Position numbers and translations under genes: made by a program
From: a virus
Lineage: Duplodnaviria; Heunggongvirae; Uroviricota; Caudoviricetes
IMG/VR virus record: IMGVR_UViG_2537562172_000009
Span: 1-32,147 of that record
Reading direction: 5' to 3' (one strand)
Length of the DNA stretch: 32,147 nt
Shown: positions 1-32,147 of the stretch, piece by piece
How the letters are laid out: the number at the start of each line of letters is the position of its first letter
How positions within the stretch are numbered: the first letter of the stretch is position 1
Notes under the pieces: model-generated
Databases searched by the model: none
The model's input: only the letters and a program-made list of their open reading frames with translations
What the model was told of the DNA's origin: nothing

Positions 1-23
1 AACACCAGCAAACAGATAAAAAA

Positions 24-45
24 GGGCCAGCCAATTGGCCAGCCC
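24..45. terminator. GC-rich dyad-symmetry hairpin, possible terminator downstream of int (read on the minus strand)
   Basis: GGGCCAGCC-AATT-GGCCAGCCC, an imperfect palindrome around a perfect GCCAATTGGC core; A-run immediately upstream on the + strand, which is a T-run after the hairpin on the - strand. About 125 nt beyond the int stop. Confidence 0.35.
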
Positions 46-171
46 TTCTTAACAGGATGTCGCTTAAGCGAAATCTTAGTTAAGACGCTCCTATTAACAC
101 CCCGCAACAAACAAACGCTTACCATATAAAACAATTAGTTAAAGTAATTTTTAATGCAATGAATTGCAGTG

Positions 172-1221
172 TTATGCAACCTCTGCCGCCATATTGTCGC
201 CAACATACAGCGATAACGGATTAAGGGTTACAGCTTGTTCAAGGTGGTCAGGAGCAAAGTGTGCATACTTCATTGTTTCTCGAATATTGGCATGCCCGAG
301 AATTTTCTGCAGTACCAGTATATTCCCGCCGTTCATCATAAAATGCGCACCAAAAGTATGACGCAAAACGTGCGTCTTCTGCCCTTCCGTCAATTCAATA
401 TTCGTTAGTTTGAGCATCTTCTTAAACTCCTGATAGCAGGGTTTAAACATTCTGCCTTGACGTACGGACAACTCGTCGTACAGCCATTTAGGAATAGGAA
501 CTGTGCGATTCTTCTTACCTTTGGTTTTGGTGAACGTCAGTTTATATGGAGAAAGTTGAGGGCGGGTCAATCTCTCCGCTTCCCCCCATCGAGCGCCGGT
601 TGCAAGGCACACCTTAACAATCATGGTGAGGTCTTCTTTGCCGTATTGCTCGCAGGCTCGAAACAGCTCCGGGAGCTGAGACAAAGTTAGCCAGGACATT
701 TCTTTCTCAGCCTCTTTGAATACTCGGATCCCATCAAGTGGATTGGGTAGGCTCCACTCCCCTAACCGGCGGAGCTCATTAAACACTGCTTCTAGGTATT
801 GTTGTTCGCGATTGACGGTTATAGGTTTGGCGATCCATTTCGAGGGGTCTTTATGATAACCGTTGTCTATTTCACCACGTAATCGACGGTCACGATAATG
901 AGCCCAGTCTTTCGCGGTAAGGCGAGATGCAATCGGGTCACCAAGCCCATTACATACGATTTGAAGCTTTGCTAACCTCGACTTACTGGCGACTAACGCT
1001 TGACCGTGCAAATTGTGCCAAAGCTGAATAATCTCGCTTAAGCGTCGGCGGTCTTCTTTCTTGCCAAGCCACGGCTTATCTTCACTCTCGCTTTTGGTAA
1101 ATGCTTCGAATGCCTCGGCCTCACCTTTGGTATTGAATTGCCGACGTATACGCCGCCCTTCTCGACCATTTGGATAGAGCTCGCATAACCATTTGCCATT
1201 TTTTTGCTTACTTACAGTCAT
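172..1221 (-). CDS. int: tyrosine-type site-specific integrase (P2/186 family)
   Basis: 349-aa ORF; ATG at 1219-1221 (minus); C-terminal catalytic region with R...HxxR...Y-type motifs (VLRHTFGAHF, KYAHF); sits at the prophage end downstream of the repressor, as in P2/186. Confidence 0.93.
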   Translation of the reverse strand: MTVSKQKNGKWLCELYPNGREGRRIRRQFNTKGEAEAFEAFTKSESEDKPWLGKKEDRRRLSEIIQLWHNLHGQALVASKSRLAKLQIVCNGLGDPIASRLTAKDWAHYRDRRLRGEIDNGYHKDPSKWIAKPITVNREQQYLEAVFNELRRLGEWSLPNPLDGIRVFKEAEKEMSWLTLSQLPELFRACEQYGKEDLTMIVKVCLATGARWGEAERLTRPQLSPYKLTFTKTKGKKNRTVPIPKWLYDELSVRQGRMFKPCYQEFKKMLKLTNIELTEGQKTHVLRHTFGAHFMMNGGNILVLQKILGHANIRETMKYAHFAPDHLEQAVTLNPLSLYVGDNMAAEVA

Positions 1222-1243
1222 AATGTCACCGAGGCAACTCTAA

Positions 1244-1582
1244 TTATTCGCAAAGTGCTGTTGCGGCATCCATTACAGGATCCAAAGGAATTTTTACACC
1301 TGCATACTCTGGACTGTCTTTCCAAACAGCATCAATATTGCTCCCCTCAAGCTTTCCAGACTTTACTCCATCAATAGCAAAACCATTTAATGGGTATCGG
1401 TCATCAGTTGCTTTGTCGTATACAAAGGCATACTTACCGTTAACGCAAGACACCGTAGCTTTTTCAAAAGTTAACGGCCAATCCTCACCAAACTTAGCGC
1501 CATCTAAATCCTGTGTTTTTTCAGCGGCTAAGGAGCCAAAAGAAAAGGTAAGAAGCATAGCTAAAAAGAGTTTACGTTTCAT
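1244..1582 (-). CDS. small secreted (periplasmic) protein of unknown function, moron inside the repressor-int operon
   Basis: ORF trimmed to the internal ATG (1580-1582) preceded by AAGGGA; the resulting 112-aa protein starts MKRKLFLAMLLTFSFGSLA-AEK, a classical Sec signal peptide with an A-x-A-like cleavage site and no lipobox Cys. Confidence 0.7.
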   Translation of the reverse strand: MKRKLFLAMLLTFSFGSLAAEKTQDLDGAKFGEDWPLTFEKATVSCVNGKYAFVYDKATDDRYPLNGFAIDGVKSGKLEGSNIDAVWKDSPEYAGVKIPLDPVMDAATALCE

Positions 1583-1590
1583 AATTTCCC

Positions 1591-2451
1591 TTATACGTGT
1601 TTTTCCAATGTGAAAACTACAACCCCGGCAGGCGTAATGTCGGTAATGTTGCATTCAAACTCAGCAGACTTATTTGACAACCTGACTTTTCCACCAGGTA
1701 AACGAATTACATCAAAAACATCAAGAGCGCCGTCGATATCAATTAACCAGCGACCATTACTTATATTCGAAGCAGAACAGTCGACAAGCCAAGAGGCAGC
1801 TACACCGTCAACAAAAATCAATTCCCCTGAGTTAGAAGGAATCATTGAGGGGTCAGGATGCCACGTTCCTGCATCCTTAAGCTCACCAGATTCAAGACGA
1901 GATTTTTTAATAGAAAAACCAGATGTGACATCTTCCCTGTTAGCTCGCATTTGCCCCTTGCCTGTTGCTAACCATTCCAGTGACGTATCGGTATCAAGAG
2001 CGCATGTAACAACAACATCACCAGGGAAAAAATCTCGCCTTACCCATGTGCTAATTGTGCCAGAGGAAATGCCGAGCAAATCACCGAGCTCCTTTTGCAT
2101 GGTAAAGCCATACGCATCAAGAATCCTACGCAAAACGGTTTTACCACCATTCGTCATAATCTCGTCATAAAGCTCTTTGCCTTTTAACTTGCAACTGGCT
2201 CGCTCGTGATTTGCATTTGCAAGCTCTCCATTTACAAGCCAATTGATATCAGCTCCCGTGTCAAGACAACACCTAACTATGACATTGCCAGGTATTGCAT
2301 CACGCTGAACCCAGCCGCTAACGCTGTGTTTAGCGATACCTAGCAGGTCAGCCAAATCCTTTTGCATCTTGACCCCATAGGCTGACATTAAGCGTTCCAA
2401 TACGCCGTTCGTTGCACTAACACGCCACTGAACATCAAGCTCAGAACTCAT
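1591..2451 (-). CDS. immunity repressor, 186 CI-like, with tandemly duplicated N-terminal HTH domain
   Basis: 286 aa. Two homologous about 65-aa segments (LERLMSAYGVKMQKDLADLLGIAKHSVSGWVQRDAIPGNVIVRCCLDTGADINWLVNGE and LRRILDAYGFTMQKELGDLLGISSGTISTWVRRDFFPGDVVVTCALDTDTSLEWLATGK) resembling the phage 186 CI-type HTH domain, followed by an about 115-aa C-terminal domain. Divergent from the Cox/Apl-like gene and upstream of int. Confidence 0.8.
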   Translation of the reverse strand: MSSELDVQWRVSATNGVLERLMSAYGVKMQKDLADLLGIAKHSVSGWVQRDAIPGNVIVRCCLDTGADINWLVNGELANANHERASCKLKGKELYDEIMTNGGKTVLRRILDAYGFTMQKELGDLLGISSGTISTWVRRDFFPGDVVVTCALDTDTSLEWLATGKGQMRANREDVTSGFSIKKSRLESGELKDAGTWHPDPSMIPSNSGELIFVDGVAASWLVDCSASNISNGRWLIDIDGALDVFDVIRLPGGKVRLSNKSAEFECNITDITPAGVVVFTLEKHV

Positions 2452-2480
2452 AAAACCCCCTACAGATAATTTTATGGGTG

Positions 2481-2509
2481 TTTACAGAAAACTTTTTACG
2501 ATCTATAGT
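2481..2509 (+). promoter_or_regulatory. candidate early lytic promoter (Pe/pR equivalent)
   Basis: TTTACA, 17-nt spacer, TATAGT on the + strand, about 60 nt upstream of the Cox/Apl-like start and inside the repressor/cox intergenic region. Confidence 0.6.
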
Positions 2510-2562
2510 GGCATTCATCGACCAAGATGCACACCACTGCACTACATTTCAAACAACAGGAG

Positions 2563-2591
2563 ATAATGCGATATGTCAGATGCAAAATCAA
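2563..2591 (-). promoter_or_regulatory. candidate lysogenic promoter (Pc/pL equivalent), face-to-face with the early promoter
   Basis: On the minus strand TTGATT, 17-nt spacer, CATTAT; predicted leftward start about 40 nt right of the predicted rightward start, giving convergent overlapping transcripts as described for the P2 and 186 switches. Confidence 0.35.
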
Positions 2592-2944
2592 TCTCGACGC
2601 ACGACTCGCAAAACTCACAAAATCAAACTGTGCTGCTAGATCCAACACAGTTTGATGCCATCGTTACCGCCATGCTGCCAGCTCTACAGACAATGATTCG
2701 CTCCGCTATGTCAGACACGATGACTGTGAAAGACTTCGCCGCTACTCGCGGTGTTAGCGAGCGTCTGGTCTGGCAATGGCTCGATGAGGGAGTCCTTCTC
2801 AAAGCTCCGACCAAAGACTTTTCCAACAAAGAGGAAGCTGCTAAACGAAGCCGAACCCTCGTAAACGTAAAAGCATGGCGCGATAAGCTGACTCAACAAG
2901 CGATTGATTGTCGCTACATCGACCAGCGCACCGCTCTTAACTGA
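2573..2944 (+). CDS. Cox/Apl-like excisionase-type HTH regulator
   Basis: 123 aa; SD CAGGAG about 10 nt upstream of the ATG; HTH-like segment MTVKDFAATRGVSERLVWQWLDEG; first rightward gene of the switch. The N-terminal 50 aa may not be translated if an internal Met is the real start. Confidence 0.65.
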   Translation: MSDAKSISTHDSQNSQNQTVLLDPTQFDAIVTAMLPALQTMIRSAMSDTMTVKDFAATRGVSERLVWQWLDEGVLLKAPTKDFSNKEEAAKRSRTLVNVKAWRDKLTQQAIDCRYIDQRTALN

Positions 2945-2976
2945 ATTTGATTATGCAAGTTAGAGGGAATTTAACC

Positions 2977-3486
2977 ATGTTTGATTTTCAGGTTTCCAAA
3001 CATCCCCACTATGACGAAGCATGCCGCATTTTCGCACAGCGTCACAACATGGCGAAGCTGGCCGAGCGTGCAGGTATGAACGTTCAAACGTTACGTAACA
3101 AGCTCAACCCGGAACAGCCTCACCAGTTCACGCCGTCTGAATTGTGGCTGCTGACTGACCTGACCGAAGACTCAACCCTCATTGATGGTTTTTTAGCGCA
3201 GATTCACTGCCTACCATGCGTGCCGGTTAATGAGTTGGCTAAAGACAAATTGCAGTCTTATGTCATGCGCGCAATGCGTGAACTCGGCGAACTGGCGAGC
3301 GGCGCGGTATCTGATGAACGTCTGACCATTGCCCGTAAGCACAACATGATTGAAAGCGTTAACTCCGGCATTCGCATGTTGTCATTGTCGGCTCTGGCGC
3401 TGCATGCACGTCTGCAGACTAATCCAGCTATGTCGAGCGTGGTCGATACCATGAGCGGTATTGGCGCATCGTTTGGCCTGATTTGA
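2977..3486 (+). CDS. cII: 186 CII-like transcriptional regulator
   Basis: ATG at 2977 preceded by AGAGGGA (8-nt spacing); 169 aa, same length as 186 CII as I recall it; HTH MAKLAERAGMNVQTLRNKL; position directly after apl/cox as in 186. The ORF-track start at 2947 is a TTG without SD. Confidence 0.7.
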   Translation: MFDFQVSKHPHYDEACRIFAQRHNMAKLAERAGMNVQTLRNKLNPEQPHQFTPSELWLLTDLTEDSTLIDGFLAQIHCLPCVPVNELAKDKLQSYVMRAMRELGELASGAVSDERLTIARKHNMIESVNSGIRMLSLSALALHARLQTNPAMSSVVDTMSGIGASFGLI

Positions 3487-3493
3487 GGTGCGT

Positions 3494-3694
3494 ATGCTGA
3501 AAAGTGAACCGTCATTCGCATCTCTGCTCGTTAAGCAAAGCCCCGGCATGCACTACGGCCACGGCTGGATCGCAGGTAAGGACGGCAAGCGCTGGCACCC
3601 GAGCCACTCGCAGGCTGATTTACTTGCTGGCCTCTCTACTCAAAAGCGGGGGGGATCATGGCTATCGAAGCTGTTTCCGCGACTGTTCCGCTAA
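3494..3694 (+). CDS. hypothetical small early protein
   Basis: 66 aa from the ATG at 3494, with GAGG about 5 nt upstream; abuts the cII stop; basic and Trp/His-rich. Occupies the slot of 186 fil, but homology cannot be asserted. Confidence 0.45.
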   Translation: MLKSEPSFASLLVKQSPGMHYGHGWIAGKDGKRWHPSHSQADLLAGLSTQKRGGSWLSKLFPRLFR

Positions 3695-3996
3695 AAGCGG
3701 GTGAACGTCTGGCCGGTCTCAATCATGTTGCCGAATTGCGCGCGAGATATTGGGGCGATAGCTGGAAAGAGGTTGAACGTTTTGTCGATGATATGCGCGA
3801 TAAACGTGACCCACAATTTGAAGAAAATAATCGGGCGCTGGCCGCTATTTTCTTTCTGGCAAAAATACCGGCGGCTCGTCATGAACTCGAATTAAGTGAG
3901 CTGACTACTGACGAGAAAAAGGCGCTTATTACAGCGATGAATCATTTTCGTGCAGTAGTGAGCTTATTTCCCAAACGGCTAACCATGCCGAATTAA
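3658..3996 (+). CDS. hypothetical early protein
   Basis: 112-aa ORF; ATG preceded by GGGGGA; overlaps the preceding ORF by 37 nt. Confidence 0.5.
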   Translation: MAIEAVSATVPLKAGERLAGLNHVAELRARYWGDSWKEVERFVDDMRDKRDPQFEENNRALAAIFFLAKIPAARHELELSELTTDEKKALITAMNHFRAVVSLFPKRLTMPN

Positions 3997-4063
3997 TCCA
4001 AACAGAAATTTAATGGCGTAAACCCGCCGGGCATCTTATTGCCCGAAATCAGGAGAGTTAATT

Positions 4064-4291
4064 ATGCGTAATACCGAAATCCGTAGTTTTAACACTGATA
4101 GCGATGCGCTGGCCGTATTGCTGACCGATGCAAAAAAAGAAGAGCGTAAAGACCGCGCGCTCGCTGTTTCCATCCGCCTTGAGGCGCTGGCTATCCATAT
4201 TACCAGAGAGGGAATGAGCGGCACCGAAGCTGCCGAACTGCTGCGCCGTGAAGCAACCCGCTTTGAGAATGAATCACAGGAGCTGCACTAA
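4064..4291 (+). CDS. hypothetical early protein
   Basis: 75-aa ORF with SD CAGGAGAG upstream of the ATG; stop overlaps the next start (TAATG). Confidence 0.5.
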   Translation: MRNTEIRSFNTDSDALAVLLTDAKKEERKDRALAVSIRLEALAIHITREGMSGTEAAELLRREATRFENESQELH

Positions 4292-4512
4292 TGGCCGACG
4301 CAATGGATTTAGCACAACTGCGCGAGCAGGAAGACCGCGAACGCCACATCAGCAACGCACGCACCCGTATCGCTGCACCTTCCCGTTTTCTTTGCGAGGA
4401 ATGTGACGCACCAATCCCGGAAGCTCGCCGCATTGCGATTCCGGGCGTGGCTTTTTGCGTAACCTGCCAGCAAATCGCAGAGCTAAAAAACAAACACTAT
4501 CGGGGGGTATAA
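4291..4512 (+). CDS. TraR/DksA-family C4 zinc-finger protein
   Basis: 73 aa with CEEC-x17-CVTC (FLCEECDAPIPEARRIAIPGVAFCVTCQ), the signature spacing of TraR/DksA-type zinc fingers; tightly packed in the early operon. Confidence 0.7.
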   Translation: MADAMDLAQLREQEDRERHISNARTRIAAPSRFLCEECDAPIPEARRIAIPGVAFCVTCQQIAELKNKHYRGV

Positions 4513-4513
4513 A

Positions 4514-6736
4514 TTGGCTGTTCAATTCGCTTATCCGTGGAACGTCCCACGGTCGGCAATCTCCAGCCCATACCTTACTTATGAGCAACAGCATCGCCGC
4601 GACCGTATGTTCGCGGCTTTGCTGCATGCAAAAAAGGTGCTTTCTCTCCAGCCCGACTGCGTGCGGTTAGATGTTTATCGCACTGCTGCGGTGCTGGAGC
4701 AAAATCAGGGTAGTCAACGAGCCAATGCATTTTTAATCAGCTTCTGCAAAAAGGCATTGCCGCGTCTTGAACTGGTCGCAAAAAAATACGAATGCGCTGG
4801 TATCAACAGCAAGGTATCAACCGCTGTTTTTGGAAGTCATTTTGATACTCAGCAAATGCAATATCTGTCGTCACGCATGGTTAATATGGTCGCCCGATAT
4901 AACCGTCTCCCGGACATGTCGCGCGCTGATGTTGACCTGTTGGCCGCTGATATTGCTAATTTCATTCGTGGTGAACTTGCCAACATTAATGACCACGGAT
5001 TCGGCGAGCTTAAAACGCTGTACACCTGGTATATTCGTGCTGGCTTTATTTCCCTCCAATTCAACGTTATCCCACCACATTGGGAGCGGGTTGAAAAAAA
5101 ATATGTCGGTGCGGATGAAATCGCACCGGCTATCGCCAAAATGTTTAACGATGGGTGGTGGCGCGGTCGTTTGCGCCGTGTAGCAGCTACGTGGCGCGAA
5201 CACCTGCAAATTGCAGTCGGCAACGTCAGTAAGAAAAAAAACACTTACGCGAGTAAAAACTGCGTGACTGACTGGCGTGAACAAAAGCGCCGCACTCGTG
5301 AATTTCTCAAAGGTCTGGATCTCGAAGACGAAGACGGCAACCGTATCAGCCTAATTGAAAAATATGATGGCTCAGTTGCTAACCCTGCGATTCGCCGCTG
5401 TGAGCTCATGACCCGCATTCGTGGGTTTGAAAACATCTGTAATGAGCTCGGTTATGTCGGTGAGTTTTACACTCTAACCGCGCCGTCAAAATATCACGCC
5501 ACGACTAAAGCCGGTTACCGTAACAGCAAATGGAGCGGTGCCAGCCCGGCTGACACGCAAAACTATCTAACCGGTATCTGGGCGCGTATCCGTGCCAAAC
5601 TACATCGGGAAGATGTCCGTATTTTCGGTATTCGTGTCGCCGAGCCCCATCACGACGGCACTCCACACTGGCACATGCTGATGTTCATGCTGCCGGAAGA
5701 TGTTGAATATGTTCGCTCCATCGTCCGTAAATACGCATGGAAAGAAGACCGCCACGAACTGAAAAGCGATAAATCCAAAAAAGCACGTTTCCACGCGGAG
5801 TCCATTGACCCGGAGAAAGGCAGCGCAACCGGCTATGTTGCTAAATACATTTCAAAAAATATCGACGGTTATGCTCTCGATGGTGAAACCGATGATGAAA
5901 GCGGTGAGCTGCTGAAAGAGACAGCCCCCGCCGTTTCAGCATGGGCTGCGCGCTGGCACATCCGTCAGTTTCAGTTTATTGGTGGTGCGCCGGTGACGGT
6001 TTACCGTGAGTTGCGTCGCCTCGCTGATACCGAAACCGCGCACGGTCTGAGCGTTGAGTTTGCCGCCGTCCATGATGCCGCCGACGCTGGTGACTGGGCT
6101 GGTTATGTTAATGCTCAGGGTGGGCCGTTTGTCCGTCGCGATGATTTACAGGTGCGCACACTGTATGAACCGCGTACCGAGCTTAATCAGTACGGTGAGG
6201 AAACGGTATGTATTAAGGGGGTCTACGATTCCTCCATAGGTGCAGGAAGCCCGATTTTAACCCGGCTCACTCAGTGGAAGATTGTTCCGAAGCGTGCTGT
6301 TGATTTGGCCGTTGACCTTCAGGACGGCAAAGCCGTCCCTCGGAGTTCTGTCAATAACTGTACGGGAAGCGAAAACGAGCCACCGGAACTTGATTTATCA
6401 AAACCGCTGAGTCGACGTGAAAAGCGAGAGCTGACAAATCGACTCAGGAAGAAAAAACCAGCGACAAGGCAAAAATTCACACACGGAAGGGATGAACAAA
6501 ACGACTCTATAGAAAGAACCATCGACGAAATACACCTGACCACTGGCGTAACGATAAGCCGGGGTGAAGCCCTGCACCTAATGGCGGGTGGCAAATGCTG
6601 CTTTGAAGGGAAATGGCTTAGAGGAACAGCCAATGGTGAGCTATTTAGAGCCGCGCAGCCTTACTCCGCCAAAGCTAAGAATATCCTTAAGCGAGTTGCA
6701 AAACTGGCAGAAACGGCAAAATTACCACGTGATTAA
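4514..6736 (+). CDS. A: replication initiation endonuclease (P2 gpA / 186 RepA family, HUH rolling-circle initiator)
   Basis: 740 aa; HUH-type metal-binding motif GTPHWHMLMF and active-site tyrosine motif ATGYVAKYISKN; follows the small early ORFs as in P2. Start as given is a TTG (4514) one codon after the upstream stop, with a G-run SD; the next in-frame ATG is 31 codons downstream. Confidence 0.88.
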   Translation: MAVQFAYPWNVPRSAISSPYLTYEQQHRRDRMFAALLHAKKVLSLQPDCVRLDVYRTAAVLEQNQGSQRANAFLISFCKKALPRLELVAKKYECAGINSKVSTAVFGSHFDTQQMQYLSSRMVNMVARYNRLPDMSRADVDLLAADIANFIRGELANINDHGFGELKTLYTWYIRAGFISLQFNVIPPHWERVEKKYVGADEIAPAIAKMFNDGWWRGRLRRVAATWREHLQIAVGNVSKKKNTYASKNCVTDWREQKRRTREFLKGLDLEDEDGNRISLIEKYDGSVANPAIRRCELMTRIRGFENICNELGYVGEFYTLTAPSKYHATTKAGYRNSKWSGASPADTQNYLTGIWARIRAKLHREDVRIFGIRVAEPHHDGTPHWHMLMFMLPEDVEYVRSIVRKYAWKEDRHELKSDKSKKARFHAESIDPEKGSATGYVAKYISKNIDGYALDGETDDESGELLKETAPAVSAWAARWHIRQFQFIGGAPVTVYRELRRLADTETAHGLSVEFAAVHDAADAGDWAGYVNAQGGPFVRRDDLQVRTLYEPRTELNQYGEETVCIKGVYDSSIGAGSPILTRLTQWKIVPKRAVDLAVDLQDGKAVPRSSVNNCTGSENEPPELDLSKPLSRREKRELTNRLRKKKPATRQKFTHGRDEQNDSIERTIDEIHLTTGVTISRGEALHLMAGGKCCFEGKWLRGTANGELFRAAQPYSAKAKNILKRVAKLAETAKLPRD

Positions 6737-6850
6737 TTTGTCTCTATATCATGAACATACATCACAAAACTGATCTTCATTTTTTCTTCCCATCTTTTGC
6801 CATTACGTGCTACTGTATAAACATACAGTATTTTTATTGGGAGGGATTTC

Positions 6851-7033
6851 ATGGTTGGGGAGCATTTCAGCCGGGCGCAGCAAAAGTGGGCTTGTGTGCA
6901 ATTCATCGCCGAGGTATCTCTGATTGCAAACTGCAAACCATCAGACCTAAAGCTTGCTCTGACTCTCATTGCTGACTTAGCAAATAGTGAAAATAATGAA
7001 ACCGAAGAAGGCATGTTTTATGAGGCTGAGTAG
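6851..7033 (+). CDS. small acidic hypothetical protein
   Basis: 60-aa ORF; strong SD GGGAGGGA 5-8 nt before the ATG; acidic C-terminus (SENNETEEGMFYEAE); internal repeat FIAEVSLIAN / LTLIADLAN; stop overlaps a perfect palindrome. Confidence 0.4.
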   Translation: MVGEHFSRAQQKWACVQFIAEVSLIANCKPSDLKLALTLIADLANSENNETEEGMFYEAE

Positions 7034-7053
7034 GTTATGTAACTAACCTACTC
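7028..7053. repeat. perfect 10-bp inverted repeat with 6-nt spacer
   Basis: GAGTAGGTTA-TGTAAC-TAACCTACTC; overlaps the stop of the small ORF; not followed by a T-run. Confidence 0.6.
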
Positions 7054-7067
7054 TGAAAAAACAATCA

Positions 7068-7094
7068 AACCGGCACCATGATTGCCGGTTTTTT
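7068..7094 (+). terminator. rho-independent terminator ending the early/replication transcript
   Basis: AACCGGCA-CCATGAT-TGCCGGTT followed by TTTT(ATGTGT): GC-rich core stem, 7-nt loop, U-run. Confidence 0.65.
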
Positions 7095-7194
7095 ATGTGT
7101 TCTATCAAAAGGATGGGGTCTGACATTCTCATCATCAGAATTGTGTTATTTTAGTGCAACTCATTCGTCGTTAGACATTGTAAGGGCAATGTAT

Positions 7195-7905
7195 ATGAAA
7201 CCAAGCACACACTGCGTTTATTGTGGTGTTCTCATGAACAGGATTGAAAATCACCCCCACTGCCGCTCAGTTGAACACATGATCCCGCAAGTTTCAGTCT
7301 CCATTCATAGAACCAACGGCGAAGGCGATTTCCATGTATGCAAAAAGTGCAATGCCGATAAAAGCCGAATTGACGAGGTATTGGGTGTCATTTGCCGCAT
7401 GGTTGGTGAGCACTCAACAGGCAGTTTCGATGCTATCAATAAATTCAAAAATGCTCTTAAAAGAAATGATTCAAAATTCCGCGAGGCATTCCAAAGTGTT
7501 AAACATACAGGAAGAGGTGCGCAGATAACCTTACCCCTTGAAGGCAAAGAGATTTATCGATATGGCTCGTGGTTAGCAAAGGGCGTCTTTTTCTTAGAGT
7601 ATGAGCAGTTGTTGCCGCCAGATAAATTAATCTGGGTAAATATCGTTCGCCATGATGAAGTAATGGCTATTAGAGACATGTATAGAAATCAGCGTGGTTC
7701 TGAAGCTTTTGAGGACTTGTCCAAAAACAGCAATGTGCCAAACATTAACGGGGAATCTTTCCTGATTGTTGGCCGTGAAGCTAAGGAAATGTTCATATGT
7801 TTCAATCGCGTAATGATGTTCCATATAAAAATATTAGATAAGTCATTCATTAATCAAAAAAAATGCAAAAAATCACTACTTATGCTTGATAAGAGAATTC
7901 GATAA
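7195..7905 (+). CDS. HNH-motif nuclease-domain protein with uncharacterised C-terminal domain (accessory)
   Basis: 236 aa from the ATG at 7195 (SD TAAGGG 8 nt upstream; the ORF-track start at 7078 lies inside the terminator loop). N-terminus carries CxxC (CVYCG), EH (SVEHMIPQ) and H-x-CxxC-N (HVCKKCNADK), the HNH/zinc-finger nuclease arrangement. AT-rich. Confidence 0.65.
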   Translation: MKPSTHCVYCGVLMNRIENHPHCRSVEHMIPQVSVSIHRTNGEGDFHVCKKCNADKSRIDEVLGVICRMVGEHSTGSFDAINKFKNALKRNDSKFREAFQSVKHTGRGAQITLPLEGKEIYRYGSWLAKGVFFLEYEQLLPPDKLIWVNIVRHDEVMAIRDMYRNQRGSEAFEDLSKNSNVPNINGESFLIVGREAKEMFICFNRVMMFHIKILDKSFINQKKCKKSLLMLDKRIR

Positions 7906-8093
7906 AAATTTGAGATTAGGTAGATGCGGTTTGGCATTTGTCGCATGCGTTGAACTCACCACTCTTTCTGTGGGTATCTATTCGTTGGTAGCCGGTAGCC
8001 TTATGTAAAGCCACGCGGTTTGCTTTTAGTGGAATAGTTTTCATTGATTATTGTAAGATTGAGATCTTTATCTTAAAGAGGATTTTGCTACGT

Positions 8094-9701
8094 ATGTCTG
8101 CACAAAGCATATCAAGCCTTTTGAAGGCTAATAAATGGATCGATACGAATGTAGGTAAGTTTGAGTTTAAAAAAGAAATTGGTGAAGGGGGCAATAGCAA
8201 CGTGTTCCTTTTTTCTAATTCAGGGCATGATTTTGCAATAAAATTCTTAAAGCCAAGTAAAGATCATAGAAAAACAGATAGGTTTAAAGATGAGTTTTTT
8301 TGTGTATCTCAAATGCCATCCAACAAATACATTGTACAATACTACCACTTAGATAAAATAACAATCGATGATGTTGATTATTACATCATTATCATGAAGC
8401 CATACGCTCGGTCCTTAAAAAAAGATTTTGCCAGTACAAACTCTGCTGAAGAATATGAACGCGATGTGCGGAAATTATTTAATCATTTATTTAATGGGTT
8501 AAGACATATTCATAGCCATGGCGTTATTCATAGAGATCTTAAGCCTGAAAATATTTTTATTGACAGTGCTACCGACTCTTATGTAATCGGAGACTTTGGA
8601 ATATCAAGATTCGATGATGAGTTTTTTGCACGTTTGTCCCAGACCAGAGAAAGTGAACGATTGGCAAATTATAAATTTTCCGCACCAGAACAGTCATCGG
8701 GAAATCATGAGATCACTGTACGTAGCGATATTTACGCGCTCGGTCAGATTATGCAATATTTTAGTACTGGAGATGTGAGCAAGGGCAACGGAAGAGAAAA
8801 ATTATCCTATAGTAATGTTAGCGAGTTTATTGCCATTCTGGATGATATTATAGGGAAGTGTATCATGCACAACCCCAACGACAGATTCTCTTCTTTGGAT
8901 GATATGGCTGAATATTATAAATCGAAACTTGAATCTAATAAAAGATTAAAAGAGGCCCAGTTTAGGCAAAAAGAAGAGTCGGAAATGTGGGGTTTCCTTC
9001 ATGCATTTGATGACGCAATAGTAAGATCTGTCCCCCATATAAATAGAGTGGAAAAAATCACTTCGGATTTAGACATTGAATTATTTCTTTCAAGCATTGA
9101 TGGCACTATTAGCACAGAAAACACAAAAGATTCACTCTGGATGATTAAGTCGGATGGTGGGGATCTAAACTACTACGGGTCAAAATTAAAGCAAGGCAAA
9201 TACTTTGAGATAAACTTTGGTGGGTTCATCACTGAAGTGAATATAGATTCAATTGATGTATATTATGATAGCCACTATCATCATAAAAACTTCTTCATAA
9301 TCATCATCAGTGGCATGCCTCCTTTCGAATTTAACGACATATCGGACTTATCAAAGAAAAAGATGAGAAGTAAAATAACCTCAAAAGATGATTATTGTAT
9401 TGAGTGGAATGGGTATTGTTTAGATCCTAACGATGTAAGAAATAAATACGTAAAAATTGAAGGGACAACATATAGGGTTAGTCACGAGGATTTCAAGGAT
9501 GTACATCGCTGTATAAAAAGAGATGCATTCCTTGTTGTTCCAACCGGTACACCATCATCACATATGAATGATCGGTCTGTTGCAACGGACCTAATAAATG
9601 CGTGCTTAACGAACCCAAATGGACTAGTTACAACAGATGTAGACCTTTATTTGAGAAGAATCAGGGACCATTATCAGTCTTGGATTCGTAACAGCTTGTA
9701 G
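8094..9701 (+). CDS. Hanks-type Ser/Thr protein kinase fused to an about 250-aa domain of unknown function (accessory)
   Basis: 535 aa from the ATG at 8094 (SD AAAGAGGA upstream; the TTG at 8085 is too close to it). Gly-rich loop IGEGGNSNVF, beta3 Lys in FAIKFLK, catalytic loop HRDLKPEN, DFG (VIGDFGIS), APE (FSAPE), subdomain IX DIYALG. Very AT-rich. Confidence 0.8.
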   Translation: MSAQSISSLLKANKWIDTNVGKFEFKKEIGEGGNSNVFLFSNSGHDFAIKFLKPSKDHRKTDRFKDEFFCVSQMPSNKYIVQYYHLDKITIDDVDYYIIIMKPYARSLKKDFASTNSAEEYERDVRKLFNHLFNGLRHIHSHGVIHRDLKPENIFIDSATDSYVIGDFGISRFDDEFFARLSQTRESERLANYKFSAPEQSSGNHEITVRSDIYALGQIMQYFSTGDVSKGNGREKLSYSNVSEFIAILDDIIGKCIMHNPNDRFSSLDDMAEYYKSKLESNKRLKEAQFRQKEESEMWGFLHAFDDAIVRSVPHINRVEKITSDLDIELFLSSIDGTISTENTKDSLWMIKSDGGDLNYYGSKLKQGKYFEINFGGFITEVNIDSIDVYYDSHYHHKNFFIIIISGMPPFEFNDISDLSKKKMRSKITSKDDYCIEWNGYCLDPNDVRNKYVKIEGTTYRVSHEDFKDVHRCIKRDAFLVVPTGTPSSHMNDRSVATDLINACLTNPNGLVTTDVDLYLRRIRDHYQSWIRNSL

Positions 9702-9920
9702 CCCGATGAGCAAAGTTAAGAATCAGCCAATCAATCCGGCAGCGTGAATGTTGGTTTTTTATGCCATTTTTCCGCCATTTCTCCATTTTCTAGCCATGCA
9801 TGCATCTGGTGCATGGTTTTGCATGCGTCAGTGCTGCCCGTTCCGTACGTGCGCCGCCAGAGCTGGCGCGGCTTCGGAGTGGTCATGCAATTGCATTAAA
9901 ACCGACCCATAAAGCGGGCA

Positions 9921-9939
9921 GGCGTGGCGGGGAAAGCAT
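9921..9939. other. cos site (cohesive-end sequence of P2/186 type)
   Basis: GGCGTGGCGGGGAAAGCAT followed by TGCGCGC, matching the 19-nt cohesive ends of 186 (and differing at 2 positions from P2's) as I remember them; located between the replication/accessory side and the portal gene, where cos lies in a P2 prophage. Confidence 0.6.
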
Positions 9940-10048
9940 TGCGCGCAGCACACACTTGCAATTTGATATTTTTGGTGTAAAAAATCGGTGTCAATGAGTA
10001 GAAGATGAAAAAATAATAACCAAAGGTTACTAAATCAAGGATGTGCCG

Positions 10049-10867
10049 ATGAAAGTTAGCTATGACGTTGTCATCAAAAGTGGTGATCAAGAAGTTGATA
10101 TGGAGTATGGCCTTGATACCCTCTCTGGAACGGCTGAGGTGACATGCATACTAGCAGAGGCAATACTCAGAAAAAAAATTATTAAGCGCCGCACTCATGT
10201 TAACCCTGCGCGAGCGGTTCTCAAACAAAGCTTTAAAAGTTCTTATGGTCAAAACTTCGACTTGATTGTTAATGAGCCGGAATTAGCTGCCGAATTAAAA
10301 AAAATGACCCGTTCTGTGTTCTCGGAAGTCATGGGGTATTTTATTTCTGAATCTCTATATCTGGAAACTAAGGAGCTATCTCCAAAAGCTGCAGGAATTA
10401 TTGAGGAGCTTGAGGAAATTGAAGATGAACTTATTGATCGTATCAGACAACCTTTGGTAAGGATGCATAGGATAAATCTTCAAAAAAACTTTGATGTTGA
10501 ACTTAACTATAAAAAACCTGCTGGCAAACAAAGAATAGCAAAGTTAGACACAATGACTGCTACAAACTTGACACAATCAAAAATAATGCCCGGTCAAGTT
10601 AATATTAACGCAGTTATTACTCGATTTAATGCGAGAACTGGAAATGGTAGGTTAGTTATCGAAGGTGAAGATGATACAGTAGCCTTTGGTTTTTACATGC
10701 CTTTAAAGGCTATACCCGCCGCTCAAAAAAGATTGGTCTCATTAAATTTACACAATAATAATGGCAGGCAAGATAACTACACATATCTAAAACTTACTGT
10801 TAGTAAAGTTGTAGTAAAAAGTGGTGATGTGGTGAAATATCTAATCCGTATGGTTGAAACTGTATGA
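10049..10867 (+). CDS. hypothetical soluble protein, first gene of a coupled two-gene accessory cassette
   Basis: 272 aa from the ATG at 10049 (AAGGA 7 nt upstream); AT-rich; near-identical short motif close to both termini (YDVVIKSGDQEV and KVVVKSGDVVKY); stop overlaps the next start (ATGA). Confidence 0.6.
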   Translation: MKVSYDVVIKSGDQEVDMEYGLDTLSGTAEVTCILAEAILRKKIIKRRTHVNPARAVLKQSFKSSYGQNFDLIVNEPELAAELKKMTRSVFSEVMGYFISESLYLETKELSPKAAGIIEELEEIEDELIDRIRQPLVRMHRINLQKNFDVELNYKKPAGKQRIAKLDTMTATNLTQSKIMPGQVNINAVITRFNARTGNGRLVIEGEDDTVAFGFYMPLKAIPAAQKRLVSLNLHNNNGRQDNYTYLKLTVSKVVVKSGDVVKYLIRMVETV

Positions 10868-11589
10868 GAAAGGTGTTGCTGTCTTCGGCTGGCGTGATTG
10901 TAGCTGTGTGCGCCTTGTATTACTTCAACTTCGGAGTAAACGGACATTTATCCAGCAAGACTGATGTTTGGGCGCAGTTTGGTGATTATTTGGGTGGTGT
11001 CGTCAACCCTATACTTTCATTTATTACAATTTACCTCCTTATAAATTCAATAAAACTTCAAAGGGAGGCTAATTCCAGCCTGATCGATGAAGTAAAAAGG
11101 CAAGAATCTTTAGAAGAGTATAAAAAATTTGAAGTGAGATTTTTCCATTTGGTTGAATGTCAGGATTCTAACTTTGAAAGGTTTTGTGTTCAAGTTGGTG
11201 ATGTTGATGGACAAACTGACGGGGTGGTCGAAGAATTTACAAGTGGTGCAGCCGTAACTTATCTTGAAGATAATATTGTAATTTTAGTTAAAGCCAAGGT
11301 GAAAAAAGAGGTAATAACAAAGTGGTTAAGTGAAGTGGATGCTAATGATTGCATTTTTTCAGTGGTGCGTCGCTTTTATTTGATTGTGAAGTTGATAGAT
11401 AATTGCGGGGTTGAACGGGAAGATTATTATGAAACATTAGTTAACTTAACTGACATAAAAATAATATCTTTAGTTGCAATGGCTTGTACATACTACGAGT
11501 GGGATATCGTAAAGTATATCCATGACAGTAAAATACTTGAACGAGATGGAGTTAAAGAGTTTGTTTCGCAAATATCCACTCACGATTGA
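10864..11589 (+). CDS. hypothetical membrane protein (2 predicted N-terminal TM helices), second gene of the cassette
   Basis: 241 aa; hydrophobic segments LLSSAGVIVAVCALYYF and GDYLGGVVNPILSFITIYLLINSI followed by a charged soluble domain; ATGA overlap with the upstream gene. Confidence 0.6.
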   Translation: MRKVLLSSAGVIVAVCALYYFNFGVNGHLSSKTDVWAQFGDYLGGVVNPILSFITIYLLINSIKLQREANSSLIDEVKRQESLEEYKKFEVRFFHLVECQDSNFERFCVQVGDVDGQTDGVVEEFTSGAAVTYLEDNIVILVKAKVKKEVITKWLSEVDANDCIFSVVRRFYLIVKLIDNCGVEREDYYETLVNLTDIKIISLVAMACTYYEWDIVKYIHDSKILERDGVKEFVSQISTHD

Positions 11590-11590
11590 G

Positions 11591-11609
11591 AGCCGCCATG
11601 CTGGCGGCT
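11591..11609. terminator. hairpin between convergent genes (cassette membrane gene and Q)
   Basis: AGCCGCCA-TGC-TGGCGGCT, a perfect 8-bp stem, in the 30-nt gap between two convergent stops; no clear U-run on either side. Confidence 0.45.
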
Positions 11610-11619
11610 AGAGTGGTGA

Positions 11620-12666
11620 TTATTCCGGGTTATCGAGGGTGTACTCTTTGAACCTGATGACCTCCATGCCGAGCCAGTCGTTTACCTCCCTGAACCTGTC
11701 CTGTAGCGGCGACAGCTCATTGCGCACAAATACCTTTGCCACCTTCTCAACGTCACCGAGTGAACCGATATTCTCGGGCTTGCCGCCCATGAGCTGGAAC
11801 GGCACGCGGTGCGCGTCCATCAGGTCGGCGGCGCTGGCTTTCTTAATGTTGAAAAAGTCATCCTTTGTGGCGACCTCGCTCAGTGGCACGATTTTGATGC
11901 CGTCCGGTTTTCCGCCGGGGGCGTAGAAAAACAGGTTCTTAAAGTTGCCGAGTCCCTTCGAGTTACGCATCGCCTCGCGCAGCGATTCGACGTCGGTCGC
12001 ACTTTGCGCCGGGTCAGTCACATACATGATGTAGCCTGCGTGCGCGCCGTTCTGATAATACTTGCGGCGGAACAGCGTCGCGGATTCATTCAGCCAAGCG
12101 GAATTAAGCGCGCTGAGATATTCCGGCAAACCGTAAATCTCCTGATTAATGTCGGGCTCCAGCAGGTGAAACACGGTATCAGGCGCGAACTCGTGCGGCT
12201 GGGTGAAGTTTTCCACAAACCAGAAAATCGAATCGTCGACTCCGCGTCGGGTGTATTTGGCTGGCGAGGCCAGCAGTTTGATTAACTGGCCGGTGACGCT
12301 GTGGCGCTGCTCAAGAAAGGCGTTACCGAACACCAGATAATCGAGCGCAAAGCGGCTGAAATCCTGACGGGATAACAACGGGTGCGGAATGTAGGTGCTC
12401 GCGAGCACGTTACGCTTAACATAAATTGGCGAGCTGTGATGCACGGCAGAGCGCAGGCTCTTTGCCAGCCCTGAGAAGCTGACCGGCGGCTCGTACCATT
12501 TGCCGTTACTGATGCATTCGACGTAATCCAGAATGTCGCGCTTATCGAGTACCGGCACCGGCTCGCCGAAGGTGAACGCTGTCGTTTTTGGCGGTGCGCT
12601 GGCGGTCAGTTGTTGTGGTTTGCTGGCCTTTTGTGCGTTGGCTTTACGGGATTTTTGTTTACCCAT
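11620..12666 (-). CDS. Q: portal protein
   Basis: 348 aa; minus strand; immediately downstream of the large terminase gene and next to cos; size and position match P2 gpQ. Confidence 0.85.
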   Translation of the reverse strand: MGKQKSRKANAQKASKPQQLTASAPPKTTAFTFGEPVPVLDKRDILDYVECISNGKWYEPPVSFSGLAKSLRSAVHHSSPIYVKRNVLASTYIPHPLLSRQDFSRFALDYLVFGNAFLEQRHSVTGQLIKLLASPAKYTRRGVDDSIFWFVENFTQPHEFAPDTVFHLLEPDINQEIYGLPEYLSALNSAWLNESATLFRRKYYQNGAHAGYIMYVTDPAQSATDVESLREAMRNSKGLGNFKNLFFYAPGGKPDGIKIVPLSEVATKDDFFNIKKASAADLMDAHRVPFQLMGGKPENIGSLGDVEKVAKVFVRNELSPLQDRFREVNDWLGMEVIRFKEYTLDNPE

Positions 12667-12667
12667 T

Positions 12668-14437
12668 TTAGTTGAACTCCAGAATAGATTTAGGCTGCAT
12701 GCCGCTACCGGCAGAAAGCGGTTCGTTTAACAGGGCGTGCATGGTCGCCCATGCGATATCGGCGTGGCTGGCTTCCTCGGTGCGGCTGGCCTCATAGGTG
12801 GCGCTGCGCCCGCTGCTGGTCATGGTTTTGCGGATGGACATAAACGACTGCGTGACGTCGGTTGCTCCGGCGTCGTACTCCAGACAGCCACGGCGAATGG
12901 TGTCTTTCGCCTTGAGTACCATTGCGGTTTTCATTTCAGGTGTGTAACGGATGCCGCGTGCCGCCGGGTAAAATGAGCGCACCAGCTGGAACACGCCGAG
13001 ACCGAGGCCGGTTGCGTCAATGCCGATGTATTCGACGTTGTATTTCTCGGTCAGCTTGCGGATGCCCTCTGCCTGTGCTGCAAAATCCATGCCCTTCCAC
13101 TGGTGGCGCTCCAGCATGCGGAACTTGCCACCAGAGACCACCGGCGGCGCGAGCACGACGCACCCGGCACTGTCGCCGGTGTGTGACGGGTCGTAGCCAA
13201 TCCAGACAGGACGAGAGCCGAACGGATGGTCAGCGAACGGGGCAAAGTCCTCCCATTCCTCCATCACATCGACCATGCAGCGCTGCAGCTCCTCGAACGG
13301 GAATACCGACGCTTTATCGTCGACAAACTCGCACATAAACAGGTTCTTAAAGTCCTCATCACTGTTTTCGCGTTTGAGCTGGTCGAGGTCGAACAGGGTG
13401 CAGCCACCCGCAAGGGCGTCCTCAATGGTGACAATCTGCCGCCACTGGCCATCGTCGCAGAGCTGGCCACCGGCGAGCGCGCTGTGACTGATGTCGATTT
13501 CGATGCGGTCGGCAATCCGGCTGCGCCCCTTGTTGAACAGCTCGCCAGACCAGAAGGGGTAAGCGCCGTGCGCCAGCGTGGAAGGTGTCGAAAAATAGGT
13601 CGAGCGCAGGTGCTTTTGCGAGGCCATGCCCGAGGCGACTTTGCGCAGTTTCTGAAAATTCGGGATCCAGAATATTTCATCGACATACAGATCGCCGTTA
13701 TGGCTCTGCGCGGTGTTGGAATTGGTACCGAGAAAAATCAGTTTTGCGCCGCTGTTACCGATGACAATCGGGTCGCCAGTCAGGTCAACGTCGACCAGTC
13801 GCGCAAACTGGATGATGTATTCGCGGAACACGTAAGCCTGCGTTTTACTGGCTGATAAAAATATCTGGTTATGGCCGGTTTTGAGTGCGCGCAGCAGTGC
13901 CTCGCGGGAGAAATAGAATGTCGCGCCAATCTGGCGGGATTTGAGAATGTCACGAATACGGTGCTCCAATCCTGCGCGGTACCACTGCAACTGGTACTCG
14001 AAAGACTGGTCGAAAAATAATTCCTCTAGTTTATCGATAGCCTCGTCGCTGAAAAAATTCTTTTTCGGCTTTTTGCGCTCCCCTTTGTTGCGGTTGGCGA
14101 CGTTGGGGTTAAGGTCGGCTTCGTTGCCGGTCTGGCTGTAGCGGTTGACTCGCGCCAACCGTTCAATCTGCCGTCCGAGCAGGTCAATCTCTTTGAAATC
14201 ACCCCCTGTCTTTTGCGGCTTGGCGATGAGCTGAATCAGCCTAGCCTCAAGGCTGCTTTCAACGCGGGAAATCGGCGCGATGCCGTCCCAGCCGTCGCGC
14301 TGCTTCCAGCTCTGCACGGTCGGGCGCTTGACCTGCAGCATTTCGGCAATCTGTGGCACGGAAAAACCCTGCCAGTAAAGCAGCGATGCCTGCCGTCGCG
14401 GGTCATGCAACAAGGTTGTATCGGTGGAAATGGTCAT
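12668..14437 (-). CDS. P: terminase large (ATPase) subunit
   Basis: 589 aa; minus strand; divergent from the scaffold gene; stop 1 nt from the Q start; size and position match P2 gpP. Confidence 0.88.
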   Translation of the reverse strand: MTISTDTTLLHDPRRQASLLYWQGFSVPQIAEMLQVKRPTVQSWKQRDGWDGIAPISRVESSLEARLIQLIAKPQKTGGDFKEIDLLGRQIERLARVNRYSQTGNEADLNPNVANRNKGERKKPKKNFFSDEAIDKLEELFFDQSFEYQLQWYRAGLEHRIRDILKSRQIGATFYFSREALLRALKTGHNQIFLSASKTQAYVFREYIIQFARLVDVDLTGDPIVIGNSGAKLIFLGTNSNTAQSHNGDLYVDEIFWIPNFQKLRKVASGMASQKHLRSTYFSTPSTLAHGAYPFWSGELFNKGRSRIADRIEIDISHSALAGGQLCDDGQWRQIVTIEDALAGGCTLFDLDQLKRENSDEDFKNLFMCEFVDDKASVFPFEELQRCMVDVMEEWEDFAPFADHPFGSRPVWIGYDPSHTGDSAGCVVLAPPVVSGGKFRMLERHQWKGMDFAAQAEGIRKLTEKYNVEYIGIDATGLGLGVFQLVRSFYPAARGIRYTPEMKTAMVLKAKDTIRRGCLEYDAGATDVTQSFMSIRKTMTSSGRSATYEASRTEEASHADIAWATMHALLNEPLSAGSGMQPKSILEFN

Positions 14438-14602
14438 TGATGCCTCGCCGTAGTGGATTCAGGGCAAGGCTACTTAATGGCCGTCAGTGATTCGCTAAGG
14501 TGCTGTTGTGTGGGCGGTTGTCCAGTCGTCATTGGTGGTCTGGCGTGTCCTGAGTCTGGAAACTGGCGGTGACCAGTAACCTCAACCTCAGGACTCCTGA
14601 CA

Positions 14603-15457
14603 ATGGCAAAAAAAGTCTCAAAATTCTTTCGCATCGGCGTCGAGGGTGACACCTGCGACGGCCGCATTATCAGCGGCAACGATATTCAGGAAATGGCCGA
14701 ATCGTTTGACCCTCGCGTCTACGGTTGCCGCATTAACCTTGAGCATATTCGCGGTCTCTTTCCTGATGGCGACTTCAAACGCTTAGGCGATGTGGTTGAA
14801 CTGAAAGCTGAAATAATTGACGACGATTCTGCGCTTAACGGCAAATGGGCGTTGTTCGCCAGAATCACCCCAACCGACGACCTGATTGCGATGAATAAAA
14901 AATTGCAGAAGGTCTACACCTCAATGGAAATTCAGCCGAATTTTGCCAATACCGGCAAATGCTACCTCGTCGGCCTTGCTGTCACCGATGACCCGGCGAG
15001 CCTCGGCACTGAATACCTCGAATTCTGCCGCAACGCGAAGCACAACCCTCTGCAGCGCTTTAAGGCCAACCCTGAAAACGTCTTTTCCGCTGCCACGCTG
15101 GCCGAACTGGAATTTGAAGACGTTCCCGATACGGTGCTAAACAGCCTGGCAGATAAGGTTAAAGCCATTTTCAGCCGTAAGCAGGTCAGCGACGATGCGC
15201 GCCTGAATGATGTGCATGAAGCGGTGACCACCGTCAGCGAGCATGTGCAGACCAACCTCACTGCGCAGGATAAGCGTCTTTCCGCTATGGAAGCCGCGCT
15301 TACCACCTTTAAACAGGAACTGACCGGCAAGATTGAAGAAACCAGCCAGGCATTTTCCGCCCTGAAAGCCACCCTCGACAAAACCGAAAGTTTCAGCCAG
15401 CCGCGACGCACGAAAGCCAGCGGCGGTGGTGGCGATGAGCTGCTGACCGACTGCTGA
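14603..15457 (+). CDS. O: capsid scaffolding protein
   Basis: 284 aa, the size I recall for P2 gpO; first gene of the rightward late operon, divergent from P. Confidence 0.85.
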   Translation: MAKKVSKFFRIGVEGDTCDGRIISGNDIQEMAESFDPRVYGCRINLEHIRGLFPDGDFKRLGDVVELKAEIIDDDSALNGKWALFARITPTDDLIAMNKKLQKVYTSMEIQPNFANTGKCYLVGLAVTDDPASLGTEYLEFCRNAKHNPLQRFKANPENVFSAATLAELEFEDVPDTVLNSLADKVKAIFSRKQVSDDARLNDVHEAVTTVSEHVQTNLTAQDKRLSAMEAALTTFKQELTGKIEETSQAFSALKATLDKTESFSQPRRTKASGGGGDELLTDC

Positions 15458-15533
15458 TAAACCGCAGACCAGAAACCGGGCGGTAACTCCGCCCGATGCA
15501 GTGACTAACCGATAAATTCAAACAGGAAATACT

Positions 15534-16601
15534 ATGCGCCCGGAAACCCGTTTTAAGTTCAATGCCTATCTGACCCGCGTCGCTGAGCTGAACGGCATCA
15601 GCACTGATGACGTCAGTAAAAAATTCACCGTCGAGCCGTCCGTCACGCAAACGCTGATGAACAAAGTGCAGGAGTCATCCGCGTTTCTGCAGACGATTAA
15701 CATTCTGCCGGTCGCAGAAATGAAGGGGGAGAAAATCGGCGTCGGTGTGACCGGTACTATCGCCAGCACGACCGACACCTCGGGCGATGATGAGCGTAAG
15801 ACCGCAGACTTCACCGCGCTTGAGTCCAACAAGTACGAGTGCGACCAGATTAACTTTGACTTCCATCTGAAATATAAAACCCTCGACCTGTGGGCGCGTT
15901 TTCAGGACTTTCAGCGCCGCATCCGTGACGCCATTGTTAAGCGTCAGGCGCTCGATTTCATCATGGCCGGTTTTAACGGTACCACCCGCGCCGCCACCTC
16001 TGACCGCACCAAAAATCCGATGCTGCAGGATGTAGCCGTCGGCTGGCTGCAGAAATACCGCAACGAAGCCCCGACGCGTGTGATGAGCAATATCACCGAT
16101 GCTGACGGTAAGGTCGTTTCGGCAGTGATTCGCGTCGGTAAAAACGGCGACTATGAGAACCTCGACGCGCTGGTGATGGATGCTACCAACAACCTGATTG
16201 ACGAGGTTTATCAGGATGACCCGAAACTCGTTGCCATCGTTGGCCGTAAGCTGCTGGCCGACAAATATTTCCCGCTGGTGAACAAGCCGCAAGAAAACAG
16301 CGAAGCGCTCGCGGCAGATATCATCATCAGCCAGAAGCGAATCGGCAACCTGCCTGCTGTGCGTGTGCCGTACTTCCCGGCGAATGCCGTGTTAGTGACA
16401 ACGCTGGAAAACCTCTCTATCTATTTCATGGATGAGAGCCACCGCCGCAGCATTGATGAAAACCCGAAAAAAGACCGCGTGGAAAACTACGAGTCAATGA
16501 ATATCGACTATGTGGTCGAGGCGTATGCCGCCGGGTGTCTGCTGGAAAACATCACCCTGGGCGATTTCACCGCACCTGCAGCACCGGAAAGCGGAGAGTA
16601 A
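15534..16601 (+). CDS. N: major capsid protein
   Basis: 355 aa; follows the scaffold gene; size and position match P2 gpN. Confidence 0.88.
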   Translation: MRPETRFKFNAYLTRVAELNGISTDDVSKKFTVEPSVTQTLMNKVQESSAFLQTINILPVAEMKGEKIGVGVTGTIASTTDTSGDDERKTADFTALESNKYECDQINFDFHLKYKTLDLWARFQDFQRRIRDAIVKRQALDFIMAGFNGTTRAATSDRTKNPMLQDVAVGWLQKYRNEAPTRVMSNITDADGKVVSAVIRVGKNGDYENLDALVMDATNNLIDEVYQDDPKLVAIVGRKLLADKYFPLVNKPQENSEALAADIIISQKRIGNLPAVRVPYFPANAVLVTTLENLSIYFMDESHRRSIDENPKKDRVENYESMNIDYVVEAYAAGCLLENITLGDFTAPAAPESGE

Positions 16602-16605
16602 GCCC

Positions 16606-17355
16606 ATGACGAGCCCCGCACAGCGTCACATGATGCGGGTCTCGGCCTCTCAAGCCGCGCAGCGGGAACAAGCCCCGCTGCGCCATGCAACCGCCTACGA
16701 GCAGATGCTGGTAAAGCTGGCCGATGACCGCCGCACGTTGAAAACCATCCGTTCAAACGAACTGAAAGCCGCGAAAAAGCGTGAGCTGCTGCCGTTCTAT
16801 GCGCCGTGGGTCGCCGGTGTGCTGGCTGATGGCCGTGGTGCGCAGGATGACATTCTGATGACAGTCATGCTGTGGCGTCTCGATGCCGGTGATATCGCTG
16901 GCGCGCTGGAAATTGCGCCATACGCGCTGAAGTACGGCCTCACCTCTGACTATCGCCGCACGACACCTTACATGCTGGTTGAGGAGGTGGCGCTTGCCGC
17001 GCTGCGCCTGCGCGATGCCGGTGAGCCTGTCGACCTCGCATTACTGCTGACCACCCTTAGCCTGACCGACGGCGCTGACGTTCCCGATATGGTGCGCGCT
17101 CGACTGCATAAGGTGACCGGTCTAACCCTGCGCGATGCCGGTCAGAGCGCCGAAGCACTGGCACAGTTTCAGCGCGCGATGCAGCTCGACCGCAATGCCG
17201 GTGTGCGCAAAGAGATTGAGCGACTGGAGCGGGCATTGAAGCCTAAGCCCGATGCCGCGCCCCGTAAAACGACTAAACCGCGCACGCGCAAACCTGCCAC
17301 CAAACCGGCGGCAAAGCGCGGGCGTCCACCAAAGGCGGTAAAAACCGCCGGTTAA
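16606..17355 (+). CDS. M: terminase small (endonuclease) subunit
   Basis: 249 aa from the ATG at 16606 (SD GGAGAG upstream; the ORF-track start at 16510 overlaps N); Arg/Lys/Pro-rich C-terminus; size and position match P2 gpM. Confidence 0.82.
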   Translation: MTSPAQRHMMRVSASQAAQREQAPLRHATAYEQMLVKLADDRRTLKTIRSNELKAAKKRELLPFYAPWVAGVLADGRGAQDDILMTVMLWRLDAGDIAGALEIAPYALKYGLTSDYRRTTPYMLVEEVALAALRLRDAGEPVDLALLLTTLSLTDGADVPDMVRARLHKVTGLTLRDAGQSAEALAQFQRAMQLDRNAGVRKEIERLERALKPKPDAAPRKTTKPRTRKPATKPAAKRGRPPKAVKTAG

Positions 17356-17448
17356 CTGAACGCTCCCCGAGCCGGGCGGCACGCCGGTCAAAGCGGGTTT
17401 TGACCCTGACGGCGACCGGCGTCCACCGCCCAACCTAATGAGGTTGTC

Positions 17449-17958
17449 ATGACGACAGTAATACTGAATCAGCCCGACGAACCGCAGGACGTACCGGGCG
17501 TGGTGATTCCCGCACCGGAGACGGGCGACGCAGTGATTAAAAACACGTTCTTTTTCCCTGATGTGGATCCGAAGCGGGTGCGCGAGCTGATGCGCCTTGA
17601 GCAGACGGTTTCCGATGCGCGCCTGCGCAACGCCATCAAGACCGGCATGGCGGAAACCAATGCGGAGCTTTACGACTACCGGCTGCGCCAGATTGCCGCA
17701 GGGTTTAAGACACTGGCCGACGTGCCTGACGCCGAGGAAATCGACGGCGAGAATGTGCGCATTTTCCACTACCTCAGCGCCGTGACGGCGATGGCGACCG
17801 CCACCCTGTATGAGCGTTATCGCGGGGTTGAGGCCACCGGCAAGGGTGACAAAAAAGCCGACAGCGTCGAAACCACCATTGATGACCTGTGGCGGGATAT
17901 GCGCTGGTCGGTCTCGCGCCTGCAGGATAAGCCGCGCTGCATCGTGGGTCAGCTCTGA
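17449..17958 (+). CDS. L: head completion/stabilisation protein
   Basis: 169 aa; position and size match P2 gpL. Confidence 0.82.
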   Translation: MTTVILNQPDEPQDVPGVVIPAPETGDAVIKNTFFFPDVDPKRVRELMRLEQTVSDARLRNAIKTGMAETNAELYDYRLRQIAAGFKTLADVPDAEEIDGENVRIFHYLSAVTAMATATLYERYRGVEATGKGDKKADSVETTIDDLWRDMRWSVSRLQDKPRCIVGQL

Positions 17959-18161
17959 TGAAAGTCTACGCGATGCAGGGCGACACCATCGACGCGCTTT
18001 GCGCCCGGTATTACGGGCGCACTGAGGGCGTGGTCGAGGCGGTGCTGCAGGCTAATCCCGGTCTGTCTGAGCTGGGCGTCATTCTGCCGCATGGCACGGC
18101 AATTGACCTGCCCGACGTGGCATCGTCACCCGTAACAGAAACTATCAACCTTTGGGAGTAA
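17958..18161 (+). CDS. X: tail protein X
   Basis: 67 aa; start overlaps the L stop (ATGA); position and size match P2 gpX. Confidence 0.8.
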   Translation: MKVYAMQGDTIDALCARYYGRTEGVVEAVLQANPGLSELGVILPHGTAIDLPDVASSPVTETINLWE

Positions 18162-18164
18162 ACC

Positions 18165-18461
18165 ATGACAGAAGGGGAAAAAGGCGTCCTGTCACTGTTT
18201 GTGATTGGCGTGATGATTGTTGTCGGAAAAGTGCTGGCGGGTGGTGAGCCCATTACCCCGCGCCTGTTTATCGGCCGCATGCTGCTCGGCGGTTTTGTTT
18301 CAATGGTCGCCGGTGTTGTTCTGGTGCAGTTTCCAGATATGTCACTGCCTGCCGTTTGTGGGATTGGATCCATGCTCGGCATTGCAGGTTATCAGGTGGT
18401 GGAAATCGCCATTCAGCGCCGCTTTAAGTCACAACAGGGGGATAGCGATGCCGGTCATTAA
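18165..18461 (+). CDS. Y: holin
   Basis: 98 aa with three hydrophobic helices and a charged C-terminus (RRFKSQQGDSDAGH); immediately precedes the endolysin. Confidence 0.75.
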   Translation: MTEGEKGVLSLFVIGVMIVVGKVLAGGEPITPRLFIGRMLLGGFVSMVAGVVLVQFPDMSLPAVCGIGSMLGIAGYQVVEIAIQRRFKSQQGDSDAGH

Positions 18462-18945
18462 TACTCACCAGAATATCGCCGCGTTTCTGGACATGCTGGC
18501 CTATTCCGAAGGGACGGCGATGCATCCGCTGACGAAAAATCGTGGTTACGACGTCATTGTCACTGGCATTGATGGCAAGCCGGAAATTTTCACCGACTAC
18601 ACCGACCACCCTTTCGCACATGGCAGACCAGCGAAAGTGTTTAATCGACGCGGCGAAAAATCCACGGCATCAGGGCGTTACCAGCAGCTTTATCTCTACT
18701 GGCCGCACTATCAGAAACAGCTCGCATTGCCTGATTTCAGCCCGTTGTCGCAGGACAAACTTGCGATTCAGTTAATCCGGGAGCGCGGTGCCATTGAGGA
18801 TATTAAAGCGGGGCGTATTGAGCGAGCAATTTCACGTTGCCGCAATATCTGGGCGTCGCTGCCGGGTGCAGGTTACGGCCAGCGTGAGCACAGCCTCGAC
18901 AAACTGGTCACTGTGTGGCGCACGGCTGGCGGGGTGATGGCATGA
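18448..18945 (+). CDS. K: endolysin (lysozyme)
   Basis: 165 aa from the ATG at 18448, overlapping the holin 3' end; position and size match P2 gpK. The ORF-track start at 18217 is an in-frame read-through inside the holin gene. Confidence 0.8.
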   Translation: MPVINTHQNIAAFLDMLAYSEGTAMHPLTKNRGYDVIVTGIDGKPEIFTDYTDHPFAHGRPAKVFNRRGEKSTASGRYQQLYLYWPHYQKQLALPDFSPLSQDKLAIQLIRERGAIEDIKAGRIERAISRCRNIWASLPGAGYGQREHSLDKLVTVWRTAGGVMA

Positions 18946-19355
18946 AAATCCTGATAACGCTGCTGGTGCTGGCCGTGCTCGGGCTGCTGTGGTTGCGCCA
19001 TGAGAACGGCAATTTATCCCGCTCCTTTGAGACGGCAAACCGCGTCGCAAGCGAACAAAAGACGACGATTGGCATGCTGAAAAATCAGCTCAGTGTTGCC
19101 GGTCAGCTTGCCCGACGTAATGAATCCGCGCAGGTGGAACTGCGCGAACAGCTCGCAAAGGCCAGCGCAGAGGCCAGCCGCCGTGAGCAGACGATAACGA
19201 GGTTACTTAATGAAAATGAAGCCTTTCGCCGCTGGTATAACGCTGCTTTGCCTGATGTTGTGCGTCGGTTGCACACCCGCCCCGCCTGCGCCAGCGCCGG
19301 TGATTGTGGTCAGCGGATGCCCGAGGGTGAGCCTTTGCCCGATGCCGGGCAGTGA
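18942..19355 (+). CDS. lysB: Rz-like i-spanin (LysB equivalent)
   Basis: 137 aa from the ATG at 18942, overlapping the lysozyme stop (ATGA); N-terminal TM segment MKILITLLVLAVLGLLWL followed by a coiled-coil-like charged region. Confidence 0.72.
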   Translation: MKILITLLVLAVLGLLWLRHENGNLSRSFETANRVASEQKTTIGMLKNQLSVAGQLARRNESAQVELREQLAKASAEASRREQTITRLLNENEAFRRWYNAALPDVVRRLHTRPACASAGDCGQRMPEGEPLPDAGQ

Positions 19356-19500
19356 CCCGAAAACCAATGGTGACCTGAGCGCTGATATCCGCCGTCTTGA
19401 GGGCGCGCTGACCGCCTGCGCGCTGCAGGTCAAAACCGTCAAACACTGTCAGGATGAACTCGATGCAGAAGCACAAAAGCCTGCGCAAAGCGCTGATTAA
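19210..19500 (+). CDS. lysC: Rz1-like o-spanin lipoprotein (LysC equivalent)
   Basis: 96 aa; starts in the +1 frame inside lysB and extends beyond it; signal peptide with Cys (LLCLMLCVGC) and a Pro-rich mature N-terminus (TPAPPAPAPV). Confidence 0.7.
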   Translation: MKMKPFAAGITLLCLMLCVGCTPAPPAPAPVIVVSGCPRVSLCPMPGSDPKTNGDLSADIRRLEGALTACALQVKTVKHCQDELDAEAQKPAQSAD

Positions 19501-19930
19501 CGCCGTGCCGCAGCTCAGAAACAACCCCGATATGTTGCGCCTTTTCGCCGATAACGGGCATACCGATTCCCGGCTTGCCAGCTCACTCTCGTTTGAAAAG
19601 GTGTACGTACTGAATGTGGTGGTGACCGACTTCACCGGCGACCTCGATTTGATATTCGTGCCGGTGCAGGCGTGGCTGCGTGAACATCAGCCGGACATTA
19701 TGACCACCGACGACGGGCGGGAAAAAGGATTCACCTGGATTATTGATATCAATAACGATGATTCGCTCGATATCAGTATCAGCCTGAGGCTCACCGAGCG
19801 CACGCTCGTCAACGAGGTCGACGGCGCACTGCATGTCAGTTATGCCCCTGAGCCGCCCCCGCCTGAGCCGGTGACGCGCCCGGTTGAGCTGTACGTTAAC
19901 GGCGAGCTGGTGAGTAAGTGGGATGAGTGA
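19454..19930 (+). CDS. R: tail completion protein R
   Basis: 158 aa; position and size match P2 gpR; start overlaps the 3' end of lysC (an alternative ATG lies 9 nt downstream). Confidence 0.8.
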   Translation: MNSMQKHKSLRKALINAVPQLRNNPDMLRLFADNGHTDSRLASSLSFEKVYVLNVVVTDFTGDLDLIFVPVQAWLREHQPDIMTTDDGREKGFTWIIDINNDDSLDISISLRLTERTLVNEVDGALHVSYAPEPPPPEPVTRPVELYVNGELVSKWDE

Positions 19931-20372
19931 GTTAACCGCACTGCAGGAGCGCCTTGCCGGTCTGATTGCCAGCCTGTCACCGGCGGCGCGGCGGCAAATG
20001 GCCGCTGATATTGCGAAGCGCCTGCGCACCAGTCAGCAACAGCGCATTAAGCGCCAGCAGGCACCCGACGGCACCCCGTATGCCGCCCGTAAACGCCAGC
20101 CGGTGCGGAGCAAGAGAGGTCGTATCAAGCGCGAAATGTTCGCCAAACTGCGCACCAATCGCTTTATGAAAGCCAAAGGCAGCGACAGTGCGGCGGTTGT
20201 GGACTTTACCGGCAAGGTGCAGCGCATGGCGCGGGTGCATCAGTACGGCCTAAAAGACCGGCCAAACCGCAACAGCCGGGATGTGCAGTACGAGGCGCGC
20301 CCGCTGCTGGGTATTAACGCTGATGATGTTTCTGTTATTAATGATATTATCATTGGATCTTTATCAAAATAA
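19923..20372 (+). CDS. S: tail completion / virion morphogenesis protein S
   Basis: 149 aa; overlaps the R stop; position and size match P2 gpS. Confidence 0.8.
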   Translation: MSELTALQERLAGLIASLSPAARRQMAADIAKRLRTSQQQRIKRQQAPDGTPYAARKRQPVRSKRGRIKREMFAKLRTNRFMKAKGSDSAAVVDFTGKVQRMARVHQYGLKDRPNRNSRDVQYEARPLLGINADDVSVINDIIIGSLSK

Positions 20373-20397
20373 TAGTGTTAAAAGGTAGCGGCGAAAA

Positions 20398-21441
20398 ATG
20401 GGTGGTGCATATTTATTCGATATCATAAAGGACATGCTGCCAGTTTTATCAGGCCTACTAGGAGTGTTGGGTATTCTCAATGTGTTTAAAACTTCGAATA
20501 ATCGCCTTAGCTTTTGGGGATGGCTGGCTGTTTTTGTAATTGTGATCTCCACGATTGCAACACTGCTATTAGCGAAAAAGGAAAAAAATGATAATGAGCG
20601 GGAAAAGATACAACTCCAAAACAAAATAGATAACATATTAAGAGACGTAGCCAAGGCTCGTGAGCCAATTGGGGAGGTTTCCATAACCTATTGGTCGCTG
20701 CTTCCTGATTCGAATCAACTGGTTCGAAAATACAAAGACTATCTTAATGAAAAAGCAAGAGGTGAGGTCGAAAATTTTTCATTCCATAACCTAACGAAGA
20801 CTAATAAAGATTATTTCGGGACTACAATCGATTTGGATGGGAAGCTCGCCGTTTTTAGCATTGATGAAAAAAACAAGTATTGGCCCTCGGGTTCTTTCTC
20901 TGAAATCGGTCTTTTGGCCTCAAATTTTTCAATAATGCTCTGTATCAATTCCAAACACACTAATGCTAAGGATGTGCGTTTTATCATAGGGGCAAGGAAC
21001 AACTTAGATTGGTGTGCTCTTGCCTTGCTGCCAAGAACAAGTGATATCTTTTATGACGTCAAAAAAGATAAAATTGGATTGGCAACAACCATTACATATG
21101 ACAAAAAATGGGTGTATTCCAATGGCGTTATTTCCTCGGTTAGAGATTTCTTCGGTTCGGATGTCTTTTTTGTTCTTCCCTCTACAGATTCTCGATTTTT
21201 GAATGACTATCTAAAGTCCATAGGAGCACCTCAGACGCTTATAGAGTCAAATAAAATAAAGTCCGAGATCATTGCTGGTATGAGCACAGAGTCAGTGAGC
21301 GTCAAAATGGGGGATGGCCAACGTTTTAATATCTCAGGAGAACATCTAAAAAAATATAACTCGAAAGATGGCAGAACTTTTTTCTATATCAAAATGCCTT
21401 TGTCAGAAAAAGAAGTTAGTGAGCTCGAGACAAAAAATTAG
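20398..21441 (+). CDS. hypothetical membrane-anchored protein (2 TM + coiled coil + about 250-aa domain), moron in the S-V slot
   Basis: 347 aa; AT-rich; hydrophobic segments LPVLSGLLGVLGILNVF and WLAVFVIVISTIATLLLA, then a Lys/Glu/Asn-rich stretch; sits where P2 carries orf30 (my recollection). Confidence 0.6.
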   Translation: MGGAYLFDIIKDMLPVLSGLLGVLGILNVFKTSNNRLSFWGWLAVFVIVISTIATLLLAKKEKNDNEREKIQLQNKIDNILRDVAKAREPIGEVSITYWSLLPDSNQLVRKYKDYLNEKARGEVENFSFHNLTKTNKDYFGTTIDLDGKLAVFSIDEKNKYWPSGSFSEIGLLASNFSIMLCINSKHTNAKDVRFIIGARNNLDWCALALLPRTSDIFYDVKKDKIGLATTITYDKKWVYSNGVISSVRDFFGSDVFFVLPSTDSRFLNDYLKSIGAPQTLIESNKIKSEIIAGMSTESVSVKMGDGQRFNISGEHLKKYNSKDGRTFFYIKMPLSEKEVSELETKN

Positions 21442-21486
21442 CACGGACCATTAGTATAGTTTGATTCTGGTTTGTGTCATGCCTCA

Positions 21487-21524
21487 CAGATAGGAAGAAA
21501 GTTGTTCATCACTTCTCCTATCTG
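21487..21524. repeat. hairpin-forming inverted repeat between the moron and gene V
   Basis: CAGATAGGA(A)GAA ... CTTCTCCTATCTG: a 9-bp stem plus a 3-bp extension with one bulge and an about 12-nt loop; ends about 12 nt before the V start codon. Confidence 0.5.
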
Positions 21525-21536
21525 CATTCTGTCCGT

Positions 21537-22172
21537 ATGAATACTTTAAACAATATCCAAGAACTGGCCCGCGCGATTCGCAACCTCATCCGCTCAGGCG
21601 TGGTGACGGAAGTCGACACCGTAAAGGGGCTGTGCCGCGTACAAAGCGGCGGGATCCAGACTACATGGCTGAACTGGCTGACCACCCGCGCCGGTCGTTC
21701 GCGGACGTGGTGGGCTCCCTCGGTCGGTGAGCAGGTTCTGCTGCTGGCAATCGGTGGCGAGCTTGATACCGCTTTCGTGCTGCCGGGTATTTTCTCCGAC
21801 GATAACCCCGCCCCGTCTGCCTCGGCGGATGCGTGGCATGTGGCTTTCCCTGATGGTGCGGTCATTGAGTACGAGCCCGAGGCCGGCGCGCTGACGGTCA
21901 GCGGTATCAAAACTGCCGACGTGACGGCATCGGAGTCCATCACTGCAACCGTACCGCTGGTACTGGTGAAAGCCTCGACCAGTATCACCCTCGACACCCC
22001 GGAGGTGATTTGCACCAATAAGCTGACGACAGCGACGCTTGAGGTACAAAAAGGCGGCAAGATGAGCGGCAATATCGAACATACCGGCGGGTCACTGTCG
22101 TCTAATGGCAAGGTACTCCACACCCATAAACACCCGGGCGACAGCGGCGGGCAAACGGGGGCACCGTTATGA
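21537..22172 (+). CDS. V: baseplate assembly / spike protein V
   Basis: 211 aa from the ATG at 21537, the size I recall for P2 gpV; precedes W-J-I. Confidence 0.85.
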   Translation: MNTLNNIQELARAIRNLIRSGVVTEVDTVKGLCRVQSGGIQTTWLNWLTTRAGRSRTWWAPSVGEQVLLLAIGGELDTAFVLPGIFSDDNPAPSASADAWHVAFPDGAVIEYEPEAGALTVSGIKTADVTASESITATVPLVLVKASTSITLDTPEVICTNKLTTATLEVQKGGKMSGNIEHTGGSLSSNGKVLHTHKHPGDSGGQTGAPL

Positions 22173-22516
22173 CGGCGCGCTATCAGGGTATGAACCGAAA
22201 TACCGGCCTCGGCATCAGCGACACTGAGCACATCAGCCAGAGCATGCGCGACATACTGCTGACGCCGGTCGGCTCGCGGGTGATGCGCCGTGAATATGGC
22301 TCGCTTCTGTCGGCGCTGATTGATATGCCGCAAAACCCGGCGCTCAGGTTGCAAATTATGGTGGCGTGCTATTCGGCTATCCAGAAGTGGGAGCCGCGCA
22401 TCAGGCTTACCTCCATCAACTTTGAGACCGGCGACGCTGGCGAAATGTATGTCGATATTACCGGGATGCGTACCGATACCGGTGCGTCAGTTTCAACCAC
22501 TGTTTCACTGAGTTAA
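22169..22516 (+). CDS. W: baseplate assembly protein W
   Basis: 115 aa; overlaps the V stop; position and size match P2 gpW. Confidence 0.85.
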   Translation: MTARYQGMNRNTGLGISDTEHISQSMRDILLTPVGSRVMRREYGSLLSALIDMPQNPALRLQIMVACYSAIQKWEPRIRLTSINFETGDAGEMYVDITGMRTDTGASVSTTVSLS

Positions 22517-22522
22517 ATCACT

Positions 22523-23431
22523 ATGGCAACCGTTGACCTGAGTCAGTTACCCGTTCCCGATGTGGTTGAGGAACTGGACTATGAAACTATCCTTGCGGAA
22601 CGCATTGCGACGCTGATTTCGCTCTATCCCGAAGACCAGCAGGAGGCCATTGCCCGGACGCTCACACTTGAGTCAGAGCCGATTGTTAAGCTGCTGCAGG
22701 AAAACGCCTACCGTGAAGTTATCTGGCGTCAGCGGGTGAACGAAGCCGCGCAGGCGGTGACGCTGGCCTACTCCGCCGGTAACGACCTCGACGTCGTGGC
22801 CGGGAACAACAATACCGAACGCCTGACCATCACCCCGGCGGATGACACCACCATCCCGCCGACACCTGCCGTTATGGAATCTGATACTGACCTGCGACTG
22901 CGCACGCAACAGGCGTTTGAGGGATTGAGCGTGGCGGGTCCGGTCGGCGCATATGAGTATCACGGTCGCAGCGCCGACGGGCGGGTCGCTGACGTCTCGG
23001 TCGCAAGTCCGTCGCCAGCCTGCGTGACGATTACCGTGCTATCGCGAGAGGGTGACGGCACTGCCAGCCCTGAACTACTGGCGATTGTTGATAAAGCGCT
23101 GAACGCCGAAGATGTGCGCCCGGTGGCCGACCGGGTTACCGTCCAGTCAGCCGAGATTGTGCCGTACCAGATTGACGCGACGCTCTACGTTTACCCCGGT
23201 CCCGAATCTGAACCCATCAGGCAGGCATCAGAGCAGAAGCTGCAGAGCTACATCAGCGCGCAGCACCGCCTCGGGCGTGATATCCGTCTGTCAGCCATTT
23301 ATGCGGCGCTGCATGTTGAGGGGGTGCAGCGTGTCGAGCTGGCATCACCGCAGGCCGACATAGTGCTGAGTAAGTCGCAGGCGTCGAACTGCACCGAGTA
23401 CCAGATAACTATCGGGGGCTCGGATGAGTGA
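22523..23431 (+). CDS. J: baseplate assembly protein J
   Basis: 302 aa; position and size match P2 gpJ. Confidence 0.87.
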   Translation: MATVDLSQLPVPDVVEELDYETILAERIATLISLYPEDQQEAIARTLTLESEPIVKLLQENAYREVIWRQRVNEAAQAVTLAYSAGNDLDVVAGNNNTERLTITPADDTTIPPTPAVMESDTDLRLRTQQAFEGLSVAGPVGAYEYHGRSADGRVADVSVASPSPACVTITVLSREGDGTASPELLAIVDKALNAEDVRPVADRVTVQSAEIVPYQIDATLYVYPGPESEPIRQASEQKLQSYISAQHRLGRDIRLSAIYAALHVEGVQRVELASPQADIVLSKSQASNCTEYQITIGGSDE

Positions 23432-24032
23432 CAGGCTGTTACCCGTTGGCTCGTCGCCGCTGGAAGTTACCGCCGCTGCTGCACTCTCTGAGATTCAGCG
23501 CGTGCCGGTACCGTTGCGCACCCTGTGGAACTGGCGTACCTGCCCGGTAAACCTGCTGCCGTATCTGGCGTGGGCGCTGTCGGTCGACCGGTGGGATGAG
23601 AAGTGGCCGGAGGCGACAAAGCGCAGCGTCTGCGCGTCTTCGTTTTTCGTCCATCAGCACAAAGGCACCATCAGCGCATTGCGTCGGGTGGTTGAGCCGC
23701 TCGGCTTTCTGATTGAGGTGCGCGAGTGGTGGCAGCTCGACGAGGAGCCAGGCACATTTCGCCTCGTTGTCGGTGTGCTCGACAGTGGCATCACTGACGA
23801 AATGTATCAGGAGCTTGAGCGCCTGATTGAAGACGCCAAACCGGCAAGTCGCCACCTGACGGGGCTGGCTATCAGCCTGAGTGCAACCGGCGAGCTGTAT
23901 GTCGGCGCGGGATGCTACGCCGGCGACGCGCTGACCGTTTACCCCTACACCCCCGAGGAAATTGTCGTCGGCGGTGAATATTACCCGGCCTCGGCCATCC
24001 ATTTGATTGATAACCTGAGAGTGAACGCATGA
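23424..24032 (+). CDS. I: baseplate/tail protein I
   Basis: 202 aa; overlaps the J stop; precedes the tail fibre gene. Confidence 0.82.
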   Translation: MSDRLLPVGSSPLEVTAAAALSEIQRVPVPLRTLWNWRTCPVNLLPYLAWALSVDRWDEKWPEATKRSVCASSFFVHQHKGTISALRRVVEPLGFLIEVREWWQLDEEPGTFRLVVGVLDSGITDEMYQELERLIEDAKPASRHLTGLAISLSATGELYVGAGCYAGDALTVYPYTPEEIVVGGEYYPASAIHLIDNLRVNA

Positions 24033-25054
24033 CCGCAAAATATTTTGCCATTCTGACCAATCAGGGCGCGGCGCGGCTGGCGAACGCGGCGGCACTCGGT
24101 ACCAAGCTCAACCTGACGCAGATGGCGGTCGGTGATGCGAATGGTACGCTGCCGACCCCTGACCCGACGCAGACGAAGCTCATTAACCAGAAGCGCATCG
24201 CGCCGCTGAACCTGCTGACCGTTGACCCGGCCAATACCAGCCAGATTATCGCGGAACAGATTATTCCCGAGAATGAGGGCGGTTTCTGGATCCGTGAGAT
24301 TGGTCTCTATGATGATGCCGGTGTGCTTATTGCCGTGGCGAACTGCCCGGAAACCTACAAACCACAACTGCAGGAGGGAAGCGGCCGCACGCAGACCATT
24401 CGCATGATTCTGATTGTGTCGAGCACGTCGGCTATTACTCTGAAAATCGACCCGTCGGTCGTGCTGGCAACGCGCCAGTATGTCGACGATAAGGTTATTG
24501 AGGTGAAAGCCTATGCCGATAATCTGCTGGCCGCACACCTCGCCGCCGCGAATCCTCATCCGCAGTACCTGCAAGTCGCCGACATAGCGAAATATACGCC
24601 AGTAGGTGTGCCACTTCCTTTCCCGTCAGCAACGCCGCCGACAGGCTGGCTGAAATGCAACGGCGCGGCATTTGATAAGGCGAAATATCCGGGGCTGGCT
24701 GCAGTTTTTCCGTCTGGTTATTTGCCTGATTTACGCGGTGAGTTTATTCGCTGCTGGGATGATGGGCGCGGTATTGATTCAGGCCGCATGTTACTGAGCG
24801 CGCAGACGGGAATGCTGGAAAGGCACCGACACTTCATCGTCGCGAATACTGCATATGAGGAAACCGATGAATGGGATATCGGTGTCATTTATCGTTCTAC
24901 ATACGTGCAGGGACGCGGGCTTGATGCATCTTCGACTGGAGGTAGCTTGATTCCTACCCCGACCCTTCACTCTAAAGGTCGTGTAGGTAATACCGGCGGA
25001 GCTGAAACACGACCGCGTAACATCGCATTTAATTACATCGTGAGGGCGGCATAA
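24029..25054 (+). CDS. H: tail fibre protein (short H variant with collar-type C-terminal region)
   Basis: 341 aa; N-terminal region (MAVGDANGTLP...GGFWIREIGLYDDAGVLIAVAN...EGSGRTQTIRMILIVSS) resembles the conserved P2 gpH N-terminus; C-terminal segment (LKCNGAAFDKAKYPGLAAVF...LPDLRGEFIR) resembles phage tail-collar domains. Confidence 0.8.
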   Translation: MTAKYFAILTNQGAARLANAAALGTKLNLTQMAVGDANGTLPTPDPTQTKLINQKRIAPLNLLTVDPANTSQIIAEQIIPENEGGFWIREIGLYDDAGVLIAVANCPETYKPQLQEGSGRTQTIRMILIVSSTSAITLKIDPSVVLATRQYVDDKVIEVKAYADNLLAAHLAAANPHPQYLQVADIAKYTPVGVPLPFPSATPPTGWLKCNGAAFDKAKYPGLAAVFPSGYLPDLRGEFIRCWDDGRGIDSGRMLLSAQTGMLERHRHFIVANTAYEETDEWDIGVIYRSTYVQGRGLDASSTGGSLIPTPTLHSKGRVGNTGGAETRPRNIAFNYIVRAA

Positions 25055-25650
25055 TGGCGAAAGCAACATTGAATAAAATCGGTATTGCCACAAAAGCCGG
25101 TGATATGACTGTTTATAACTACGACGGGGAAACGCGCGAGTTTCTGTCGACTTCCACCGAGTTTCTAGCGGTGGGCGTGGGGATTCCAGCCAACTCGTGT
25201 ACTGATGCGCCGGTCGATGAGAAAGAAGGTTTTGCCATTTGCCGCACGGCCAGCCTTGATGGGTGGGATTATGTTGTCGACCACCGGGGCGAGACCGTGT
25301 ATGACACCGAAACCGGTCAGCCTGTCGAGATTACCGGGCTTGGTGATTATCCTGATAATGTGACCACCATCGAACCGATGACGCCTTACGACCGCTGGAA
25401 CGGTAGCGAATGGATTATGGATGCGGATGCACAGAAAGGCGGTCAGGTTGCGACAGCAGAACAGAATAAAGCCTCATTGCTGGCCGAAGCGCAAAGCACA
25501 ATCAGCCTGTGGCAGACTGAGCTGCAGCTCGACATCATCAGCGACGATGACAAAGCCAACCTGATTGCATGGATGAAATACATTCAGGCGCTGAACGCGG
25601 TCGACACCTCAACAGCACCGGATATCGAGTGGCCGGTAAAACCGGAATAA
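25054..25650 (+). CDS. G: tail fibre assembly protein
   Basis: 198 aa; start overlaps the H stop; position after the tail fibre gene and an Asp-rich C-terminal region typical of Tfa chaperones. Confidence 0.8.
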   Translation: MAKATLNKIGIATKAGDMTVYNYDGETREFLSTSTEFLAVGVGIPANSCTDAPVDEKEGFAICRTASLDGWDYVVDHRGETVYDTETGQPVEITGLGDYPDNVTTIEPMTPYDRWNGSEWIMDADAQKGGQVATAEQNKASLLAEAQSTISLWQTELQLDIISDDDKANLIAWMKYIQALNAVDTSTAPDIEWPVKPE

Positions 25651-25655
25651 CGCAA

Positions 25656-25680
25656 GGCGGGCTGATGCCCGTCTTTTTTA
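25656..25680 (+). terminator. rho-independent terminator after the tail-fibre operon
   Basis: GGCGGGC-TGAT-GCCCGTC (7-bp stem with one G-U pair) followed by TTTTTTAT, 6 nt after the G stop. Confidence 0.7.
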
Positions 25681-25781
25681 TGATTTGTTTATGTGCCATC
25701 CCCTACCCATCGCCGATAAATAGCCCCTCAACAGACCAGCCAGGACAATAACACTTGCCCACTAACCACGGAGTTAACCGG

Positions 25782-26960
25782 ATGAGTGATTTTCACCACG
25801 GCGTGCAGGTGCTTGAGATTAACGACGGCACCCGCGTCATTTCCACTGTTGCAACCGCAATCGTCGGCATGGTCTGTACAGCCAGCGATGCGGATGCGGC
25901 AACCTTTCCCCTCAACGAGCCGGTACTGATTACCAATGTGCAAAGCGCCATTGCGAAAGCCGGTAAAAAAGGCACGCTGGCCGCGTCCCTGCAGGCCATC
26001 GCCGACCAGTCAAAACCTGTCACAGTTGTCGTGCGTGTTGCCGAAGGTACCGGAGAAGACGCCGAAGCGCAGACCATTTCCAATATCATCGGCGGCACGG
26101 ATGAGAACGGTAAATATACCGGCATCAAGGCGCTGTTGACTGCCGAAGCAGTCACCGGCGTTAAGCCGCGCATTCTCGGCGTGCCGGGTCTCGATACCAA
26201 AGAGGTCGCAGTCGCACTTGCTTCGGTCTGTATCAGCCTGCGCGCCTTTGGCTATATCAGCGCATGGGGTTGTAAAACCATTTCCGAGGCGATGGCCTAT
26301 CGCGAGAATTTCAGCCAGCGCGAGCTGATGGTCATCTGGCCTGATTTCCTTGCATGGGATACCACCACAAACGCCACCGCACCGGCATACGCAACTGCAC
26401 GCGCACTCGGCCTGCGTGCCTATATCGACCAGACCGTCGGCTGGCACAAAACCCTGTCTAACGTCGGCGTGCAGGGTGTTACCGGCATCAGTGCGTCAGT
26501 GTTTTGGGATTTGCAGGCATCCGGCACCGATGCTGATCTGCTCAACGAGGCCGGGGTCACGACACTGGTGCGTAAGGATGGCTTCCGCTTTTGGGGTAAC
26601 CGCACCTGCTCTGATGACCCGCTTTTCCTGTTTGAGAACTACACCCGCACCGCGCAGGTGCTGGCCGACACGATGGCCGAGGCGCACATGTGGGCGGTCG
26701 ATAAGCCCATCACCGCATCACTTATCCGTGACATTGTCGACGGCATTAACGCCAAATTCCGCGAGCTGAAATCAAACGGCTACATCGTGGACGGTGAATG
26801 CTGGTTCGACGAGGAATCGAACGATAAGGAAACCCTCAAGGCCGGGAAACTGTATATCGACTACGACTATACACCGGTTCCACCACTGGAAAGCCTGACC
26901 CTGCGCCAGCGTATCACCGATAAATATCTGGTGAATCTGGCCGAATCGGTCAACAGCTAA
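25782..26960 (+). CDS. FI: tail sheath protein
   Basis: 392 aa from the ATG at 25782 (SD ACGGAG 8 nt upstream; the ORF-track start at 25755 is a TTG); position and size match P2 gpFI. Confidence 0.88.
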   Translation: MSDFHHGVQVLEINDGTRVISTVATAIVGMVCTASDADAATFPLNEPVLITNVQSAIAKAGKKGTLAASLQAIADQSKPVTVVVRVAEGTGEDAEAQTISNIIGGTDENGKYTGIKALLTAEAVTGVKPRILGVPGLDTKEVAVALASVCISLRAFGYISAWGCKTISEAMAYRENFSQRELMVIWPDFLAWDTTTNATAPAYATARALGLRAYIDQTVGWHKTLSNVGVQGVTGISASVFWDLQASGTDADLLNEAGVTTLVRKDGFRFWGNRTCSDDPLFLFENYTRTAQVLADTMAEAHMWAVDKPITASLIRDIVDGINAKFRELKSNGYIVDGECWFDEESNDKETLKAGKLYIDYDYTPVPPLESLTLRQRITDKYLVNLAESVNS

Positions 26961-26975
26961 GGAGCCTGAAACAAC

Positions 26976-27494
26976 ATGGCACTACCCCGCAAACTTAAAT
27001 ATCTGAACATGTTCAATGACGGCCTTAGCTACATGGGCGTTGTTGAATCCGTGACGCTGCCGAAGCTGACCCGCAAGCTCGAAAACTATCGCGGCGGCGG
27101 CATGAATGGCGCGGCGGCGATTGACCTTGGTCTCGACGATGATGCGCTCACCGTCGAATGGTCTGTCGGTGGCCTGCCTGATGTGGCGCTGTGGGCGCAG
27201 TACGCCGCGCCGGGTGCTGACGCTGTGCCGTTGCGTTTTGCTGGCTCTTACCAACGTGACGACACTGGCGAAATCGTGGCGGTCGAGGTGGTCATGCGTG
27301 GCCGTCATAAAGAAATCGACGGCGGCGAGAATAAGCAGGGTGAAAACACCTCGACCAAACTGTCGACCGTATGCACCTATTACCGCCTCACGATTGATGG
27401 TAGCGACGTCATCGAAATCGATACCGTCAACATGGTTGAGAAGGTGAACGGCGTCGACCGTCTGGAACAGCACCGCCGCGCAATCGGGCTGTAA
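26976..27494 (+). CDS. FII: tail tube protein
   Basis: 172 aa, the size I recall for P2 gpFII; follows the sheath gene. Confidence 0.88.
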   Translation: MALPRKLKYLNMFNDGLSYMGVVESVTLPKLTRKLENYRGGGMNGAAAIDLGLDDDALTVEWSVGGLPDVALWAQYAAPGADAVPLRFAGSYQRDDTGEIVAVEVVMRGRHKEIDGGENKQGENTSTKLSTVCTYYRLTIDGSDVIEIDTVNMVEKVNGVDRLEQHRRAIGL

Positions 27495-27557
27495 TTCCCT
27501 GACCGGTCAGCACTGCTGGCCTGTTATTAATCCCCATTCAGAGCAGAGAAAAACATC

Positions 27558-27893
27558 ATGGCAAAAGCACCACGTAAAACCGCTGAATTTGTTGATATGG
27601 CTGGCAATGAAACTGACACCGTAAACCCGAACGTCGTGACCCTCGACAAGCCGATTAAGCGCGCCGGTCAGACGATTGATAAAGTCACACTGATTGAGCC
27701 GAACGCCGGTACCCTGCGCGGTGTCAGTCTGGCAGCGGTGGCGCAGTCCGAAGTCGATGCGCTGATTAAGGTATTGCCACGCATGACCTACCCCGCGCTT
27801 ACGGCGCAGGAGCTTACCGCAATGAACCTGCCCGATATGCTGTCGCTGGCCGCTAAGGTGATTGGTTTTTTGTCACCGGCTTCGGCGGAGTAG
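27558..27893 (+). CDS. E: tail assembly chaperone E
   Basis: 111 aa; lies between the tube and tape-measure genes; contains a slippery heptamer near its 3' end. Confidence 0.82.
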   Translation: MAKAPRKTAEFVDMAGNETDTVNPNVVTLDKPIKRAGQTIDKVTLIEPNAGTLRGVSLAAVAQSEVDALIKVLPRMTYPALTAQELTAMNLPDMLSLAAKVIGFLSPASAE

Positions 27894-28045
27894 ATTTCCC
27901 GCCCGACCTGTCGACCGATGACCTGATGGCGGATATCGCGGTGATATTCCACTGGCCGCTATCAGAGCTCTATTCCCTGAGCCTGACCGAGCTCATCACA
28001 TGGCGCGAAAAGGCGCTGCAGCGTAGCGGACACCACAATGAGTAA
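27558..28045 (+). CDS. tail assembly chaperone E+E' (programmed -1 frameshift product)
   Basis: After the heptamer T-TTT-TTG (27866-27872) the -1 frame stays open for about 58 codons (FFVTGFGGVDFPPDLSTDDLMADIAVIFHWPLSELYSLSLTELITWREKALQRSGHHNE) to TAA at 28043-28045, overlapping the T start. Confidence 0.7.
27866..27872 (+). promoter_or_regulatory. -1 ribosomal frameshift slippery site
   Basis: TTTTTTG in X-XXY-YYZ phasing relative to the E reading frame (GGT-TTT-TTG). Confidence 0.7.
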
Positions 28046-30482
28046 TAACCTGAGACTTGAGGTTTTGCTGAAAGCGGTCGACCAGGCGACCCGACCGCTT
28101 AAATCCATCCAGACCGCGAGTAAAACCCTGTCGGGCGATATTCGCGACACACAAAAAGGGCTGCGTGACCTGAACGGGCAGGCCGCGAAAATCGACGGCT
28201 TTCGCAAAACCAGCGCTCAACTGGCCGTAACCGGCCAGTCGCTGGAGAAGGCAAAGCGCGAGGCTGAAGCGCTTGCCACGCAATTCAAAAATACTGAGCG
28301 CCCGACGCGAGCGCAGGCACAGGTGCTCGAATCCGCAAAACGTGCCGCCGAGGGGCTGCAGGTTAAATACAACAGCCTCACCGAGTCGGTTAAACGCCAA
28401 CAACGCGAGCTGGGTGCCGCCGGTATCAATACCCGCAATCTGGCAAACGATGAGCGGGGGCTTAAAACACGCATCAGCGAGACGACGGCGCAGCTCAACC
28501 GGCAGCGTGAAGCATTGGCGAAGGTCAGCGCACAGCAGGCGCACCTAAACCGAGTGAAAGAGCGATATAAATCGGGTAAGGAGCTTGCCGGTAACATGGC
28601 CGCTGCAGGTGCTGCCGGGGTCGGTATTGCGACAGCGGGAACGATGGCCGGGGTTAAATTGCTGATGCCCGGTTATGACTTTGCGCAAAAAAACTCCGAG
28701 CTGCAGGCCGTGCTTGGGGTCGATAAGCAGTCTCCAGAAATGCAGGCTCTACGCAAACAGGCGCGTCAGCTCGGCGATAACTCAGCGGCCTCAGCAGATG
28801 ATGCCGCCGCCGCGCAGATTATCGTAGCCAAATCTGGCGCAGATAAAGACGGCATAGTGGCGCAAACACCGGCCATTCTGAATATGTCGCTGGCAAATAA
28901 AAAAACTATGGAGGAAAACGCCGCTTTGCTTATTGGCACCAAATCGGCATTCGGGCTCGCAGATGACAAGGCATCGCATATAGCAGATGTCATATCGATG
29001 GCGATAAATAAAACACAGGCATCATTTGAGGGATTAAACGACTCACTTACATATGTTGGTCCAGTTGCCAAAGATGCCGGTGTCAGCCTAGAAGAAACCG
29101 CCGCGATGCTGGGTGCGTTACACGATGCAAAAATCATAGGTTCGATGGCAGGAACCGGTAGCCGAGCTGTTTTAAGTCGACTGCAGGCTCCAACTGGCAA
29201 AGCCTATGATGCCATTAAAGAGCTTGGCGTTAAGACGATGGATAAAAAAGGCAATACACGGCCAATCTTTACCATCCTGAAAGAAATACAAACCAGCTTT
29301 AAGCGCAACAACCTCGGTACAGGTCAAAAAGCCGAGTATATGAAAACGATATTCGGCGAGGAAGCCAGTTCCGCTGCAAGTGTGTTAATGGCCGCAGCGG
29401 CCAGTGGAAAACTGGATGAACTGACCAAGATAATTAAGGATTCTGACGGTAAAACCGAGGAATTGGTTAAGGTCATGCAGGATAACTTAGGTGGCGACTT
29501 CAAAGAGTTTCAATCCGCTTATGAGGCCGTCGGTACCGACCTCTACGACCAGCAAGATAGCTCATTGCGTCAGCTAACTCAGACAGCAACACGGTATGTG
29601 CTAAAGCTTGATGACTGGATCAAAGACAACAAGGAGTTAGCGGAAACTATCGGCATCATCGCCGGTGGTGCGCTGGCGCTGATTGGTATCATCGGCGGCA
29701 TTGGTCTCGTTGCGTGGCCGGTTGTCATGGGGATTAATGCCATTATCGCCGCTGCTGGCGTGCTGGGTACGGTCTTTACTGTCGTCGGTAGTGCCATTGC
29801 GACAGCGCTCGGTGCGATTACCTGGCCGATAGTGGCCGTCGGTGCGGCGATTGTGGCGGGGGCGCTACTCATCCGTAAATATTGGGAGCCCATCAGCGCA
29901 TTTTTCTCGGGAGTGATTGAGGGCATCATGAGTGCCTTTGCCCCAGTCGGGGAAATGTTCGCTCCACTGGCTCCCATTTTTGATGGTCTCGGCGAGAAAC
30001 TGCGCGGCGTCTGGCAGTGGTTTAAAGACCTGATAGCACCGGTTAAGGCCACGCAGGAAACGCTTGATAGCTGCAAAAATGTCGGCGTCATATTTGGTCA
30101 GGCACTGGCCTCTGCCTTGATGGCTCCGCTCAATGTTTTTAACAAGCTGCGCAGCGGTGTCGACTGGCTTCTCGAAAAGCTCGGCATCATCAACAAAGAG
30201 TCGGACAGCCTCGACCAGACCGCCGCCAAAACCAATGCCGCCACACAGGGTAATTCCTACATCCCGGCAACCAGCACATATGGCGGCTATCAGGCTTATC
30301 AGCCAGTTACCGCACCGGCGGGGCGCTCTTACATTGACCAGAGCAAAAGCGAATACAACATCAATCTGCCGGGAGGTGTTGCGCCGGGGCATCAGCTTGA
30401 CAGACAACTACGCGACACGCTCGAACAGATTGAGCGCGATAAACGCGCCCGCCAGCGTGCCAACATGACCCACGACTATTGA
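28038..30482 (+). CDS. T: tail tape measure protein
   Basis: 814 aa; N-terminal coiled-coil-rich region, central Gly/Ala-rich hydrophobic stretch (IIAGGALALIGIIGGIGLVAWPVVMGINAIIAAAGVLG); size and position match P2 gpT. Confidence 0.9.
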   Translation: MSNNLRLEVLLKAVDQATRPLKSIQTASKTLSGDIRDTQKGLRDLNGQAAKIDGFRKTSAQLAVTGQSLEKAKREAEALATQFKNTERPTRAQAQVLESAKRAAEGLQVKYNSLTESVKRQQRELGAAGINTRNLANDERGLKTRISETTAQLNRQREALAKVSAQQAHLNRVKERYKSGKELAGNMAAAGAAGVGIATAGTMAGVKLLMPGYDFAQKNSELQAVLGVDKQSPEMQALRKQARQLGDNSAASADDAAAAQIIVAKSGADKDGIVAQTPAILNMSLANKKTMEENAALLIGTKSAFGLADDKASHIADVISMAINKTQASFEGLNDSLTYVGPVAKDAGVSLEETAAMLGALHDAKIIGSMAGTGSRAVLSRLQAPTGKAYDAIKELGVKTMDKKGNTRPIFTILKEIQTSFKRNNLGTGQKAEYMKTIFGEEASSAASVLMAAAASGKLDELTKIIKDSDGKTEELVKVMQDNLGGDFKEFQSAYEAVGTDLYDQQDSSLRQLTQTATRYVLKLDDWIKDNKELAETIGIIAGGALALIGIIGGIGLVAWPVVMGINAIIAAAGVLGTVFTVVGSAIATALGAITWPIVAVGAAIVAGALLIRKYWEPISAFFSGVIEGIMSAFAPVGEMFAPLAPIFDGLGEKLRGVWQWFKDLIAPVKATQETLDSCKNVGVIFGQALASALMAPLNVFNKLRSGVDWLLEKLGIINKESDSLDQTAAKTNAATQGNSYIPATSTYGGYQAYQPVTAPAGRSYIDQSKSEYNINLPGGVAPGHQLDRQLRDTLEQIERDKRARQRANMTHDY

Positions 30483-30495
30483 GAGGGATTAAACG

Positions 30496-30981
30496 ATGAT
30501 GCTTGCTCTCGGAATGTTTGTGTTTGAACTTCGCACCCTGCCTTACCAGTCGATGCAGCATTCGAGAGATTATCGCTGGGTGTCCAATGACCGGGTGGGT
30601 AAACCACCTGCCTATCAGTTTCTTGGCGAGGGGGAAACCTCTATACAGCTTGCTGGTACGCTATACCCCGCTATCACTGGCGGTTGGATCTCACTTAAGG
30701 CTGTAGAGGTGATGGCCAATGAAGGCAGAGCGTGGCCGTTGATAGAGGGAACCGGAAATATCCTCGGGATGTATATCGTCGATAAAGTATCGACTACACG
30801 CACCGAGTTTTTCAGTGATGGTGCGGCCAGAAAGATTGATTTCACGCTTTCGCTAAAACGGGTTGATGAATCGCTGACAGAGATGTTTGGTGACCTGAAT
30901 AAACAGGCCAGTGAGCTTCTCGGCTCTGCCGGTAATTTGACAGATAAACTGCAGGGTATGCCCGGAGGTTTCACTGCATGA
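30496..30981 (+). CDS. U: tail protein U
   Basis: 161 aa; SD GAGAGGGA upstream; position and size match P2 gpU. Confidence 0.85.
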   Translation: MMLALGMFVFELRTLPYQSMQHSRDYRWVSNDRVGKPPAYQFLGEGETSIQLAGTLYPAITGGWISLKAVEVMANEGRAWPLIEGTGNILGMYIVDKVSTTRTEFFSDGAARKIDFTLSLKRVDESLTEMFGDLNKQASELLGSAGNLTDKLQGMPGGFTA

Positions 30982-32147
30982 TAACGGGGATGGCAATTGA
31001 CGCCGGTGCCAGCCTTGCACCGGCTTTTATGCTGACGCTGAACAGTCAGGACATTACCAGCAACTTCAGCGACCGGCTGATTTCTCTCACCATGACGGAC
31101 AATAGGGGCTTTGAAGCTGACCAGCTCGACATTGAGCTCGATGACACCGATGGGAAAGTCGAGTTACCCCTGCGCGGGGCAGTGCTGACGTTGTGGCTTG
31201 GCTGGCAGGGTTCGGCGCTGCTGAATAAGGGGGATTTTACGGTCGATGAGATTGAGCACCGGGGGGCTCCTGATACCCTGACCATCCGGGCGCGCAGCGC
31301 GGACTTTCGCGGCACGCTAAATTCCAGGCGTGAAGAGTCATGGCACGACACCACCATCGGCGAACTGGTCAGTACCATCGCAAAGCGCAACAAACTGACG
31401 GCCAGCATTGCGGAATCGCTGAAAAAAATCCCGGTACCGCATATCGACCAGTCGCAGGAATCCGACGCGGTATTTTTGAGTCGACTGGCTGACCGCAACG
31501 GGGCAACGGTATCGGTGAAGGCAGGGAAACTGTTGTTTCTGAAAGCCGGTAGTGCGATGACGGCCAGCGGCAAACCCGTCCCGCAAATGACGCTGACCCG
31601 CAGTGATGGTGACCGTCATCAGTTTGCCATTGCCGACCGTGGGGCTTATACCGGCGTCACTGCTAAATGGTTGCACACCAAAGACCCGAAGCCACAAAAG
31701 CAGAAAGTAACGCTGAAACGCAAGCCAAAAGAGAAGCACCTGCGCGCACTGGAACACCCAAAAGCAAAGCCGGTCAGCAAAAAGACAAAGGTCAAAAAAG
31801 AACAGGAAGCACGTGAGGGTGAGTACATGGCCGGTGAAGCCGATAACGTGCTGGCGCTGACGACGGTCTATGCCTCAAAGGCACAGGCGATGCGCGCCGC
31901 TCAGGCTAAGTGGGATAAACTGCAGCGAGGCGTTGCGGAGTTTTCAATCACACTGGCGCTAGGGCGAGCGGATTTATTTCCTGAGACGCCTGTACGCGTG
32001 TCAGGCTTTAAGCGCGTCATAGACGAGCAGGCATGGTTAATCAGCAAGGTGACCCACAACCTCAATAATAACGGTTTCACGACGGGCTTAGAGCTTGAGG
32101 TTAAACTCTCCGATGTGGAGTACAGCTCAGAAGAAAATGGGGAGTGA
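30978..32147 (+). CDS. D: tail protein D (late control gene D)
   Basis: 389 aa; overlaps the U stop; last tail gene before the expected ogr/attR region; stop codon is the last triplet of the window. Confidence 0.87.
   Translation: MITGMAIDAGASLAPAFMLTLNSQDITSNFSDRLISLTMTDNRGFEADQLDIELDDTDGKVELPLRGAVLTLWLGWQGSALLNKGDFTVDEIEHRGAPDTLTIRARSADFRGTLNSRREESWHDTTIGELVSTIAKRNKLTASIAESLKKIPVPHIDQSQESDAVFLSRLADRNGATVSVKAGKLLFLKAGSAMTASGKPVPQMTLTRSDGDRHQFAIADRGAYTGVTAKWLHTKDPKPQKQKVTLKRKPKEKHLRALEHPKAKPVSKKTKVKKEQEAREGEYMAGEADNVLALTTVYASKAQAMRAAQAKWDKLQRGVAEFSITLALGRADLFPETPVRVSGFKRVIDEQAWLISKVTHNLNNNGFTTGLELEVKLSDVEYSSEENGE

Follow-up and report, generated by a model that had tools for sequence, protein, structure and literature searches.

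The small gene that separates the repressor gene from the integrase gene in the window (the whole stretch of 32,147 nucleotides analysed here) very probably encodes a phage-borne paralogue of Escherichia coli YebY, a member of the DUF2511 family, which would be exported through the Sec pathway to the periplasm, carry a disulfide bond between C46 and C111, and be expressed from the middle position of a cI-orf-int operon; the probability of this reading is estimated at about 0.9. The gene is already known as an annotated member of a known family. As matters stand, it is an ordinary accessory gene that has already been annotated and would not surprise a specialist. Among the functions considered, a periplasmic binder or blocker that causes superinfection exclusion is ranked first, albeit tentatively and at somewhat less than even odds, while interference with host copper import, neutralisation of an antimicrobial peptide, and the lack of any trans-acting function follow in that order.

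The interest of the gene stems from its setting and its family. It is positioned for constitutive expression in lysogens of a prophage type that is common in E. coli, Salmonella, Klebsiella, Enterobacter and Citrobacter, and the only characterised Gram-negative member of its family has recently been tied to copper uptake and multidrug resistance.

The prophage and its lysogeny operon

The window represents a PSP3-like, 186-type Peduoviridae prophage of E. coli, the lysogeny region of which is 99.9% identical to that of Escherichia phage vB_EcoM-613R3, 90% to that of SEN1 and 86% to that of PSP3. In the 613R3 record (ON470592) the prophage adjoins yfiB, and the window begins directly after the yfiB stop codon. 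Positions 1-73 are apparently host DNA, homology to free phages starting at 55-74; attL is placed at about 51-74 because a terminator occupies 19-50 and the free-phage homology sets in at 55-74. This terminator probably lies on the host side and would be that of yfiB.

The ORF call, its translation and the Pfam assignments of both neighbours agree that a small ORF occupies positions 1244-1582 between the repressor and integrase genes (Table 1). It runs on the minus strand from an ATG at 1582-1580 to a stop codon at 1246-1244, specifies 112 amino acids and begins with MKRKLFLAMLLTFSFGSLA, the same start as that quoted in the sequence-only reading, whose description of the ORF was right in all respects except the strand. 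A longer ORF of 136 amino acids, starting at 1654 inside cI, was discarded, since all homologues, like the leader and the Shine-Dalgarno sequence, point to a start at 1582. The upstream gene, whose counterparts in PSP3, SEN1 and Midge bear the name cI, is the first gene of the operon; its product has 286 amino acids and two tandem HTH domains, compared with 192 amino acids and one HTH in the CI of phage 186. On the opposite strand, at 2573-2944 (+), an ORF of 123 amino acids occupies the cox/apl position and has no Pfam match; its Midge counterpart, 98% identical, owes its annotation as Cox to HHpred alone. The window in its full length gave no match in an Rfam scan.

Table 1. Coordinates of the features in and around the lysogeny operon of the window
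Feature	Position	Strand	Detail and basis
DUF2511/YebY-family gene	1244..1582	-	112 codons + stop; equals PSP3 orf28/gp28; ORF call, translation
Predicted Sec-type (SPase I) signal peptide MKRKLFLAMLLTFSFGSLA, codons 1-19	1526..1582	-	n-h-c analysis, -3/-1 rule
Mature domain, residues 20-112, ~10 kDa, pI 4.4	1247..1525	-	C46 and C111 at the YebY disulfide positions
cI stop codon (1593-1591) and 8-nt spacer to the DUF2511 ATG	1583..1593	-	sequence TAAGGGAAATT-ATG
22-nt spacer, DUF2511 stop to int start codon	1222..1243	-	contains Shine-Dalgarno-like GGTGA
CI-type immunity repressor, 286 aa	1591..2451	-	Pfam: two Phage_CI_repr HTH domains and CI C-terminal domain
Tyrosine integrase, 349 aa, last gene of the operon	172..1221	-	Pfam Int_N and Phage_integrase
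Candidate pL (lysogenic) promoter	2563..2591	-	-35 TTGATT 2591-2586, -10 CATTAT 2568-2563; relaxed consensus scan
Candidate pR (early lytic) promoter, TTTACA-17-TATAGT, facing pL	2481..2509	+	promoter scan, 10/12 matches
Strong bidirectional hairpin terminator, 3' of int	19..50	-	terminator scan

The spacing of the operon speaks for joint expression of its genes. The Shine-Dalgarno-like AAGGGA (1592-1587) in front of the DUF2511 gene overlaps the cI stop codon, and neither a sigma-70-like promoter (at least 9/12 matches) nor a terminator-like hairpin was found from 2451 to 1200 on the minus strand. The offsets of the candidate pL promoter from the ATG of the cox/apl-like ORF (2573) equal the annotated offsets of pL from the apl ATG in phage 186. 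In addition, the records of 186 and K139 annotate lysogenic operons that extend from cI through int, and RNA-seq of BTP5, a 186-type prophage without the DUF2511 gene, showed cI and int to be transcribed in all conditions at comparable levels. On account of the 8-nt gap, the overlapping Shine-Dalgarno sequence, the lack of an intervening promoter or terminator, the pL-like promoter, the operons of 186 and K139 and the BTP5 RNA-seq, we strongly infer by analogy that the gene is co-expressed with the repressor in lysogens, as the sequence-only reading had proposed.

Copies of the gene have been deposited many times. The window protein is identical to the 613R3 copy and 97% identical to PSP3 gp28 (NP_958085, UniProt Q6K1G1), and further copies lie between cI and int in SEN1, Midge, RCIP0057, SI22 and SW9. 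They are annotated as 'DUF2511 domain-containing protein' (RefSeq), 'putative periplasmic protein' (Midge) or 'hypothetical protein' (613R3); in comparison with PSP3 orf28/gp28 and the other phage copies, the window gene is the same gene in the same slot with no difference of substance, and none of the copies has an assigned function. The exact protein occurs on at least 1000 deposited contigs, where it is listed as a MULTISPECIES Enterobacteriaceae protein. The module was present in 66 of 5426 complete E. coli genomes, always single, chromosomal and flanked by CI and integrase genes, and also in seven isolated phages; the named hosts of its members are Enterobacterales, namely E. coli, Salmonella, Klebsiella, Citrobacter and Enterobacter. 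The chromosomal distance from yebY to yoaE on the K-12 map presumably corresponds to an accession spacing of 23. A 'DUF2511 domain-containing protein' (QGA31985) of a proteomics paper, tried as a prophage copy, was rejected on the ground that its accession stands 23 from that of YoaE, and it is probably the host YebY. The genomic context of phage DUF2511 genes had already been noted in the 2021 paper on YebY (PMC8689200).

A predicted exported protein of the YebY family

The classical Sec signal peptide postulated in the sequence-only reading is upheld by rule-based analysis. The n-region has a charge of +3 (K2 R3 K4), the hydrophobic core comprises 14 residues with a mean Kyte-Doolittle value of 2.0 in a 15-residue window, and the predicted cleavage between A19 and A20 falls at an S-L-A|A site that satisfies the -3/-1 rule; by the same kind of analysis the window protein contains no lipobox, no twin-arginine motif and no second hydrophobic segment. 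A crude leader rule was passed by only 3 of the 141 ORFs of at least 60 amino acids in the window. This architecture is kept in all 48 distinct alleles found among related loci, each with a leader of 19 residues, A or S at -1 and A, S, V, T or I at -3, while a lipobox or twin-arginine motif is absent from every one of them. Strict conservation among the alleles begins at A20-E21, that is, at the predicted start of the mature protein.

The mature protein contains no histidine and one methionine. Its C46 and C111 align with the cysteines of YebY in the alignment to 7N0J, and they are kept in 46 of the 48 alleles. YebY has been found by fractionation to be periplasmic, is monomeric, and possesses an experimentally determined C48-C113 disulfide bond (PMC8689200); replacement of either cysteine abolished its expression. 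Export and a C46-C111 disulfide bond are inferred from sequence for the window protein. One allele (P0001; L022 1874-2209 and L023 4001-4336), which occurs on several contigs, carries C111W and so lacks one of the conserved disulfide cysteines; it is probably an inactivated variant.

Family membership is clear from several searches. The protein matches Pfam DUF2511 (PF10709) with 63.7 bits against a gathering cut-off of 21 (E 2.1e-17), the match spanning residues 29-111 and profile positions 5-87 of 87, and it also matches PHROG 2950 ('unknown function'); NCBIfam gave no match. Among solved structures, a sequence match was obtained to E. coli YebY (7N0J) only (E 3.7e-7), and the AF2 model, of moderate confidence (pLDDT 71), matches only YebY and MlbQ. 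The homology and structure search suggested in the sequence-only reading thus yields a DUF2511/YebY protein whose model has the YebY/MlbQ fold, in which an antiparallel sheet is predicted to pack with helices. PADLOC-DB gave no match to the window protein, a result that is uninformative since the exclusion protein Glo of phage K139 is also unmatched there. Homology to Glo itself was considered and rejected: hhalign assigned a probability of 4% with the leader alone aligned, and the Pfam results of the two proteins differ.

With E. coli YebY, the third gene product of the yobA-yebZ-yebY copper-uptake operon, the window protein has in common the Pfam family, the size, the Sec leader, the cysteine pair, the W35 and YPLN motifs and the predicted fold. 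It differs in its setting, as the window gene belongs to a prophage lysogeny operon whereas yebY lies next to copD/copC, and a link of the phage protein to copper is putative. Identity between the two proteins is about 30-32%, and the phage alleles are monophyletic and form a clade of their own; judged by identity, setting and clade, the window protein is a YebY paralogue and not an orthologue. An exhaustive profile search returned 787 cluster representatives at E <=1e-3, and the PSP3-type clade is regarded as compact because just one of them reached 1e-30. A word-indexed protein search had captured relatives of at least 62% identity only, and it was the exhaustive search that revealed the wider family.

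The second structural relative, MlbQ (PDB 2MVO/6QFP), confers self-resistance on the NAI-107 producer Microbispora. It resembles the window protein in its DUF2511 fold, the position of the disulfide and its extracytoplasmic location, and it reportedly binds a ligand. On this basis, the phage protein could be a periplasmic immunity factor that neutralises a peptide antibiotic, a bacteriocin or a host antimicrobial peptide and thereby gives the lysogen a competitive advantage. The match of the model to MlbQ, for which direct binding of NAI-107 is proposed, favours such a role. MlbQ itself, a long-linker lipoprotein, belongs to a Gram-positive lantibiotic cluster, whereas the window protein would be soluble in the periplasm, has no lipobox and is encoded in a phage operon; no lantibiotic biosynthesis or ABC-transporter immunity cluster surrounds the gene, the setting being a prophage lysogeny operon. 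Immunity of this kind is considered quite improbable.

The cI-int slot, the wider family and selection

Phages of the same group differ in what lies between repressor and integrase. The statement in the sequence-only reading that int directly follows the repressor in P2 and 186 agrees with the annotated records of both: the cI stop and the int start of 186 overlap, so that no gene occupies the slot, and a 115-bp gap devoid of genes separates gene C of P2 from the int gene that follows. The repressor of the 186-type Salmonella prophage BTP5 likewise abuts the integrase without a DUF2511 gene, and the 186-type Yersinia phages match the window only from cII onward, with no tblastn match for the DUF2511 protein. 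By contrast, among the related loci recovered with the protein profile, the order cI-DUF2511-int on one strand was retained in 66 of 66 (64 from IMG/VR and two genome loci), which answers the suggestion that conservation of the insert in related prophages be examined. In all of them 8-11 nt separate cI from the DUF2511 gene, and in most 22-24 nt separate the DUF2511 gene from int; the neighbours of the gene in the window and in all 66 loci are cI and int, and not copD (yebZ) and copC (yobA). Of the two marks of a moron, presence in some and absence from other close relatives was observed, and a promoter and terminator of its own were not, the gene being embedded in the cI-int operon.

The repressors located 5' of the gene in the related loci are of dual-HTH, single-HTH or short HTH type. 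The same variety recurs at greater distance. All 11 nearest other representatives of the family (about 33-60% identical) lie in P2-like phage DNA as judged by genomic context: the DUF2511 gene follows a single-HTH CI gene in P0020 and P0024, a dual-HTH CI gene in P0021 and P0022, a short HTH repressor gene in P0023 and P0028, and a BRCT gene in P0027, while in other representatives it is found beside genes for GpD, GpU, the tape measure or Ogr, or in the vicinity of a CI-like HTH gene (P0025, P0030, P0036). The gene consequently accompanies repressors of several types, and in some instances no integrase gene adjoins it. Since 11 of 11 representatives reside in P2-like DNA, DUF2511 is a recurrent lysogeny-module gene of P2-like phages and not a one-off capture.

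A decayed prophage remnant with cI-DUF2511-bPH/SHOCT was observed in Winslowiella toletana (CP134152; L073/L074 1-5000). It lies about 3.5 kb from the host copD-yebY genes, with an integrase fragment right after yebY and no tRNA gene. The remnant appears to be maintained, because 27 blocks of the collection (24 contigs read) contain the identical protein.

Selection on the protein bears on the most sceptical explanation, according to which the gene has no trans-acting function and is either a hitch-hiking remnant or an element that matters in cis alone, for example by setting the expression of integrase as a spacer or translational coupler. The tight packing between cI and int is compatible with a role in cis, and the overlap of the cI stop with the int start in 186 implies that the content of the slot affects the translational coupling of int; the C111W allele, deprived of a conserved cysteine, fits a gene without function. 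Nevertheless, median dN/dS across alleles is 0.15 for DUF2511, compared with 0.03 for int and 0.11 for cII, and pN/pS for recently diverged pairs is 0.18, compared with 0.05 and 0.07, respectively. The gene is real and functional because the protein is under this constraint (purifying selection, dN/dS about 0.15-0.18), which is looser than that on its neighbours, the dN of DUF2511 being about eightfold that of int. Within the gene, pN/pS is 0.63 for the leader codons and 0.32 for the mature codons. Taken with the 27 residues that are invariant and the leader architecture that is kept across 48 alleles, and with the retention of the gene beside different repressor types even where no integrase adjoins it, these values render the lack of a trans-acting function highly improbable.

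A signature of an arms race was also sought across the alleles, with no support for pervasive positive selection; repeated changes occurred only at a few sites (E92, K57, D101). The DUF2511 allele and the CI immunity type are partly linked and partly reassorted, a pattern that says nothing on function.

Superinfection exclusion and copper handling as candidate roles

The reading ranked first holds that the protein causes superinfection exclusion by binding or blocking in the periplasm. The label of a lysogenic-conversion or exclusion factor, proposed in the sequence-only reading, is plausible in this light. By this route, the protein would be produced continuously in lysogens from a pL-type promoter and also from pE while lysogeny is being established; its Sec leader would be cleaved, and the mature protein, stabilised in the periplasm by the C46-C111 disulfide, would bind and block an envelope or periplasmic component, with the outcome that DNA entry by incoming P2-family phages would be hindered. 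A periplasmic binder or blocker is expected because both characterised relatives, YebY, which damps YebZ, an importer of the inner membrane, and MlbQ, act outside the cytoplasm by binding. Exclusion is placed ahead of the other possibilities on three grounds: the gene accompanies the repressor in P2-like phages that are very divergent and use different repressor families, a prophage remnant retains DUF2511 together with cI, and a periplasmic exclusion protein is encoded in the corresponding slot of K139.

That protein is Glo of Vibrio phage K139, a P2-like member of the Peduoviridae, which has been reported to take part in phage exclusion (K139 GenBank annotation and a secondary paper). Like the window protein, Glo is small, has a leader, is periplasmic and is encoded in the cI-int slot, the order in K139 being cI-orf2-glo-int with an annotated PL. 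Unlike a homologue, it has no sequence relationship to the window protein beyond the leader, and the comparison is a functional analogy of position and compartment only. The proposed co-transcription with the repressor in lysogens and the mosaic accessory site also recall rexAB of lambda and bstA of BTP1 (PMC7067206); the products of rexAB and bstA, which are unrelated in sequence, act in the cytoplasm or inner membrane, whereas the window protein would be a periplasmic protein of the YebY fold. Against exclusion count the lack of homology to Glo, the absence of an arms-race sign, the moderate confidence of the structure model and the fact that the only functional data on a close structural relative, YebY, concern copper import.

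In the explanation ranked second, the phage protein mimics chromosomal YebY and damps the copper import mediated by YebZ and YobA. Lysogens would then differ in cytoplasmic copper, in the derepression of MarR by copper and in their tolerance of antibiotics, or they would be protected from copper overload. Family, fold, disulfide and compartment are common to the window protein and YebY, the sole relative from Gram-negative bacteria to supply an experimental precedent: cells that express YebY together with YebZ accumulate less copper, and mar-mediated resistance is tied to copper through the AZY operon (PMC11923076). The hosts of the phage gene are Enterobacterales, several of which are reported to have AZY-like operons, and the Winslowiella remnant lies 3.5 kb from copD-yebY. 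Against these considerations stand the identity of just about 30-32% to E. coli YebY and the separate clade of the phage alleles, a host that already has yebY, the finding that single deletions in the AZY operon were without effect on a copper reporter (PMC11923076), and a mature protein devoid of histidine and with one methionine, which offers no obvious copper site. An orthologue of YebY would be expected to modulate the copper import that depends on YebZ and, in the reduced state, to bind copper with low affinity. The published interface model in the AZY system covers YebZ-YobA only, and none is given for YebY-YebZ. Moreover, conservation beside the repressors of very divergent P2-like phages points to a phage-centred role, and modulation of copper import is accordingly rated as unlikely, behind superinfection exclusion.

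Either function would have consequences beyond the window. If the phage copy keeps other phages out, a second function, centred on phages, would be added to DUF2511, and the P2-like phages would possess a general exclusion module. It might even be proposed that DUF2511 constitutes a widespread and unrecognised family of periplasmic exclusion proteins that block DNA entry, distributed in P2-like lysogeny modules across the Proteobacteria, and that the copper-linked YebY is a domesticated offshoot of this scaffold; this generalisation is doubtful. Should the phage copy modulate YebZ instead, these prophages would change how clinical isolates handle copper and tolerate antibiotics, and the possibility then arises that prophages tune host copper import, and thereby mar-dependent antibiotic resistance, in their lysogens.

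Further small genes share the slot with DUF2511 in some of the related loci. A signal-peptide ORF of 134 amino acids (MKRSIFALVLLTSFAVHAQP...) separates cI from the DUF2511 gene as an insertion in L006 (3570-3974, +) and L032, and has neither a convincing Pfam match nor a PADLOC match. Between the DUF2511 gene and int, a bPH_3+SHOCT protein of 166-168 amino acids, which has no PADLOC match, is encoded in L046 (4355-4861, +), L045, L047, L048 and L073/L074 (4475-4975). On the short contig L077, a WYL+BRCT gene (195-1142) lies directly 5' of the DUF2511 gene, in the same layout as orf2-glo of K139, and the BRCT-containing orf2 of K139 matches the PADLOC candidate model PDC-S48 (E 3e-8).

Follow-up and report, generated by a model that had tools for sequence, protein, structure and literature searches.

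Repression by a protein wheel that wraps DNA has its model in the CI repressor of phage 186, and the reading of two unrelated operators by its one HTH domain is an acknowledged oddity. What, then, does a repressor of this family do with two such domains in a single chain? The question is raised by the cI gene of IMG/VR virus record IMGVR_UViG_2537562172_000009, which we analysed over its 32,147 nucleotides (the window; Table 1). The initial annotation had read this gene as the immunity repressor of a 186-type switch carrying tandemly duplicated DNA-binding domains, and had suggested that the second domain would change operator geometry and could define a distinct immunity specificity.

Table 1. 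Coordinates of the features discussed, in window positions
Feature	Position	Strand	Basis and remarks
Integrase	172..1221	-	ORF; annotated in identical E. coli prophage and in PSP3; 3' of cI, leftward lysogenic operon
cI	1591..2451	-	ORF, 286 aa; HTH1 - linker - HTH2 - linker - C-terminal domain (CTD)
CTD, aa 180-286	1594..1914	-	PF16452 and AF2 superposition; homologous to the oligomerisation domain that forms the 186 CI wheel
HTH2 coding segment, aa 105-169	1945..2139	-	Inner, nearly invariant head
Inter-HTH linker, aa 82-104	2140..2208	-	AF2 and column conservation
HTH1 coding segment, aa 17-81	2209..2403	-	Pfam and custom HMM limits; outer, variable head
FL-like candidate operator GCTTGCAAATGCAAAT	2209..2224	.	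2 mismatches to ACTTGCAAATGCAAGT; cI codons 76-81
Variable operator region around pR	2455..2510	.	Type-specific repeats, candidate operators
pR candidate	2481..2509	+	TTTACA - 17 nt - TATAGT; 10/12 consensus matches; early lytic promoter
Constant block	2521..2600	.	Alignment and identity profile; weak leftward pL candidates and TGCAC repeats
orf30 homologue (PSP3), first lytic gene	2573..2944	+	PHROG matches; predicted Apl/Cox-type
FR-like candidate operator ATTTGATTATGCAAGT (reverse complement ACTTGCATAATCAAAT)	2945..2960	.	4 mismatches to ACTTGCAAATGCAAGT
cII-type establishment activator	2977..3486	+	ORF; homologous to annotated PSP3 and 186 cII
LexA box CTGTATAAACATACAG	6813..6828	+	Perfect box upstream of tumA
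tumA, 60 aa	6851..7033	+	90% identical to PSP3 TumA; homologue of an SOS-controlled antirepressor

Architecture, relatives and origin of the two-headed repressor

The homology of the two heads was borne out. Aligned by BLASTP (aa 14-76 versus 100-165), HTH1 and HTH2 share 52% identity and 68% positives (E 4e-24), and their Smith-Waterman score of 183 compares with 24.5 +/- 4.2 for 1000 shuffles (z = 37.6). The motifs quoted in favour of this homology are present as written, Pfam assigns PF07022 (Phage_CI_repr) to two stretches of the protein (whole-protein E 1.3e-52, above the gathering score), and a custom HMM places the HTH copies at aa 16-81 and 105-169. PF16452 (Phage_CI_C) follows at aa 180-274 with E 1.3e-20 (74 bits versus a cut-off of 27), and the top PHROG match is phrog_4, which holds CI-type repressors. 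The two Pfam families, together with a layout in which int and cI face pR, apl and cII, uphold the assignment to a 186-type switch; the cI product is the immunity repressor of a PSP3-like prophage (Eganvirus, the phage 186 family).

The AF2 monomer model of CI has three folded modules joined by flexible linkers, and its pTM of 0.39 together with the disorder of the linkers rules out any reading of how HTH1 and HTH2 pack. Its CTD superposes on 2fkd with a TM of 0.91 (normalised to the target) and an rmsd of 1.8 Å. The pLDDT falls below 50 at aa 78-90, and aa 92-101 form a conserved helix that occupies the C-terminal part of the inter-HTH linker and runs into HTH2; linker residues L89, K90, G91, K92 and Y95 vary little or not at all.

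Both Pfam families are also found in 186 CI (192 aa; PDB 2FJR, 2FKD), which has a single such domain, as the initial annotation had stated (one PF07022 copy), whereas the window's CI has two, that is, about 90 aa more of N-terminal HTH and linker. At only about 32% identity, 186 CI aligns solely to aa 105-279, comprising the second HTH and the CTD, and most single-domain relatives also align at HTH2. Judged by homology, the window's CI is a member of the 186-type CI family, and by its number of HTHs an architectural variant of it. Given the CTD homology with 186 CI, assembly into a 14-mer wheel of seven dimers is plausible. Lambda CI and LexA have the same layout of an N-terminal HTH and a C-terminal oligomerisation domain and, for lambda CI, the same role in prophage immunity. 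The window's CTD is distantly LexA-like (target-normalised TM 0.56-0.61 to LexA C-terminal domains, Foldseek), and Peptidase_S24 (PF00717) does not appear among the best 25 of 27 Pfam families at E up to 1. P2 has a small C repressor that is unrelated to CI and recognises direct repeats (PMC2995052), and C and CI repressor types cannot be aligned (PMC3448106); no P2 C-type family (about 100 aa) is found among the Pfam or PHROG matches listed for the window's CI.

The two-HTH architecture is common in Enterobacterales prophages and is not peculiar to the window. The window's CI is 100% identical to that of phage vB_EcoM-613R3 and 98.3% identical to PSP3 cI (NP_958086, 286 aa), and an unbroken chain of 277-290 aa with two HTHs is found in all of the best 120 protein clusters, which span many genera at 58-100% identity. 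The tandem CI is present in 10 complete phage records, viable isolates among them (PSP3, SEN1, SW9, Midge), and the early region of the window, with an intact cI ORF, in 67 complete E. coli genomes. When 145 representatives of the family were counted, 107 had one HTH, 37 had two and 1 had three. Gene order, tumA, ogr promoter and palindromes in the PSP3 clade (SEN1, SW9, SI22, Midge, RCIP0057, vB_EcoM-613R3) are as in the window, which does not differ from this clade in any essential respect and represents an E. coli prophage copy with other cargo genes. The extra length of PSP3 cI was previously read as a longer C-terminal domain (PMC3448106). We found no prior account of a two-HTH CI in the openly searchable literature, and no characterisation of PSP3 cI beyond annotation in the searchable literature. 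Two copies of PF07022 followed by PF16452 are likewise found in Klebsiella phages ST437-OXA245phi4.2 and Kp4860-7 (311-313 aa) and in more distant 315-358-aa proteins of P2-like phages; these other tandem CIs are about 31-36% identical to that of the window and their inter-HTH linkers are longer.

The description of the two heads as a tandem duplication is not established, as HTH1 and HTH2 are joined as sisters with 0% bootstrap, in a poorly resolved tree, and HTH2 nests among the HTHs of single-domain CIs (74-90% identity). HTH1 is only about 45-56% identical to any other HTH. With HTH2 close to the single-domain CIs and HTH1 remote, the outer head may have been acquired from another CI, or it may be a duplicate that is old and has evolved fast. 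In other tandem CIs the two heads are either 59-70% identical to each other or nearest to their own single-domain relatives, which suggests that the tandem-head CIs of P2-like phages have separate origins, more than one. This suggestion rests mainly on the pairwise identities, since the bootstraps of the domain tree are weak; we did not adopt the count of at least three origins given by the NJ topology, whose deep bootstraps are 2-59% over 65 columns.

The switch region and the conserved palindrome

The switch is laid out as in 186: int, DUF2511 and cI lie leftward on the minus strand and face pR, orf30/apl, cII, the fil-region and A on the plus strand. The orf30 homologue matches phrog_3554 (E 3e-75) and, weakly, the Cox-like phrog_575 (E 8e-5), has no Pfam match and carries a Cox annotation in phage Midge; it is a probable Apl/Cox-type excisionase and lytic repressor. 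A search of the window with the LexA-box pattern gave 2 matches versus 0.3 expected, and the box upstream of tumA is also found upstream of PSP3 tumA. An antirepressor role is cited for PSP3 TumA in PMC3121763, and TumA is presumed to be the inducer acting on CI. Homologues of tumA occur in exactly the 10 phage records with a PSP3-clade tandem CI, whichever their HTH1 type. As in 186, induction is predicted to depend on a LexA-controlled Tum-type antirepressor and not on self-cleavage, a likeness at the level of the genes; unlike in 186, Tum is split and the TumA half alone is present.

HTH2 is under extreme purifying selection. Its column entropy is 0.27, 32 of its 65 columns are invariant, the recognition helix SSGTISTWVRR does not vary, and dN is 0.03-0.06 at a dS of at least 1.35 (saturated), giving an omega of 0.01-0.03. 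An identical recognition helix is found in the single-domain CI P0133 (196 aa), which, together with P0135, represents the type whose HTH is 74-88% identical to HTH2 and whose CTD family is the same. The elements in which these CIs reside measure about 15 kb, and around their cI gene int, apl and cII are all absent. In 31 of 31 P0133 loci the palindrome ACTTGCAAATGCAAGT lies between the -35 and -10 of the lytic promoter, and no further copy at up to 3 mismatches is found in 105 kb of these loci. The core ACTTGCA-AA-TGCAAGT is common to the P0133-type promoters and the window, yet in the former it lies in the promoter spacer whereas in the window it is found at flanking sites.

A count of the palindrome at up to 3 mismatches over 403 kb, from 80 tandem-CI loci, gave 97 matches, 88 of them at either of two fixed positions, namely within cI or at the apl/cII junction. 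The position inside cI, which we call FL-like, takes 67 of the 97, and in the window it is the sole match at this threshold in 32 kb, about 270-300 bp left of pR. The DNA core of the FL-like site is kept across two reading frames, being translated as LANAN in 61 loci and, in the other frame and orientation, as SLHLQ in 19. Single-domain CI genes mostly lack an intragenic palindrome (in 24 of 29 the best in-gene match has 5-7 mismatches). If 4 mismatches are allowed the window has three sites, of which the FL-like and FR-like are two. The FR-like site follows the stop codon of orf30 and precedes the ATG of cII (2977); this position is matched at up to 3 mismatches in 21 loci, in some of which it carries ACTTGCAAAATCAAGT, identical to a promoter operator of the single-domain type, and the site is missing from the equivalent position in the Pantoea group. 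As the FR-like site contains a pE-like -10 (CATAAT), its conservation has a second possible cause.

A further copy is found just beyond the window, where a palindrome with 1 mismatch covers the -35 of the promoter of ogr, the late activator (0.06 matches expected) and is unchanged across HTH1 types A, B and C. About 43 of 80 ogr loci carry it, some of them on contigs with a known tandem CI. Among complete phages, the '...ATGTAAG' variant of the ogr operator was matched by PSP3-clade phages alone, and common descent may account for the confinement of both this ogr promoter and TumA to one set of 10 phages. Two other lines were rejected as evidence: the symmetric FL-like change to TTACA...TGTAA in loci L082-85 is not a decisive covariation with their variant HTH2 helix, as the FR-like site retains the TTGCA arm, and a scan of the viral collection with the 15-mer ACTTACAAATGTAAG has too high a chance frequency to inform. 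A first look at the Klebsiella Kp4860-7 tandem CI by palindrome scan gave no clear two-class pattern.

The operator sequences themselves are unrelated between 186 (ATTCAC-N5-GTGAAT) and the window (candidates ACTTGCA-AA-TGCAAGT). The palindromes lie at positions equivalent to 186 FL (inside cI), FR (apl/cII) and pB. In 186 one 14-mer wheel binds FL, FR and pR, the pR sites being two turns apart, and pB carries the second recognition sequence; the proven pB operators of 186-type phages lie at the very spot of the ogr-promoter palindrome. The stretch 2452-2600, to which the initial annotation had directed the search for operators, yielded only type-specific repeats, and the more informative sites lie elsewhere, at 2209-2224, at 2945-2960 and in the ogr promoter.

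The outer head and the variable region around pR

In HTH1 the mean column entropy is 0.86, 12 of 65 columns are invariant (W47 and R50 among them) and the recognition helix is variable, with 17 HTH1 variants in 80 loci. Between immunity types dN is 0.3-0.4. It drops to 0.10 when E. coli and Pantoea copies of a single type are compared, and there HTH1 is the best-conserved part of CI; omega is about 0.15.

The sequence of the operator region shifts with the HTH1 type; among the isolated phages PSP3 and SEN1 are of type A, Midge of type B and SW9 of type C. In the window the repeats CTACAGATAATTTT (2460-2473) and TTACAGAAAACTTT (2482-2495) are spaced 22 bp apart, type B has direct repeats 21 bp apart, and types C and D have palindromes over the pR -35, while the hexamers and position of pR are alike in all immunity types. 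Identity to other types is 25-30% at 2401-2460 and back to 100% at 2521; the segment 2521-2580 is 100% identical in types A, B and C, type D being at 86%, and 2581-2640 is 85-98% identical to other types. HTH1 and the -35/operator DNA of pR are a hypervariable cassette with a sharp boundary at 2521, and its left edge is close to the FL-like site. The TGCAC repeats of the constant block are at 2528 and 2538, 10 bp apart, and by comparison with the pL and Apl sites of 186 we infer a like function for this block; a relaxed promoter scan of the minus strand gave weak pL candidates alone (8/12 matches).

The pR operators of type A stay candidates, because there is partial overlap of the repeats with the two promoter hexamers (-35 and -10), and the third copy of the motif TACAGAnAA is missing in PSP3. 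Exact copies of this motif number three in the window, all within 2461-2693; the second overlaps the -35, the third (2685) is absent from PSP3 despite a 98% identical CI, and the motif varies within type A. We rejected it as an established type-A operator, as this very region had supplied the pattern, and keep it as a candidate.

Based on the variation of HTH1 and of the adjacent pR operator DNA as one cassette, which links the two-head arrangement to immunity specificity, HTH1 is proposed as the immunity determinant. The link with immunity specificity foreseen by the initial annotation is in this respect supported; the repressor is not peculiar to the window, PSP3 cI being 98% identical. The covariation of HTH1 with pR could also be plain linkage, HTH1 adjoining pR.

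A proposed division of labour between the heads and its alternatives

We propose, at what we consider an even chance, that the two heads share labour on a 186-like wheel, with HTH1 acting at pR and in immunity and HTH2 at the conserved palindromes. In 186 CI one HTH reads two recognition sequences, whereas the window's two HTHs are apparently specialised, so that the two operator specificities of 186 would be split between two HTHs per subunit. HTH1 would read the type-specific operators overlapping pR and thereby set the immunity type, and HTH2, which holds the ancestral position beside the oligomerisation domain, would read ACTTGCA-AA-TGCAAGT. With the sites so assigned, CI would repress pR, silence the late genes and tether the flanking DNA to one and the same oligomer. 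New immunities would arise by a swap of the HTH1-plus-pR cassette alone, and induction would proceed via LexA-controlled TumA, probably aimed at a constant part of CI. The candidate sites, type-specific repeats at pR and palindromes at three non-pR positions, match the operator layout of 186 in position and conservation. Rather than merely altered geometry at one operator, as had been suggested, they imply two separate operator classes.

It is conceivable, although we regard it as unlikely, that HTH2 is the sole operator binder, as the one HTH is in 186, and that its repression of pR uses weak sites or is indirect, the DNA being wrapped or looped from the flanking palindromes. HTH1 would then have a regulatory or protein-interaction role, for example as an antirepressor docking site or decoy or as an autoinhibitory element, and its variation would stem from an arms race and not from operator specificity. 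HTH2 does sit where 186 CI has its N-terminal domain, no other part of CI is as constrained, type A yields no defined HTH1 operators, the covariation at pR might be the linkage mentioned above, and the 186 wheel represses its adjacent pL through weak, wrapped contacts. Yet pR has no palindrome (8 mismatches at best, which equals the null level), whereas the single-domain relative has a copy in the promoter spacer. Moreover, HTH1 still matches the CI HTH model over its full length and with a high score, has 12 invariant columns and an omega of about 0.15, and the repeats or palindromes over the pR -35 in types B, C and D are clear and type-specific. The -35/-10 spacer, too, is alike in E. coli and Pantoea phages with a common HTH1 helix, and the constancy of TumA from one HTH1 type to another speaks against HTH1 as the TumA target.

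To a second alternative we assign the same low probability, namely that both heads bind each operator as a bipartite asymmetric site, HTH1 reading a variable half and HTH2 a constant half (for example CGATCTAwAGTG). This would be akin to MarA/Rob or POU-type recognition and would come close to the altered operator geometry of the initial annotation, and the palindromes would be minor or bound otherwise. A constant CGATCTAwAGTG box does lie at the pR -10 beside the variable stretch in nearly all types, it is absent in L082, whose HTH2 helix differs, and the flexible linker of about 23 aa permits adjacent binding. Conservation of the box, however, needs no repressor, as it holds the -10 hexamer and edges the block that is 100% identical in several types. 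Furthermore, the box is unlike the palindrome half-site of the single-domain CI with the same recognition helix, and the frame-independent palindrome inside cI and the recurrence at the FR-like and ogr positions are left unexplained.

Somewhat less probable still is that the palindrome is not a CI site, and instead serves as a promoter or recombination element or is bound by some other factor, such as a host protein, the DksA-like zinc-finger protein or the product of the DUF5347 gene; HTH2 would in that case be conserved for TumA docking or for packing on the oligomerisation domain. The DUF5347 and zf-dskA_traR genes of the window (3658-3996 and 4291-4512) have counterparts on the lytic side of the single-domain CI elements, and since these genes are common to both kinds of element another protein might bind the palindrome. 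In addition, the TTGCAA within the palindrome makes a good -35 hexamer, the FR-like copy has the -10-like CATAAT, the FL-like site lies near the left edge of the variable cassette, and TumA strictly co-occurs with the PSP3-type CI clade. Against this, the three equivalent positions in 186 are experimentally established CI operators, and the palindromes at the ogr promoter differ by phage lineage at the same spot, those of 186-type phages being proven CI sites. The arm base also follows the class of the HTH2 helix: arm position 5 is G in 113 of 130 arms with T[IV]STW helices and A in 16 of 22 with TMSAW helices, in a tabulation of few lineages whose pattern is not clean. The intragenic copy, finally, has no apparent promoter.

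That a repressor gene was joined to a second one, or to a cro-like gene, by frameshift or misassembly, the fusion artefact considered in the initial annotation, can be practically dismissed: nothing more than the unusual length compared with 186 CI speaks for it, whereas the same unbroken ORF recurs in at least 120 clusters, 10 complete phage records and 67 complete E. coli genomes, with purifying selection on both HTH copies and on the linker helix.

We return to the proposed sharing of labour between the heads. In its broader form, to which we give slightly less than an even chance, the dual specificity of 186 would be resolved into an exchangeable outer head with its pR cassette and an invariant inner head that keeps constant the circuitry of flanking sites, late promoter and antirepressor. 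If true, two dedicated heads would explain how many immunity types can exist without re-evolving the whole operator network. A two-headed relative of 186 CI, with up to 28 heads per wheel if it is 186-like, would offer a natural system for separating the two recognition functions and would let one ask how looping between flanking sites combines with promoter repression. The cassette, in which HTH1 and the pR operators lie between constant sequences, suggests a simple way of immunity diversification in the P2-like prophages of Enterobacterales, and bears on superinfection exclusion, on polylysogeny and on the engineering of orthogonal repressor-operator pairs.

Architecture of the repressor and its genetic context

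The minus-strand cI ORF encodes a product of 286 aa, in which amino acids 14-76 and 100-165 are 52% identical (BLASTP E 4e-24), and local alignment of the two halves scores 183, as compared to 24.5 ± 4.2 in 1000 shuffles (z = 37.6). Pfam detects the phage CI repressor HTH (PF07022) twice (whole-protein E 1.3e-52) and the CI C-terminal domain (PF16452) at 180-274 (E 1.3e-20), and PHROGs groups the protein with transcriptional repressors. The two homologous CI-type HTH domains described in the initial annotation are thus confirmed; we refer to the outer, N-terminal domain as HTH1, to the inner one as HTH2 and to the C-terminal domain as CTD. Unlike the window protein, 186 CI carries one HTH, as had been stated, and its structure (2fjr) aligns to amino acids 105-279 only, i.e., the second HTH and the CTD. 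An AlphaFold2 model built from 41 homologues comprises three folded modules, two of helices (17-74 and 92/103-163) and one beta domain (181-283), joined by linkers of low confidence (78-90 and 170-177), and as its pTM is 0.39 the arrangement between domains is not fixed by the model. The C-terminal module superimposes on the wheel-forming CTD of 186 (2fkd) with a TM score of 0.91 and an rmsd of 1.8 Å. Met99 (codon at 2155-2157), which lines up with the initiator methionine of single-domain CIs (M-x-x-GGK...), is not invariant among homologues and is preceded only by a weak Shine-Dalgarno-like GAG; an internally initiated short isoform (HTH2-CTD) is a possibility.

A fusion artefact, named initially as a refuting case, is ruled out by the uninterrupted length shared with relatives: in a search of 5.8 billion proteins the best 120 clusters are all 277-290 aa long (58-98% identity) and come from Klebsiella, Enterobacter, Salmonella, Citrobacter, Cronobacter, Pantoea, Brenneria and other genera. 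cI is a genuine gene, and by homology and context its product belongs to the 186 CI family, yet is an architectural variant.

Escherichia phage vB_EcoM-613R3 encodes the same CI (100% identity), and the annotated cI product of Salmonella phage PSP3 shares 98.3% of its residues with the window protein; the window is a PSP3-like (Eganvirus) E. coli prophage. A region of strain P13-6 matches positions 1-6800 at 100% identity, and 67 of the 5426 complete E. coli genomes contain at least 80% of this stretch. Genes are arranged as in 186 and PSP3; together with the LexA box and tumA, this order identifies cI as the repressor of a 186-type switch induced by an antirepressor, bearing out the immunity function assigned initially. 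TumA, whose role as an antirepressor is cited in PMC3121763, corresponds to the antirepressor half of 186 Tum, and the DinI-like TumB of PSP3 is absent from the window.

Features of the window (nucleotide positions)
Feature	Position	Strand or direction	Remarks
int	172-1221	leftward	
DUF2511 gene	1244-1582	minus	between int and cI
cI	1591-2451	minus	
Palindrome copy GCTTGCAAATGCAAAT	2209-2224		within cI, about 270-300 bp left of pR
pR candidate	2481-2509		TTTACA-17-TATAGT, rated good
Cox/Apl-like gene	2573-2944	rightward	
FR-like palindrome copy ATTTGATTATGCAAGT	2945-2960		between the apl-like gene and cII, which lie 32 nt apart
cII	2977-3486	rightward	then on to replication gene A
Palindrome match	5202		in gene A, at most 4 mismatches
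LexA box	6813-6828		perfect match, upstream of tumA
tumA	6851-7033		60-aa PSP3 TumA homologue

A second CTGT-N8-ACAG match is found at 1314-1329, inside the DUF2511 gene. This gene starts 8 nt past the cI stop codon, as does orf28 of PSP3, and its YebY-like product carries a signal peptide; it looks like a moron expressed in the lysogen from inside the immunity operon. A variable hotspot (7078-11589) separates A/tumA from the portal gene and is probably a defence cargo island. It encodes a 538-aa Ser/Thr protein kinase (8085-9701; Pfam Pkinase E 4e-30) that PADLOC matches to the anti-phage defence family PD-T4-6 (E 9e-36), flanked by three ORFs without assigned function (7078-7905, with a weak PtuB-like match, 10043-10867 and 10864-11589).

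The palindrome inside and outside cI

The recognition helix of P0133, a single-domain CI of 196 aa, is exactly that of HTH2. At P0133 loci the divergent promoter reads TTGACA-ACTTGCAAATGCAAGT-TTAGATT in 31 of 31 cases, a 7-2-7 palindrome occupying the -35/-10 spacer, and 105 kb of these loci hold no further copies at up to three mismatches. At this threshold the window yields one match, the intragenic copy, and allowing four mismatches adds two: the FR-like copy and the one in gene A, which is probably due to chance. In the identical E. coli prophage the promoter of ogr, the late-activator gene, carries ACTTGCAAATGCAATT 15-30 nt past gene D, just outside the window end (one mismatch; 0.06 matches expected), and this copy overlies a TTGCAA -35 element. 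At these three positions 186 has its operators FL (within cI), FR (over pE, in the apl-cII interval) and pB, whose recognition sequence is unlike that of the early lytic promoter pR of 186. The window pR region lacks the palindrome, the best match having 8 mismatches, which is the null level. Operators had been expected beside the cI start, and direct repeats do lie there, but the more informative sites are the intragenic and FR-like copies and the ogr promoter. The stretch 2945-2977 looks like a pE promoter dependent on CII that a candidate CI site overlaps, as in 186; a leftward -10-like CATAAT (2955 to 2950) with a poor -35 lies inside this palindrome.

Across 80 tandem-CI loci (403 kb) we found 97 sites at up to three mismatches, 67 of them at +200 to +249 relative to the cI start, 21 at about -550, 4 at -400 and 5 elsewhere. 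The intragenic palindrome is seen in every immunity type and is coded in two ways, as CTT GCA AAT GCA AAT (L-A-N-A-N) in 61 loci and as AGT TTG CAT TTG CAA G (S-L-H-L-Q) in 19, the latter in another reading frame and with the asymmetric centre reversed. The palindrome is thus kept through two frames and two peptides, and what is conserved at this site is the DNA itself. Among 180 distinct CI genes, the tandem ones carry it at 1-5 mismatches, mostly 1-4, whereas in 24 of 29 P0133-type single-domain genes the best in-gene match has 5-7 and the palindrome lies upstream instead.

The ogr-promoter palindrome is unchanged across HTH1 types A (window, PSP3), B (Midge) and C (SW9), and that promoter occurs in exactly 10 phage records, those with the PSP3-type tandem-CI clade. 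In ogr loci from viral contigs it is found at -60 to -63 in about 43 of 80, including six contigs with known tandem CIs (types A, B and C'); other lineages carry in the same place 186 pB-type operators (proven in 186) or a third inverted repeat. The ogr/B promoters of P2-like phages (loci L361-L440) show at least three operator classes at one position (ACTTGCAAATG[C/T]AAG, ATTCAC-N5-GTGAAT as in 186, and GTGAATT...AATTCAC), a possible genome-wide predictor of repressor specificity.

Arm position 5 is G in 113 of 130 arms accompanying T[IV]STW HTH2 helices and A in 16 of 22 accompanying TMSAW helices, suggesting that the arm base tracks the helix, in few lineages and not cleanly at the FR-like site. 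Alternatively, the palindrome could be the site of another shared protein, e.g., DUF5347 or the DksA-like zinc-finger protein.

Klebsiella phage Kp4860-7, with a separately evolved tandem CI, has CTTCACAAAACGGAGAAT and GTTCACATAAAGAATAT upstream of cI (L007:1300-1425), elements by which its operators are closer to the FL/FR/pB type of 186 than to the palindrome of the PSP3 clade. In viral contigs of about 15 kb (L091-L121), a single-domain CI with the HTH2 helix lies at the element edge beside a host aroG-like gene. Its neighbourhood lacks integrase, apl and cII genes, and the first genes on the lytic side are a DUF5347-like and a DksA-like zinc-finger gene. These elements may be satellites or remnants, and their repressor possibly shares its operator specificity with PSP3-type phages, which would allow cross-regulation.

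Origin and opposite evolution of the two heads

Over 121 clade members (65 columns per HTH), HTH2 shows a mean column entropy of 0.27, with 32 of 65 columns invariant and a recognition helix, SSGTISTWVRR, that does not vary; the values for HTH1 are 0.86 and 12 of 65, and its recognition helix varies. Between immunity types dN is 0.3-0.4 in HTH1 and 0.03-0.06 in HTH2, where dS is saturated (at least 1.35; omega 0.01-0.03); the contrast reflects selection and not recent ancestry. The pattern is inverted in an E. coli and a Pantoea phage sharing the HTH1 helix, HTH1 being the best-conserved part (dN 0.10, as compared to 0.16 for HTH2 and 0.39 for the CTD).

The 80 viral-contig loci hold 17 HTH1 variants, and the DNA from the cI start to the pR -10 is particular to each: direct repeats spaced 22 bp in type A and 21 bp in type B, and palindromes covering the -35 in types C and D (7-3-7 and 7-2-7). 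At 2401-2460 the window is only 25-30% identical in nucleotides to types B, C and D, and identity returns abruptly at 2521-2580 (100% for types B and C, 86% for type D); therefore HTH1 and the pR operator stretch (about 2160-2520) form a hypervariable cassette within better-conserved DNA. The link drawn initially between two heads and specificity holds in that HTH1 varies with pR DNA, but this is not unique to the window, as the near-identical PSP3 protein shows. The stretch 2521-2580 is unchanged across types A-C although flanking genes vary at synonymous sites. TGCAC at 2528 and 2538, 10 bp apart, fits expectation for Apl/Cox-type sites, and pL candidates, all weak, are found only within 2521-2600.

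The HTH of the single-domain CIs P0127, P0133 and P0135 shares 74-90% identity with HTH2, and HTH1 reaches no more than about 56% with any HTH2 or single-domain HTH. In a neighbour-joining tree 15 of 16 HTH1 copies cluster in a deep group with long branches to which HTH2 is not sister, and the heads of Klebsiella and more distant tandem proteins fall elsewhere. By these comparisons the ancestral head is clearly HTH2; HTH1 was added and may be an old, fast-evolving duplicate or a capture from another CI. The two heads are homologous as proposed initially, but tandem duplication is not established as their origin: bootstrap for HTH1 and HTH2 as sisters is 0% in the PSP3 and Klebsiella groups alike; an exclusive clade of the distant group's heads receives 59% (both from 65 columns, hence weak). 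The tandem architecture likely arose more than once.

Most relatives (exhaustive search, 50%-identity representatives) are 185-210 aa with a single HTH, and they align to amino acids 100-285 of the window protein; about a quarter of 145 re-scanned proteins have two copies and one has three. Tandem CIs of 311-313 aa in Klebsiella phages extend the architecture to other P2-like genera. Certain other CI-family proteins (this group includes P0236, 323 aa; P0214, 525 aa; and P0184/P0196/P0198, 315-358 aa) carry a third HTH copy or as many as six matched stretches, and the two heads of distant tandem proteins are 52-70% identical to each other, which suggests recent or repeated duplications.

A possible division of labour

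As the simplest reading we propose that HTH2, the ancestral head beside the oligomerisation domain, would bind the sites with the conserved palindrome (FL-like, FR-like and ogr promoter), while HTH1 would bind the type-specific pR operators and define immunity. If the CTD makes a wheel like that of 186 CI (PMC3675496), one oligomer could hold pR by its outer heads and the flanking sites by its inner heads; the 21-22 bp spacing of the pR repeats matches the two-turn phasing of the 186 pR operators. In full, we judge this model evenly balanced between right and wrong. HTH2 alone could bind DNA, HTH1 being regulatory, or both heads could jointly bind bipartite operators.

TumA is present only with the PSP3-type tandem-CI clade. 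The window copy differs by the same 10% from all 10 phage homologues, and as the level of TumA similarity is the same for types A, B and C, its target is probably a constant part of CI; its action may add to the constraint on HTH2. Under the division of labour, a plausible history is that the palindrome served at every site of an ancestor whose head was of the HTH2 type, and that a second head with new pR operators was added later, so that immunity could diversify and leave the rest of the network untouched.

The gene is already known and annotated, and its domain matches are precomputed in databases. PsP3 CI has been described with "a longer C-terminal domain" (PMC3448106), wording by which the N-terminal repeat went unrecognised there; beyond this paper we found no description of a two-HTH CI in the searchable literature, where the two-headed architecture appears undescribed and unstudied. 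For a gene that has been in databases for two decades, the analysis now offers a specific, testable mechanism, one that touches a known peculiarity of the 186 model system.

Follow-up and report, generated by a model that had tools for sequence, protein, structure and literature searches.

The convergent-promoter switch of phages 186 and P2 is the textbook model of transcriptional interference, and positions 2452–2600 of a 32,147-nt viral DNA (the whole stretch is called the window below) raise the question of whether a natural variant of that switch is encoded there. A first-pass annotation had proposed that two promoters face each other between the repressor gene and a Cox/Apl-like gene, with convergent, overlapping transcription of the P2/186 type. 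Comparative analysis supports this proposal through 186-like offsets of the leftward promoter, conservation of both promoters and a Cox-like protein encoded by the first lytic gene. We conclude that 2452–2600 is probably the lysis/lysogeny switch of a PSP3-type, 186-like temperate phage with convergent promoters, designated pR (rightward) and pL (leftward).

Gene layout and the predicted rightward promoter

Nucleotide searches placed the window in the genus Eganvirus, as a 186-like prophage with the immunity type of PSP3, SEN1 and vB_EcoM-613R3. Across 1400–3600 it is 99.9% identical to vB_EcoM-613R3, 96% to SEN1 and 89% to PSP3, and its match to phage 186 (95%) is confined to cII and the sequence rightward of it; BLAST returned no nucleotide match to 186 in the cI-to-RDF region outside pL. 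Because the match to 186 starts only at cII and the cI side is of PSP3 type, the window is, judged by sequence, a heteroimmune 186 relative carrying a PSP3-type immunity region. Approximately 1% of complete E. coli genomes carry the locus; in E. coli P13-6 (NZ_CP080223) this region is 100% identical to the window. Its gene order, int-DUF2511-cI on one side and Cox-like-cII-fil on the other, agrees with that of annotated relatives, and further early genes follow rightward of cII on the plus strand. The genes referred to below are:

172–1221, minus strand: integrase, last gene of the leftward lysogenic operon (Pfam Int_N and Phage_integrase)
1244–1582, minus strand: DUF2511 (YebY-like) secreted-protein gene of the lysogenic operon, between cI and int (Pfam DUF2511, E 3.7e-17)
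1591–2451, minus strand: cI, immunity repressor of 286 aa (Pfam Phage_CI_repr, twice, and Phage_CI_C)
2573–2944, plus strand: gene for a Cox-like 123-aa protein, first of the early lytic operon (phrog_575, PDB profile, Pfam matches of relatives, Foldseek)
2977–3486, plus strand: cII of 186 type (95% identity to 186 from cII onward)

The DUF2511 gene carries the same annotation in PSP3, SEN1 and Midge. The records of related phages, including PSP3, SEN1 and vB_EcoM-613R3, contain no promoter or operator annotation, and the literature searched yielded neither a paper on the PSP3-type switch nor a transcription start, footprint or reporter datum for this immunity type.

The predicted rightward promoter is defined by two hexamers:

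2481–2486, plus strand: pR −35 hexamer, TTTACA (consensus scan, weight matrix)
2504–2509, plus strand: pR −10 hexamer, TATAGT, with a predicted start near 2516 (consensus scan, weight matrix, conservation)

The near-consensus TTTACA-17-TATAGT that had been claimed is present at 2481–2509 and matches the consensus at 10 of 12 positions. It is the sole site that a consensus scan reported within 1500–3500, and a rough sigma-70 weight matrix, whose frequencies approximate those of the Hawley-McClure and Harley-Reynolds compilations, ranks it third among 321,170 hexamer placements when both strands of the window are scored. Conservation was assessed in 21 loci from species-representative genomes that encode the 123-aa protein (52–98% identity; Enterobacter, Kosakonia, Erwinia, Brenneria and Pectobacterium) and in 80 repressor-bearing viral contigs. 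The 102 loci compared amount to 75 unique sequences and represent about five deep lineages for the switch segment, much of the diversity being shallow. Their pR consensus is T(T)(T/G)(A/C)(C/A)(A/C)-17-TAnAnT: the −35 reads TTTACA, TTGCAA or TTTACC in all 75 unique sequences, and a TAnAnT −10 with a 17-bp spacer is found in every related locus.

A predicted leftward promoter at the first lytic start codon

The facing signal consists of:

2586–2591, minus strand: pL −35 hexamer, TTGATT (AATCAA on the plus strand), inside codons 5–7 of the Cox-like gene (186 offset, conservation)
2563–2568, minus strand: pL −10 hexamer, CATTAT (ATAATG on the plus strand), with a predicted start near 2556 (186 offset, conservation)

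This TTGATT-17-CATTAT (2591–2563) spans the ATG at 2573, in keeping with the claim that a leftward promoter overlaps the Cox/Apl-like start. The two hexamers match the consensus at 8 of 12 positions, which is under the threshold of the consensus scan, and the matrix ranks the site 48th with a score of 8.2, a level expected about once per 1.3 kb of duplex; by themselves, the pL hexamers are a chance-level match. The −10 lies at −10 to −5 and the −35 at +14 to +19 relative to the ATG, which is exactly where the annotated pL hexamers of 186 stand with respect to the apl ATG. In an ungapped comparison anchored on the ATG, 27 of 45 bases are common to the pL stretch and the 186 pL region, the top value both among 64,206 offsets in the window and among 13,162 offsets in the 186 locus. 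Since the correspondence with 186 extends to position and sequence, we identify this ATG-proximal element as pL, the predicted leftward promoter.

The pattern of conservation points in the same direction as these offsets and the 27/45 match. Throughout the 75 unique sequences the −10 is CATTAT, CATGAT or CATCAT and the −35 is TTGATT or TTGCTT; the CATGAT variant, found in Brenneria, is exactly the 186 pL −10. TTG(A/C)TT-17-CAT(T/G/C)AT is retained across the ATG in 102/102 loci (75 unique), and of the leftward candidates the ATG-proximal one scores best in 27 of 28 loci. An alignment of 12 diverged Cox-like genes has 33 columns in which the residue is invariant, and synonymous codons occur in 31 of them. 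The two exceptions, codons 4 and 5 (GCA AAA), lie next to and partly within the pL −35 amid an otherwise highly variable N-terminal segment. From these comparisons, a DNA-level element at exactly this ATG-proximal place is very likely.

The conserved surroundings of the ATG also hold the Shine-Dalgarno region, a TGCA/TGCG motif and the early codons of the gene. Part of the conservation in this region could serve translation or binding of the Cox-like protein, and not RNA polymerase.

We consider it unlikely that the ATG region holds no promoter at all, with its bases serving the start of Cox-like translation or binding of the Cox-like protein or CI, and with cI maintained from another promoter (for example basal activity of the establishment promoter pE, or a site further inside the Cox-like gene). 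Such an arrangement would be compatible with a conserved block that includes GGAG, the ATG, A-rich early codons and the TGCA/TGCG motif, with the chance-level match of the hexamers alone, and with an intact pE identical to that of 186. However, the spacer sequence between the hexamers (codons 2–3) is free to vary, in contrast to the hexamers themselves and their exact distance of 17 bp, hexamer substitutions in the 102 loci (in pR as well as pL) are confined to the positions least important for sigma-70, and the annotated pL of 186 aligns with this site. As for pE, the 186 promoter requires CII, and lysogeny is not maintained from it, as is also summarised in the annotation of the 186 record.

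A different leftward site has a similar matrix score:

2524–2552, minus strand: alternative promoter candidate, TTGAAA (2552–2547)-17-CATCTT (2529–2524) (matrix rank 54, score 7.9)

If this site, 39 bp further left, were the maintenance promoter of cI, leftward transcription would start near 2517, and the pR and pL starts would lie almost opposite each other, without an overlap of ~40 nt. We judge this to be quite improbable. Its score of 7.9 is near the 8.2 of the ATG-proximal site and a similar site is retained in 24 of 28 loci, but it is lost or weakened in the other four, which belong to three lineages (L008, L012, L015 and L020) and all keep the ATG-proximal site. Furthermore, the CATCTT −10 matches at only 3 of 6 positions, and its two hexamers overlap invariant TGCA/TTCA repeats that are sufficient to account for their conservation. 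The site is also without a 186 counterpart, whereas the ATG-proximal site matches 186 pL in both position and sequence. Both rival readings of the leftward signal, the other candidate and the translation or protein-binding element, are less consistent with the comparative data than a pL that spans the ATG.

With pL at the ATG, the −10 hexamers of the two promoters are 53 bp apart in the window, close to the distance of about 55 bp originally claimed, and 52–53 bp apart across the 102 loci. The predicted starts, at ~2516 for pR and ~2556 for pL, would be separated by ~39–40 bp, which is the short end of the 40–60 bp quoted for start separation in P2-like phages (PMC7498355). The cI gene and the lytic operon are divergent, pR adjoins the cI start (2451) and pL spans the ATG (2573), so that the promoters are predicted to converge, an arrangement that appears to be kept in all 102 loci. 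Since the predicted start sites are opposed about 40 bp apart, the two transcripts would overlap.

Candidate regulators and their DNA elements

The 123-aa product of the first lytic gene has no Pfam match at E ≤ 0.01, and a single-sequence search of the PDB gave zero matches; the PsP3 Cox/Apl analogue is an unclassifiable singleton in one comparative paper (PMC3448106). The protein matches phrog_575, 'Cox-like excisionase and repressor', at E 8.3e-5, and when a profile of 12 relatives was searched against all PDB sequences, the sole match was P2 Cox (4lhf, E 1.6). Sub-threshold matches to Pfam Phage_Cox (PF10743) were obtained for 7 of the 12 relatives (best E 3e-4), and one database homologue carries a precomputed PF10743 match. 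An AlphaFold (AF2) model of the protein has a mean pLDDT of 65.5 (70–82 in the core), and its top Foldseek match in the PDB is again P2 Cox 4lhf (probability 0.95, E 0.18; TM 0.34/0.50, the 0.50 being on the target, over 60 columns). These results weakly but consistently suggest a remote Cox-like winged-helix protein with an N-terminal extension of ~45 aa, and by analogy it would be the functional counterpart of 186 Apl and P2 Cox.

Candidate sites for this protein occur at two places in the window:

155–178, plus strand: three TGCA exactly 10 bp apart in the int-proximal att arm, by the stop codon of int; candidate excisionase array (rarity, conservation)
2528–2551, plus strand: TGCA (2528), TGCA (2538) and TTCA (2548), direct repeats spaced by 10 bp between the predicted starts; candidate Cox-like operators (rarity, conservation)

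Of the 160 TGCA in the window, only four (those at 155, 165, 2528 and 9810) have another one 10–11 bp further on, so that three of the four pairs in 32 kb fall between the promoters or in the att arm. The triple at 155/165/175 is the only one in the window, against an expectation of 0.03. It is complete in 14 of 20 loci that have the int stop in range, and two of its three repeats are found in three more, while the flanks diverge; its relative position is the same as that of the five Apl sites of 186 attP. Between the promoters, TGCA is present at ATG−45 and ATG−35 in 75/75 unique sequences, with a 1-bp shift in one. For Apl and other RDFs, direct repeats with a spacing of one helical turn have been described at att as well as between pR and pL (PMC7498355). 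The occurrence of TGCA repeats at both sites expected for such an RDF/repressor fits a Cox-like excisionase/repressor produced from the first lytic gene.

The repressor contains two Phage_CI_repr HTH domains (residues ~14–76 and ~103–165; E 1.3e-52) followed by Phage_CI_C. Domain 2 together with the C-terminal domain (residues 106–279) corresponds to full-length 186 CI, with 32% identity (E 1e-27), and domain 1, 50% identical to domain 2, is the extra copy. CI is ~280–290 aa long in all 102 related loci. Literature searches for a tandem-HTH CI found no description, and PsP3 CI has been described as having a 'longer C-terminal domain' (PMC3448106).

The two HTH domains differ markedly in their conservation, as do the two halves of the intergenic DNA. 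Among 87 unique loci, mean pairwise identity is 0.61 for domain 1 (variable) and 0.90 for domain 2 (nearly invariant), and for the intergenic DNA it is 0.54 to the left of the pR −10 (variable) and 0.87 to the right (conserved). When loci with near-identical domain 2 are compared in pairs, identity in the left half is 47% if domain 1 differs and 94% if domain 1 is the same. The left half of the intergenic region co-varies with domain 1, as expected if it holds operator DNA. In searches of E. coli genomes, 26 of 68 matches start only at 2481–2513, which places the breakpoints of cassette recombination inside pR.

Within the variable half lie two copies of a type-specific repeat:

2461–2473, plus strand: left copy, TACAGATAATTTT, upstream of the pR −35; candidate CI operator element (direct repeat, shuffles)
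2483–2495, plus strand: right copy, TACAGAAAACTTT, overlapping the pR −35 and spacer; candidate operator (direct repeat, shuffles)

The copies match at 11 of 13 positions (p ~0.006 from shuffles). Most immunity types have a related pair of 12-nt elements that brackets the −35 at a distance of 17–22 bp within the variable block, and one locus with the same recognition helix as the window, L015, has TACAGGTAATTTT at the position of the right copy.

A weak inverted repeat flanking pR had previously been put forward as possible operator half-sites. The repeat does exist, with arms CTACAGAT (2460–2467) and ATCTATAG (2501–2508) that flank pR and are complementary at 7 of 8 positions. Its left arm overlaps the left copy of the 13-nt direct repeat, and CTATAGAT in some relatives, such as L009, renders it perfect. 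That these arms form the CI operator, bracketing pR and bound by a repressor dimer, is nevertheless very improbable, as such repeats are at chance level (0.85 on average per shuffle of the 64-nt region, 22% of shuffles attaining the observed count of 2), the conservation of the arms is uninformative, the left arm holds two of the three positions that vary within the same immunity type, and L015 is without it at that position despite the same recognition helix. A general repeat search did not report the CTACAGAT/ATCTATAG repeat. Because the right arm is the pR −10 region, common to all types and conserved across loci of differing repressor specificity, and the left arm varies within a type, the paired elements that bracket the pR −35 are the better operator candidates.

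It is conceivable, although we propose it only tentatively, that CI is modular, with domain 1 reading the type-specific elements at the pR −35 and so setting immunity specificity, and domain 2 reading DNA common to all types. If this is true, new immunities could arise by swapping domain 1 together with ~60 bp of operator DNA, with breakpoints within pR, and CI would represent an undescribed modular variant of the 186 CI mechanism.

A further conserved element overlies the predicted pR start:

2508–2537, no strand assigned: imperfect dyad GTGGCATTCATC-GACCAA-GATGCACACCAC (pairing, covariation)

In the alignment, 79% of its cells are paired, compared with 18–52% in slid controls, and four pairs have changes on both sides, giving a covariation score that was attained by 0 of 500 shuffles. 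Its mismatches are A/C in 35 cases versus G/T in 13; A/C mismatches would be G-U pairs in a leftward RNA. The dyad could be a DNA operator shared among types or a hairpin in the leader RNA of the leftward transcript; if pR starts near 2516, as predicted, the pR transcript could not form this hairpin. In the modular reading of CI, the dyad is an example of the DNA that domain 2 might read.

The establishment promoter is marked by a 186-type element at the start of cII:

2977–3003, no strand assigned: CII-binding half-sites ATGTTTG ... CAAACAT of the leftward promoter pE (identity to 186)

Both the half-sites and the pE region are identical to those annotated in 186, and the establishment arm of the switch is therefore conserved.

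Several other candidates were rejected. A strong inverted repeat at 2622–2656, in the Cox-like gene, was considered as a core switch element and is absent from the PSP3, SW9, Kosakonia and Brenneria loci. RNA structure does not account for the conservation of 2515–2600, as the leaders fold no better than shuffles (z −0.13 and −0.43); a search of 1–6000 gave no Rfam matches. For a distal operator like 186 FL/FR, the candidate CTACAGACAAT at 2684 is restricted to the lineage of the window, CTGCAGACAAT or unrelated sequence takes its place in the remaining phages of type A and in the non-A types, and the motif is as frequent in the window as chance would predict. The late-activator promoter pB lies outside the window, which stops within gene D; the pB region does not differ between immunity types in PSP3, SEN1, Midge and SW9 and is uninformative for a type-specific operator.

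Predicted operation and comparison with phages 186 and P2

The sequence elements, their conservation, their counterparts in 186 and the domains of the proteins are observed directly; where transcription starts, how strong each promoter is, whether the two interfere and which protein contacts which DNA we infer by analogy with 186, as follows. Transcription from pR would proceed rightward through the Cox-like gene, cII and the early lytic operon, and transcription from pL would run leftward through pR into cI, the DUF2511 gene and int, the stronger pR interfering with the weaker pL that faces it. CI bound to the type-specific elements around the pR −35 would turn pR off and maintain lysogeny, and by shutting pR it would relieve the interference on its own promoter. 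The Cox-like protein would repress pL, and possibly pR too, from the TGCA repeats between the promoters, and would direct excision from the TGCA array beside int. Finally, a CII-activated pE inside the start of cII would supply the first burst of leftward transcription by which lysogeny is established.

This arrangement is the expected design, the one a specialist would predict for a 186-like phage; it confirms that design and reveals no new one. The unusual features stand beside the switch and mark the locus as a variant: a shortened distance between the promoters, a different, Cox-like excisionase/repressor (RDF) with simple candidate TGCA operators, and a CI in which the HTH domain is duplicated, one copy being variable and the other invariant. 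The promoter map lets annotators add promoter features to PSP3, SEN1, Midge and similar prophages. PSP3, SEN1 and vB_EcoM-613R3 are closest to the window, being 89–99.9% identical to it in the cI/intergenic/Cox-like region, with identical promoter hexamers.

The predicted likeness to P2 lies in the Pe-Pc pair (C repressor and Cox), with its face-to-face promoters and overlapping transcripts, and in a first lytic gene whose product would, as in P2, be a Cox-type winged-helix protein doubling as excisionase. P2 Cox is the best PDB match of the window protein in both sequence and fold, although the two are only remotely related and the window protein has no Pfam match at E ≤ 0.01. The P2 C operators are direct repeats about two helical turns apart (PMC2995052, PMC1904268), and the candidate repressor sites in the window, also direct repeats about two turns apart, would resemble them. 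The repressors themselves are of different kinds: 186 CI-type repressors are unrelated to P2 C (PMC3448106), and that of the window is of the 186 CI type. Unlike P2, the window also has a CII/pE establishment module.

The correspondence with phage 186, a member of the same genus, is broader. In both, cI and int are leftward and the RDF/repressor gene, cII and fil rightward, pR adjoins the cI start, the pL hexamers occupy the same ATG offsets with 27/45 bases in common, and RDF-type direct repeats 10 bp apart are found both in the int-proximal att arm and between the promoters. The two phages have an identical CII/pE module, and CI is homologous over an HTH domain and the C-terminal domain. A repressor composed of Phage_CI_repr and Phage_CI_C and a CII/pE element at the start of cII, both of 186 type, are thus found in the window; 186 CI has a single N-terminal HTH and a C-terminal oligomerisation domain, whereas window CI, a homologous member of the family, departs from this architecture by an extra N-terminal HTH. 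The DUF2511 gene that lies between cI and int in the window is missing from 186. The RDF of 186 is Apl, whereas that of the window appears to be Cox-like with a ~45-aa N-terminal extension, and 186 has seven Apl operators between the starts, compared with two or three candidate TGCA sites here. In 186 the −10 hexamers are 76 bp and the starts 62 bp apart, compared with 53 bp and a predicted ~39–40 bp in the window, so that the promoters of the PSP3-type switch lie ~23 bp, or two helical turns, closer together than those of 186.

Symmetric elements around the switch promoters

Two symmetric elements lie close to the predicted promoters of the switch, one at the rightward lytic promoter pR and one near the leftward lysogenic promoter pL:

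2508-2537, imperfect dyad GTGGCATTCATC-GACCAA-GATGCACACCAC, covering the predicted pR start
2622-2656, 14-nt inverted repeat, 13 of 14 positions complementary, with a 7-nt loop; upstream of the pL -35, in the coding sequence of the Cox-like gene

The dyad is conserved, with compensatory changes among relatives. It might serve as a shared operator or, in the leader of the leftward (cI) transcript, fold into a hairpin. The inverted repeat in the Cox-like gene is found in the window lineage and in SEN1 and partially in Midge; it is missing from PSP3, SW9 and more distant loci. When E. coli genome matches to 2230-2650 were compared, 26 of 68 began only at 2481-2513, which places immunity-cassette recombination breakpoints inside pR.

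This enterobacterial-type prophage switch, in a form close to the Kosakonia versions, is also present in a related locus (L023, NZ_JBQPOM010000054.1) whose contig bears the name of a Firmicute, Vagococcus sp. The contig is probably a contaminant or misassigned.

Repeats at int and at the late-activator promoter

Repeated motifs were identified in two further regions, the second of them in related loci:

155-178, three TGCA repeats spaced exactly 10 bp apart, in the att arm, where the stop codon of int lies
370-400 of the PSP3 locus (L029), tandem 14-mers GCAAATCAAAACTT and GCAAATGCAAACTT in the promoter region of the ogr/B homologue, which is the late activator gene

The TGCA triple is the only one with such spacing within 32 kb. 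The region could be checked in 20 related loci, and 17 of them retain the triple fully or partially. It is probably an array for excisionase binding. The equivalent region of three other related loci (L030, L031 and L032) carries the 14-mers as well, and the late-activator promoter region is near-identical between phages of differing immunity types. The corresponding 186 promoter is repressed by CI. Because the window stops within gene D, this region lies outside it.

The lysogenic operon and establishment promoter compared with phage 186

Three features bear on the comparison with 186:

1591-2451, minus strand, CI repressor with two tandem Phage_CI_repr HTH domains
1244-1582, minus strand, DUF2511 gene (YebY-like, signal-peptide), an insertion in the lysogenic operon that separates cI from int
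2977-3003, the two CII half-sites, ATGTTTG and CAAACAT, belonging to pE, the establishment promoter

Domain 1 of CI differs among immunity types (mean pairwise identity 0.61), and domain 2 is almost invariant (0.90). An earlier paper (PMC3448106) describes this feature, in PsP3 CI, as a 'longer C-terminal domain'. In contrast to the window repressor, 186 CI has a single Phage_CI_repr HTH domain. Phage 186 also lacks the DUF2511 gene. The predicted pL may drive this gene, possibly for lysogenic conversion. The pE half-sites are those of 186, although the DNA directly leftward is unrelated.

Follow-up and report, generated by a model that had tools for sequence, protein, structure and literature searches.

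Two AT-rich cargo blocks flank a native cos site between genes A and Q of a P2-like prophage

The window analysed here is a 32,147-nt stretch of DNA in which PGAP annotates int, CI, A, Q, P, O and capsid genes, the context of a P2-like prophage. The interval 6737-11619 lies between A (replication endonuclease) and Q (portal), beside cos. Within it the gene order, with every gene on the + strand, is as given in a preliminary description of this DNA, and all of the genes named there are present. The interval and its boundaries contain the following features.

4514..6736, + strand: replication gene A (gpA), the conserved left boundary of the variable region (Pfam Phage_GPA, E = 2e-130; PGAP 'replication endonuclease')
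6811..6830, + strand: LexA (SOS) box TACTGTATAAACATACAGTA upstream of tumA, core and not cargo (exact CTGT-N8-ACAG match at 6813-6828)
6851..7033, + strand: tumA, SOS-inducible antirepressor-type, 60 aa (90% identical to PSP3 TumA; phrog_1993, E = 6e-30)
7062..7097, + strand: strong intrinsic terminator after tumA (9-bp stem and T-run), the 5' member of a pair of 36-nt direct repeats on either side of the right-end cargo
7195..7905, + strand: gene for a 236-aa HNH-like protein, which is cargo module 1 and stands alone (phrog_31193 matches the long ORF from its residue 40 on, E = 3e-151)
8094..9701, + strand: Hanks-type Ser/Thr protein kinase, 535 aa, stand-alone cargo module 2 (Pfam Pkinase, E = 4e-30)
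9728..9763, + strand: degenerate 3' copy of the terminator repeat at 7062-7097, directly before the cos block
9794..9946, no strand: conserved cos region of normal GC content, in which 9794-9920 aligns to the right end of PSP3 and 9921-9946 to its left end
10049..10867, + strand: casA, 272 aa, first gene of the left-end pair, whose product is alpha/beta-plus-helical in its N-terminal domain and ends in an OB-fold
10864..11589, + strand: casB, 241 aa, N-terminal part with two transmembrane helices; a divergent AbiC-like member of the putAbiC superfamily by profile methods
11620..12666, - strand: portal gene Q, the conserved right boundary (Pfam Phage_portal; PGAP annotation)

We computed base composition across the window. 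The interval has a GC content of 38.3%, versus 53.7% for the rest of the window, and no 4883-bp window outside it falls below 47.5%. The mean GC of 500-bp windows was 0.382 inside and 0.538 outside (Mann-Whitney p = 3e-24). Codon usage is shifted in the same direction, GC3 being 0.30-0.42 in the cargo genes versus 0.71 in Q and P. Thus, the AT-richness that had been judged by eye is borne out by computation, and the interval differs from its flanks in both GC and GC3. It does not hold throughout, as had been supposed. The two cargo blocks are AT-rich but the cos block that separates them (9755-9949) has 55.4% GC. Hence, two AT-rich cargo blocks flank a native cos, and the DNA is not one continuous AT-rich stretch. 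Similarly, the accessory DNA had been taken to begin at the A stop codon. The first segment, 6737-7039 (40.6% GC), is conserved core that carries the LexA box and tumA; the accessory assignment is correct for the cargo beyond it. The low GC content reflects a horizontal origin of the cargo, and the earlier suggestion of a horizontally acquired accessory region between A and Q is supported. Elsewhere in the window, a second AT-rich island lies at ~20250-21500.

The segment next to gene A is an SOS unit. PSP3 and the S3 prophage of E. coli both keep the LexA box, and an equivalent box lies upstream of tum in a further P2-like locus (L021). PSP3 TumA is annotated as 'similar to 5' end of 186 tum; UV induction of prophage'. 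A small ORF had been noted at this location and is indeed present; the real gene is 6851-7033 and not the ORF at 6751-6975. DNA homology to PSP3 and S3 stops at 7039, the last base of the surviving tumB ATG (7037-7039), and TAA follows. We found no DinI ORF, as would encode a DinI-like TumB, in the interval. The terminator at 7062-7097 is strong (dG = -13.7 kcal/mol, z = -2.8). It forms direct repeat D1 with 9728-9763, to which it is 83% identical, and it matches the pre-cos terminator of prophage S3. By these sequence comparisons, tumA and its LexA box belong to the core that 186/PSP3-type phages conserve, and a strong terminator insulates tumA.

The right-end cargo (7040-~9760) stands in place of tumB/dinI and consists of two separable single-gene modules. 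For the first, the start codon is most likely at 7195, the ATG at 7078 being inside the terminator hairpin, and the module probably comprises 7098-7905 with its upstream sequence. The pattern CxxC...EH..P...CxxCN..K is kept in 18 homologues, with E27-H28, C49, C52, N53 and K56 invariant. Family-level matches are weak (PtuB, E = 5e-5; phrog HNH, 0.006; Pfam HNH_5, 0.11, with Pfam HNH_5 and HNH both at E >= 0.1). A search with a profile of the family found no HNH structure in the PDB, and the Pfam HNH match was below significance. We call the protein HNH-like, on the basis of its motifs and these weak E-values. The similarity to Septu PtuB spans the HNH motif, but the remaining C-terminal 170 aa are unrelated. 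Septu itself (PtuA/PtuB) was considered and rejected; no PtuA-type ATPase adjoins the HNH gene here, in loci L003-L005 or in Ecol_545.

The second module encodes a kinase with intact catalytic motifs (GxGxxG, AIK, HRDLKPEN, DFG and APE). In PADLOC its best matches are PD-T4-6 (E = 9e-36) and mad6 (E = 3e-35), and MkoA and Stk2 score too; each of these alignments is limited to residues ~20-297. Scores are similar for many kinase models, and the matches are confined to the generic kinase domain. Against NCBIfam MAD6 the protein scores 104 bits, where the cut-off is 460. The ~235-aa C-terminal domain has no match in Pfam. The kinase can thus be described as PD-T4-6-like by its kinase domain, and orthology to PD-T4-6 itself is putative. 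Full-length homologues, 80-82% identical, lie between tum and cos with no HNH gene in loci L021 and L022. Downstream of the kinase, the hairpin of the second repeat copy is weakened (dG = -9.0, z = -0.5), whereas its S3 counterpart is intact (-12.8, z = -2.2). The duplicated 36-nt pre-cos terminator is most simply read as the scar of recombination at that sequence.

The 19-mer GGCGTGGCGGGGAAAGCAT at 9921-9939 matches, letter for letter, the annotated cos of PSP3, whose record reads 'identical to 186 cos', so the sequence described earlier as a cos-like 19-mer in mid-interval is the 186/PSP3 cos. The cleavage boundary is 9920/9921; the linear PSP3 record has its right end at what corresponds to position 9920 of the window. 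The 127 bp flanking cos align with the PSP3 right end, as in a functional-type cos. The proposal that cos places the two cargo blocks at opposite ends of virion DNA is therefore supported. The accompanying proposal, that only the lysogen would co-express genes across cos, does not follow. P2 DNA circularises via cos on entry and replicates as circles. It is thus circular or integrated whenever it is transcribed, and the two sides of cos are adjacent in every active state and apart only inside the virion.

Beyond cos, an autonomous operon of two genes makes up the left-end cargo (9947-11590), and conserved right-flank DNA, where homology to PSP3 resumes, begins at 11591. The labels casA and casB are coined in this analysis. 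The casB start overlaps the casA stop (ATGA). The predicted model of CasB (pLDDT 87) has helices at 2-23 and 33-104, and W..FGD..GG..NP is invariant in the family. A profile search with casB returned 6,263 relatives; eight of ten distant ones carry putAbiC, seven of them above the cut-off. In hhalign, casB and the putAbiC-bearing proteins aligned with 99.9% probability (E = 1e-32, 226 columns), the comparison set having been drawn from the casB profile hits. None of 44 casB-family members matched Pfam putAbiC directly at E <= 1. The link is thus transitive, and at the level of profiles casB is best described as divergent AbiC-like. In PADLOC, casA and casB had no match apart from a weak one between casB and ZorB. 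Zorya was rejected; that match (E = 0.002) covers the membrane segment only and no ZorA is present.

The two genes also occur outside P2 phages, in Pseudomonas, Chromobacterium, Bordetella, Achromobacter, Vibrio and others. There they are always paired and AT-rich, and in each genome examined they are AT-rich relative to their flanks. More generally, casB is paired with casA in all loci not interrupted by a contig end. In Chromobacterium the pair forms an isolated islet beside valS. Neighbours at non-phage loci include an Mrr nuclease, a D12 methylase, a large AAA_16 ATPase and an integrase, and some are housekeeping genes. The combination of an OB-fold protein with an AbiC-like protein thus occurs across Proteobacteria, in and outside phages. 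Among P2-like loci, casA/casB divergence roughly follows that of Q and P. Hence, judged by this sequence divergence, the pair may be a long-term resident of the P2-like lineage and not freshly swapped cargo.

A variable gene set between conserved A and Q had been predicted, and comparison across P2-like prophages confirmed it; the flanking core genes are conserved. In a cos-anchored sample, the distance from A to cos was 515-4342 bp and that from cos to Q was 159-3221 bp. Loading of both sides, as here, is the exception (3 of 43). The HNH gene occurs without the kinase in P2-like loci L003-L005 and Ecol_545, and casA/casB accompany other right-end contents in S3, D3 and A30. The S3 copy of casA/casB is 99.6% identical and is located behind an intact terminator. 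Of 5,426 complete E. coli genomes, only 3 carry all three modules together. Since each is found without the others, no functional link across cos is needed, and co-occurrence does not suggest one. These arrangements indicate that HNH, kinase and casA/casB reassort independently, and read-through across cos is an unnecessary and unsupported assumption. The view of the five genes as one accessory set must also be abandoned, because tumA and its LexA box are core that ends in a strong terminator and the modules occur apart.

The interval has a counterpart in the literature. Rousset et al. 2022 (PMC9122126) described a cos-adjacent gpA-gpQ hotspot in which 18,150 loci resolve into 1,650 arrangements. 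One row of their Table S5A lists WP_000232648, WP_001276027, WP_000868916 and WP_001233394. In a 100%-identical prophage these accessions denote the products of tumA, the kinase gene, casA and casB. The hotspot was confirmed by Vassallo et al. 2022 (PMC9519451), who refer to 'P2 defence hotspot #1', and by Moura de Sousa et al. 2026 (PMC13586616). It is thus very likely that the interval represents this known variable region beside cos ('P2 defence hotspot #1') in a 186/PSP3-type P2-like E. coli prophage, and that its four units evolve independently of one another and are probably also transcribed independently. Unit (i) is the conserved SOS-induction unit, running from LexA box to tumA to strong terminator. 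Unit (ii) is the right-end cargo that replaced tumB/dinI, with the HNH-like nuclease and Hanks kinase stacked between terminator copies. Unit (iii) is the native cos, and unit (iv) the left-end cargo, a self-contained operon of casA (OB-fold) and casB (AbiC-like two-helix membrane protein).

We infer an anti-phage function for the cargo modules at the level of domains, from the PADLOC PD-T4-6/mad6 matches, the casB-putAbiC link, the casA OB-fold and the non-phage neighbours. Each module would be expressed in the lysogen from its own promoter and would protect host and prophage against other phages. A promoter scan gave 20 sites, versus 15.5 +/- 4.3 expected from shuffled sequence, with no convincing promoter for any module. 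The kinase may act like the PD-T4-6/Stk2-type abortive-infection kinases, phosphorylating host or phage proteins upon infection. Recognition of a phage nucleic acid or protein by CasA would set CasB free, leading to membrane damage and an aborted infection. The HNH protein could be an effector nuclease, which is the least certain of these roles.

The absence of any recognised sensor or enzyme domain in casA/casB besides the OB-fold leaves room for a different function. CasB is a small two-helix membrane protein, and the genes are tightly coupled by their stop/start overlap and travel as a unit, including the valS islet. The pair, other cargo, or both could hence mediate superinfection exclusion or toxin-antitoxin-like addiction, such as a block to DNA entry or prophage stabilisation, and not infection-triggered abortive defence. 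We consider this unlikely. CasB falls in an AbiC-like superfamily annotated as abortive infection (an annotation that is largely putative), proteins of 272 and 241 aa are large for a classical type II toxin-antitoxin pair, and defence-type genes adjoin casA/casB in several genomes.

There is little chance that the cargo is unrelated to phage defence, consisting of lysogenic-conversion or virulence genes or of non-functional hitch-hiking DNA. The identical prophage is found in porcine ETEC-type strains (O141:H4 P13-6, ETEC1716), IS elements interrupt the kinase in one of three genomes, and non-defence hotspot cargo, such as partition systems and toxins, is on record (Rousset et al. 2022, PMC9122126). 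However, all four ORFs are intact and their motifs are kept in homologues at 38-95% identity, which implies purifying selection. A search for secretion or toxin domains found none, and kinase, HNH and AbiC-like domains are of types typical of defence systems. Least probable of all is that read-through in the circular or integrated genome makes a single functional unit of the genes on both sides of cos, with co-expression a property of the lysogen; all genes lie on the + strand, the degenerate terminator copy between kinase and cos makes some read-through into casA/casB physically plausible and casA is preceded by a weak promoter-like match (9 of 12 positions), but tumA is insulated, the modules are found apart in related phages, casA/casB stand alone at non-phage loci and behind the intact S3 terminator, both sides are seldom loaded, and established P2 biology makes the sides of cos adjacent in all transcribed states.

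Returning to cargo made of independent defence modules, a further proposal is tentative, at somewhat below an even chance. The casA/casB pair would be an unnamed, widespread two-gene abortive-infection system, in which an OB-fold sensor of phage nucleic acid controls an AbiC-like membrane effector. Separately, cos would split the P2 hotspot into compartments rarely both filled, with packaging-size limits or cohesive-end recombination driving cargo exchange. Refining the hotspot into two cos-flanking compartments bears on cargo exchange and on the capsid-size limit. Otherwise, the AT-rich, highly variable surroundings of cos are a documented anti-phage gene reservoir of P2-like phages, and this arrangement is already catalogued. 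The present case is an ordinary example of a known A-Q island, with three independently mobile cargo modules of putative function. Its residual value is practical, in three intact candidate modules with precise boundaries.

Among known systems, the SOS unit resembles 186 Tum and the PSP3 TumA-TumB module in having a LexA box and a 60-aa TumA directly after gene A. Here, the TumB part is gone, and the terminator and the HNH and kinase cargo take its place. The kinase shares a Hanks domain with PD-T4-6 (Vassallo 2022), Stk2 and MADS MAD6, and PD-T4-6 is a single-gene system; the present kinase, too, forms a single-gene module in a P2-like prophage. Conversely, similarity to PD-T4-6 and MAD6 is limited to the kinase domain, and the C-terminal domain is without a known family. 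CasB shares an N-terminal membrane hairpin and W.FGD.GG..NP with AbiC/putAbiC (PF16872). Lactococcal AbiC is a single-gene system, whereas casB does not score against the Pfam model and is always partnered with an upstream OB-fold gene. The closest known system is the P2 gpA-gpQ hotspot, with the classical P2 tin/old region. The A-Q position next to cos, the content that varies among related phages and the short systems with defence-type domains are all shared, and nothing categorical sets the present interval apart. In the published papers A-Q is a single hotspot, whereas here cos splits it into two compartments with separate cargo.

The window is a P2-like prophage of the 186/PSP3 type. A preliminary description had noted, by eye, an AT-rich region with a cos-like 19-mer inside it, extending from the stop of replication gene A (4514-6736, + strand; Phage_GPA) to the stop of portal gene Q (11620-12666, - strand). 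Calculation bears this out. In a sliding window, GC content falls from ~0.50-0.54 in gene A to 0.33-0.46 over 6750-11600, and rises to 0.53-0.62 from gene Q on. The interval 6737-11619 is 38.3% GC, compared with 53.7% for the remainder of the window, and equal-length windows outside the interval never drop below 47.5%. At third codon positions, GC is 0.30-0.42 for the four cargo genes, as against 0.71 for Q and P. The 19-mer matches exactly the cos annotated at the PSP3 left end ('identical to 186 cos'), and the linear PSP3 record aligns, at its right end, exactly to position 9920. The cos block itself (~195 bp) is 55% GC. Hence, there are two AT-rich blocks, one on either side of a native cos. 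The features are listed below.

Features of the A-Q interval and of two further accessory spots (window coordinates)
1244-1654, - strand: DUF2511 gene between the integrase and CI repressor genes
6737-7039: core unit, DNA conserved in PSP3 and the E. coli S3 prophage
6811-6830: perfect LexA box preceding the tumA ORF
6851-7033: tumA, 60-aa ORF, 90% identical to PSP3 TumA, part of the SOS-induction antirepressor
7040 to ~9760: right-end cargo block of two genes, HNH-like and kinase
7062-7097 and 9728-9763: 36-nt direct repeat, 83% identical, bracketing the HNH and kinase block
7067-7091: strong bidirectional terminator after tumA (dG = -13.7 kcal/mol, z = -2.8)
8094-9701: Hanks kinase, 535 aa, all catalytic motifs present
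9794-9946: conserved cos region, from the PSP3 alignment
9921-9939: cos 19-mer, GGCGTGGCGGGGAAAGCAT
9947-11590: left-end cargo, two genes labelled casA and casB in this work, with the casA stop overlapping the casB start
10049-10867: casA, first cassette gene
10864-11589: casB, second cassette gene
20398-21441, + strand: ORF of 347 aa with hydrophobic N-terminal segments

Homology of the core unit to PSP3 and S3 ends at 7039. The tumB/dinI ATG is kept at 7037-7039, 4 nt past the tumA stop, and is directly followed by TAA; positions 7037-7042 are thus the exact left breakpoint at which cargo replaced dinI. The strong terminator insulates the cargo in the window from the tumA promoter. In a related phage (L021, 5430-6001) the kinase gene begins 74 bp past a LexA-controlled full-length tum, with the canonical terminator absent between them, and the kinase could be SOS-induced there.

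The start of the HNH-like gene is best placed at 7195, because the phrog_31193 alignment begins at that methionine and the ATG at 7078 lies inside the terminator. The protein has a conserved CxxC...EH..P...CxxCN..K signature and HNH models match it only weakly in statistical terms. Among PADLOC models, PD-T4-6 and mad6 match the kinase best. Both matches are confined to the kinase domain, and the C-terminal domain has no assigned family. The 36-nt repeat that brackets both genes is the pre-cos terminator, which is present as a single copy in S3 and in L021. Its upstream copy is the strong terminator and its downstream copy is degenerate. The repeat looks like a scar left when cargo was inserted through recombination at the pre-cos terminator, and it could also mediate cargo loss. 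The possibility that the 188-bp spacer between the HNH-like and kinase genes derives from a second pre-cos region was rejected, no homology being found.

On the other side of cos, conserved Q-flank DNA picks up again at 11591, immediately after the cassette of casA (an OB-fold protein) and casB. Sequence searches of Pfam, NCBIfam, PADLOC and the PDB gave nothing significant for either protein, including no direct Pfam match for casB, and direct family assignment was dropped. A Foldseek search of viral structures with casA returned uncharacterised proteins only. The casB model (pLDDT 87) comprises a long helix and a helical domain in addition to two membrane helices at the N-terminus, and casB has an invariant motif, W..FGD..GG..NP. 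When 1.84 billion representative proteins were searched with a profile, 6,263 relatives were recovered. The Pfam family putAbiC ('putative phage abortive infection protein') was matched by 8 of the 10 distant relatives scanned. In a profile-profile comparison, with a comparison set drawn from casB's own matches, the alignment spanned 226 columns with a probability of 99.9%. This places casB as a divergent member of the AbiC-like proteins.

Wherever a contig end did not truncate the locus, the two cassette genes were adjacent: in 7 of 7 viral loci examined and in 16 of 17 loci from species-representative genomes. The majority of the genome loci lie outside P2 prophages. The occurrences outside phages (L014-L018 and L026-L039) include Pseudomonas, Chromobacterium, Bordetella, Achromobacter, Janthinobacterium, Methylobacter and Vibrio. 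The cassette is AT-richer than its flanks throughout. The Chromobacterium copy is an isolated two-gene islet beside valS. Elsewhere, neighbours include a Mrr-type nuclease, a D12 methyltransferase, a 1,732-aa AAA_16 protein, a DUF927 protein, an integrase and some housekeeping genes.

Within P2-like phages, each module is found in the absence of the others. HNH homologues (64-69% identity) lie directly before cos, with the kinase absent, in three P2-like viral contigs. An 85% identical variant is similarly placed, without the kinase, in four more E. coli genomes, such as strain Ecol_545, where the order is tumA-dinI-small ORF-HNH-cos-DUF2188-Q. Full-length kinase homologues (80-82%) sit between a 186-type tum and cos, without HNH, in L021 and L022. 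Eleven more complete E. coli genomes carry the cassette, at 99.6% identity, with another right end (dinI and small ORFs); in strains D3 and A30, variants with 58-66% identity fill the same position between cos and Q. Of 5,426 complete E. coli genomes, only 3 have all three modules. The interval is 100% identical in the prophages of three complete E. coli genomes: O141:H4 P13-6, ETEC1716 and LR-21-1. In LR-21-1 (NZ_AP027487.1, 1155346-1162763) the otherwise identical island is broken by an IS3-family element and ISKox3; the IS3 element, in or beside the kinase gene, suggests that the cargo has been inactivated in one lineage.

We also surveyed both compartments in 80 viral contigs (L042-L121) picked by the exact cos 19-mer alone. 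The distance from cos to Q, measurable in the 69 contigs that include Q, was ~180 bp (empty) in 44, 384-492 bp in 11 and 1.3-3.2 kb in 14. None of the 14 loci in the longest class had a casA-casB match. Hence, the cos-Q compartment has diverse cargo of its own. A small insert, comparable with the 384-492 bp class, recurs between cos and Q; in at least one prophage (L162, 2998-3222, Ecol_545) its product is a DUF2188 protein of ~75 aa. Both distances were measurable in 43 contigs. When the A side exceeded 1 kb, the Q side was at least 1 kb in 3 contigs and shorter in 27; when the A side was 1 kb or less, the numbers were 9 and 4. The two sides are anticorrelated (Fisher p = 2e-4, or 6e-4 without duplicate size pairs), large Q-side cargo accompanying a minimal A side. 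Because the contigs are phylogenetically non-independent, we treat this as a lead and not as a result. It is compatible with a packaging-size limit or with alternative insertion sides. The present prophage has 3.2 kb and 1.7 kb on the two sides and falls in the minority class with both filled (3/43 in the sample).

The preliminary description was right to regard the interval as accessory, variable and split by cos. It further proposed that read-through transcription across cos could link the genes on its two sides, with any co-expression specific to the lysogen. With the terminator copy after the kinase weakened, some read-through is plausible in the present prophage, and a promoter scan was uninformative (20 sites versus 15.5 +/- 4.3 expected). 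Since each module is a separate evolutionary unit, read-through is not required, and the rarity of genomes with all three modules (3/5,426) means that co-occurrence does not suggest it. The proposed transcriptional link is unsupported. The notion that adjacency, and with it co-expression, is confined to the lysogen conflicts with established P2 biology. Because P2 DNA circularises through cos upon entry and its replicating form is circular, any transcribed genome has its two ends joined.

Other groupings were rejected. A single five-gene island is ruled out because tumA is core and the remaining modules are found separately. A two-gene HNH and kinase system, like the P4 nuclease-plus-kinase 'Bandua', fails because related phages carry either gene without the other and the pair is present in only 3/5,426 E. 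coli genomes. Septu and Zorya membership was discarded because partner genes are missing and matches are weak. Retron or ToxI-like ncRNAs and repeat arrays were rejected for the intergenic gaps, where Rfam gave only sub-threshold chance matches and TRF only trivial two-copy repeats.

Two other accessory spots were apparent. The DUF2511 gene, situated where GC is lower (0.41-0.45), represents a further small accessory gene in the integrase-proximal slot. A second AT-rich island (20250-21500, 39% GC) contains the 347-aa ORF, flanked on one side by a tail-completion-type gene (19923-20372) and on the other by the next late gene (21474-22172); the ORF product has no family in Pfam or PADLOC. Its position is that of P2 orf30. 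This lies within the tail-gene hotspot that Moura de Sousa et al., 2026 (PMC13586616) mention.

The finding is already known in kind, and the present instance is in a published catalogue. The gpA-gpQ region beside cos was described as a hotspot by Rousset et al., 2022 (PMC9122126), who counted 1,650 arrangements across 18,150 E. coli loci. Several systems taken from this hotspot were validated in that study. Vassallo et al., 2022 (PMC9519451) identified the same site as P2 defence hotspot #1 and discussed packaging limits on cargo. The hotspot was confirmed over 1,511 P2 elements (Moura de Sousa et al., 2026). One row of Table S5A in Rousset et al. lists WP_000232648, WP_001276027, WP_000868916 and WP_001233394 with two small ORFs; the four accessions correspond to tumA, the kinase, casA and casB of the present prophage. 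Literature searches found no mention of DUF7946/DUF7947 or, in main texts, of the protein accessions. In the portions of the hotspot literature covered, this cargo was not found among the tested systems. The remaining interest lies in three well-delimited candidate defence modules, chiefly the OB-fold and AbiC-like pair.

Follow-up and report, generated by a model that had tools for sequence, protein, structure and literature searches.

In phage 186, cleavage of LexA derepresses tum, and the Tum protein binds the CI repressor and prevents it from binding its operators (Shearwin et al. 1998, summarised in PMC3121763). In PSP3, the antirepressor activity resides in the upstream half-gene (personal communication quoted in PMC3121763), and in a P2-like E. 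coli prophage, deletion of tum abolished induction by mitomycin (PMC12055606). LexA-repressed small proteins that inactivate non-cleavable repressors by binding to them are also known as GfoA and GftA (Gifsy/Fels-1) and AntC (N15), and they are often linked to dinI (PMC3121763). The gpA-gpQ region has been described as a hotspot for anti-phage cargo (Rousset et al. 2022, PMC9122126).

The whole window (the 32,147-nucleotide stretch of DNA that was analysed) is a P2-family prophage of the PSP3/186 type (Eganvirus-like). It encodes an integrase (172-1221, minus strand), a 286-aa PSP3-type immunity repressor, cI (1591-2451, minus strand; two stretches matching Pfam Phage_CI_repr plus Phage_CI_C), a CII (CP76) homologue, and the rolling-circle replicase gpA (4514-6736; Pfam Phage_GPA, 2.4e-130). 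Portal and terminase genes follow from 11620 onward, as placed by ORF position and by the portal annotations of homologous E. coli loci. The small gene considered here starts at 6851, directly 3' of gpA, and this order is the same in PSP3, in 186, and in all of the loci fetched. Since the window is a P2-family prophage with this order, the locus lies at the left edge of the gpA-gpQ hotspot.

We identify the small ORF (6851-7033, plus strand), with a probability of about 0.85, as tumA, the antirepressor gene of a PSP3/186-type P2-family prophage. The assignment to a 60-aa SOS-inducible antirepressor of the split-Tum type draws on homology, codon-position bias, and a structural model. The product aligns with PSP3 TumA at 90% identity along its entire 60-residue length (E=5e-42), and its PHROGs match is phrog_1993 (E=6e-30). 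PHROGs was the only profile collection to recognise the 60-aa protein, with no match in Pfam, NCBIfam, or PADLOC. At the DNA level, a blastn search of phage records with positions 6700-7200 yielded ten records from seven Eganvirus-type phages, namely PSP3, SEN1, SI22, SW9, vB_EcoM-613R3, Midge, and RCIP0057, with identities of 82-88%; phages 186 and EtG matched in the promoter segment only. The gene matched in PSP3 carries the record annotation 'tumA, similar to 5' end of 186 tum; UV induction of prophage'. The exact TumA protein of the window was present in 415 blocks of the assembly collection. This is an already-described gene in an ordinary setting, and nothing here alters the current understanding of it.

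The first-pass annotation of this stretch had described a 60-aa ORF with a strong Shine-Dalgarno sequence, an acidic tail, and an internal LIA repeat, all of which were found. The ORF is in the ORF list at 6851-7033, and the Shine-Dalgarno sequence GGGAGGGA (6839-6846, plus strand) has its GGAGG core 6 nt before the ATG. This site is kept as TGGGAGGGATT(T)CATG in the PSP3-type relatives that were inspected. The repeat corresponds to LIAN and LIADLAN motifs that are conserved in the family, and the acidic tail is present but variable, in contrast to residues 13-47 (WACVQFIAEVSLIANCKPSDLKLALSLIADLANSE), which are almost invariant. A search of a large protein collection returned 206 homologous clusters, nearly all of 59-61 aa and several of them named TumA in UniRef, from Escherichia, Salmonella, Klebsiella, Enterobacter, Citrobacter, Cronobacter, Kosakonia, Buttiauxella, Pluralibacter, and other hosts. 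In 21 full-length homologous coding sequences, the differences from the tumA of the window at codon positions 1, 2, and 3 numbered 161/74/499 (61/11/289 in the core). This bias indicates purifying selection on the tumA frame, and the minus-strand ORF that overlaps it (6733-7014) is therefore spurious. The first-pass annotation had made conservation of the ORF in related prophages a condition of its reading; the breadth of the family and the codon-position bias show that the gene is real.

The relationship to the longer Tum protein of 186 is more distant. BLASTP of TumA against 186 Tum gave no alignment. The family profile aligned residues 16-47 to residues 14-45 of 186 Tum (hhalign E=1.3e-4, at a probability of only 54%). 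Promoter homology and synteny support common descent, and in combination with them this weak profile alignment favours the established picture of 186 Tum as a TumA-like antirepressor fused to a DinI-like domain (PMC3121763). The AlphaFold model of TumA is a two-helix hairpin (residues 8-25 and 30-48) with a disordered acidic tail (pLDDT 70). Foldseek against the PDB returned only meaningless matches with E above 5, and searching the PDB by sequence gave no match.

A promoter homologous to p95 of phage 186 precedes tumA. Alignment to p95 placed a -35 element TTCCCA (6787-6792) and a -10 element TACTGT (6811-6816) on the plus strand, separated by an 18-nt spacer; the annotated p95 is TTCACA-18-TACTGT and is labelled 'p95 promoter / LexA' in the 186 record. 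The promoter in the window (6787-6816) was not picked up by a generic promoter scan, as its match to the consensus is too weak. A LexA box, TACTGTATAAACATACAGTA (6811-6830), starts at and overlaps the -10 element and corresponds by homology to the LexA site annotated in 186. The box is a 20-bp palindrome of the CTGT-N8-ACAG pattern, is unique in the window (0 expected), and agrees at 18/20 positions with the LexA consensus, TACTG(TA)5CAGTA. We surveyed 36 loci, consisting of 28 GTDB species-representative genomes, the window, and seven further phage or E. coli loci. A box of the type TACTGTAT-N4-ATACAGTA was present 5' of the tumA ATG in 36/36 loci and lay 35-41 nt from it in 35 of them. At the remaining locus, L047, the box is 70 nt before the tumA start, and the TumA match there begins at residue 11. 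Of the features near the small ORF, the LexA box is the most informative, and it had been absent from the first-pass description.

The prophage also carries the repressor expected to go with this antirepressor. Its CI has a duplicated N-terminal HTH and a CI C-terminal domain, and a domain search of the 286-aa protein gave no S24 peptidase match. Its identity to PSP3 CI is 98.3%, compared with 32% for 186 CI. A CI at least 73% identical is encoded by every phage in which the blastn search found tumA-like DNA (vB_EcoM-613R3, SEN1, SI22, SW9, PSP3, Midge, and RCIP0057), and this joint carriage is what would be expected of a cognate antirepressor-repressor pair. The CI encoded at 1591-2451 is presumed, by analogy, to be the target of TumA.

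By this analogy, host LexA in the lysogen would occupy the box at 6811-6830, over the -10 element of the p95-like promoter, and keep tumA silent. DNA damage would activate RecA, LexA would cleave itself, and the p95-like promoter would fire. The strong Shine-Dalgarno sequence would then give a burst of the 60-aa TumA, with its predicted two-helix hairpin and acidic tail. TumA would bind CI and block the binding of CI to its operators, and the prophage would pass to lytic growth. Transcription of tumA would largely end at the terminator hairpin at 7067-7091. The sequence comparisons establish what the gene is, its synteny, the LexA box, the cognate CI, conservation across the family, and the terminator; we infer the protein-protein step between TumA and CI from published work on 186 Tum and PSP3 TumA.

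The 3' end of the gene differs from that of its relatives. Homology to the tumA-tumB phages and prophages ends at 7039, at the ATG of tumB. Relatives read '...GCT GAT TAG ATT ATG AGA ATC AAT...' (tumB = MRINITLDK...), whereas the window reads '...GCT GAG TAG GTT ATG TAA CTAACCTACTCTGAAAAAACAATC'. DNA homology thus identifies a tumB stub in which the ATG start is fused directly to a TAA stop (7037-7042, plus strand), and no TumB homologue was found within 900 nt downstream of tumA in the window. Tracts homologous to tumA were present in 77 other complete E. coli genomes, most of which continue into a DinI-family tumB. Among the species-level tumA loci, tumB was undetected in 21 of 28. FORC064 (L006) has tumA only, yet it keeps sequence that is normally 3' of tumB, and the Pantoea loci L046/L047 appear, as read from their flanks, to keep an 8-codon tumB stub. 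These comparisons suggest that several lineages lost tumB independently, each by a deletion of its own. In the window, ACTCTGAAAAAACAATC (7050-7066) resembles the sequence that follows the tumB or tum stop, which is TAACTGCTGAAAAATGTTCAATCC in L015, the closest tumAB relative found (TumA 92% identical), and TAATCCCTGAAAAATGTGCAACC in 186 (shuffle p = 0.006).

A perfect palindrome enclosing the stop codon had been reported in the first-pass annotation, and an inverted-repeat search recovered it as 10-bp arms, GAGTAGGTTA (7028-7037) and TAACCTACTC (7044-7053), with a 6-nt spacer. The TAG stop of tumA (7031-7033) is within the left arm. This arm consists of the end of tumA, the stop, and the spacer of the tumB ribosome site, that is, of ordinary tumA/tumB-junction sequence. 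The right arm amounts to about 10 nt at the deletion or replacement junction, with a source that was untraceable in the collections searched. An exact 17-mer scan of IMG/VR gave one match, in a 214-kb contig, which we took as chance, and the same scan of a metagenome collection gave 71 matches, none with tumA context. When the tumB region of L015 was used as a BLAST query against E. coli genomes, no relative had AACCTACTC after tumB. A search of 5,426 complete E. coli genomes recovered the arrangement three times, always in the same lineage, and other tumA-only lineages are without this palindrome. We conclude that the palindrome is probably a lineage-specific junction scar of the loss of tumB. 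It is most likely a by-product of that deletion and, at most, would add a second RNA hairpin close to the 3' terminus of the short tumA transcript. The scar is deduced from distribution and is not a reconstructed event, because the right arm could not be traced to its origin. As a speculation, snap-back (template-switch) repair at the junction would yield such an inverted copy.

Two perfect inverted repeats in the window have arms of 10 bp or longer and loops of 3-10 nt, where 0.33 would be expected, and 23% of simulated windows contained at least one, so that the palindrome is only mildly unexpected. Its stem has G-C pairs at 4/10 positions and is followed by UGAAAAAA on the plus strand, with no T run on the minus strand. 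Because a U tract is lacking after the stem on either strand, the palindrome is not an intrinsic terminator. We also considered whether it was a copy of an RNA-like element of the hotspot. The best covariance match, on the minus strand at 7039-7100, scored 11 bits (E=0.2) and was not significant, and Rfam had no match in the window or in eight related loci.

Of the alternatives, the one that fares best holds that the palindrome is a selected RNA element, in which the hairpin over the stop and the adjoining 'ATG TAA' tune TumA output and thereby the induction threshold after the loss of TumB. RNA from 7015 to 7105 folds into exactly two hairpins, the palindrome and the terminator (MFE -27.6 kcal/mol, z = -4.3), and the stop codon has a predicted pairing probability of 1.00, a value reached by 0/200 shuffles. 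A perfect 10-bp stem of this kind could affect translation termination or mRNA decay, and the lineage that carries it is common (the 415 blocks mentioned above) and invariant in sequence. The palindrome was identical in all fetched copies, including a sub-lineage with different distal cargo. However, invariance accompanies the near-identity of the whole loci and is therefore uninformative on selection, and there is no covariation to test. The comparison with other lineages also counts against an RNA element. Among 21 tumA-only lineages, the stop was significantly buried in structure in the window only; in L028/L029, also tumA-only, the stop falls in the left arm of an imperfect hairpin, but 19/21 lineages behaved like shuffles. 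A hairpin over the stop as a general property of tumA-only loci was thereby ruled out. Given also how mildly unexpected the repeat is window-wide, we consider a selected RNA element unlikely. If it were correct, the loss of tumB would have left a selected post-transcriptional device that would set the induction threshold, and not a neutral scar. A broader version, in which the hairpin and the start-stop mini-ORF set the TumA dose and with it the SOS threshold and partial read-through of the terminator in addition places the HNH and PD-T4-6-like cargo downstream under DNA-damage control, is improbable in our estimation.

The first-pass annotation had also raised the possibility that the palindrome is a protein-binding site. 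The palindrome would then be a DNA site for a dimeric protein (CI, an Apl/Cox-like protein, or a regulator of the defence cassette) or a recombination site for cassette exchange, and both its perfect dyad symmetry and its position, precisely where conserved phage DNA gives way to variable cargo, would suit such a role. We found no sign of it. A window-wide scan for the half-site gave a single further match, with one mismatch, in a tail gene, and none at the CI/early-promoter region, which rules out the half-site as a repeated operator. The palindrome is confined to one lineage and absent from every other hotspot border examined, including that of Ecol_545, which has the same HNH cassette, and the exact-match scans of viral and metagenome collections returned chance matches only. 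A DNA site of either kind is thus very improbable, and the palindrome is better explained as the scar of tumB loss.

Beyond the palindrome lies an intrinsic terminator, AAACCGGCA-N7-TGCCGGTTT followed by a T run (7067-7097, plus strand; hairpin 7067-7091). The terminator scan gave a 9-bp stem with five G-C pairs and a 7-nt loop, and the element has the G+C-rich stem and U tract that define this class. It begins 14 nt after the palindrome, as the first-pass annotation had placed it. The terminator is the end of the tumA transcript and the left edge of the HNH cassette, and it occupies the position of t95a in 186. The HNH-like gene (7195-7905, plus strand) encodes 236 aa and is preceded by the Shine-Dalgarno sequence TAAGGG; its most likely start is 7195 rather than the ATG that falls in the terminator loop at 7078. 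Its product has a CxxC...EH...CxxCN layout by eye and a weak PtuB/HNH match (E=1.4e-4). The 538-aa protein encoded downstream is a Ser/Thr kinase of the PD-T4-6 type (E=9e-36).

The HNH cassette, composed of the terminator, a promoter-like leader, and the HNH-like gene, is homologous from 7065 onward to DNA in E. coli Ecol_545 (L007), with about 85% identity for the cassette DNA and 86% for the HNH-like protein. In Ecol_545, the cassette does not adjoin tumA; tumB, one other ORF, and more intergenic sequence come in between. The HNH homologue was found only in the lineage of the window and in Ecol_545. It was detected at 0/28 species-level tumA loci, and its adjacency to tumA was restricted to the lineage of the window (3/80 E. 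coli genomes with tumA). In relatives of the L015 type, tumA-tumB is followed directly by the kinase, without the HNH gene. The natural occurrence of the HNH gene apart from tumA in Ecol_545 suggests that it may be tolerated without tumA. We conclude that neither the HNH-like gene nor the PD-T4-6-type kinase is a partner of TumA and that both belong to the exchangeable cargo carried in the gpA-gpQ defence hotspot. By analogy with the annotation of t95a and orf97 in 186, any partial read-through of the terminator would make this cargo SOS responsive.

The weakest alternative, that the small acidic protein is an antitoxin, an immunity protein, or a dedicated regulator of an HNH-like nuclease, takes its appeal from the adjacency of the two genes on the same strand, from the size and acidity of TumA, and from the weak PtuB/HNH-type motif of the neighbour, but it is extremely unlikely when tumA occurs in 28 species-level loci without a detectable downstream HNH homologue and in 77 further E. 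coli genomes in which homology mostly runs on into tumB, when the Ecol_545 cassette stands apart from tumA, when 161 nt and a terminator that is part of the HNH cassette separate the tumA stop from the HNH-like start, and when PADLOC and Pfam antitoxin models give no TumA match. A dedicated TumA-HNH pair is thus unsupported, given the intervening terminator and the failure to detect an HNH homologue at any of the 28 species-level tumA loci. The first-pass annotation had compared the two genes to antitoxin-toxin or regulator-effector pairs, and this comparison is not supported, with co-occurrence at 0/28 loci and the cassette apart from tumA in Ecol_545. Its own reservation, that the terminator argues for separate units, was borne out, and the terminator in fact belongs to the HNH cassette. 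The broader idea of a small regulator survives in part: a small regulator is encoded, but it is not paired with the HNH gene, and from its homology TumA would be aimed at the prophage's own CI.

The practical gain of assigning the gene as tumA is one of annotation, as an ORF that RefSeq calls a 'hypothetical protein' in the E. coli records examined becomes the induction switch of this prophage family. Because a LexA box precedes tumA, the prophage is predicted to be SOS inducible. SOS induction would then mobilise its anti-phage cargo (the PD-T4-6-type kinase and the HNH-like gene). That the DinI-like TumB was undetected in most tumA-carrying genera is a small point that should be useful in modelling the 186/PSP3 switch.

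Among known systems, type II toxin-antitoxin pairs resemble the locus in that a small acidic protein is encoded 5' of a nuclease-like gene. Unlike them, tumA has no conserved pairing, operon, or antitoxin domain and is LexA controlled, not autoregulated. A 'TumE-TumA' toxin-antitoxin family, reportedly described in Nature in 2023, has only the name TumA in common with the gene discussed here. GfoA, GftA, and AntC share the control logic proposed for TumA. Their hosts are lambdoid and N15 phages, whereas the phage here is P2-like, and in the Gifsy phages the gene order relative to dinI is the reverse of tumA-tumB.

The likeness is closer to the p95 SOS operon of 186, which comprises the 146-aa Tum, the terminators t95a and t95b, and orf97. 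In both phages, a homologous LexA-repressed promoter drives a product with the N-terminal antirepressor segment motif C..D...AL.LIA..A, and a terminator comes next, followed by an accessory gene of the exclusion type. The two differ in that 186 Tum has a DinI-like C-terminal half, whereas TumA of the window stops after 60 residues and gave no Pfam match to DinI. In addition, 186 CI has 192 aa and the CI of the window has 286 aa, and the N-terminal similarity to Tum is marginal. The closest counterpart is PSP3 TumA (NP_958094), from the split tumA-tumB SOS operon, which is like the gene of the window in its length of 60 aa, its site after the replicase, its Shine-Dalgarno sequence, and its LexA-box promoter. 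In PSP3, tumB begins 4 nt after the tumA stop and is annotated as 'similar to dinI and 3' end of 186 tum'. In the window, by contrast, tumB is cut to ATG-TAA, and the palindrome, the terminator, and the HNH/kinase cargo stand in its place.

In the tumA/tum prophages, the borders of cassettes within the gpA-gpQ hotspot repeatedly carry a conserved element of ~82 nt; the window itself has no copy. Across 18 loci we found 24 copies, without exception on the tumA strand, and 11 of the 20 predicted pairs show compensatory changes among them. The element consists of an 18-bp hairpin with many G-U pairs, followed by GGTTGAACAACGAGC-N4-CGAGGCGTTAG, and it has no match in Rfam. Example copies, all on that strand, lie at 3023-3104 of the phage 186 locus (L002), 2060-2140 and 2464-2545 of PSP3 (L001), 4484-4565 of the related locus L004, 4249-4330 of the FORC064 locus (L006), and 2841-2920 and 3244-3324 of the Ecol_545 locus (L007). 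In phage 186 the element sits after orf97 and before the terminator t95b, and in several loci with tumA only its start lies no more than a few nucleotides from the tumA stop codon. It may work as an RNA element or, in cargo exchange, as a recombination module, and it may be of greater novelty than the findings on tumA and its palindrome.

The cargo downstream of tumA in the window begins with an HNH-like protein of 236 amino acids (7195-7905, + strand; phrog_31193), which has a weak PtuB-like N-terminal motif and a C-terminal region of ~170 amino acids without annotation. Its gene, a terminator of its own upstream of it, and a conserved leader (7092-7194) travel together as a cassette; the Ecol_545 counterpart of the protein is 86% identical. 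The start at 7078 proposed by the ORF finder falls within the terminator loop and is probably wrong. For the Ser/Thr kinase of 538 amino acids (8085-9701, + strand), PADLOC gives a match to PD-T4-6, an anti-phage system made up of a single gene (E = 9e-36); the C-terminal half of this protein, ~240 amino acids, is without annotation. A kinase copy 81% identical to that of the window lies directly 3' of tumA-tumB in L015/L016.

The rest of the hotspot, as far as the portal gene, is occupied by two overlapping + strand genes (10043-10867 and 10864-11589; phrog_13337 and phrog_8999) with faint matches to DUF7946/DUF7947. In contrast, a DUF2188 gene replaces this pair in the sister lineage L013/L014. 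Only 30 nt separate the ORF at 10864-11589 from the portal stop codon, and the cos site must therefore overlap this ORF. Apart from the palindrome at the tumA stop codon, the window has just one perfect inverted repeat whose arms reach 10 bp or more; it lies farther along, at 16657-16683, after the ORF at 15534-16601. This G+C-rich repeat, GCGCAGCGGG-N7-CCCGCTGCGC, is presumably a terminator or an RNA hairpin of the late operon.

We additionally compared the region just 3' of tumA in L006, L039, and L046/L047 with that in L004 and L045. In E. coli FORC064, Escherichia sp. ESNIH1, and Pantoea, separate deletions running nearly from start to stop appear to have removed the dinI-like gene tumB. 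Judging from the flanks in L006, L039, and L046/L047, these deletions would have left short stubs. Only 7 of the 28 species-level tumA loci had a detectable tumB. The DinI-like partner TumB seems to be dispensable and is perhaps counter-selected.

The tumA promoter has been the target of an insertion in a prophage otherwise identical to that of the window. In E. coli LR-21-1 (L003/L010, ~4713-6000), and also at the end of a metagenome contig (L012), the region that corresponds to window positions 6780-6817 is affected: ISKox3, an element of the ISL3 family, interrupts the LexA box in its left half. The insertion cuts the p95-like promoter off from tumA. Such a prophage is probably locked in a noninducible state or deregulated. 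The LR-21-1 genome also carries an IS3 element within the kinase gene.

Between the integrase gene and cI, the window encodes a DUF2511 protein (1244-1654, - strand), possibly a lysogenic-conversion (moron) gene. As listed, the ORF shares ~60 nt with the 3' end of cI, so the true start may be internal. The PSP3-type CI repressor (1591-2451, - strand) owes its length of 286 amino acids to a tandem duplication of its N-terminal HTH domain, a feature that may bear on how it is engaged by the 60-amino-acid TumA. Each of the two copies, at residues ~17-76 and ~106-165, shares 33% identity with the HTH domain of 186 CI, which has only one.

Follow-up and report, generated by a model that had tools for sequence, protein, structure and literature searches.

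What is the function of a gene that joins an HNH nuclease motif to a long C-terminal extension and lies between the replication gene and the cos site of a P2-like prophage? The window analyzed here, i.e. the whole stretch of 32,147 nucleotides, is a P2-like (Peduoviridae) E. coli prophage, and its 6700-11700 region matches E. coli O141:H4 P13-6 and ETEC1716 with 100% identity. The original prediction, which was based on the DNA alone, placed the gene in a recognized prophage defense hotspot and proposed that its product is either a stand-alone nuclease effector or a homing-type endonuclease, with the location favoring the former. The location is indeed of this kind, as the gpA-gpQ (A-to-portal) interval of P2 is an experimentally validated reservoir of defense systems, and the papers on the P2 hotspot do not name the HNH family described below (PMC9122126, PMC9519451). 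Cargo genes of unknown function are common in the hotspot, and the presence of a nuclease effector there is expected. The question is, therefore, which role the features of the protein, of its locus and of its relatives point to.

The coding sequence of the HNH protein begins on the + strand with the ATG at 7195, ends with the stop codon at 7903-7905 (7195-7905) and specifies 236 amino acids. As had been noted, the gene is AT-rich, with a GC content of 39.9% compared with 51.3% for the whole window. The RefSeq/PGAP annotation places the start codon at 7234, which yields a 223-residue protein that has lost C7 and C10, and hence, the first CxxC. We prefer the start at 7195 because a Shine-Dalgarno-like sequence, AAGGG (7182-7186, + strand), is positioned 8 nt upstream of this ATG, because eight divergent homologous loci show a purine-rich site at a matching spacing when aligned at ATG 7195, because the CxYC motif is kept in all full-length relatives, and because the 236-position profile phrog_31193 is matched from end to end by the 236-residue protein (E=1.5e-151). 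The RefSeq start drops half of the zinc site, and automatic annotation therefore hides the HNH domain. A 275-residue reading frame starting at 7078 was also considered and rejected; it overlaps the terminator upstream of the gene and is put out of frame by an indel that the second E. coli allele carries.

The exact protein is present on 141 public contigs, and in UniRef it carries the label "HNH endonuclease 5 domain-containing protein". The HNH domain itself is ordinary and already flagged in UniRef, and it is the full-length family, phrog_31193, that is uncharacterized. Comparison with the 85%-identical E. coli allele gave a dN/dS ratio of 0.09 for the whole gene and 0.07 for codons 61-236, and these ratios show that both halves of the protein are under purifying selection. 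The gene contains an A8 homopolymer (7856-7863, + strand). Public E. coli records include an A7 variant, in which, as a comparison of the P0002 sequence with the window DNA shows, the frame shifts and a tail of 49 residues takes the place of the last 16 (the 257-residue P0002).

The HNH domain (His-Me finger, with a predicted beta-beta-alpha-metal fold) comprises residues 1-60, encoded by 7195-7374 of the + strand, and was delimited by invariant columns, the alignment with 4h9d and matches to HNH_5. The complete HNH/zinc-ribbon arrangement that the original prediction saw at the N-terminus was found as described, the motifs being C7-x2-C10, V26-E27-H28-M-I-P and C49-x2-C52-N53-x2-K56. In an alignment of 40 relatives, with identity down to 14%, residues C7, C10, H28, C52, N53 and K56 (7360-7362, + strand) are invariant, and Y9, E27, P31, C49, D60 and G130 are at least 90% conserved. 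Homologues were collected by a word-indexed search, which yielded 29 clusters, and by an exhaustive profile search, which yielded 94 representatives at 50% identity. Searching PDB sequences with a shallow alignment (A1) produced spurious kinase matches only, and it was the deeper alignment (A2) that gave 4h9d. The family profile matched 4h9d, the structure of GmeHNH, with E=2.4e-5 and the HNH domain of the A. naeslundii Cas9 (4ogc) with E=0.003.

In the 4h9d alignment, C7, C10, C49 and C52 are paired with C38, C41, C73 and C76 of GmeHNH, E27-H28 with D53-H54, and N53 with N77; in GmeHNH the four cysteines are zinc ligands, and D53, H54 and N77 form the active site (PMC3765158). By this correspondence, the predicted zinc ligands of the HNH protein are C7 (7213-7215), C10 (7222-7224), C49 (7339-7341) and C52 (7348-7350), and the predicted catalytic residues are E27-H28 (7273-7278) and N53 (7351-7353), all on the + strand. 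Among the 40 relatives, 20 matched the Pfam model HNH_5 (best E=1e-6) and 7 matched the Pfam model HNH; the window protein alone had no match at E<=1 in Pfam or NCBIfam. The PtuB models of PADLOC matched residues 6-65 (E=1.4e-4), which is the sole PADLOC match of the protein and involves the HNH segment alone. In an AF2 model, the HNH part shows strands at residues 26-27 and 46-47 and a helix at 50-70. On the basis of the conserved motif residues, the 4h9d alignment and the HNH_5 and PtuB matches, the protein is predicted to be an HNN-type HNH nuclease (group 1, HNH_5-like, with a CCCC zinc site) in which all of the catalytic and zinc residues are intact. Judged from these alignments, the assignment appears robust at the level of the family.

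The rest of the protein, about 175 residues (61-236; 7375-7902, + strand), is predicted to form an alpha/beta domain that is specific to the family. It had been described as lacking a domain assignment, and our searches agree: no model of Pfam, NCBIfam or PADLOC matched residues 61-236, and Foldseek searches of the PDB and BFVD gave weak TBP-like matches and none below E=0.02. Nor did this non-HNH domain match any known modified-DNA reader fold. The AF2 model built on the family alignment has a mean pLDDT of 85 and a pTM of 0.85, and for residues 61-236 the block-mean pLDDT is 79-97, being mostly above 85. The predicted helices are at 74-89, 93-100, 117-136, 153-167, 171-177 and 218-235, and the predicted strands are at 103-105, 108-110, 144-151, 188-192, 198-203 and 207-215. 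Because the fold is modeled with confidence and the region is under purifying selection, we regard the predicted C-terminal domain as real and conserved, and as one without recognizable relatives in the libraries searched.

How the gene is embedded in the prophage bears on whether it acts alone. Gene A, which encodes the replication endonuclease (4514-6736), is followed by orf60, a small conserved ORF (6851-7033; phrog_1993), and then by a terminator-type hairpin at 7067-7091 with a T-run (7066-7097, + strand), identified by a terminator scan, that forms the left boundary of the cassette. The hairpin recurs at 9732-9763, and four copies, including that of the empty site described below, were aligned with each other. 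The original prediction had the HNH gene directly downstream of the terminator of the replication gene. A terminator on the + strand does precede the gene, but it follows orf60 rather than gene A directly. The hairpin is separated from the start codon by a leader of approximately 100 nt (7098-7194, + strand), which from 7120 onward shows 92-97% conservation in the two E. coli alleles. When the window was aligned with the allele of Ecol_545 and with the empty site of strain 97.3, the remnant (…GCATGCGTTGA) of a second landing-pad hairpin was recognized at 7934-7952 (+ strand), and this remnant marks the right edge of the cassette. The intact copy of this GCATGC-rich hairpin is at approximately 9795-9830, just before cos. 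The cos site (9921-9939) reads GGCGTGGCGGGGAAAGCAT and differs from the cohesive end of P2 at two positions; the sequences on either side of it match cosR of P2. Co-oriented with the HNH gene, a gene for a Ser/Thr kinase (8085-9701; 538 amino acids) begins 180 bp 3′ of it, and beyond cos are an overlapping gene pair (10043-10867 and 10864-11589, specifying 274 and 241 residues) and the portal gene (11620-12666, - strand). An Rfam scan of the window found nothing. The locus is a clear example of P2 cargo cassettes stacked between repeated terminator hairpins beside cos.

Of 5,426 complete genomes of E. coli, seven carry the HNH gene, as against at least 169 E. coli genomes that have the flanking sequences. 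Three of the seven have the HNH-kinase arrangement, in one case with the kinase gene interrupted by an IS3-family element, and the other four carry the 85%-identical allele, which is kinase-less. The homology between the two E. coli alleles runs from 7066 to the stop codon at 7905; the flanks differ, and homology resumes only at the cos region. Within the homologous segment, identity is 92-97% for 7120-7419 versus 75-83% for 7420-7905, and this mosaic pattern indicates that recombination has occurred through the HNH gene. An empty site is found in E. coli 97.3, where the flanks are those of the kinase-less allele and the HNH gene is missing between the two conserved hairpins. P2-like phages of the Klebsiella, Kosakonia and Lelliottia types, and metagenomic ones, encode proteins with 56-86% identity; in these the HNH gene invariably occupies the A-portal interval and in no case adjoins a kinase gene. 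The end of the gene is 126-165 bp from cos in 10 of the 11 other P2-like loci.

The original prediction had raised a stand-alone effector and, in suggesting assays of the gene together with the downstream kinase, had also implied a pairing of the two. The pairing did not hold up, given that the HNH gene is found without the kinase in more than ten P2-like phages (loci L003, L004, L011-L018 and L022) and that two others (L031 and L032) have kinase homologues with 80-82% identity without the HNH gene, in each case as the final gene ahead of cos. The genes 5′ of the HNH gene also vary by locus and include DinI, a 243-residue gene, DUF6680, SIR2 and orf60. All-against-all BLASTP and phmmer comparisons of the neighbors in 17 loci identified no conserved partner. 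The upstream genes that do recur are lineage-limited: four Klebsiella-type phages share one for a 243-253-residue protein, two contexts have DUF6680, RNase_T is seen in two Idiomarinaceae loci, and HEPN_AbiU2 was encountered once. The 274/241-residue gene pair is likewise found without the HNH gene and the kinase gene, in at least 11 E. coli genomes. Because each occurs separately, the HNH gene, the kinase gene and the gene pair are three stacked, independent cargo units. The kinase-less loci, the empty site and the lack of a conserved neighbor agree with the stand-alone alternative of the original prediction, and the HNH gene, by this comparison of loci, is an autonomous cassette.

The family as a whole, with its approximately 94 representatives, is spread over prophages, integrative conjugative elements (ICEs) and plasmids of Proteobacteria. 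Distant relatives (17-35% identity) have a matching length and the same two-domain layout, and all are annotated as hypothetical. In chromosomal islands of Vibrio, Aliidiomarina and Pseudidiomarina, relatives lie beside a Type III restriction-modification methylase, Schlafen/AlbA-ATPase, GmrSD, NERD and transposase genes; in alphaproteobacterial ICE-like elements they are accompanied by Mrr_cat. A Neorhizobium relative adjoins AbiEii and recombinase genes, another relative is directly 3′ of a HEPN_AbiU2 gene on a conjugative element, and Shewanella plasmids carry relatives, one of them near Dsr1. The cargo that accompanies the HNH gene in a P2-like phage of Kosakonia is PDC-S25 (SIR2), a candidate system. 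Surroundings of this kind are the usual signature of defense-island genes, and it is from this context that we infer a role of the HNH gene in defense. Across some 20 contexts (prophages, ICEs, plasmids and islands), however, no neighbor is conserved, and about half of them have no recognizable defense gene nearby. No methyltransferase partner was found in any P2-like locus, and the HNH family is absent as a system from PADLOC.

The hypothesis that we favor, and to which we assign a probability of roughly 0.55, is that the HNH gene encodes a single-gene anti-phage (superinfection-exclusion) nuclease, with the C-terminal domain providing target recognition or control. The N-terminal 60 residues would cut or nick DNA, with H28 serving as the general base, E27 and N53 holding the catalytic metal and the four cysteines holding a structural zinc, and the C-terminal alpha/beta domain would decide when, or what, the HNH module cuts. 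One could envision two ways in which it might do so. One is that the domain recognizes a feature of foreign DNA, so that the protein would act in a Type IV-like, methyltransferase-independent restriction. The other is that it keeps the nuclease off until a cue of infection is perceived, in a manner resembling abortive infection. Because no methyltransferase accompanies the gene, a Type IV-like enzyme, such as the prophage-borne McrA, is a reasonable precedent. If the protein is protective, it would add a compact (236-residue), one-gene nuclease to the repertoire of the P2 hotspot, and its C-terminal fold, having no detectable relative in the PDB or BFVD, would define a new sensor or recognition domain.

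Several observations speak against the defense hypothesis. HNH homing endonucleases (for example, I-HmuI and the T4 Mob proteins) typically have the same layout, with the HNH domain at the N-terminus and an extension C-terminal to it, and the constant cos-proximal position, together with the presence/absence polymorphism, fits a selfish element equally well. In addition, the promoter scan identified no consensus sigma-70 promoter 5′ of the gene, i.e. no + strand site between 7091 and 7195. The HNH gene is thus not necessarily expressed in the lysogen and may be transcribed only by read-through during lytic growth. Finally, GmeHNH, the closest solved relative, is only weakly active, its nicking activity being weak and non-specific (PMC3765158).

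The main alternative hypothesis, which we consider unlikely, is that the protein is a free-standing, homing-type (selfish) HNH endonuclease of P2-like phages that cuts the cos-proximal landing pad, or a sequence nearby, in related genomes without the gene, which is then copied in by recombinational repair. The C-terminal extension could bind DNA, the gene is sporadic (7 genomes as against the 169 or more with the flanks), the empty site of strain 97.3 is clean, the distance to cos is nearly constant, and the mosaic identity lies within the gene itself. Free-standing HNH homing endonucleases are likewise sporadic and show presence or absence at a fixed phage locus. However, Pfam revealed no NUMOD, IENR1, AP2 or HTH module in residues 61-236, no homing family was matched, and the PHROG HNH families gave E>=0.05. 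The original prediction had named close identity to a known intron- or intein-associated enzyme as a sign of homing, and none was found; there is no intron or intein here, the gene being free-standing between hairpins. The upstream flank differs between loci, and the swapping of cassettes is common to every cargo gene of the hotspot, including the kinase gene. Moreover, unlike homing endonucleases, the HNH family is also found, without homing modules, in non-phage defense islands and on plasmids, the relatives with 17-35% identity occupying unrelated plasmid, ICE and chromosomal-island sites beside defense genes. The homing explanation is weakened by these findings.

Elements of exclusion and homing could also be combined. 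One could speculate that the protein is a cos-linked weapon between phages, which would use its new-fold C-terminal domain for DNA recognition and would cleave the landing pad near cos in competing P2-like phages or P4 satellites that lack the cassette. The landing pad in question would be the segment between the two conserved hairpins, approximately 130-190 bp ahead of the cohesive end. A cut in this segment would exclude the competitor and, through repair, spread the gene, a hybrid of homing and exclusion at the packaging site. We regard this scenario as a long shot.

It is very improbable, in our view, that the protein is an accessory nuclease of the lytic cycle, acting either as a packaging helper of the HK97 gp74 type at cos or as a degrader of host or competitor DNA. 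In most P2-like relatives, the gene is beside cos and the portal/terminase module, it is oriented like the early replication operon, and no separate promoter was found for it; HNH proteins encoded beside terminase genes are known components of packaging (PMC5304195). A core packaging factor is excluded, however, because P2 lacks the gene, as do the vast majority of P2-like prophages. Family members are also carried by plasmids, ICEs and non-phage islands, and a terminator precedes the gene. Furthermore, proteins of the gp74 type are single-domain proteins of approximately 100-130 residues, and the HNH protein differs from that layout in its additional conserved domain of 175 residues.

The least probable of the explanations, a two-gene, Bandua-like system of nuclease and kinase, was suggested by the adjacency and common orientation of the two genes, with no predicted terminator between them, by the presence of the HNH gene alongside the kinase allele in all three complete E. 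coli genomes that have the latter, and by the defense conferred by a nuclease and kinase pair in P4 satellites (bioRxiv 10.64898/2026.02.27.708500), but we dismiss it, and reject the kinase as an obligate partner, given that each gene occurs alone, that all of the distant contexts of the HNH gene are also kinase-less, that homology with the kinase-less E. coli allele stops at the HNH stop codon, and that the kinase matches the single-gene system PD-T4-6 (E=9e-36).

With the single-gene anti-phage nuclease as the favored hypothesis, the HNH protein can be compared with known systems, beginning with the residents of the same interval in P2 itself. The P2 record shows orf91 (109 residues), tin (253 residues) and old (586 residues) between A and cos, and the original prediction had equated the order of genes in the window with orf91-tin-old. 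The equivalence stands as regards position, the hotspot being shared, and sizes, which are similar (253 and 586 residues for Tin and Old versus 236 and 538 for the HNH protein and the kinase). It fails in other respects: tin and old lie on the other strand, their transcription being driven by a promoter near cos, a relationship of the HNH protein to Tin was rejected (BLASTP E=1.0; hhalign probability 0.3%), and orf60 was rejected as an orf91 homologue, having no similarity to it. Old is, moreover, an ATPase-TOPRIM nuclease and not a kinase. The analogy with tin is therefore positional only, because of the opposite strand and the lack of similarity to Tin or orf91.

GmeHNH (Gmet_0936, PDB 4H9D) and Pfam HNH_5 have in common with the HNH protein the layout CxxC…[D/E]H…CxxC-N. 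GmeHNH is a single domain of 112 residues with a proposed role in repair, whereas in the HNH protein the module makes up the first 60 of 236 residues and is joined to a further conserved domain. PtuB of the Septu system is likewise an HNH_5-type nuclease of similar overall size that functions in a defense context. The match to PtuB covers 58 residues of the HNH core, which is central in PtuB (profile positions 51-108 of 224) but N-terminal in the HNH protein, and neither the window nor any P2-like locus has an adjacent gene for an ABC ATPase of the PtuA type. With a partial match and no PtuA, the protein was not classified as a Septu PtuB. In McrA, the HNH domain is C-terminal. The order of domains in EcoKMcrA and other Type IV HNH enzymes is thus reversed relative to that of the HNH protein, and similarity between the non-HNH domains was not detected. 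A parallel to the arrangement of genes in the window is Bandua of P4 satellites, in which a nuclease gene likewise lies beside a Ser/Thr kinase gene in a P2/P4 hotspot. The Bandua nuclease belongs to another superfamily, being a PD-(D/E)xK enzyme of the NERD type rather than an HNH enzyme, and in the window the HNH gene and the kinase gene are clearly separate cassettes.

The RefSeq/PGAP record of the HNH protein (WP_236496082.1, 223 aa) begins at 7234 rather than at 7195, and this start is 13 codons too late. As a consequence, the more N-terminal of the two CxxC pairs that form the zinc site is lost and the HNH domain is hidden from annotation. Variation was also found toward the other end of the gene, where a run of eight A residues (7856–7863) appears as seven in public E. 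coli records (5 contigs; representative P0002, 257 aa). The resulting frameshift puts a 49-residue tail in place of the last 16 residues of the protein. The shorter run may reflect an error of sequencing, or it may be natural variation that switches the gene on and off. When the locus was compared with the other E. coli allele, identity was 92–97% across 7120–7419 and fell sharply to 75–83% across 7420–7905, while dS was 0.12 for codons 1–60 and 1.30 for the remaining codons. This drop indicates either a recombination breakpoint within the gene or nucleotide-level constraint acting on the leader and the 5′ part.

The gene downstream (8085–9701, + strand) encodes a 538-aa Ser/Thr kinase that matches Pfam Pkinase (E=4e-30) and, in PADLOC, the single-gene defence system PD-T4-6 (E=9e-36); its C-terminal ~240 residues are without assignment. 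The kinase gene is an independent cassette of its own, since two further P2-like phages (L031 and L032) have a homologue with 80–82% identity that stands by itself ahead of cos. An IS3-family element splits the kinase gene in E. coli LR-21-1.

Elsewhere, recurrent genes lie directly upstream of HNH-family members (7306–7959 in locus L015, 6232–6888 in L033, 6404–6955 in L035 and 5145–5906 in L003). They encode DUF6680 proteins in two unrelated contexts, HEPN_AbiU2 in one case, and an unannotated protein of 243–253 aa in four Klebsiella-type P2-like phages. None of the three is universal among the HNH-family loci, but they may be partners restricted to certain lineages.

Upstream of the cos cohesive end (9921–9939), a pair of conserved hairpins makes up the landing pad. 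One of them, the terminator hairpin, is present twice, with one copy 5′ of the HNH gene (7066–7097) and another 3′ of the kinase gene (9732–9763); of the second hairpin (~9795–9830), a remnant (~7940–7950) is found after the stop codon of the HNH gene. It appears that cargo cassettes are stacked between repeated hairpin copies near cos. On the opposite side of cos, before the portal gene, an overlapping pair of genes (10043–10867 and 10864–11589, + strand; 274 and 241 aa; GC ~37%) looks like a separate candidate two-gene cargo. The products belong to two families of unknown function (phrog_13337 and phrog_8999), with only weak matches to DUF7946/DUF7947 and a ZorB-like N-terminus. The pair is also carried, at 97–99% identity, by at least 11 further E. 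coli genomes in which neither the HNH gene nor the kinase is present. A second AT-rich island (GC ~38%) contains an ORF of 347 aa with a hydrophobic N-terminus (20398–21441, + strand), which lies amid tail/baseplate genes immediately 5′ of the gpV-like spike gene and is probably a further cargo gene at a second variable locus.

Gene A is followed by a short conserved ORF (orf60; 6851–7033, + strand; 60 aa, phrog_1993) that is kept by many E. coli P2-like prophages. This ORF was considered as a homologue of P2 orf91 and rejected, as the two occupy equivalent positions but are not homologous.

Follow-up and report, generated by a model that had tools for sequence, protein, structure and literature searches.

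A 186-type cos site with conserved upstream TGCAT repeats in the cargo hotspot of a P2-family prophage of Escherichia coli

The cohesive end of phage 186 is annotated at positions 1–19 of its sequence record (U32222) as 'cos; cohesive end; top strand cut at 5' end and bottom strand cut at 3' end'. For P2 and P4 a 55-bp core has been described (Ziermann and Calendar 1990, as cited in PMC5694545 and PMC9594776). Satellites share with their helpers only the packaging signal (PMC9122126), and a P2/P4 cosmid is transduced better when longer flanks surround the 55-bp cos (PMC9594776). The P4-cosmid papers give no sub-site mapping, and no protein-binding data for TGCAT repeats were found in the searchable literature on P2 terminase binding sites. 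The gpA–gpQ interval is a cos-proximal defence hotspot of P2-like phages (PMC9122126, Rousset et al. 2022; PMC9519451), and foreign DNA between cos and the portal terminator was reported for 186-related prophages by Dodd and Egan 1996, as cited in PMC5694545. The location of a 186-type cos site inside this catalogued hotspot is already known; what is mildly new here is a family-wide map of what is upstream of the 55-bp core.

The DNA analyzed, referred to below as the window, is a stretch of 32,147 nucleotides (IMG/VR virus record IMGVR_UViG_2537562172_000009, positions 1 to 32,147). Judged from its sequence, the segment 9736–9946 is very probably the cos module of an E. coli prophage that belongs to the P2 family and resembles Eganvirus (186/PSP3 type). 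Over its whole length the window shares 88–92% identity with the Eganvirus-type phages SEN1, PSP3, and Midge. The cos site lies in a gap of 347 bp that PGAP annotates as non-coding in an E. coli locus of 100% identity, and its cohesive end at 9921 is situated between the gpA-side accessory region and the leftward portal/terminase operon. The genes that define this setting are as follows.

4514–6736: replication endonuclease gpA (full-length Pfam match)
8085–9701, plus strand: Ser/Thr kinase of 538 aa (Pkinase 4e-30; PADLOC PD-T4-6 9e-36, mad6 3e-35)
11620–12666, minus strand: portal gene, homologue of P2 Q and 186 W (Pfam Phage_portal; PGAP 'phage portal protein')
12668–14437, minus strand: large terminase subunit TerL, gpP homologue (Terminase_6N 2e-59, Terminase_6C 2e-44, Terminase_5 9e-27)
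16510–17355, plus strand: small terminase subunit TerS, gpM homologue (Pfam Phage_term_smal 2e-40; open reading frame coordinates)

Pfam matches thus place a cognate P2-type terminase, gpP plus gpM, in the same element as the cos site, with scaffold and capsid genes located between TerL and TerS; the true start of TerS is probably just past the capsid gene stop at 16601. TerL comprises an N-terminal helix-turn-helix (HTH; Terminase_5), an ATPase domain, and an RNaseH-like nuclease domain. The helix-turn-helix occupies residues 12–69 (Terminase_5, HTH_23) and could take part in sequence-specific cos recognition alongside the small subunit. An earlier note on this DNA had proposed that a GC-richer block between two AT-rich accessory regions is the packaging-recognition region. 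The GC content is 0.51–0.535 over 9700–9999 as against 0.29–0.43 in the flanking 2 kb on each side, and variable cargo is present on both sides; the prophage's own portal, TerL, and TerS genes are nearby. Every sequence element listed in that note is present within 9400–10400 where it had been described.

The sequence GGCGTGGCGGGGAAAGCAT at 9921–9939 is identical to the annotated cohesive end of 186 (U32222 positions 1–19), as the note had stated for about position 9921, and it departs from P2 cosL only at positions 5 and 19, the number of differences that had been claimed. It conforms to the 19-nt Peduoviridae cohesive-end pattern GGCG(A/T)GGCGGGGAAAGCA(C/T), occurs once in the whole window, and is followed directly by TGCGCGC at 9940–9946. 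The alignment with P2 and 186 termini that the note had suggested as a check gives a consistent result: the 186 record finishes opposite 9920, in blast as well as in the alignment of reconstructed junctions, and starts opposite 9921, so that its two ends abut at 9920/9921. PSP3 and EtG, as linear GenBank records, likewise end at 9920, and the alignments of P4 and Wphi reach 9919, one base before the last base of those records. With reconstructed junctions aligned, homology to 186 extends from ∼9755 through 9946 and then stops, with 85.6% identity between 9755–9920 and the 186 right end; blast homology in relatives starts on the left at 9729–9755. Homology to P2 likewise ends at 9946, after which the right-hand cargo begins. 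The segment 9892–9946 aligns to the stretch common to P2 and P4 and thus matches the 55-bp core, since P2, P4, and the window share the 55 bp from −29 to +26. The cohesive-end site is therefore present where the note had placed it, but the conserved stretch does not end at 9939 as the note had it, and extends 7 bp farther to 9946. The parts of the module are listed below, with offsets counted from the predicted top-strand nick at 9920/9921.

9736–9760, plus strand: terminator-like hairpin and T-run, CCGGCAGCGTGAATGTTGG TTTTTT (consensus scan)
9796–9805, unstranded: repeat site −124, two overlapping TGCAT/ATGCA motifs, ATGCATGCAT (family junctions)
9810–9815, plus strand: repeat site −111, TGCATG (family junctions; P2, 186, P4)
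9820–9825, plus strand: repeat site −101, TTTGCATG, 10 bp past the −111 site (family junctions)
9826–9884, unstranded: spacer from the repeat array to the core, variable in sequence and fixed in length
9854–9867, unstranded: GC-rich dyad CGCCAG-AG-CTGGCG, centered at about −60 (junction comparison)
9885–9946, plus strand: conserved cos core of 62 bp, −36 to +26 (one cluster; conservation profile)
9921–9939, plus strand: cohesive end of 19 nt (identity to U32222 1–19; nicks predicted)
9940–9946, plus strand: TGCGCGC, where conservation on the left-end side stops (family junctions; alignment)

A scan of IMG/VR for the 19-mer returned 116 junctions, 111 of them unique; because junctions were chosen for carrying the 19-mer, conservation of the 19-mer itself is circular in this set. 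Of the 116 junctions, 82 are P2-type, 32 are 186-type, and two are hybrids. P2, 186, P4, and six more distant Peduoviridae were also compared. The core contains an inverted ATGCA-AT-TGCAT pair (9885–9896), TAAAACCGACCCATAAAGCGGGCAG, the 19-mer, and TGCGCGC, and the region from −36 to +26 falls into one cluster at ≥75% identity for 110 of 112 junctions. The TGCAT at −29 is present in 107 of the 111 unique junctions and the inverted ATGCA at −36 in 67 of them, and TGCGCGC follows the overhang in 110 of 116. Directly beyond +26, at the right-hand cargo junction 9946/9947 located 7 bp past the cohesive end, the relatives begin 38 unrelated sequence clusters. The site is strongly asymmetric: 7 bp are conserved past the overhang on the left-end side, as against a 36-bp stretch, a spacer, and repeats on the right-end side.

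Upstream of the core, TGCAT(G) motifs occupy offsets −124, −111, and −101 in addition to −29 and the inverted copy at −36. TGCAT or ATGCA is matched eight times within 101 bp, compared with a maximum of three elsewhere in the window, and a cluster of eight was reached in none of 1000 first-order Markov simulations. The three GCATG copies claimed at ∼10–14 bp spacing begin at 9798, 9811, and 9821, at intervals of 13 and 10 bp. Among the unique junctions, TGCAT (±1) occurs at −111 in 83 of 111, with a per-position information of 0.8–1.2 bits, and at −101 in 90 of 111; both are present in 78 junctions, and in 77 of these their spacing is 10 bp. Conservation is lower around −124, where about two thirds of the junctions have a TGCAT (within −125 to −119, 57 of 90 phage junctions and all 17 P4-like ones), and ∼15–25% of phage junctions have no exact TGCAT at −101 or −111. 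All four TGCAT sites are present in 17 of 17 junctions of P4-like satellites. Five of the six distant relatives, namely Fels-2, three Klebsiella phages belonging to other genera, and one phage of Yersinia enterocolitica, have an overhang with a different 3' half and retain the GCATG repeats, the ATGCA-NN-TGCAT pair, and a GC dyad centered on CCAG-NN-CTGG near −60. In the remaining one, an Aeromonas phage, only the TGCAT at −29 and the dyad are preserved.

The two perfect palindromes to which the note had drawn attention are present, ATGCATGCAT at 9796–9805 and the 12-bp ATGCAATTGCAT at 9885–9896, and they behave differently from the motifs that compose them. Perfect palindromes of at least 10 bp are not enriched in the whole window (26 observed against 38 ± 6 expected), the perfect 10-bp palindrome at −124 recurs in two of 111 junctions, and the exact palindromes of the window are found in only one or two of 111 relatives. 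They are accordingly rejected as functional units and are local accidents built from conserved TGCAT motifs. The proposal of a packaging-recognition region is supported, in that the TGCAT motifs stand at family-wide fixed offsets, and needs refinement for the perfect palindromes, which are not conserved.

The spacer between array and core (−94 to −37) is divided among 68 sequence clusters in 112 junctions, and the distance from −101 to −29 is nevertheless 72 bp in 75 of 94 junctions, with a range of 68–73 bp. The dyad reported in the earlier note, CGCCAG at 9854–9859 and CTGGCG at 9862–9867 separated by AG, is located within this spacer. Inverted repeats with stems of at least 6 bp occur in the spacers of 30 junctions against ∼8.5 expected, nearly all of them centered at −60; many lineages have a dyad there, among them Fels-2 and the Klebsiella and Aeromonas relatives, whereas that of P4 is of another sequence and P2 lacks one altogether. 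In Fels-2 and the Klebsiella phages the element at −67 to −45 resembles an intrinsic terminator, for example GCCCGCCAG-TT-CTGGCGGGC followed by TTTT. A simple terminator would fit these relatives, but the T-run is absent in the window, in 186, and in P4, and this reading of the −60 dyad was rejected. The dyad upstream of cos may have two roles, or a role that changes.

Within the conserved core, the minus strand of 9905–9919 can form a small hairpin with a T-run, GCCCGCTTTATGGGT CGGTTTTAAT, and a better stem (CCGCCC/GGGCGG) occupies the corresponding position in P2. This hairpin might serve as a stop for leftward read-through into cos or might be part of terminase recognition. A scan with Rfam models over 9500–10200 gave no match at E ≤ 1, and the single-strand fold is unremarkable (z-score −0.9); the idea of a structured RNA or unusual hairpin was dropped on these grounds.

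Could the repeats and palindromes simply have arisen by chance in a GC-richer intergenic stretch? The lack of enrichment of perfect palindromes and their near confinement to this lineage are what such an origin would predict, and for the perfection of the two palindromes it holds. For the TGCAT motifs it is refuted by the cluster of eight that no simulation reproduced and by the conservation of motif positions across more than 100 junctions and several genera, and as an account of the repeats and palindromes together chance has a negligible probability. A different concern is that the site is a cos homologue in a defective prophage, a relic no longer used. The window stops short of the right attachment site, so that the completeness of the prophage is only partly visible, but the core is undamaged, in agreement with both 186 and the family consensus, and the genes for terminase, portal, capsid, and replication have their full length. 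Moreover, three separate E. coli genomes, E. coli O141:H4 P13-6 among them, match 9700–10000 with 100% identity, and the deposited phage record vB_EcoM-613R3 matches the window at 97.8% identity across 76% of the query. Decay of this kind is accordingly considered very unlikely.

The more serious alternative, although still an unlikely one, accepts that the core and the 19-mer are cos and assigns the upstream GCATG repeats and the dyad to transcription, as terminators, insulators, or promoter elements outside packaging recognition that keep cargo transcription out of cos or drive the neighboring accessory genes. The scan finds a terminator-like hairpin at 9799–9815 formed from two of the repeats and another at 9736–9754, a T-run follows the −60 dyad in Fels-2 and the Klebsiella relatives, and in P2 the old–tin promoter lies just left of this region, with transcript starts ∼150 bp to the left of cos, so that some of the conservation there could be transcriptional. 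However, the distance from motif to nick is exact even though the neighboring genes are not the same and do not all point the same way (old of P2 runs leftward and the kinase in the window rightward, and P4 has the different genes psu and gop), many relatives have direct TGCAT repeats without hairpin potential, and the dyad lacks a T-run in the window and in 186. The constant register relative to the nick is less readily explained by a transcriptional role than by packaging. The retention of the array in all 17 satellite junctions, its independence of the identity and orientation of neighboring genes, and the better transduction of a P2/P4 cosmid with longer cos flanks (PMC9594776) all argue for packaging over transcription.

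If the site functions in packaging as its relatives suggest, homology to 186 predicts that after induction and circularization the terminase (TerL at 12668–14437, TerS at ∼16.6–17.36 kb) would nick the top strand at 9920/9921 and the bottom strand at 9939/9940, producing 19-nt 5' cohesive ends GGCGTGGCGGGGAAAGCAT. We infer cutting at 9920/9921 in this prophage from that homology; the virion genome would then begin with base 9921 and end with base 9920 plus the complementary overhang. The core at 9885–9946 would act as a cosN-like nicking site, and the phased repeats at 9796–9825 would form a cosB-like array on one helix face to which an oligomeric terminase could bind, through either gpM or the helix-turn-helix of gpP. 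The fixed 72-bp spacer would set the geometry between the binding and cutting sites, with the dyad as an optional element in its middle. This layout, a nicking core with an upstream phased array bound by terminase, would be lambda-like, which we infer by analogy. The broader proposal is more tentative and, on balance, rather doubtful: that the TGCAT(G) array at −124/−111/−101, the 72-bp spacer, and the optional mid-spacer GC dyad make up an undescribed cosB-like terminase-loading module common to Peduoviridae and P4-like satellites, and that this module, in addition to the 55-bp core, is the true minimum that a satellite has to take over from its helper.

The cargo on either side of the module is of the kind expected in the hotspot. 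On the left, the kinase encoded at 8085–9701 resembles the PD-T4-6 and MAD6 defence kinases, and its C-terminal ∼240 aa have no domain match. An open reading frame upstream of it on the plus strand (7078–7905; PGAP start 7234) matches phrog_31193 and has weak PtuB-like matches (E = 5e-5). The hairpin at 9736–9760 closes the operon of the kinase cargo and forms the left boundary of the conserved cos block, and it is the positional equivalent of the 186 terminator t95b, annotated at the aligned position. On the right, between cos and the portal gene, two overlapping plus-strand open reading frames (10049–10867, 272/274 aa, and 10864–11589, 241 aa) have no Pfam or NCBIfam match; apart from weak ZorB/MotB-like similarity (E = 0.002), they match only the functionally unassigned phrog_13337 and phrog_8999. 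In the hotspot table for P2 given by Rousset et al. 2022 (PMC9122126) they carry the label 'hypothetical + hypothetical', and they represent a candidate uncharacterized defence pair; all four cargo proteins of the window are listed together in the supplementary table of PMC9122126. The sole sigma-70-like promoter match in 9600–10100, at 9988–10017 on the plus strand (GTGTCA-18-AATAAT), is located within the right-hand cargo segment, upstream of the open reading frame at 10049, and suggests that the right-hand cargo carries its own promoter.

Almost nothing is required beyond +26 or about −130, which is why accessory (defence) cargo can be exchanged up to the module on both sides, and the 38 unrelated sequences that start at 9946/9947 indicate that the gpA–gpQ defence hotspot consists of two cargo slots split by a cos module of ∼200 bp. 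The cos site would set the ends of the virion genome and thereby orient the map of this prophage. The conservation map, with its core, fixed spacer, and phased repeats, offers a practical guide for the design of P2/P4 cosmids and an aid for recognizing cos in P2-like prophages and P4-like satellites. Current understanding is left unchanged by these results.

Among known systems the closest is the cos site of 186 (U32222 / NC_001317, Eganvirus), which has the same 19-nt cohesive end and TGCGCGC, is ∼86% identical across the 166 bp that precede the nick, agrees in all of the TGCAT sites, the GC dyad, and the position of the upstream terminator, and is placed alike relative to the portal gene. 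The two differ in that 186 has ATGCAACTGCAT, an imperfect palindrome, and GTGCATGCAA where the window has ATGCATGCAT; in their left-hand cargo, which is tum/orf97 in 186 and the Ser/Thr kinase in the window prophage; and in the interval to the portal gene, which is ∼170 bp from cos to W in 186, whereas in the window 1.65 kb of cargo with two open reading frames begins 7 bp past the overhang. The 55-bp core of P2 and P4 aligns throughout with 9892–9946, both have TGCAT at −29, −101, −111, and −124 as in the window, and the P4 upstream block is close to that of the window. Unlike the window, the P2/P4 overhang has A at position 5 and C at position 19; P2 lacks both the −60 dyad and the inverted ATGCA at −36, and the P4 dyad, CCGCGCC-ATTCCC-GGCGCGG, differs from that of the window. 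We know of no sequence similarity between lambda cos and the cos site of the window. The overhang is 12 nt in lambda, as compared with 19 nt in the window by homology to 186. Lambda cos (cosQ–cosN–cosB, ∼200 bp), as described in PMC4669245, is comparable by analogy only, in that it too combines a nicking site with separate phased terminase-binding repeats; these repeats lie on the left-end side of the nick in lambda, whereas the conserved array in the window lies on the right-end side.

Follow-up and report, generated by a model that had tools for sequence, protein, structure and literature searches.

The window analysed here, the whole stretch of 32,147 nt, matches E. coli O141:H4 strain P13-6 at 100% and comprises an entire prophage of the 186/P2 type, with int near position 172 and gene D at the right end. 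Between the tail genes S and V lies an AT-rich open-reading frame (hereafter the ORF) encoding a 347-aa protein, as a sequence-only reading of the window had proposed, and the coordinates, the Pfam matches of both flanking genes and the GC profile all agree with that description. The locus is arranged as follows:

19923-20372, plus strand: tail-completion gene gpS (PF05069, 1e-36), whose final ~20 codons (from ~20312) are part of the exchanged low-GC module
~20300-21550, no strand: low-GC island of ~1.25 kb, a horizontally exchanged cassette (GC profile and comparison with relatives)
20398-21441, plus strand: the ORF, ATG start, 347 aa, RefSeq hypothetical protein WP_000508390.1, a member of a family with two transmembrane (TM) helices, a stalk and a globular domain
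21537-22172, plus strand: baseplate spike gene gpV, first of the V operon (PF04717, PF18715, PF18946; RefSeq start)

For V, an upstream GTG given in the open-reading-frame list was set aside in favour of the RefSeq start, the ATG at 21537. The GC content per 100 nt is 0.33-0.45 inside the island vs. 0.60-0.68 outside it (0.61-0.66 just before it); given as an overall range, the surroundings have 55-68%. In an alignment with a related prophage whose slot is empty (L003, S-V gap of 68 nt), similarity ends ~60 nt before the S stop codon and is regained where V starts. This puts the exchanged module at ~1.25 kb, the last ~20 codons of S included. The cassette shares 98.1% nucleotide identity between two prophages whose S and V genes are only 94% identical, which suggests that the exchange was recent. 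Flanking repeats were limited to chance-level matches of 11-13 nt, and an Rfam search of the island found no ncRNA. An origin as a transposable element or IS was rejected, as the cassette is a single ORF and has no terminal repeats beyond chance. A run of 347 stop-free codons has a chance probability of ~9e-12 at the base composition of the ORF, and the copy in Escherichia sp. E1V33, which is 98% identical, differs from the ORF by 10.5 synonymous and 9.5 non-synonymous changes (dN/dS 0.25). The ORF is hence a genuine gene, and purifying selection acts on it.

Within this P2/186-type prophage the ORF occupies the S-V (orf30) hotspot as accessory cargo, a status that is firmly shown, and it was acquired horizontally. 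It is present in three of 5426 complete E. coli genomes; of 70 E. coli genomes whose S-V region is related, it occurs in three, and the others inspected are either empty at this position or carry a minus-strand pentapeptide-repeat gene. Of the IMG/VR loci, the 80 whose gpS is most closely related were compared, and 74 of them contained both S and V: 38 of these slots were empty (gap of 71-84 nt), 36 were filled with 723-3159 nt of 31-44% GC, and a homologue of the 347-aa protein was found in a single one. The slot is thus variable and the ORF is missing from most relatives, in keeping with the accessory status assigned to it from sequence; it counts as non-essential cargo. The IMG/VR slots carry at least 30 protein clusters that are unrelated to one another, the genes lying mostly on the minus strand, and most of this cargo, P2 orf30 included, is uncharacterised. 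PADLOC recognised several defence or candidate defence components among it: AriA/AriB of PARIS (1.6e-44 / 6e-10), an NsnA/PD-T4-2_A-like gene (5e-31), PDC-S15 (7e-38) and PDC-S31 (7e-41), the last a candidate defence gene which abuts S with a gap of 5 nt. Foreign genes are known to enter P2 at three regions, of which the orf30 position is one (PMC3091744; PMC6823313), and defence systems have been noted within the P2 tail genes (PMC13586616), however, detailed hotspot studies concern the A-Q, Z/fun and tail-CI loci and not S-V (PMC9122126; bioRxiv 10.1101/2024.10.15.618418). P2-like prophages are a proven source of defence systems and the published surveys have centred on the A-Q (old/tin) and Z/fun hotspots; the S-V slot is equally variable and already houses PARIS, PD-T4-2-like and PADLOC-candidate systems.

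The sequence-only reading had pointed to a non-essential ORF at the same position in P2, which is correct for P2 orf30. Like the ORF, orf30 is an AT-rich, dispensable gene in the same slot, encoding a predicted membrane protein of unknown function. The two proteins differ in sequence, and membership of the P2 Orf30 family (AAD03281) was rejected, since BLASTP gave an E-value of 4.2 and orf30-like proteins form a separate cluster. They differ too in arrangement, orf30 (261 aa) is encoded on the other strand and comes after the terminator of the O operon, whereas the ORF is co-directional with the late operon and uninsulated from it.

Two TM segments at the N-terminus of the 347-aa protein, expected from the first inspection of the sequence, are supported by Kyte-Doolittle peaks above 1.6 (19 residues) centred at residues 15-23 and 45-53, and by an AlphaFold model. 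Using an alignment of 44 family sequences the model reached a pLDDT of 89.7 and a pTM of 0.77 (an alignment of four sequences had given a pLDDT of 40), and predicts a helix at residues 2-26, a short loop, a long helix at 39-88 and an α/β domain extending to residue 347. The protein can be divided as follows:

20437-20487, plus strand: TM helix 1, residues ~14-30 (hydropathy, AlphaFold helix 2-26), with a small-residue face of G19/G22/G25, G22 being invariant in the family
20488-20520, plus strand: TM1-TM2 loop, residues 31-41, KTSNNRLSFWG (family alignment), G41 invariant
20521-20574, plus strand: TM helix 2, residues ~42-59 (hydropathy peak 45-53, AlphaFold helix 39-88)
20575-20661, plus strand: charged helical stalk, residues 60-88, continuous with TM2 (AlphaFold, composition, alignment), E62 nearly invariant
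20665-21438, plus strand: C-terminal α/β domain of ~255 aa, residues 90-347, an unrecognised fold with conserved P90, Y112, P163, D204, G243, S247, D250, G307 and P334

The segment following TM2 had been described as a Lys/Glu/Asn-rich linker; its composition stands (residues 59-90: K6 E4 N4 D3 R3), but it is no flexible linker, as the model predicts a continuation of the TM2 helix with a pLDDT of 87-93. Across the family G22, G41, P163 and D250 are invariant, and K11, E62, P90, Y112, D204, G243, S247, G307 and P334 nearly so; K11 and E62 lie on either side of the hairpin, at one and the same face of the membrane, a polar SNGK..S..D motif and a GxGR motif are conserved in the C-terminal domain, and among the Enterobacterales members the hairpin/TM region is the best-conserved part. 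The fold of the C-terminal domain matched neither solved (PDB) nor viral (BFVD) structures, nor cNMP-binding, SAVED or Cap15-type/beta-barrel folds, and recurrent PLAT-type matches were weak, below what a fold assignment needs. Signals for its location conflict. In the 347-aa protein the counts of K/R residues (one in the N-terminal tail and five within 11 residues after TM2, vs. two in the loop) favour an N-in/C-in topology with a cytoplasmic domain. Family-wide, however, the TM1-TM2 loop is the segment densest in K/R (2.75 per 11 residues), and cysteine parity points the other way: 39 of the 44 members have either zero or two cysteines in this domain, and the pair C182/C206, co-conserved in all eight Enterobacterales members (8/8) and absent elsewhere in the family, would fit a periplasmic domain instead.

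Searches of Pfam, PHROGs, PADLOC and NCBIfam with the 347-aa protein returned no significant match, and no PHROG or Pfam structural family was among the hits. A word-indexed homology search found just three clusters, and repeats of it with the family profile also performed poorly because TM words saturate the candidate list; the family was revealed by an exhaustive profile search of 1.84 billion representatives, which gave 162 matches of the same architecture at E ≤ 1e-3 (52 of them at E ≤ 1e-10), mostly full-length (330-350 aa). The 347-aa protein belongs to a real, rare and previously unannotated family. All named members, in Enterobacter, Serratia, Pantoea, Klebsiella, Nitrosomonas and Bradyrhizobium, are listed as hypothetical proteins, and another lies in a Kosakonia genome contig. 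Screened in turn against Pfam, PADLOC and PDB, the 44 members gave no significant match.

Every Enterobacterales relative with readable context (loci L002, L007, L008/L025, L009/L026, L010, L027/L067 and L110) occupies the S-V slot of a P2-like prophage on the plus strand, with 29-97% identity to the 347-aa protein. These slot-borne homologues begin 14-58 nt after S and have a GC content of 35-39%. The S and V genes of the same prophages are 63-78% identical to those described here (96% in L007), and where they keep 63-78% the cargo retains a mere 29-47%, the cargo therefore diverges much faster than its flanks. More distant members, with ~20% identity, reside on chromosomes (Bradyrhizobium, Nitrosomonas, soil metagenomes), and no recurrent neighbour or partner gene was seen in the loci examined. 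A scan of viral contigs for these distant members found none, whilst a metagenome scan yielded six short contigs with little context. By tblastn, the 347-aa protein had no match in the phage collection, nor did it or one distant member match any PLSDB plasmid. Not being ubiquitous among P2-like relatives, and with no match to a structural family or BFVD fold, the protein shows neither of the patterns that a virion component or tail-assembly factor would lead one to expect, and the two findings that would have overturned the sequence-only reading, a virion role and presence in all P2-like phages, were not encountered.

Transcription signals around the ORF were sought in both of its flanks:

20373-20397, plus strand: spacer of 25 nt between S and the ORF, folding energy -0.7 kcal/mol, z +0.6, with no terminator and no promoter
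21473-21488, plus strand: dyad TGTGTCATGCCTCACA (TGT..ACA), a candidate site for an Ogr/B-type activator at the V late promoter, proposed from position and analogy only
21487-21524, plus strand: hairpin with arms CAGATAGGAAG / CTTCTCCTATCTG, lacking a U tract, inside the V-promoter region and downstream of the dyad

No sigma-70-like promoter was found upstream of the ATG of the ORF, and no intrinsic terminator on either side of it. The centre of the dyad lies ~56 nt upstream of the V ATG, matching the ~55 nt that separate the centre of the annotated P2 pV activator site from the V start downstream of it. The hairpin between the ORF and V that the sequence-only reading had pointed out is real (region 21442-21540, -27.6 kcal/mol, z -2.6), but it belongs to the S/V junction: in L003 and L005, with an empty slot or other cargo, a hairpin unrelated in sequence occupies the corresponding position, and a cargo-specific element was rejected on these grounds. 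In P2 a strong terminator (-29.6 kcal/mol, z -4.3) directly follows S, with orf30 on the opposite strand, whereas in this prophage the first hairpin downstream of S stands only after the ORF. As the ORF follows S by 25 nt with neither promoter nor terminator in between, late-operon transcription is implied and not expression in the lysogen; on the simplest reading of this arrangement the ORF is probably the last gene of the late O operon. Expression in lysogens independently of the late operon, which had been raised from the sequence, is not indicated, given that the ORF has no promoter of its own and is not separated from S by a terminator.

In distant members of the family the hairpin weakly resembles a known effector class, and this sub-threshold signal is the best clue to mechanism that the sequences offer. 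NCBIfam SLATT_1 was matched below threshold by 11 of the 44 members (best 4.5e-5) in a consistent register (protein residues 6-87 vs. profile positions 23-98 of 132), one further member matched SLATT_4 and one SLATT_5, and other families were matched by three members or fewer each. The scores of these relatives were 13-20 bits vs. a curated cut-off of 41, scores of this sort can be inflated by TM composition, no SLATT match was obtained with the three Enterobacterales members tested (the 347-aa protein and its two closest tested relatives), and the Pfam SLATT models did not match the family at E ≤ 1. SLATT proteins, as reported from Burroughs et al. (2015) in the DRT10 preprint (10.64898/2026.04.29.721553), are predicted pore-forming or membrane-perturbing effectors of conflict systems with two TM helices. 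The SLATT architecture, a two-TM hairpin followed by an alpha-helix, is also that of the 347-aa protein by hydropathy and AlphaFold. Unlike SLATT proteins, which are usually partnered with SMODS, SLOG or reverse-transcriptase genes, members of this family stand alone with a large C-terminal domain of their own, and no such neighbours occur in the prophage or in loci L002, L007-L010, L011-L020, L027 and L108.

Comparison with PADLOC-DB 2.0 gave no significant component match for the 347-aa protein and none above noise for its 44 relatives, among which there were two isolated matches near 0.01, including 'Effector 2TM' at 0.0094. A match of residues 13-89 of the 347-aa protein to 'gop' (E 0.036) is at noise level. 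In P4, gop is the toxic protein of the P2/P4-associated defence system gop-beta-cII (PMC9122126); in contrast to that system the beta and cII partners are absent here, and both size and C-terminal domain differ. One recurrent and always co-directional occupant of the S-V slot represents a rare, wholly unannotated membrane-protein family, in which a hairpin with weak SLATT-like features is joined to a C-terminal domain whose fold is confidently predicted yet unrecognised. The family is new, but within a known kind, that of hotspot-borne prophage morons and candidate membrane exclusion proteins.

Taking location, architecture and the weak SLATT-like signal together, our tentative first choice, which we rate slightly below an even chance, is that the 347-aa protein is a self-contained membrane module for phage exclusion or abortive infection. 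We infer its anti-phage function, the division into sensor and effector, its topology and its time of expression, and it may operate as follows. The protein would sit in the inner membrane by its N-terminal hairpin, with a charged helical stalk of ~30 residues carrying a globular domain of ~255 residues; this domain, probably cytoplasmic, would sense a cue from an infecting competitor, upon which the glycine-faced TM hairpins could associate and breach or depolarise the inner membrane, and such a loss of integrity would stop the competitor phage. A defence function gains indirect support because other phages hold PARIS, PD-T4-2-like, PDC-S15 and PDC-S31 genes in the same slot, and because SLATT effector models show faint similarity to the TM hairpin in distant members; as an argument for defence, hotspot location is only guilt by association.

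Known exclusion proteins offer partial parallels. P2 old, tin and fun/Z, lambda RexB, P22 SieA and T4 Imm are exclusion genes, several of which encode small inner-membrane proteins. Like the ORF, these are non-essential, AT-rich morons in fixed hotspots of temperate phages, but there is no homology between them and the ORF (PADLOC, PHROGs). Classical exclusion genes also have their own promoters and are expressed in lysogens, whilst no promoter is evident for the ORF. Effectors of the CBASS Cap15 and Pycsar PycTM type combine N-terminal TM helices with a C-terminal ligand-binding domain, and the 347-aa protein resembles them in module order, its soluble domain coming after the TM hairpin and being a possible gate for it; in contrast to these systems the prophage has no cyclase or CD-NTase partner. 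As defence genes are normally needed in the lysogen, apparent expression with the late operon sits awkwardly with a defence role. A more specific form of the exclusion module would accommodate this, although it asks for more and is correspondingly doubtful: the ORF would be a new single-protein anti-phage system in which a SLATT-like hairpin is gated by a C-terminal sensor fold absent from the PDB, a fast-evolving resident of the little-studied S-V slot, wired to the late operon and acting during the induced or lytic phase of the prophage (e.g. against co-infecting phages or satellites) and not in the quiescent lysogen.

The same late-operon position can be read differently, the protein being a late-expressed membrane protein that serves the lytic cycle of the phage itself, produced from the O operon with the head, lysis and tail-completion genes and with its C-terminal domain in the periplasm. 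It would act at the envelope, where it might block the entry of superinfecting DNA, mask the receptor against loss of progeny on debris, or tune lysis. Co-directionality with S across a short spacer free of promoter and terminator, the same tight spacing in every homologue-bearing prophage and the position of the first hairpin only beyond the ORF (in P2 the O-operon terminator directly follows S) all speak for this, as do the K/R-dense TM1-TM2 loop and the cysteine parity, including C182/C206. We nonetheless regard it as unlikely: the five K/R residues directly after TM2 disfavour export of the domain, the distant homologues are chromosomal and outside phages, so the function of the family cannot be specific to the P2 lytic cycle, and the ORF is dispensable and missing from most relatives. 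The arrangement itself does not discriminate between this reading and the exclusion module, as the PDC-S31 gene also abuts S.

Less probable still is a lysogenic-conversion or host-fitness moron with no relation to phages, for instance with a function in the envelope, stress or colonisation. Cargo without a defence role does occur in P2 hotspots, partition systems and cytolethal distending toxin being examples (PMC9122126), and the carrier strains are porcine ETEC/O141 isolates, yet the protein has no similarity to any virulence or metabolic family, members of the family also occur in soil bacteria, and its rapid divergence relative to S and V, together with cassette exchange, is more typical of conflict genes. 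By analogy with Pycsar and CBASS effectors of TM-plus-ligand-domain architecture, the protein could also be the effector half of a signalling system, in which a second messenger made elsewhere by a host or phage enzyme would bind the C-terminal domain (in which the SNGK..S..D and GxGR motifs may form the lining of a ligand pocket) and open the TM hairpin, but this is very improbable, as a cyclase neighbour occurs in one instance only (P0074 at L017, flanked at gaps of 20 and 10 nt by a DUF4760 protein and by a class III nucleotidyl cyclase, PF00211, 4e-6), no cyclase or CD-NTase adjoins the family in any P2 slot or other chromosomal locus, and the domain has no recognisable cNMP-binding, SAVED or Cap15-type fold. 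The Pycsar idea was rejected on the same locus, PADLOC not calling that cyclase PycC and the association not recurring.

Should the ORF prove to be an exclusion gene, it would add a compact one-gene system and a new sensor fold, and its late-operon wiring would make one ask at what stage prophages deploy the defences they carry; if it does not act in defence, it still gives a clean way into the benefit that P2 phages draw from the S-V slot. The A-Q hotspot of the same prophage holds a PD-T4-6-type kinase, and the S-V slot is accordingly the second accessory locus of this genome, as the sequence-only reading had anticipated.

The 347-aa cargo ORF with two N-terminal transmembrane helices, which lies between the tail genes S and V, shares 98.1% nucleotide identity with its counterpart in the Escherichia sp. 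E1V33 prophage (window 20398-21441 vs. 8001-9044 in the E1V33 locus), whilst the flanking genes of these two Escherichia prophages are only 94.0% (S) and 93.7% (V) identical, suggesting from sequence comparison that exchange of the cargo cassette postdates the divergence of the prophage backbones.

Other P2-like viral contigs carried defence-type cargo in the S-V gap (IMG/VR loci L068, L076, L054 and L056; PADLOC models of anti-phage systems), with matches in this slot to PARIS (AriA 1.6e-44, AriB 6e-10), to an NsnA/PD-T4-2_A-like gene (5e-31) accompanied by a 205-aa partner, and to PDC-S15 (7e-38) and PDC-S31 (7e-41). Plus-strand cargo of 444-466 aa recurred at six IMG/VR loci; neither this cargo nor the orf30-like proteins had a PADLOC match. 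Hairpins were found between the TGT..ACA dyad, a putative activator site, and the V start codon (ATG):

window 21487-21524, hairpin in the prophage under study
L003 ~1994-2019, hairpin in a relative with an empty slot
L005 ~2986-3016, hairpin in a further related locus

The hairpins share position, with unrelated sequences, in prophages with the cargo ORF, other cargo or an empty slot. All those compared (window, L003, L005) lack a U tract; the O operon may reach its 3' end at these hairpins, which may also overlap the V late promoter.

A P2-like prophage was also present on CACSKA010000005.1 (L009/L026), labelled 'Chryseobacterium sp. 18061' (Bacteroidota), where structural proteins share 63-88% identity with their E. 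coli counterparts; contamination with enterobacterial DNA or a wrong label on the assembly is the probable explanation. Its slot holds an additional HNH-like gene, seen in this one lineage, with matches to PF14279 (1.3e-4, below threshold) and PADLOC PDC-M01B (4e-4):

L009 7217-7960, plus strand, 247-aa HNH-like protein (CxxC...H..CxxC), between S and the 347-aa homologue

The distant chromosomal family member P0074 lies in a different setting:

L017 884-3629, P0074 between a DUF4760 membrane protein and a class III nucleotidyl cyclase (335 aa)

With gaps of 20 and 10 nt between P0074 and its neighbours, the set looks like a three-gene operon, by analogy reminiscent of cyclic-nucleotide defence systems; the PADLOC PycC model did not match the cyclase.

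The window possesses a second accessory locus of low GC content, situated in the A-Q 'old/tin' hotspot, where the kinase also matched the mad6 and MkoA kinase models in the PADLOC search, and a gene between integrase and the CI repressor, a position at which P2-like prophages carry accessory or defence cargo according to a 2026 NAR survey (PMC13586616):

1244-1582, minus strand, DUF2511 protein, integrase-CI interval
6850-11590, A-Q locus, GC 0.32-0.40
6851-7033, 7234-7905, 10049-10867 and 10864-11589, four unannotated ORFs in all, flanking the kinase
8094-9701, plus strand, 535-aa Ser/Thr kinase, PADLOC PD-T4-6 match (8.9e-36)
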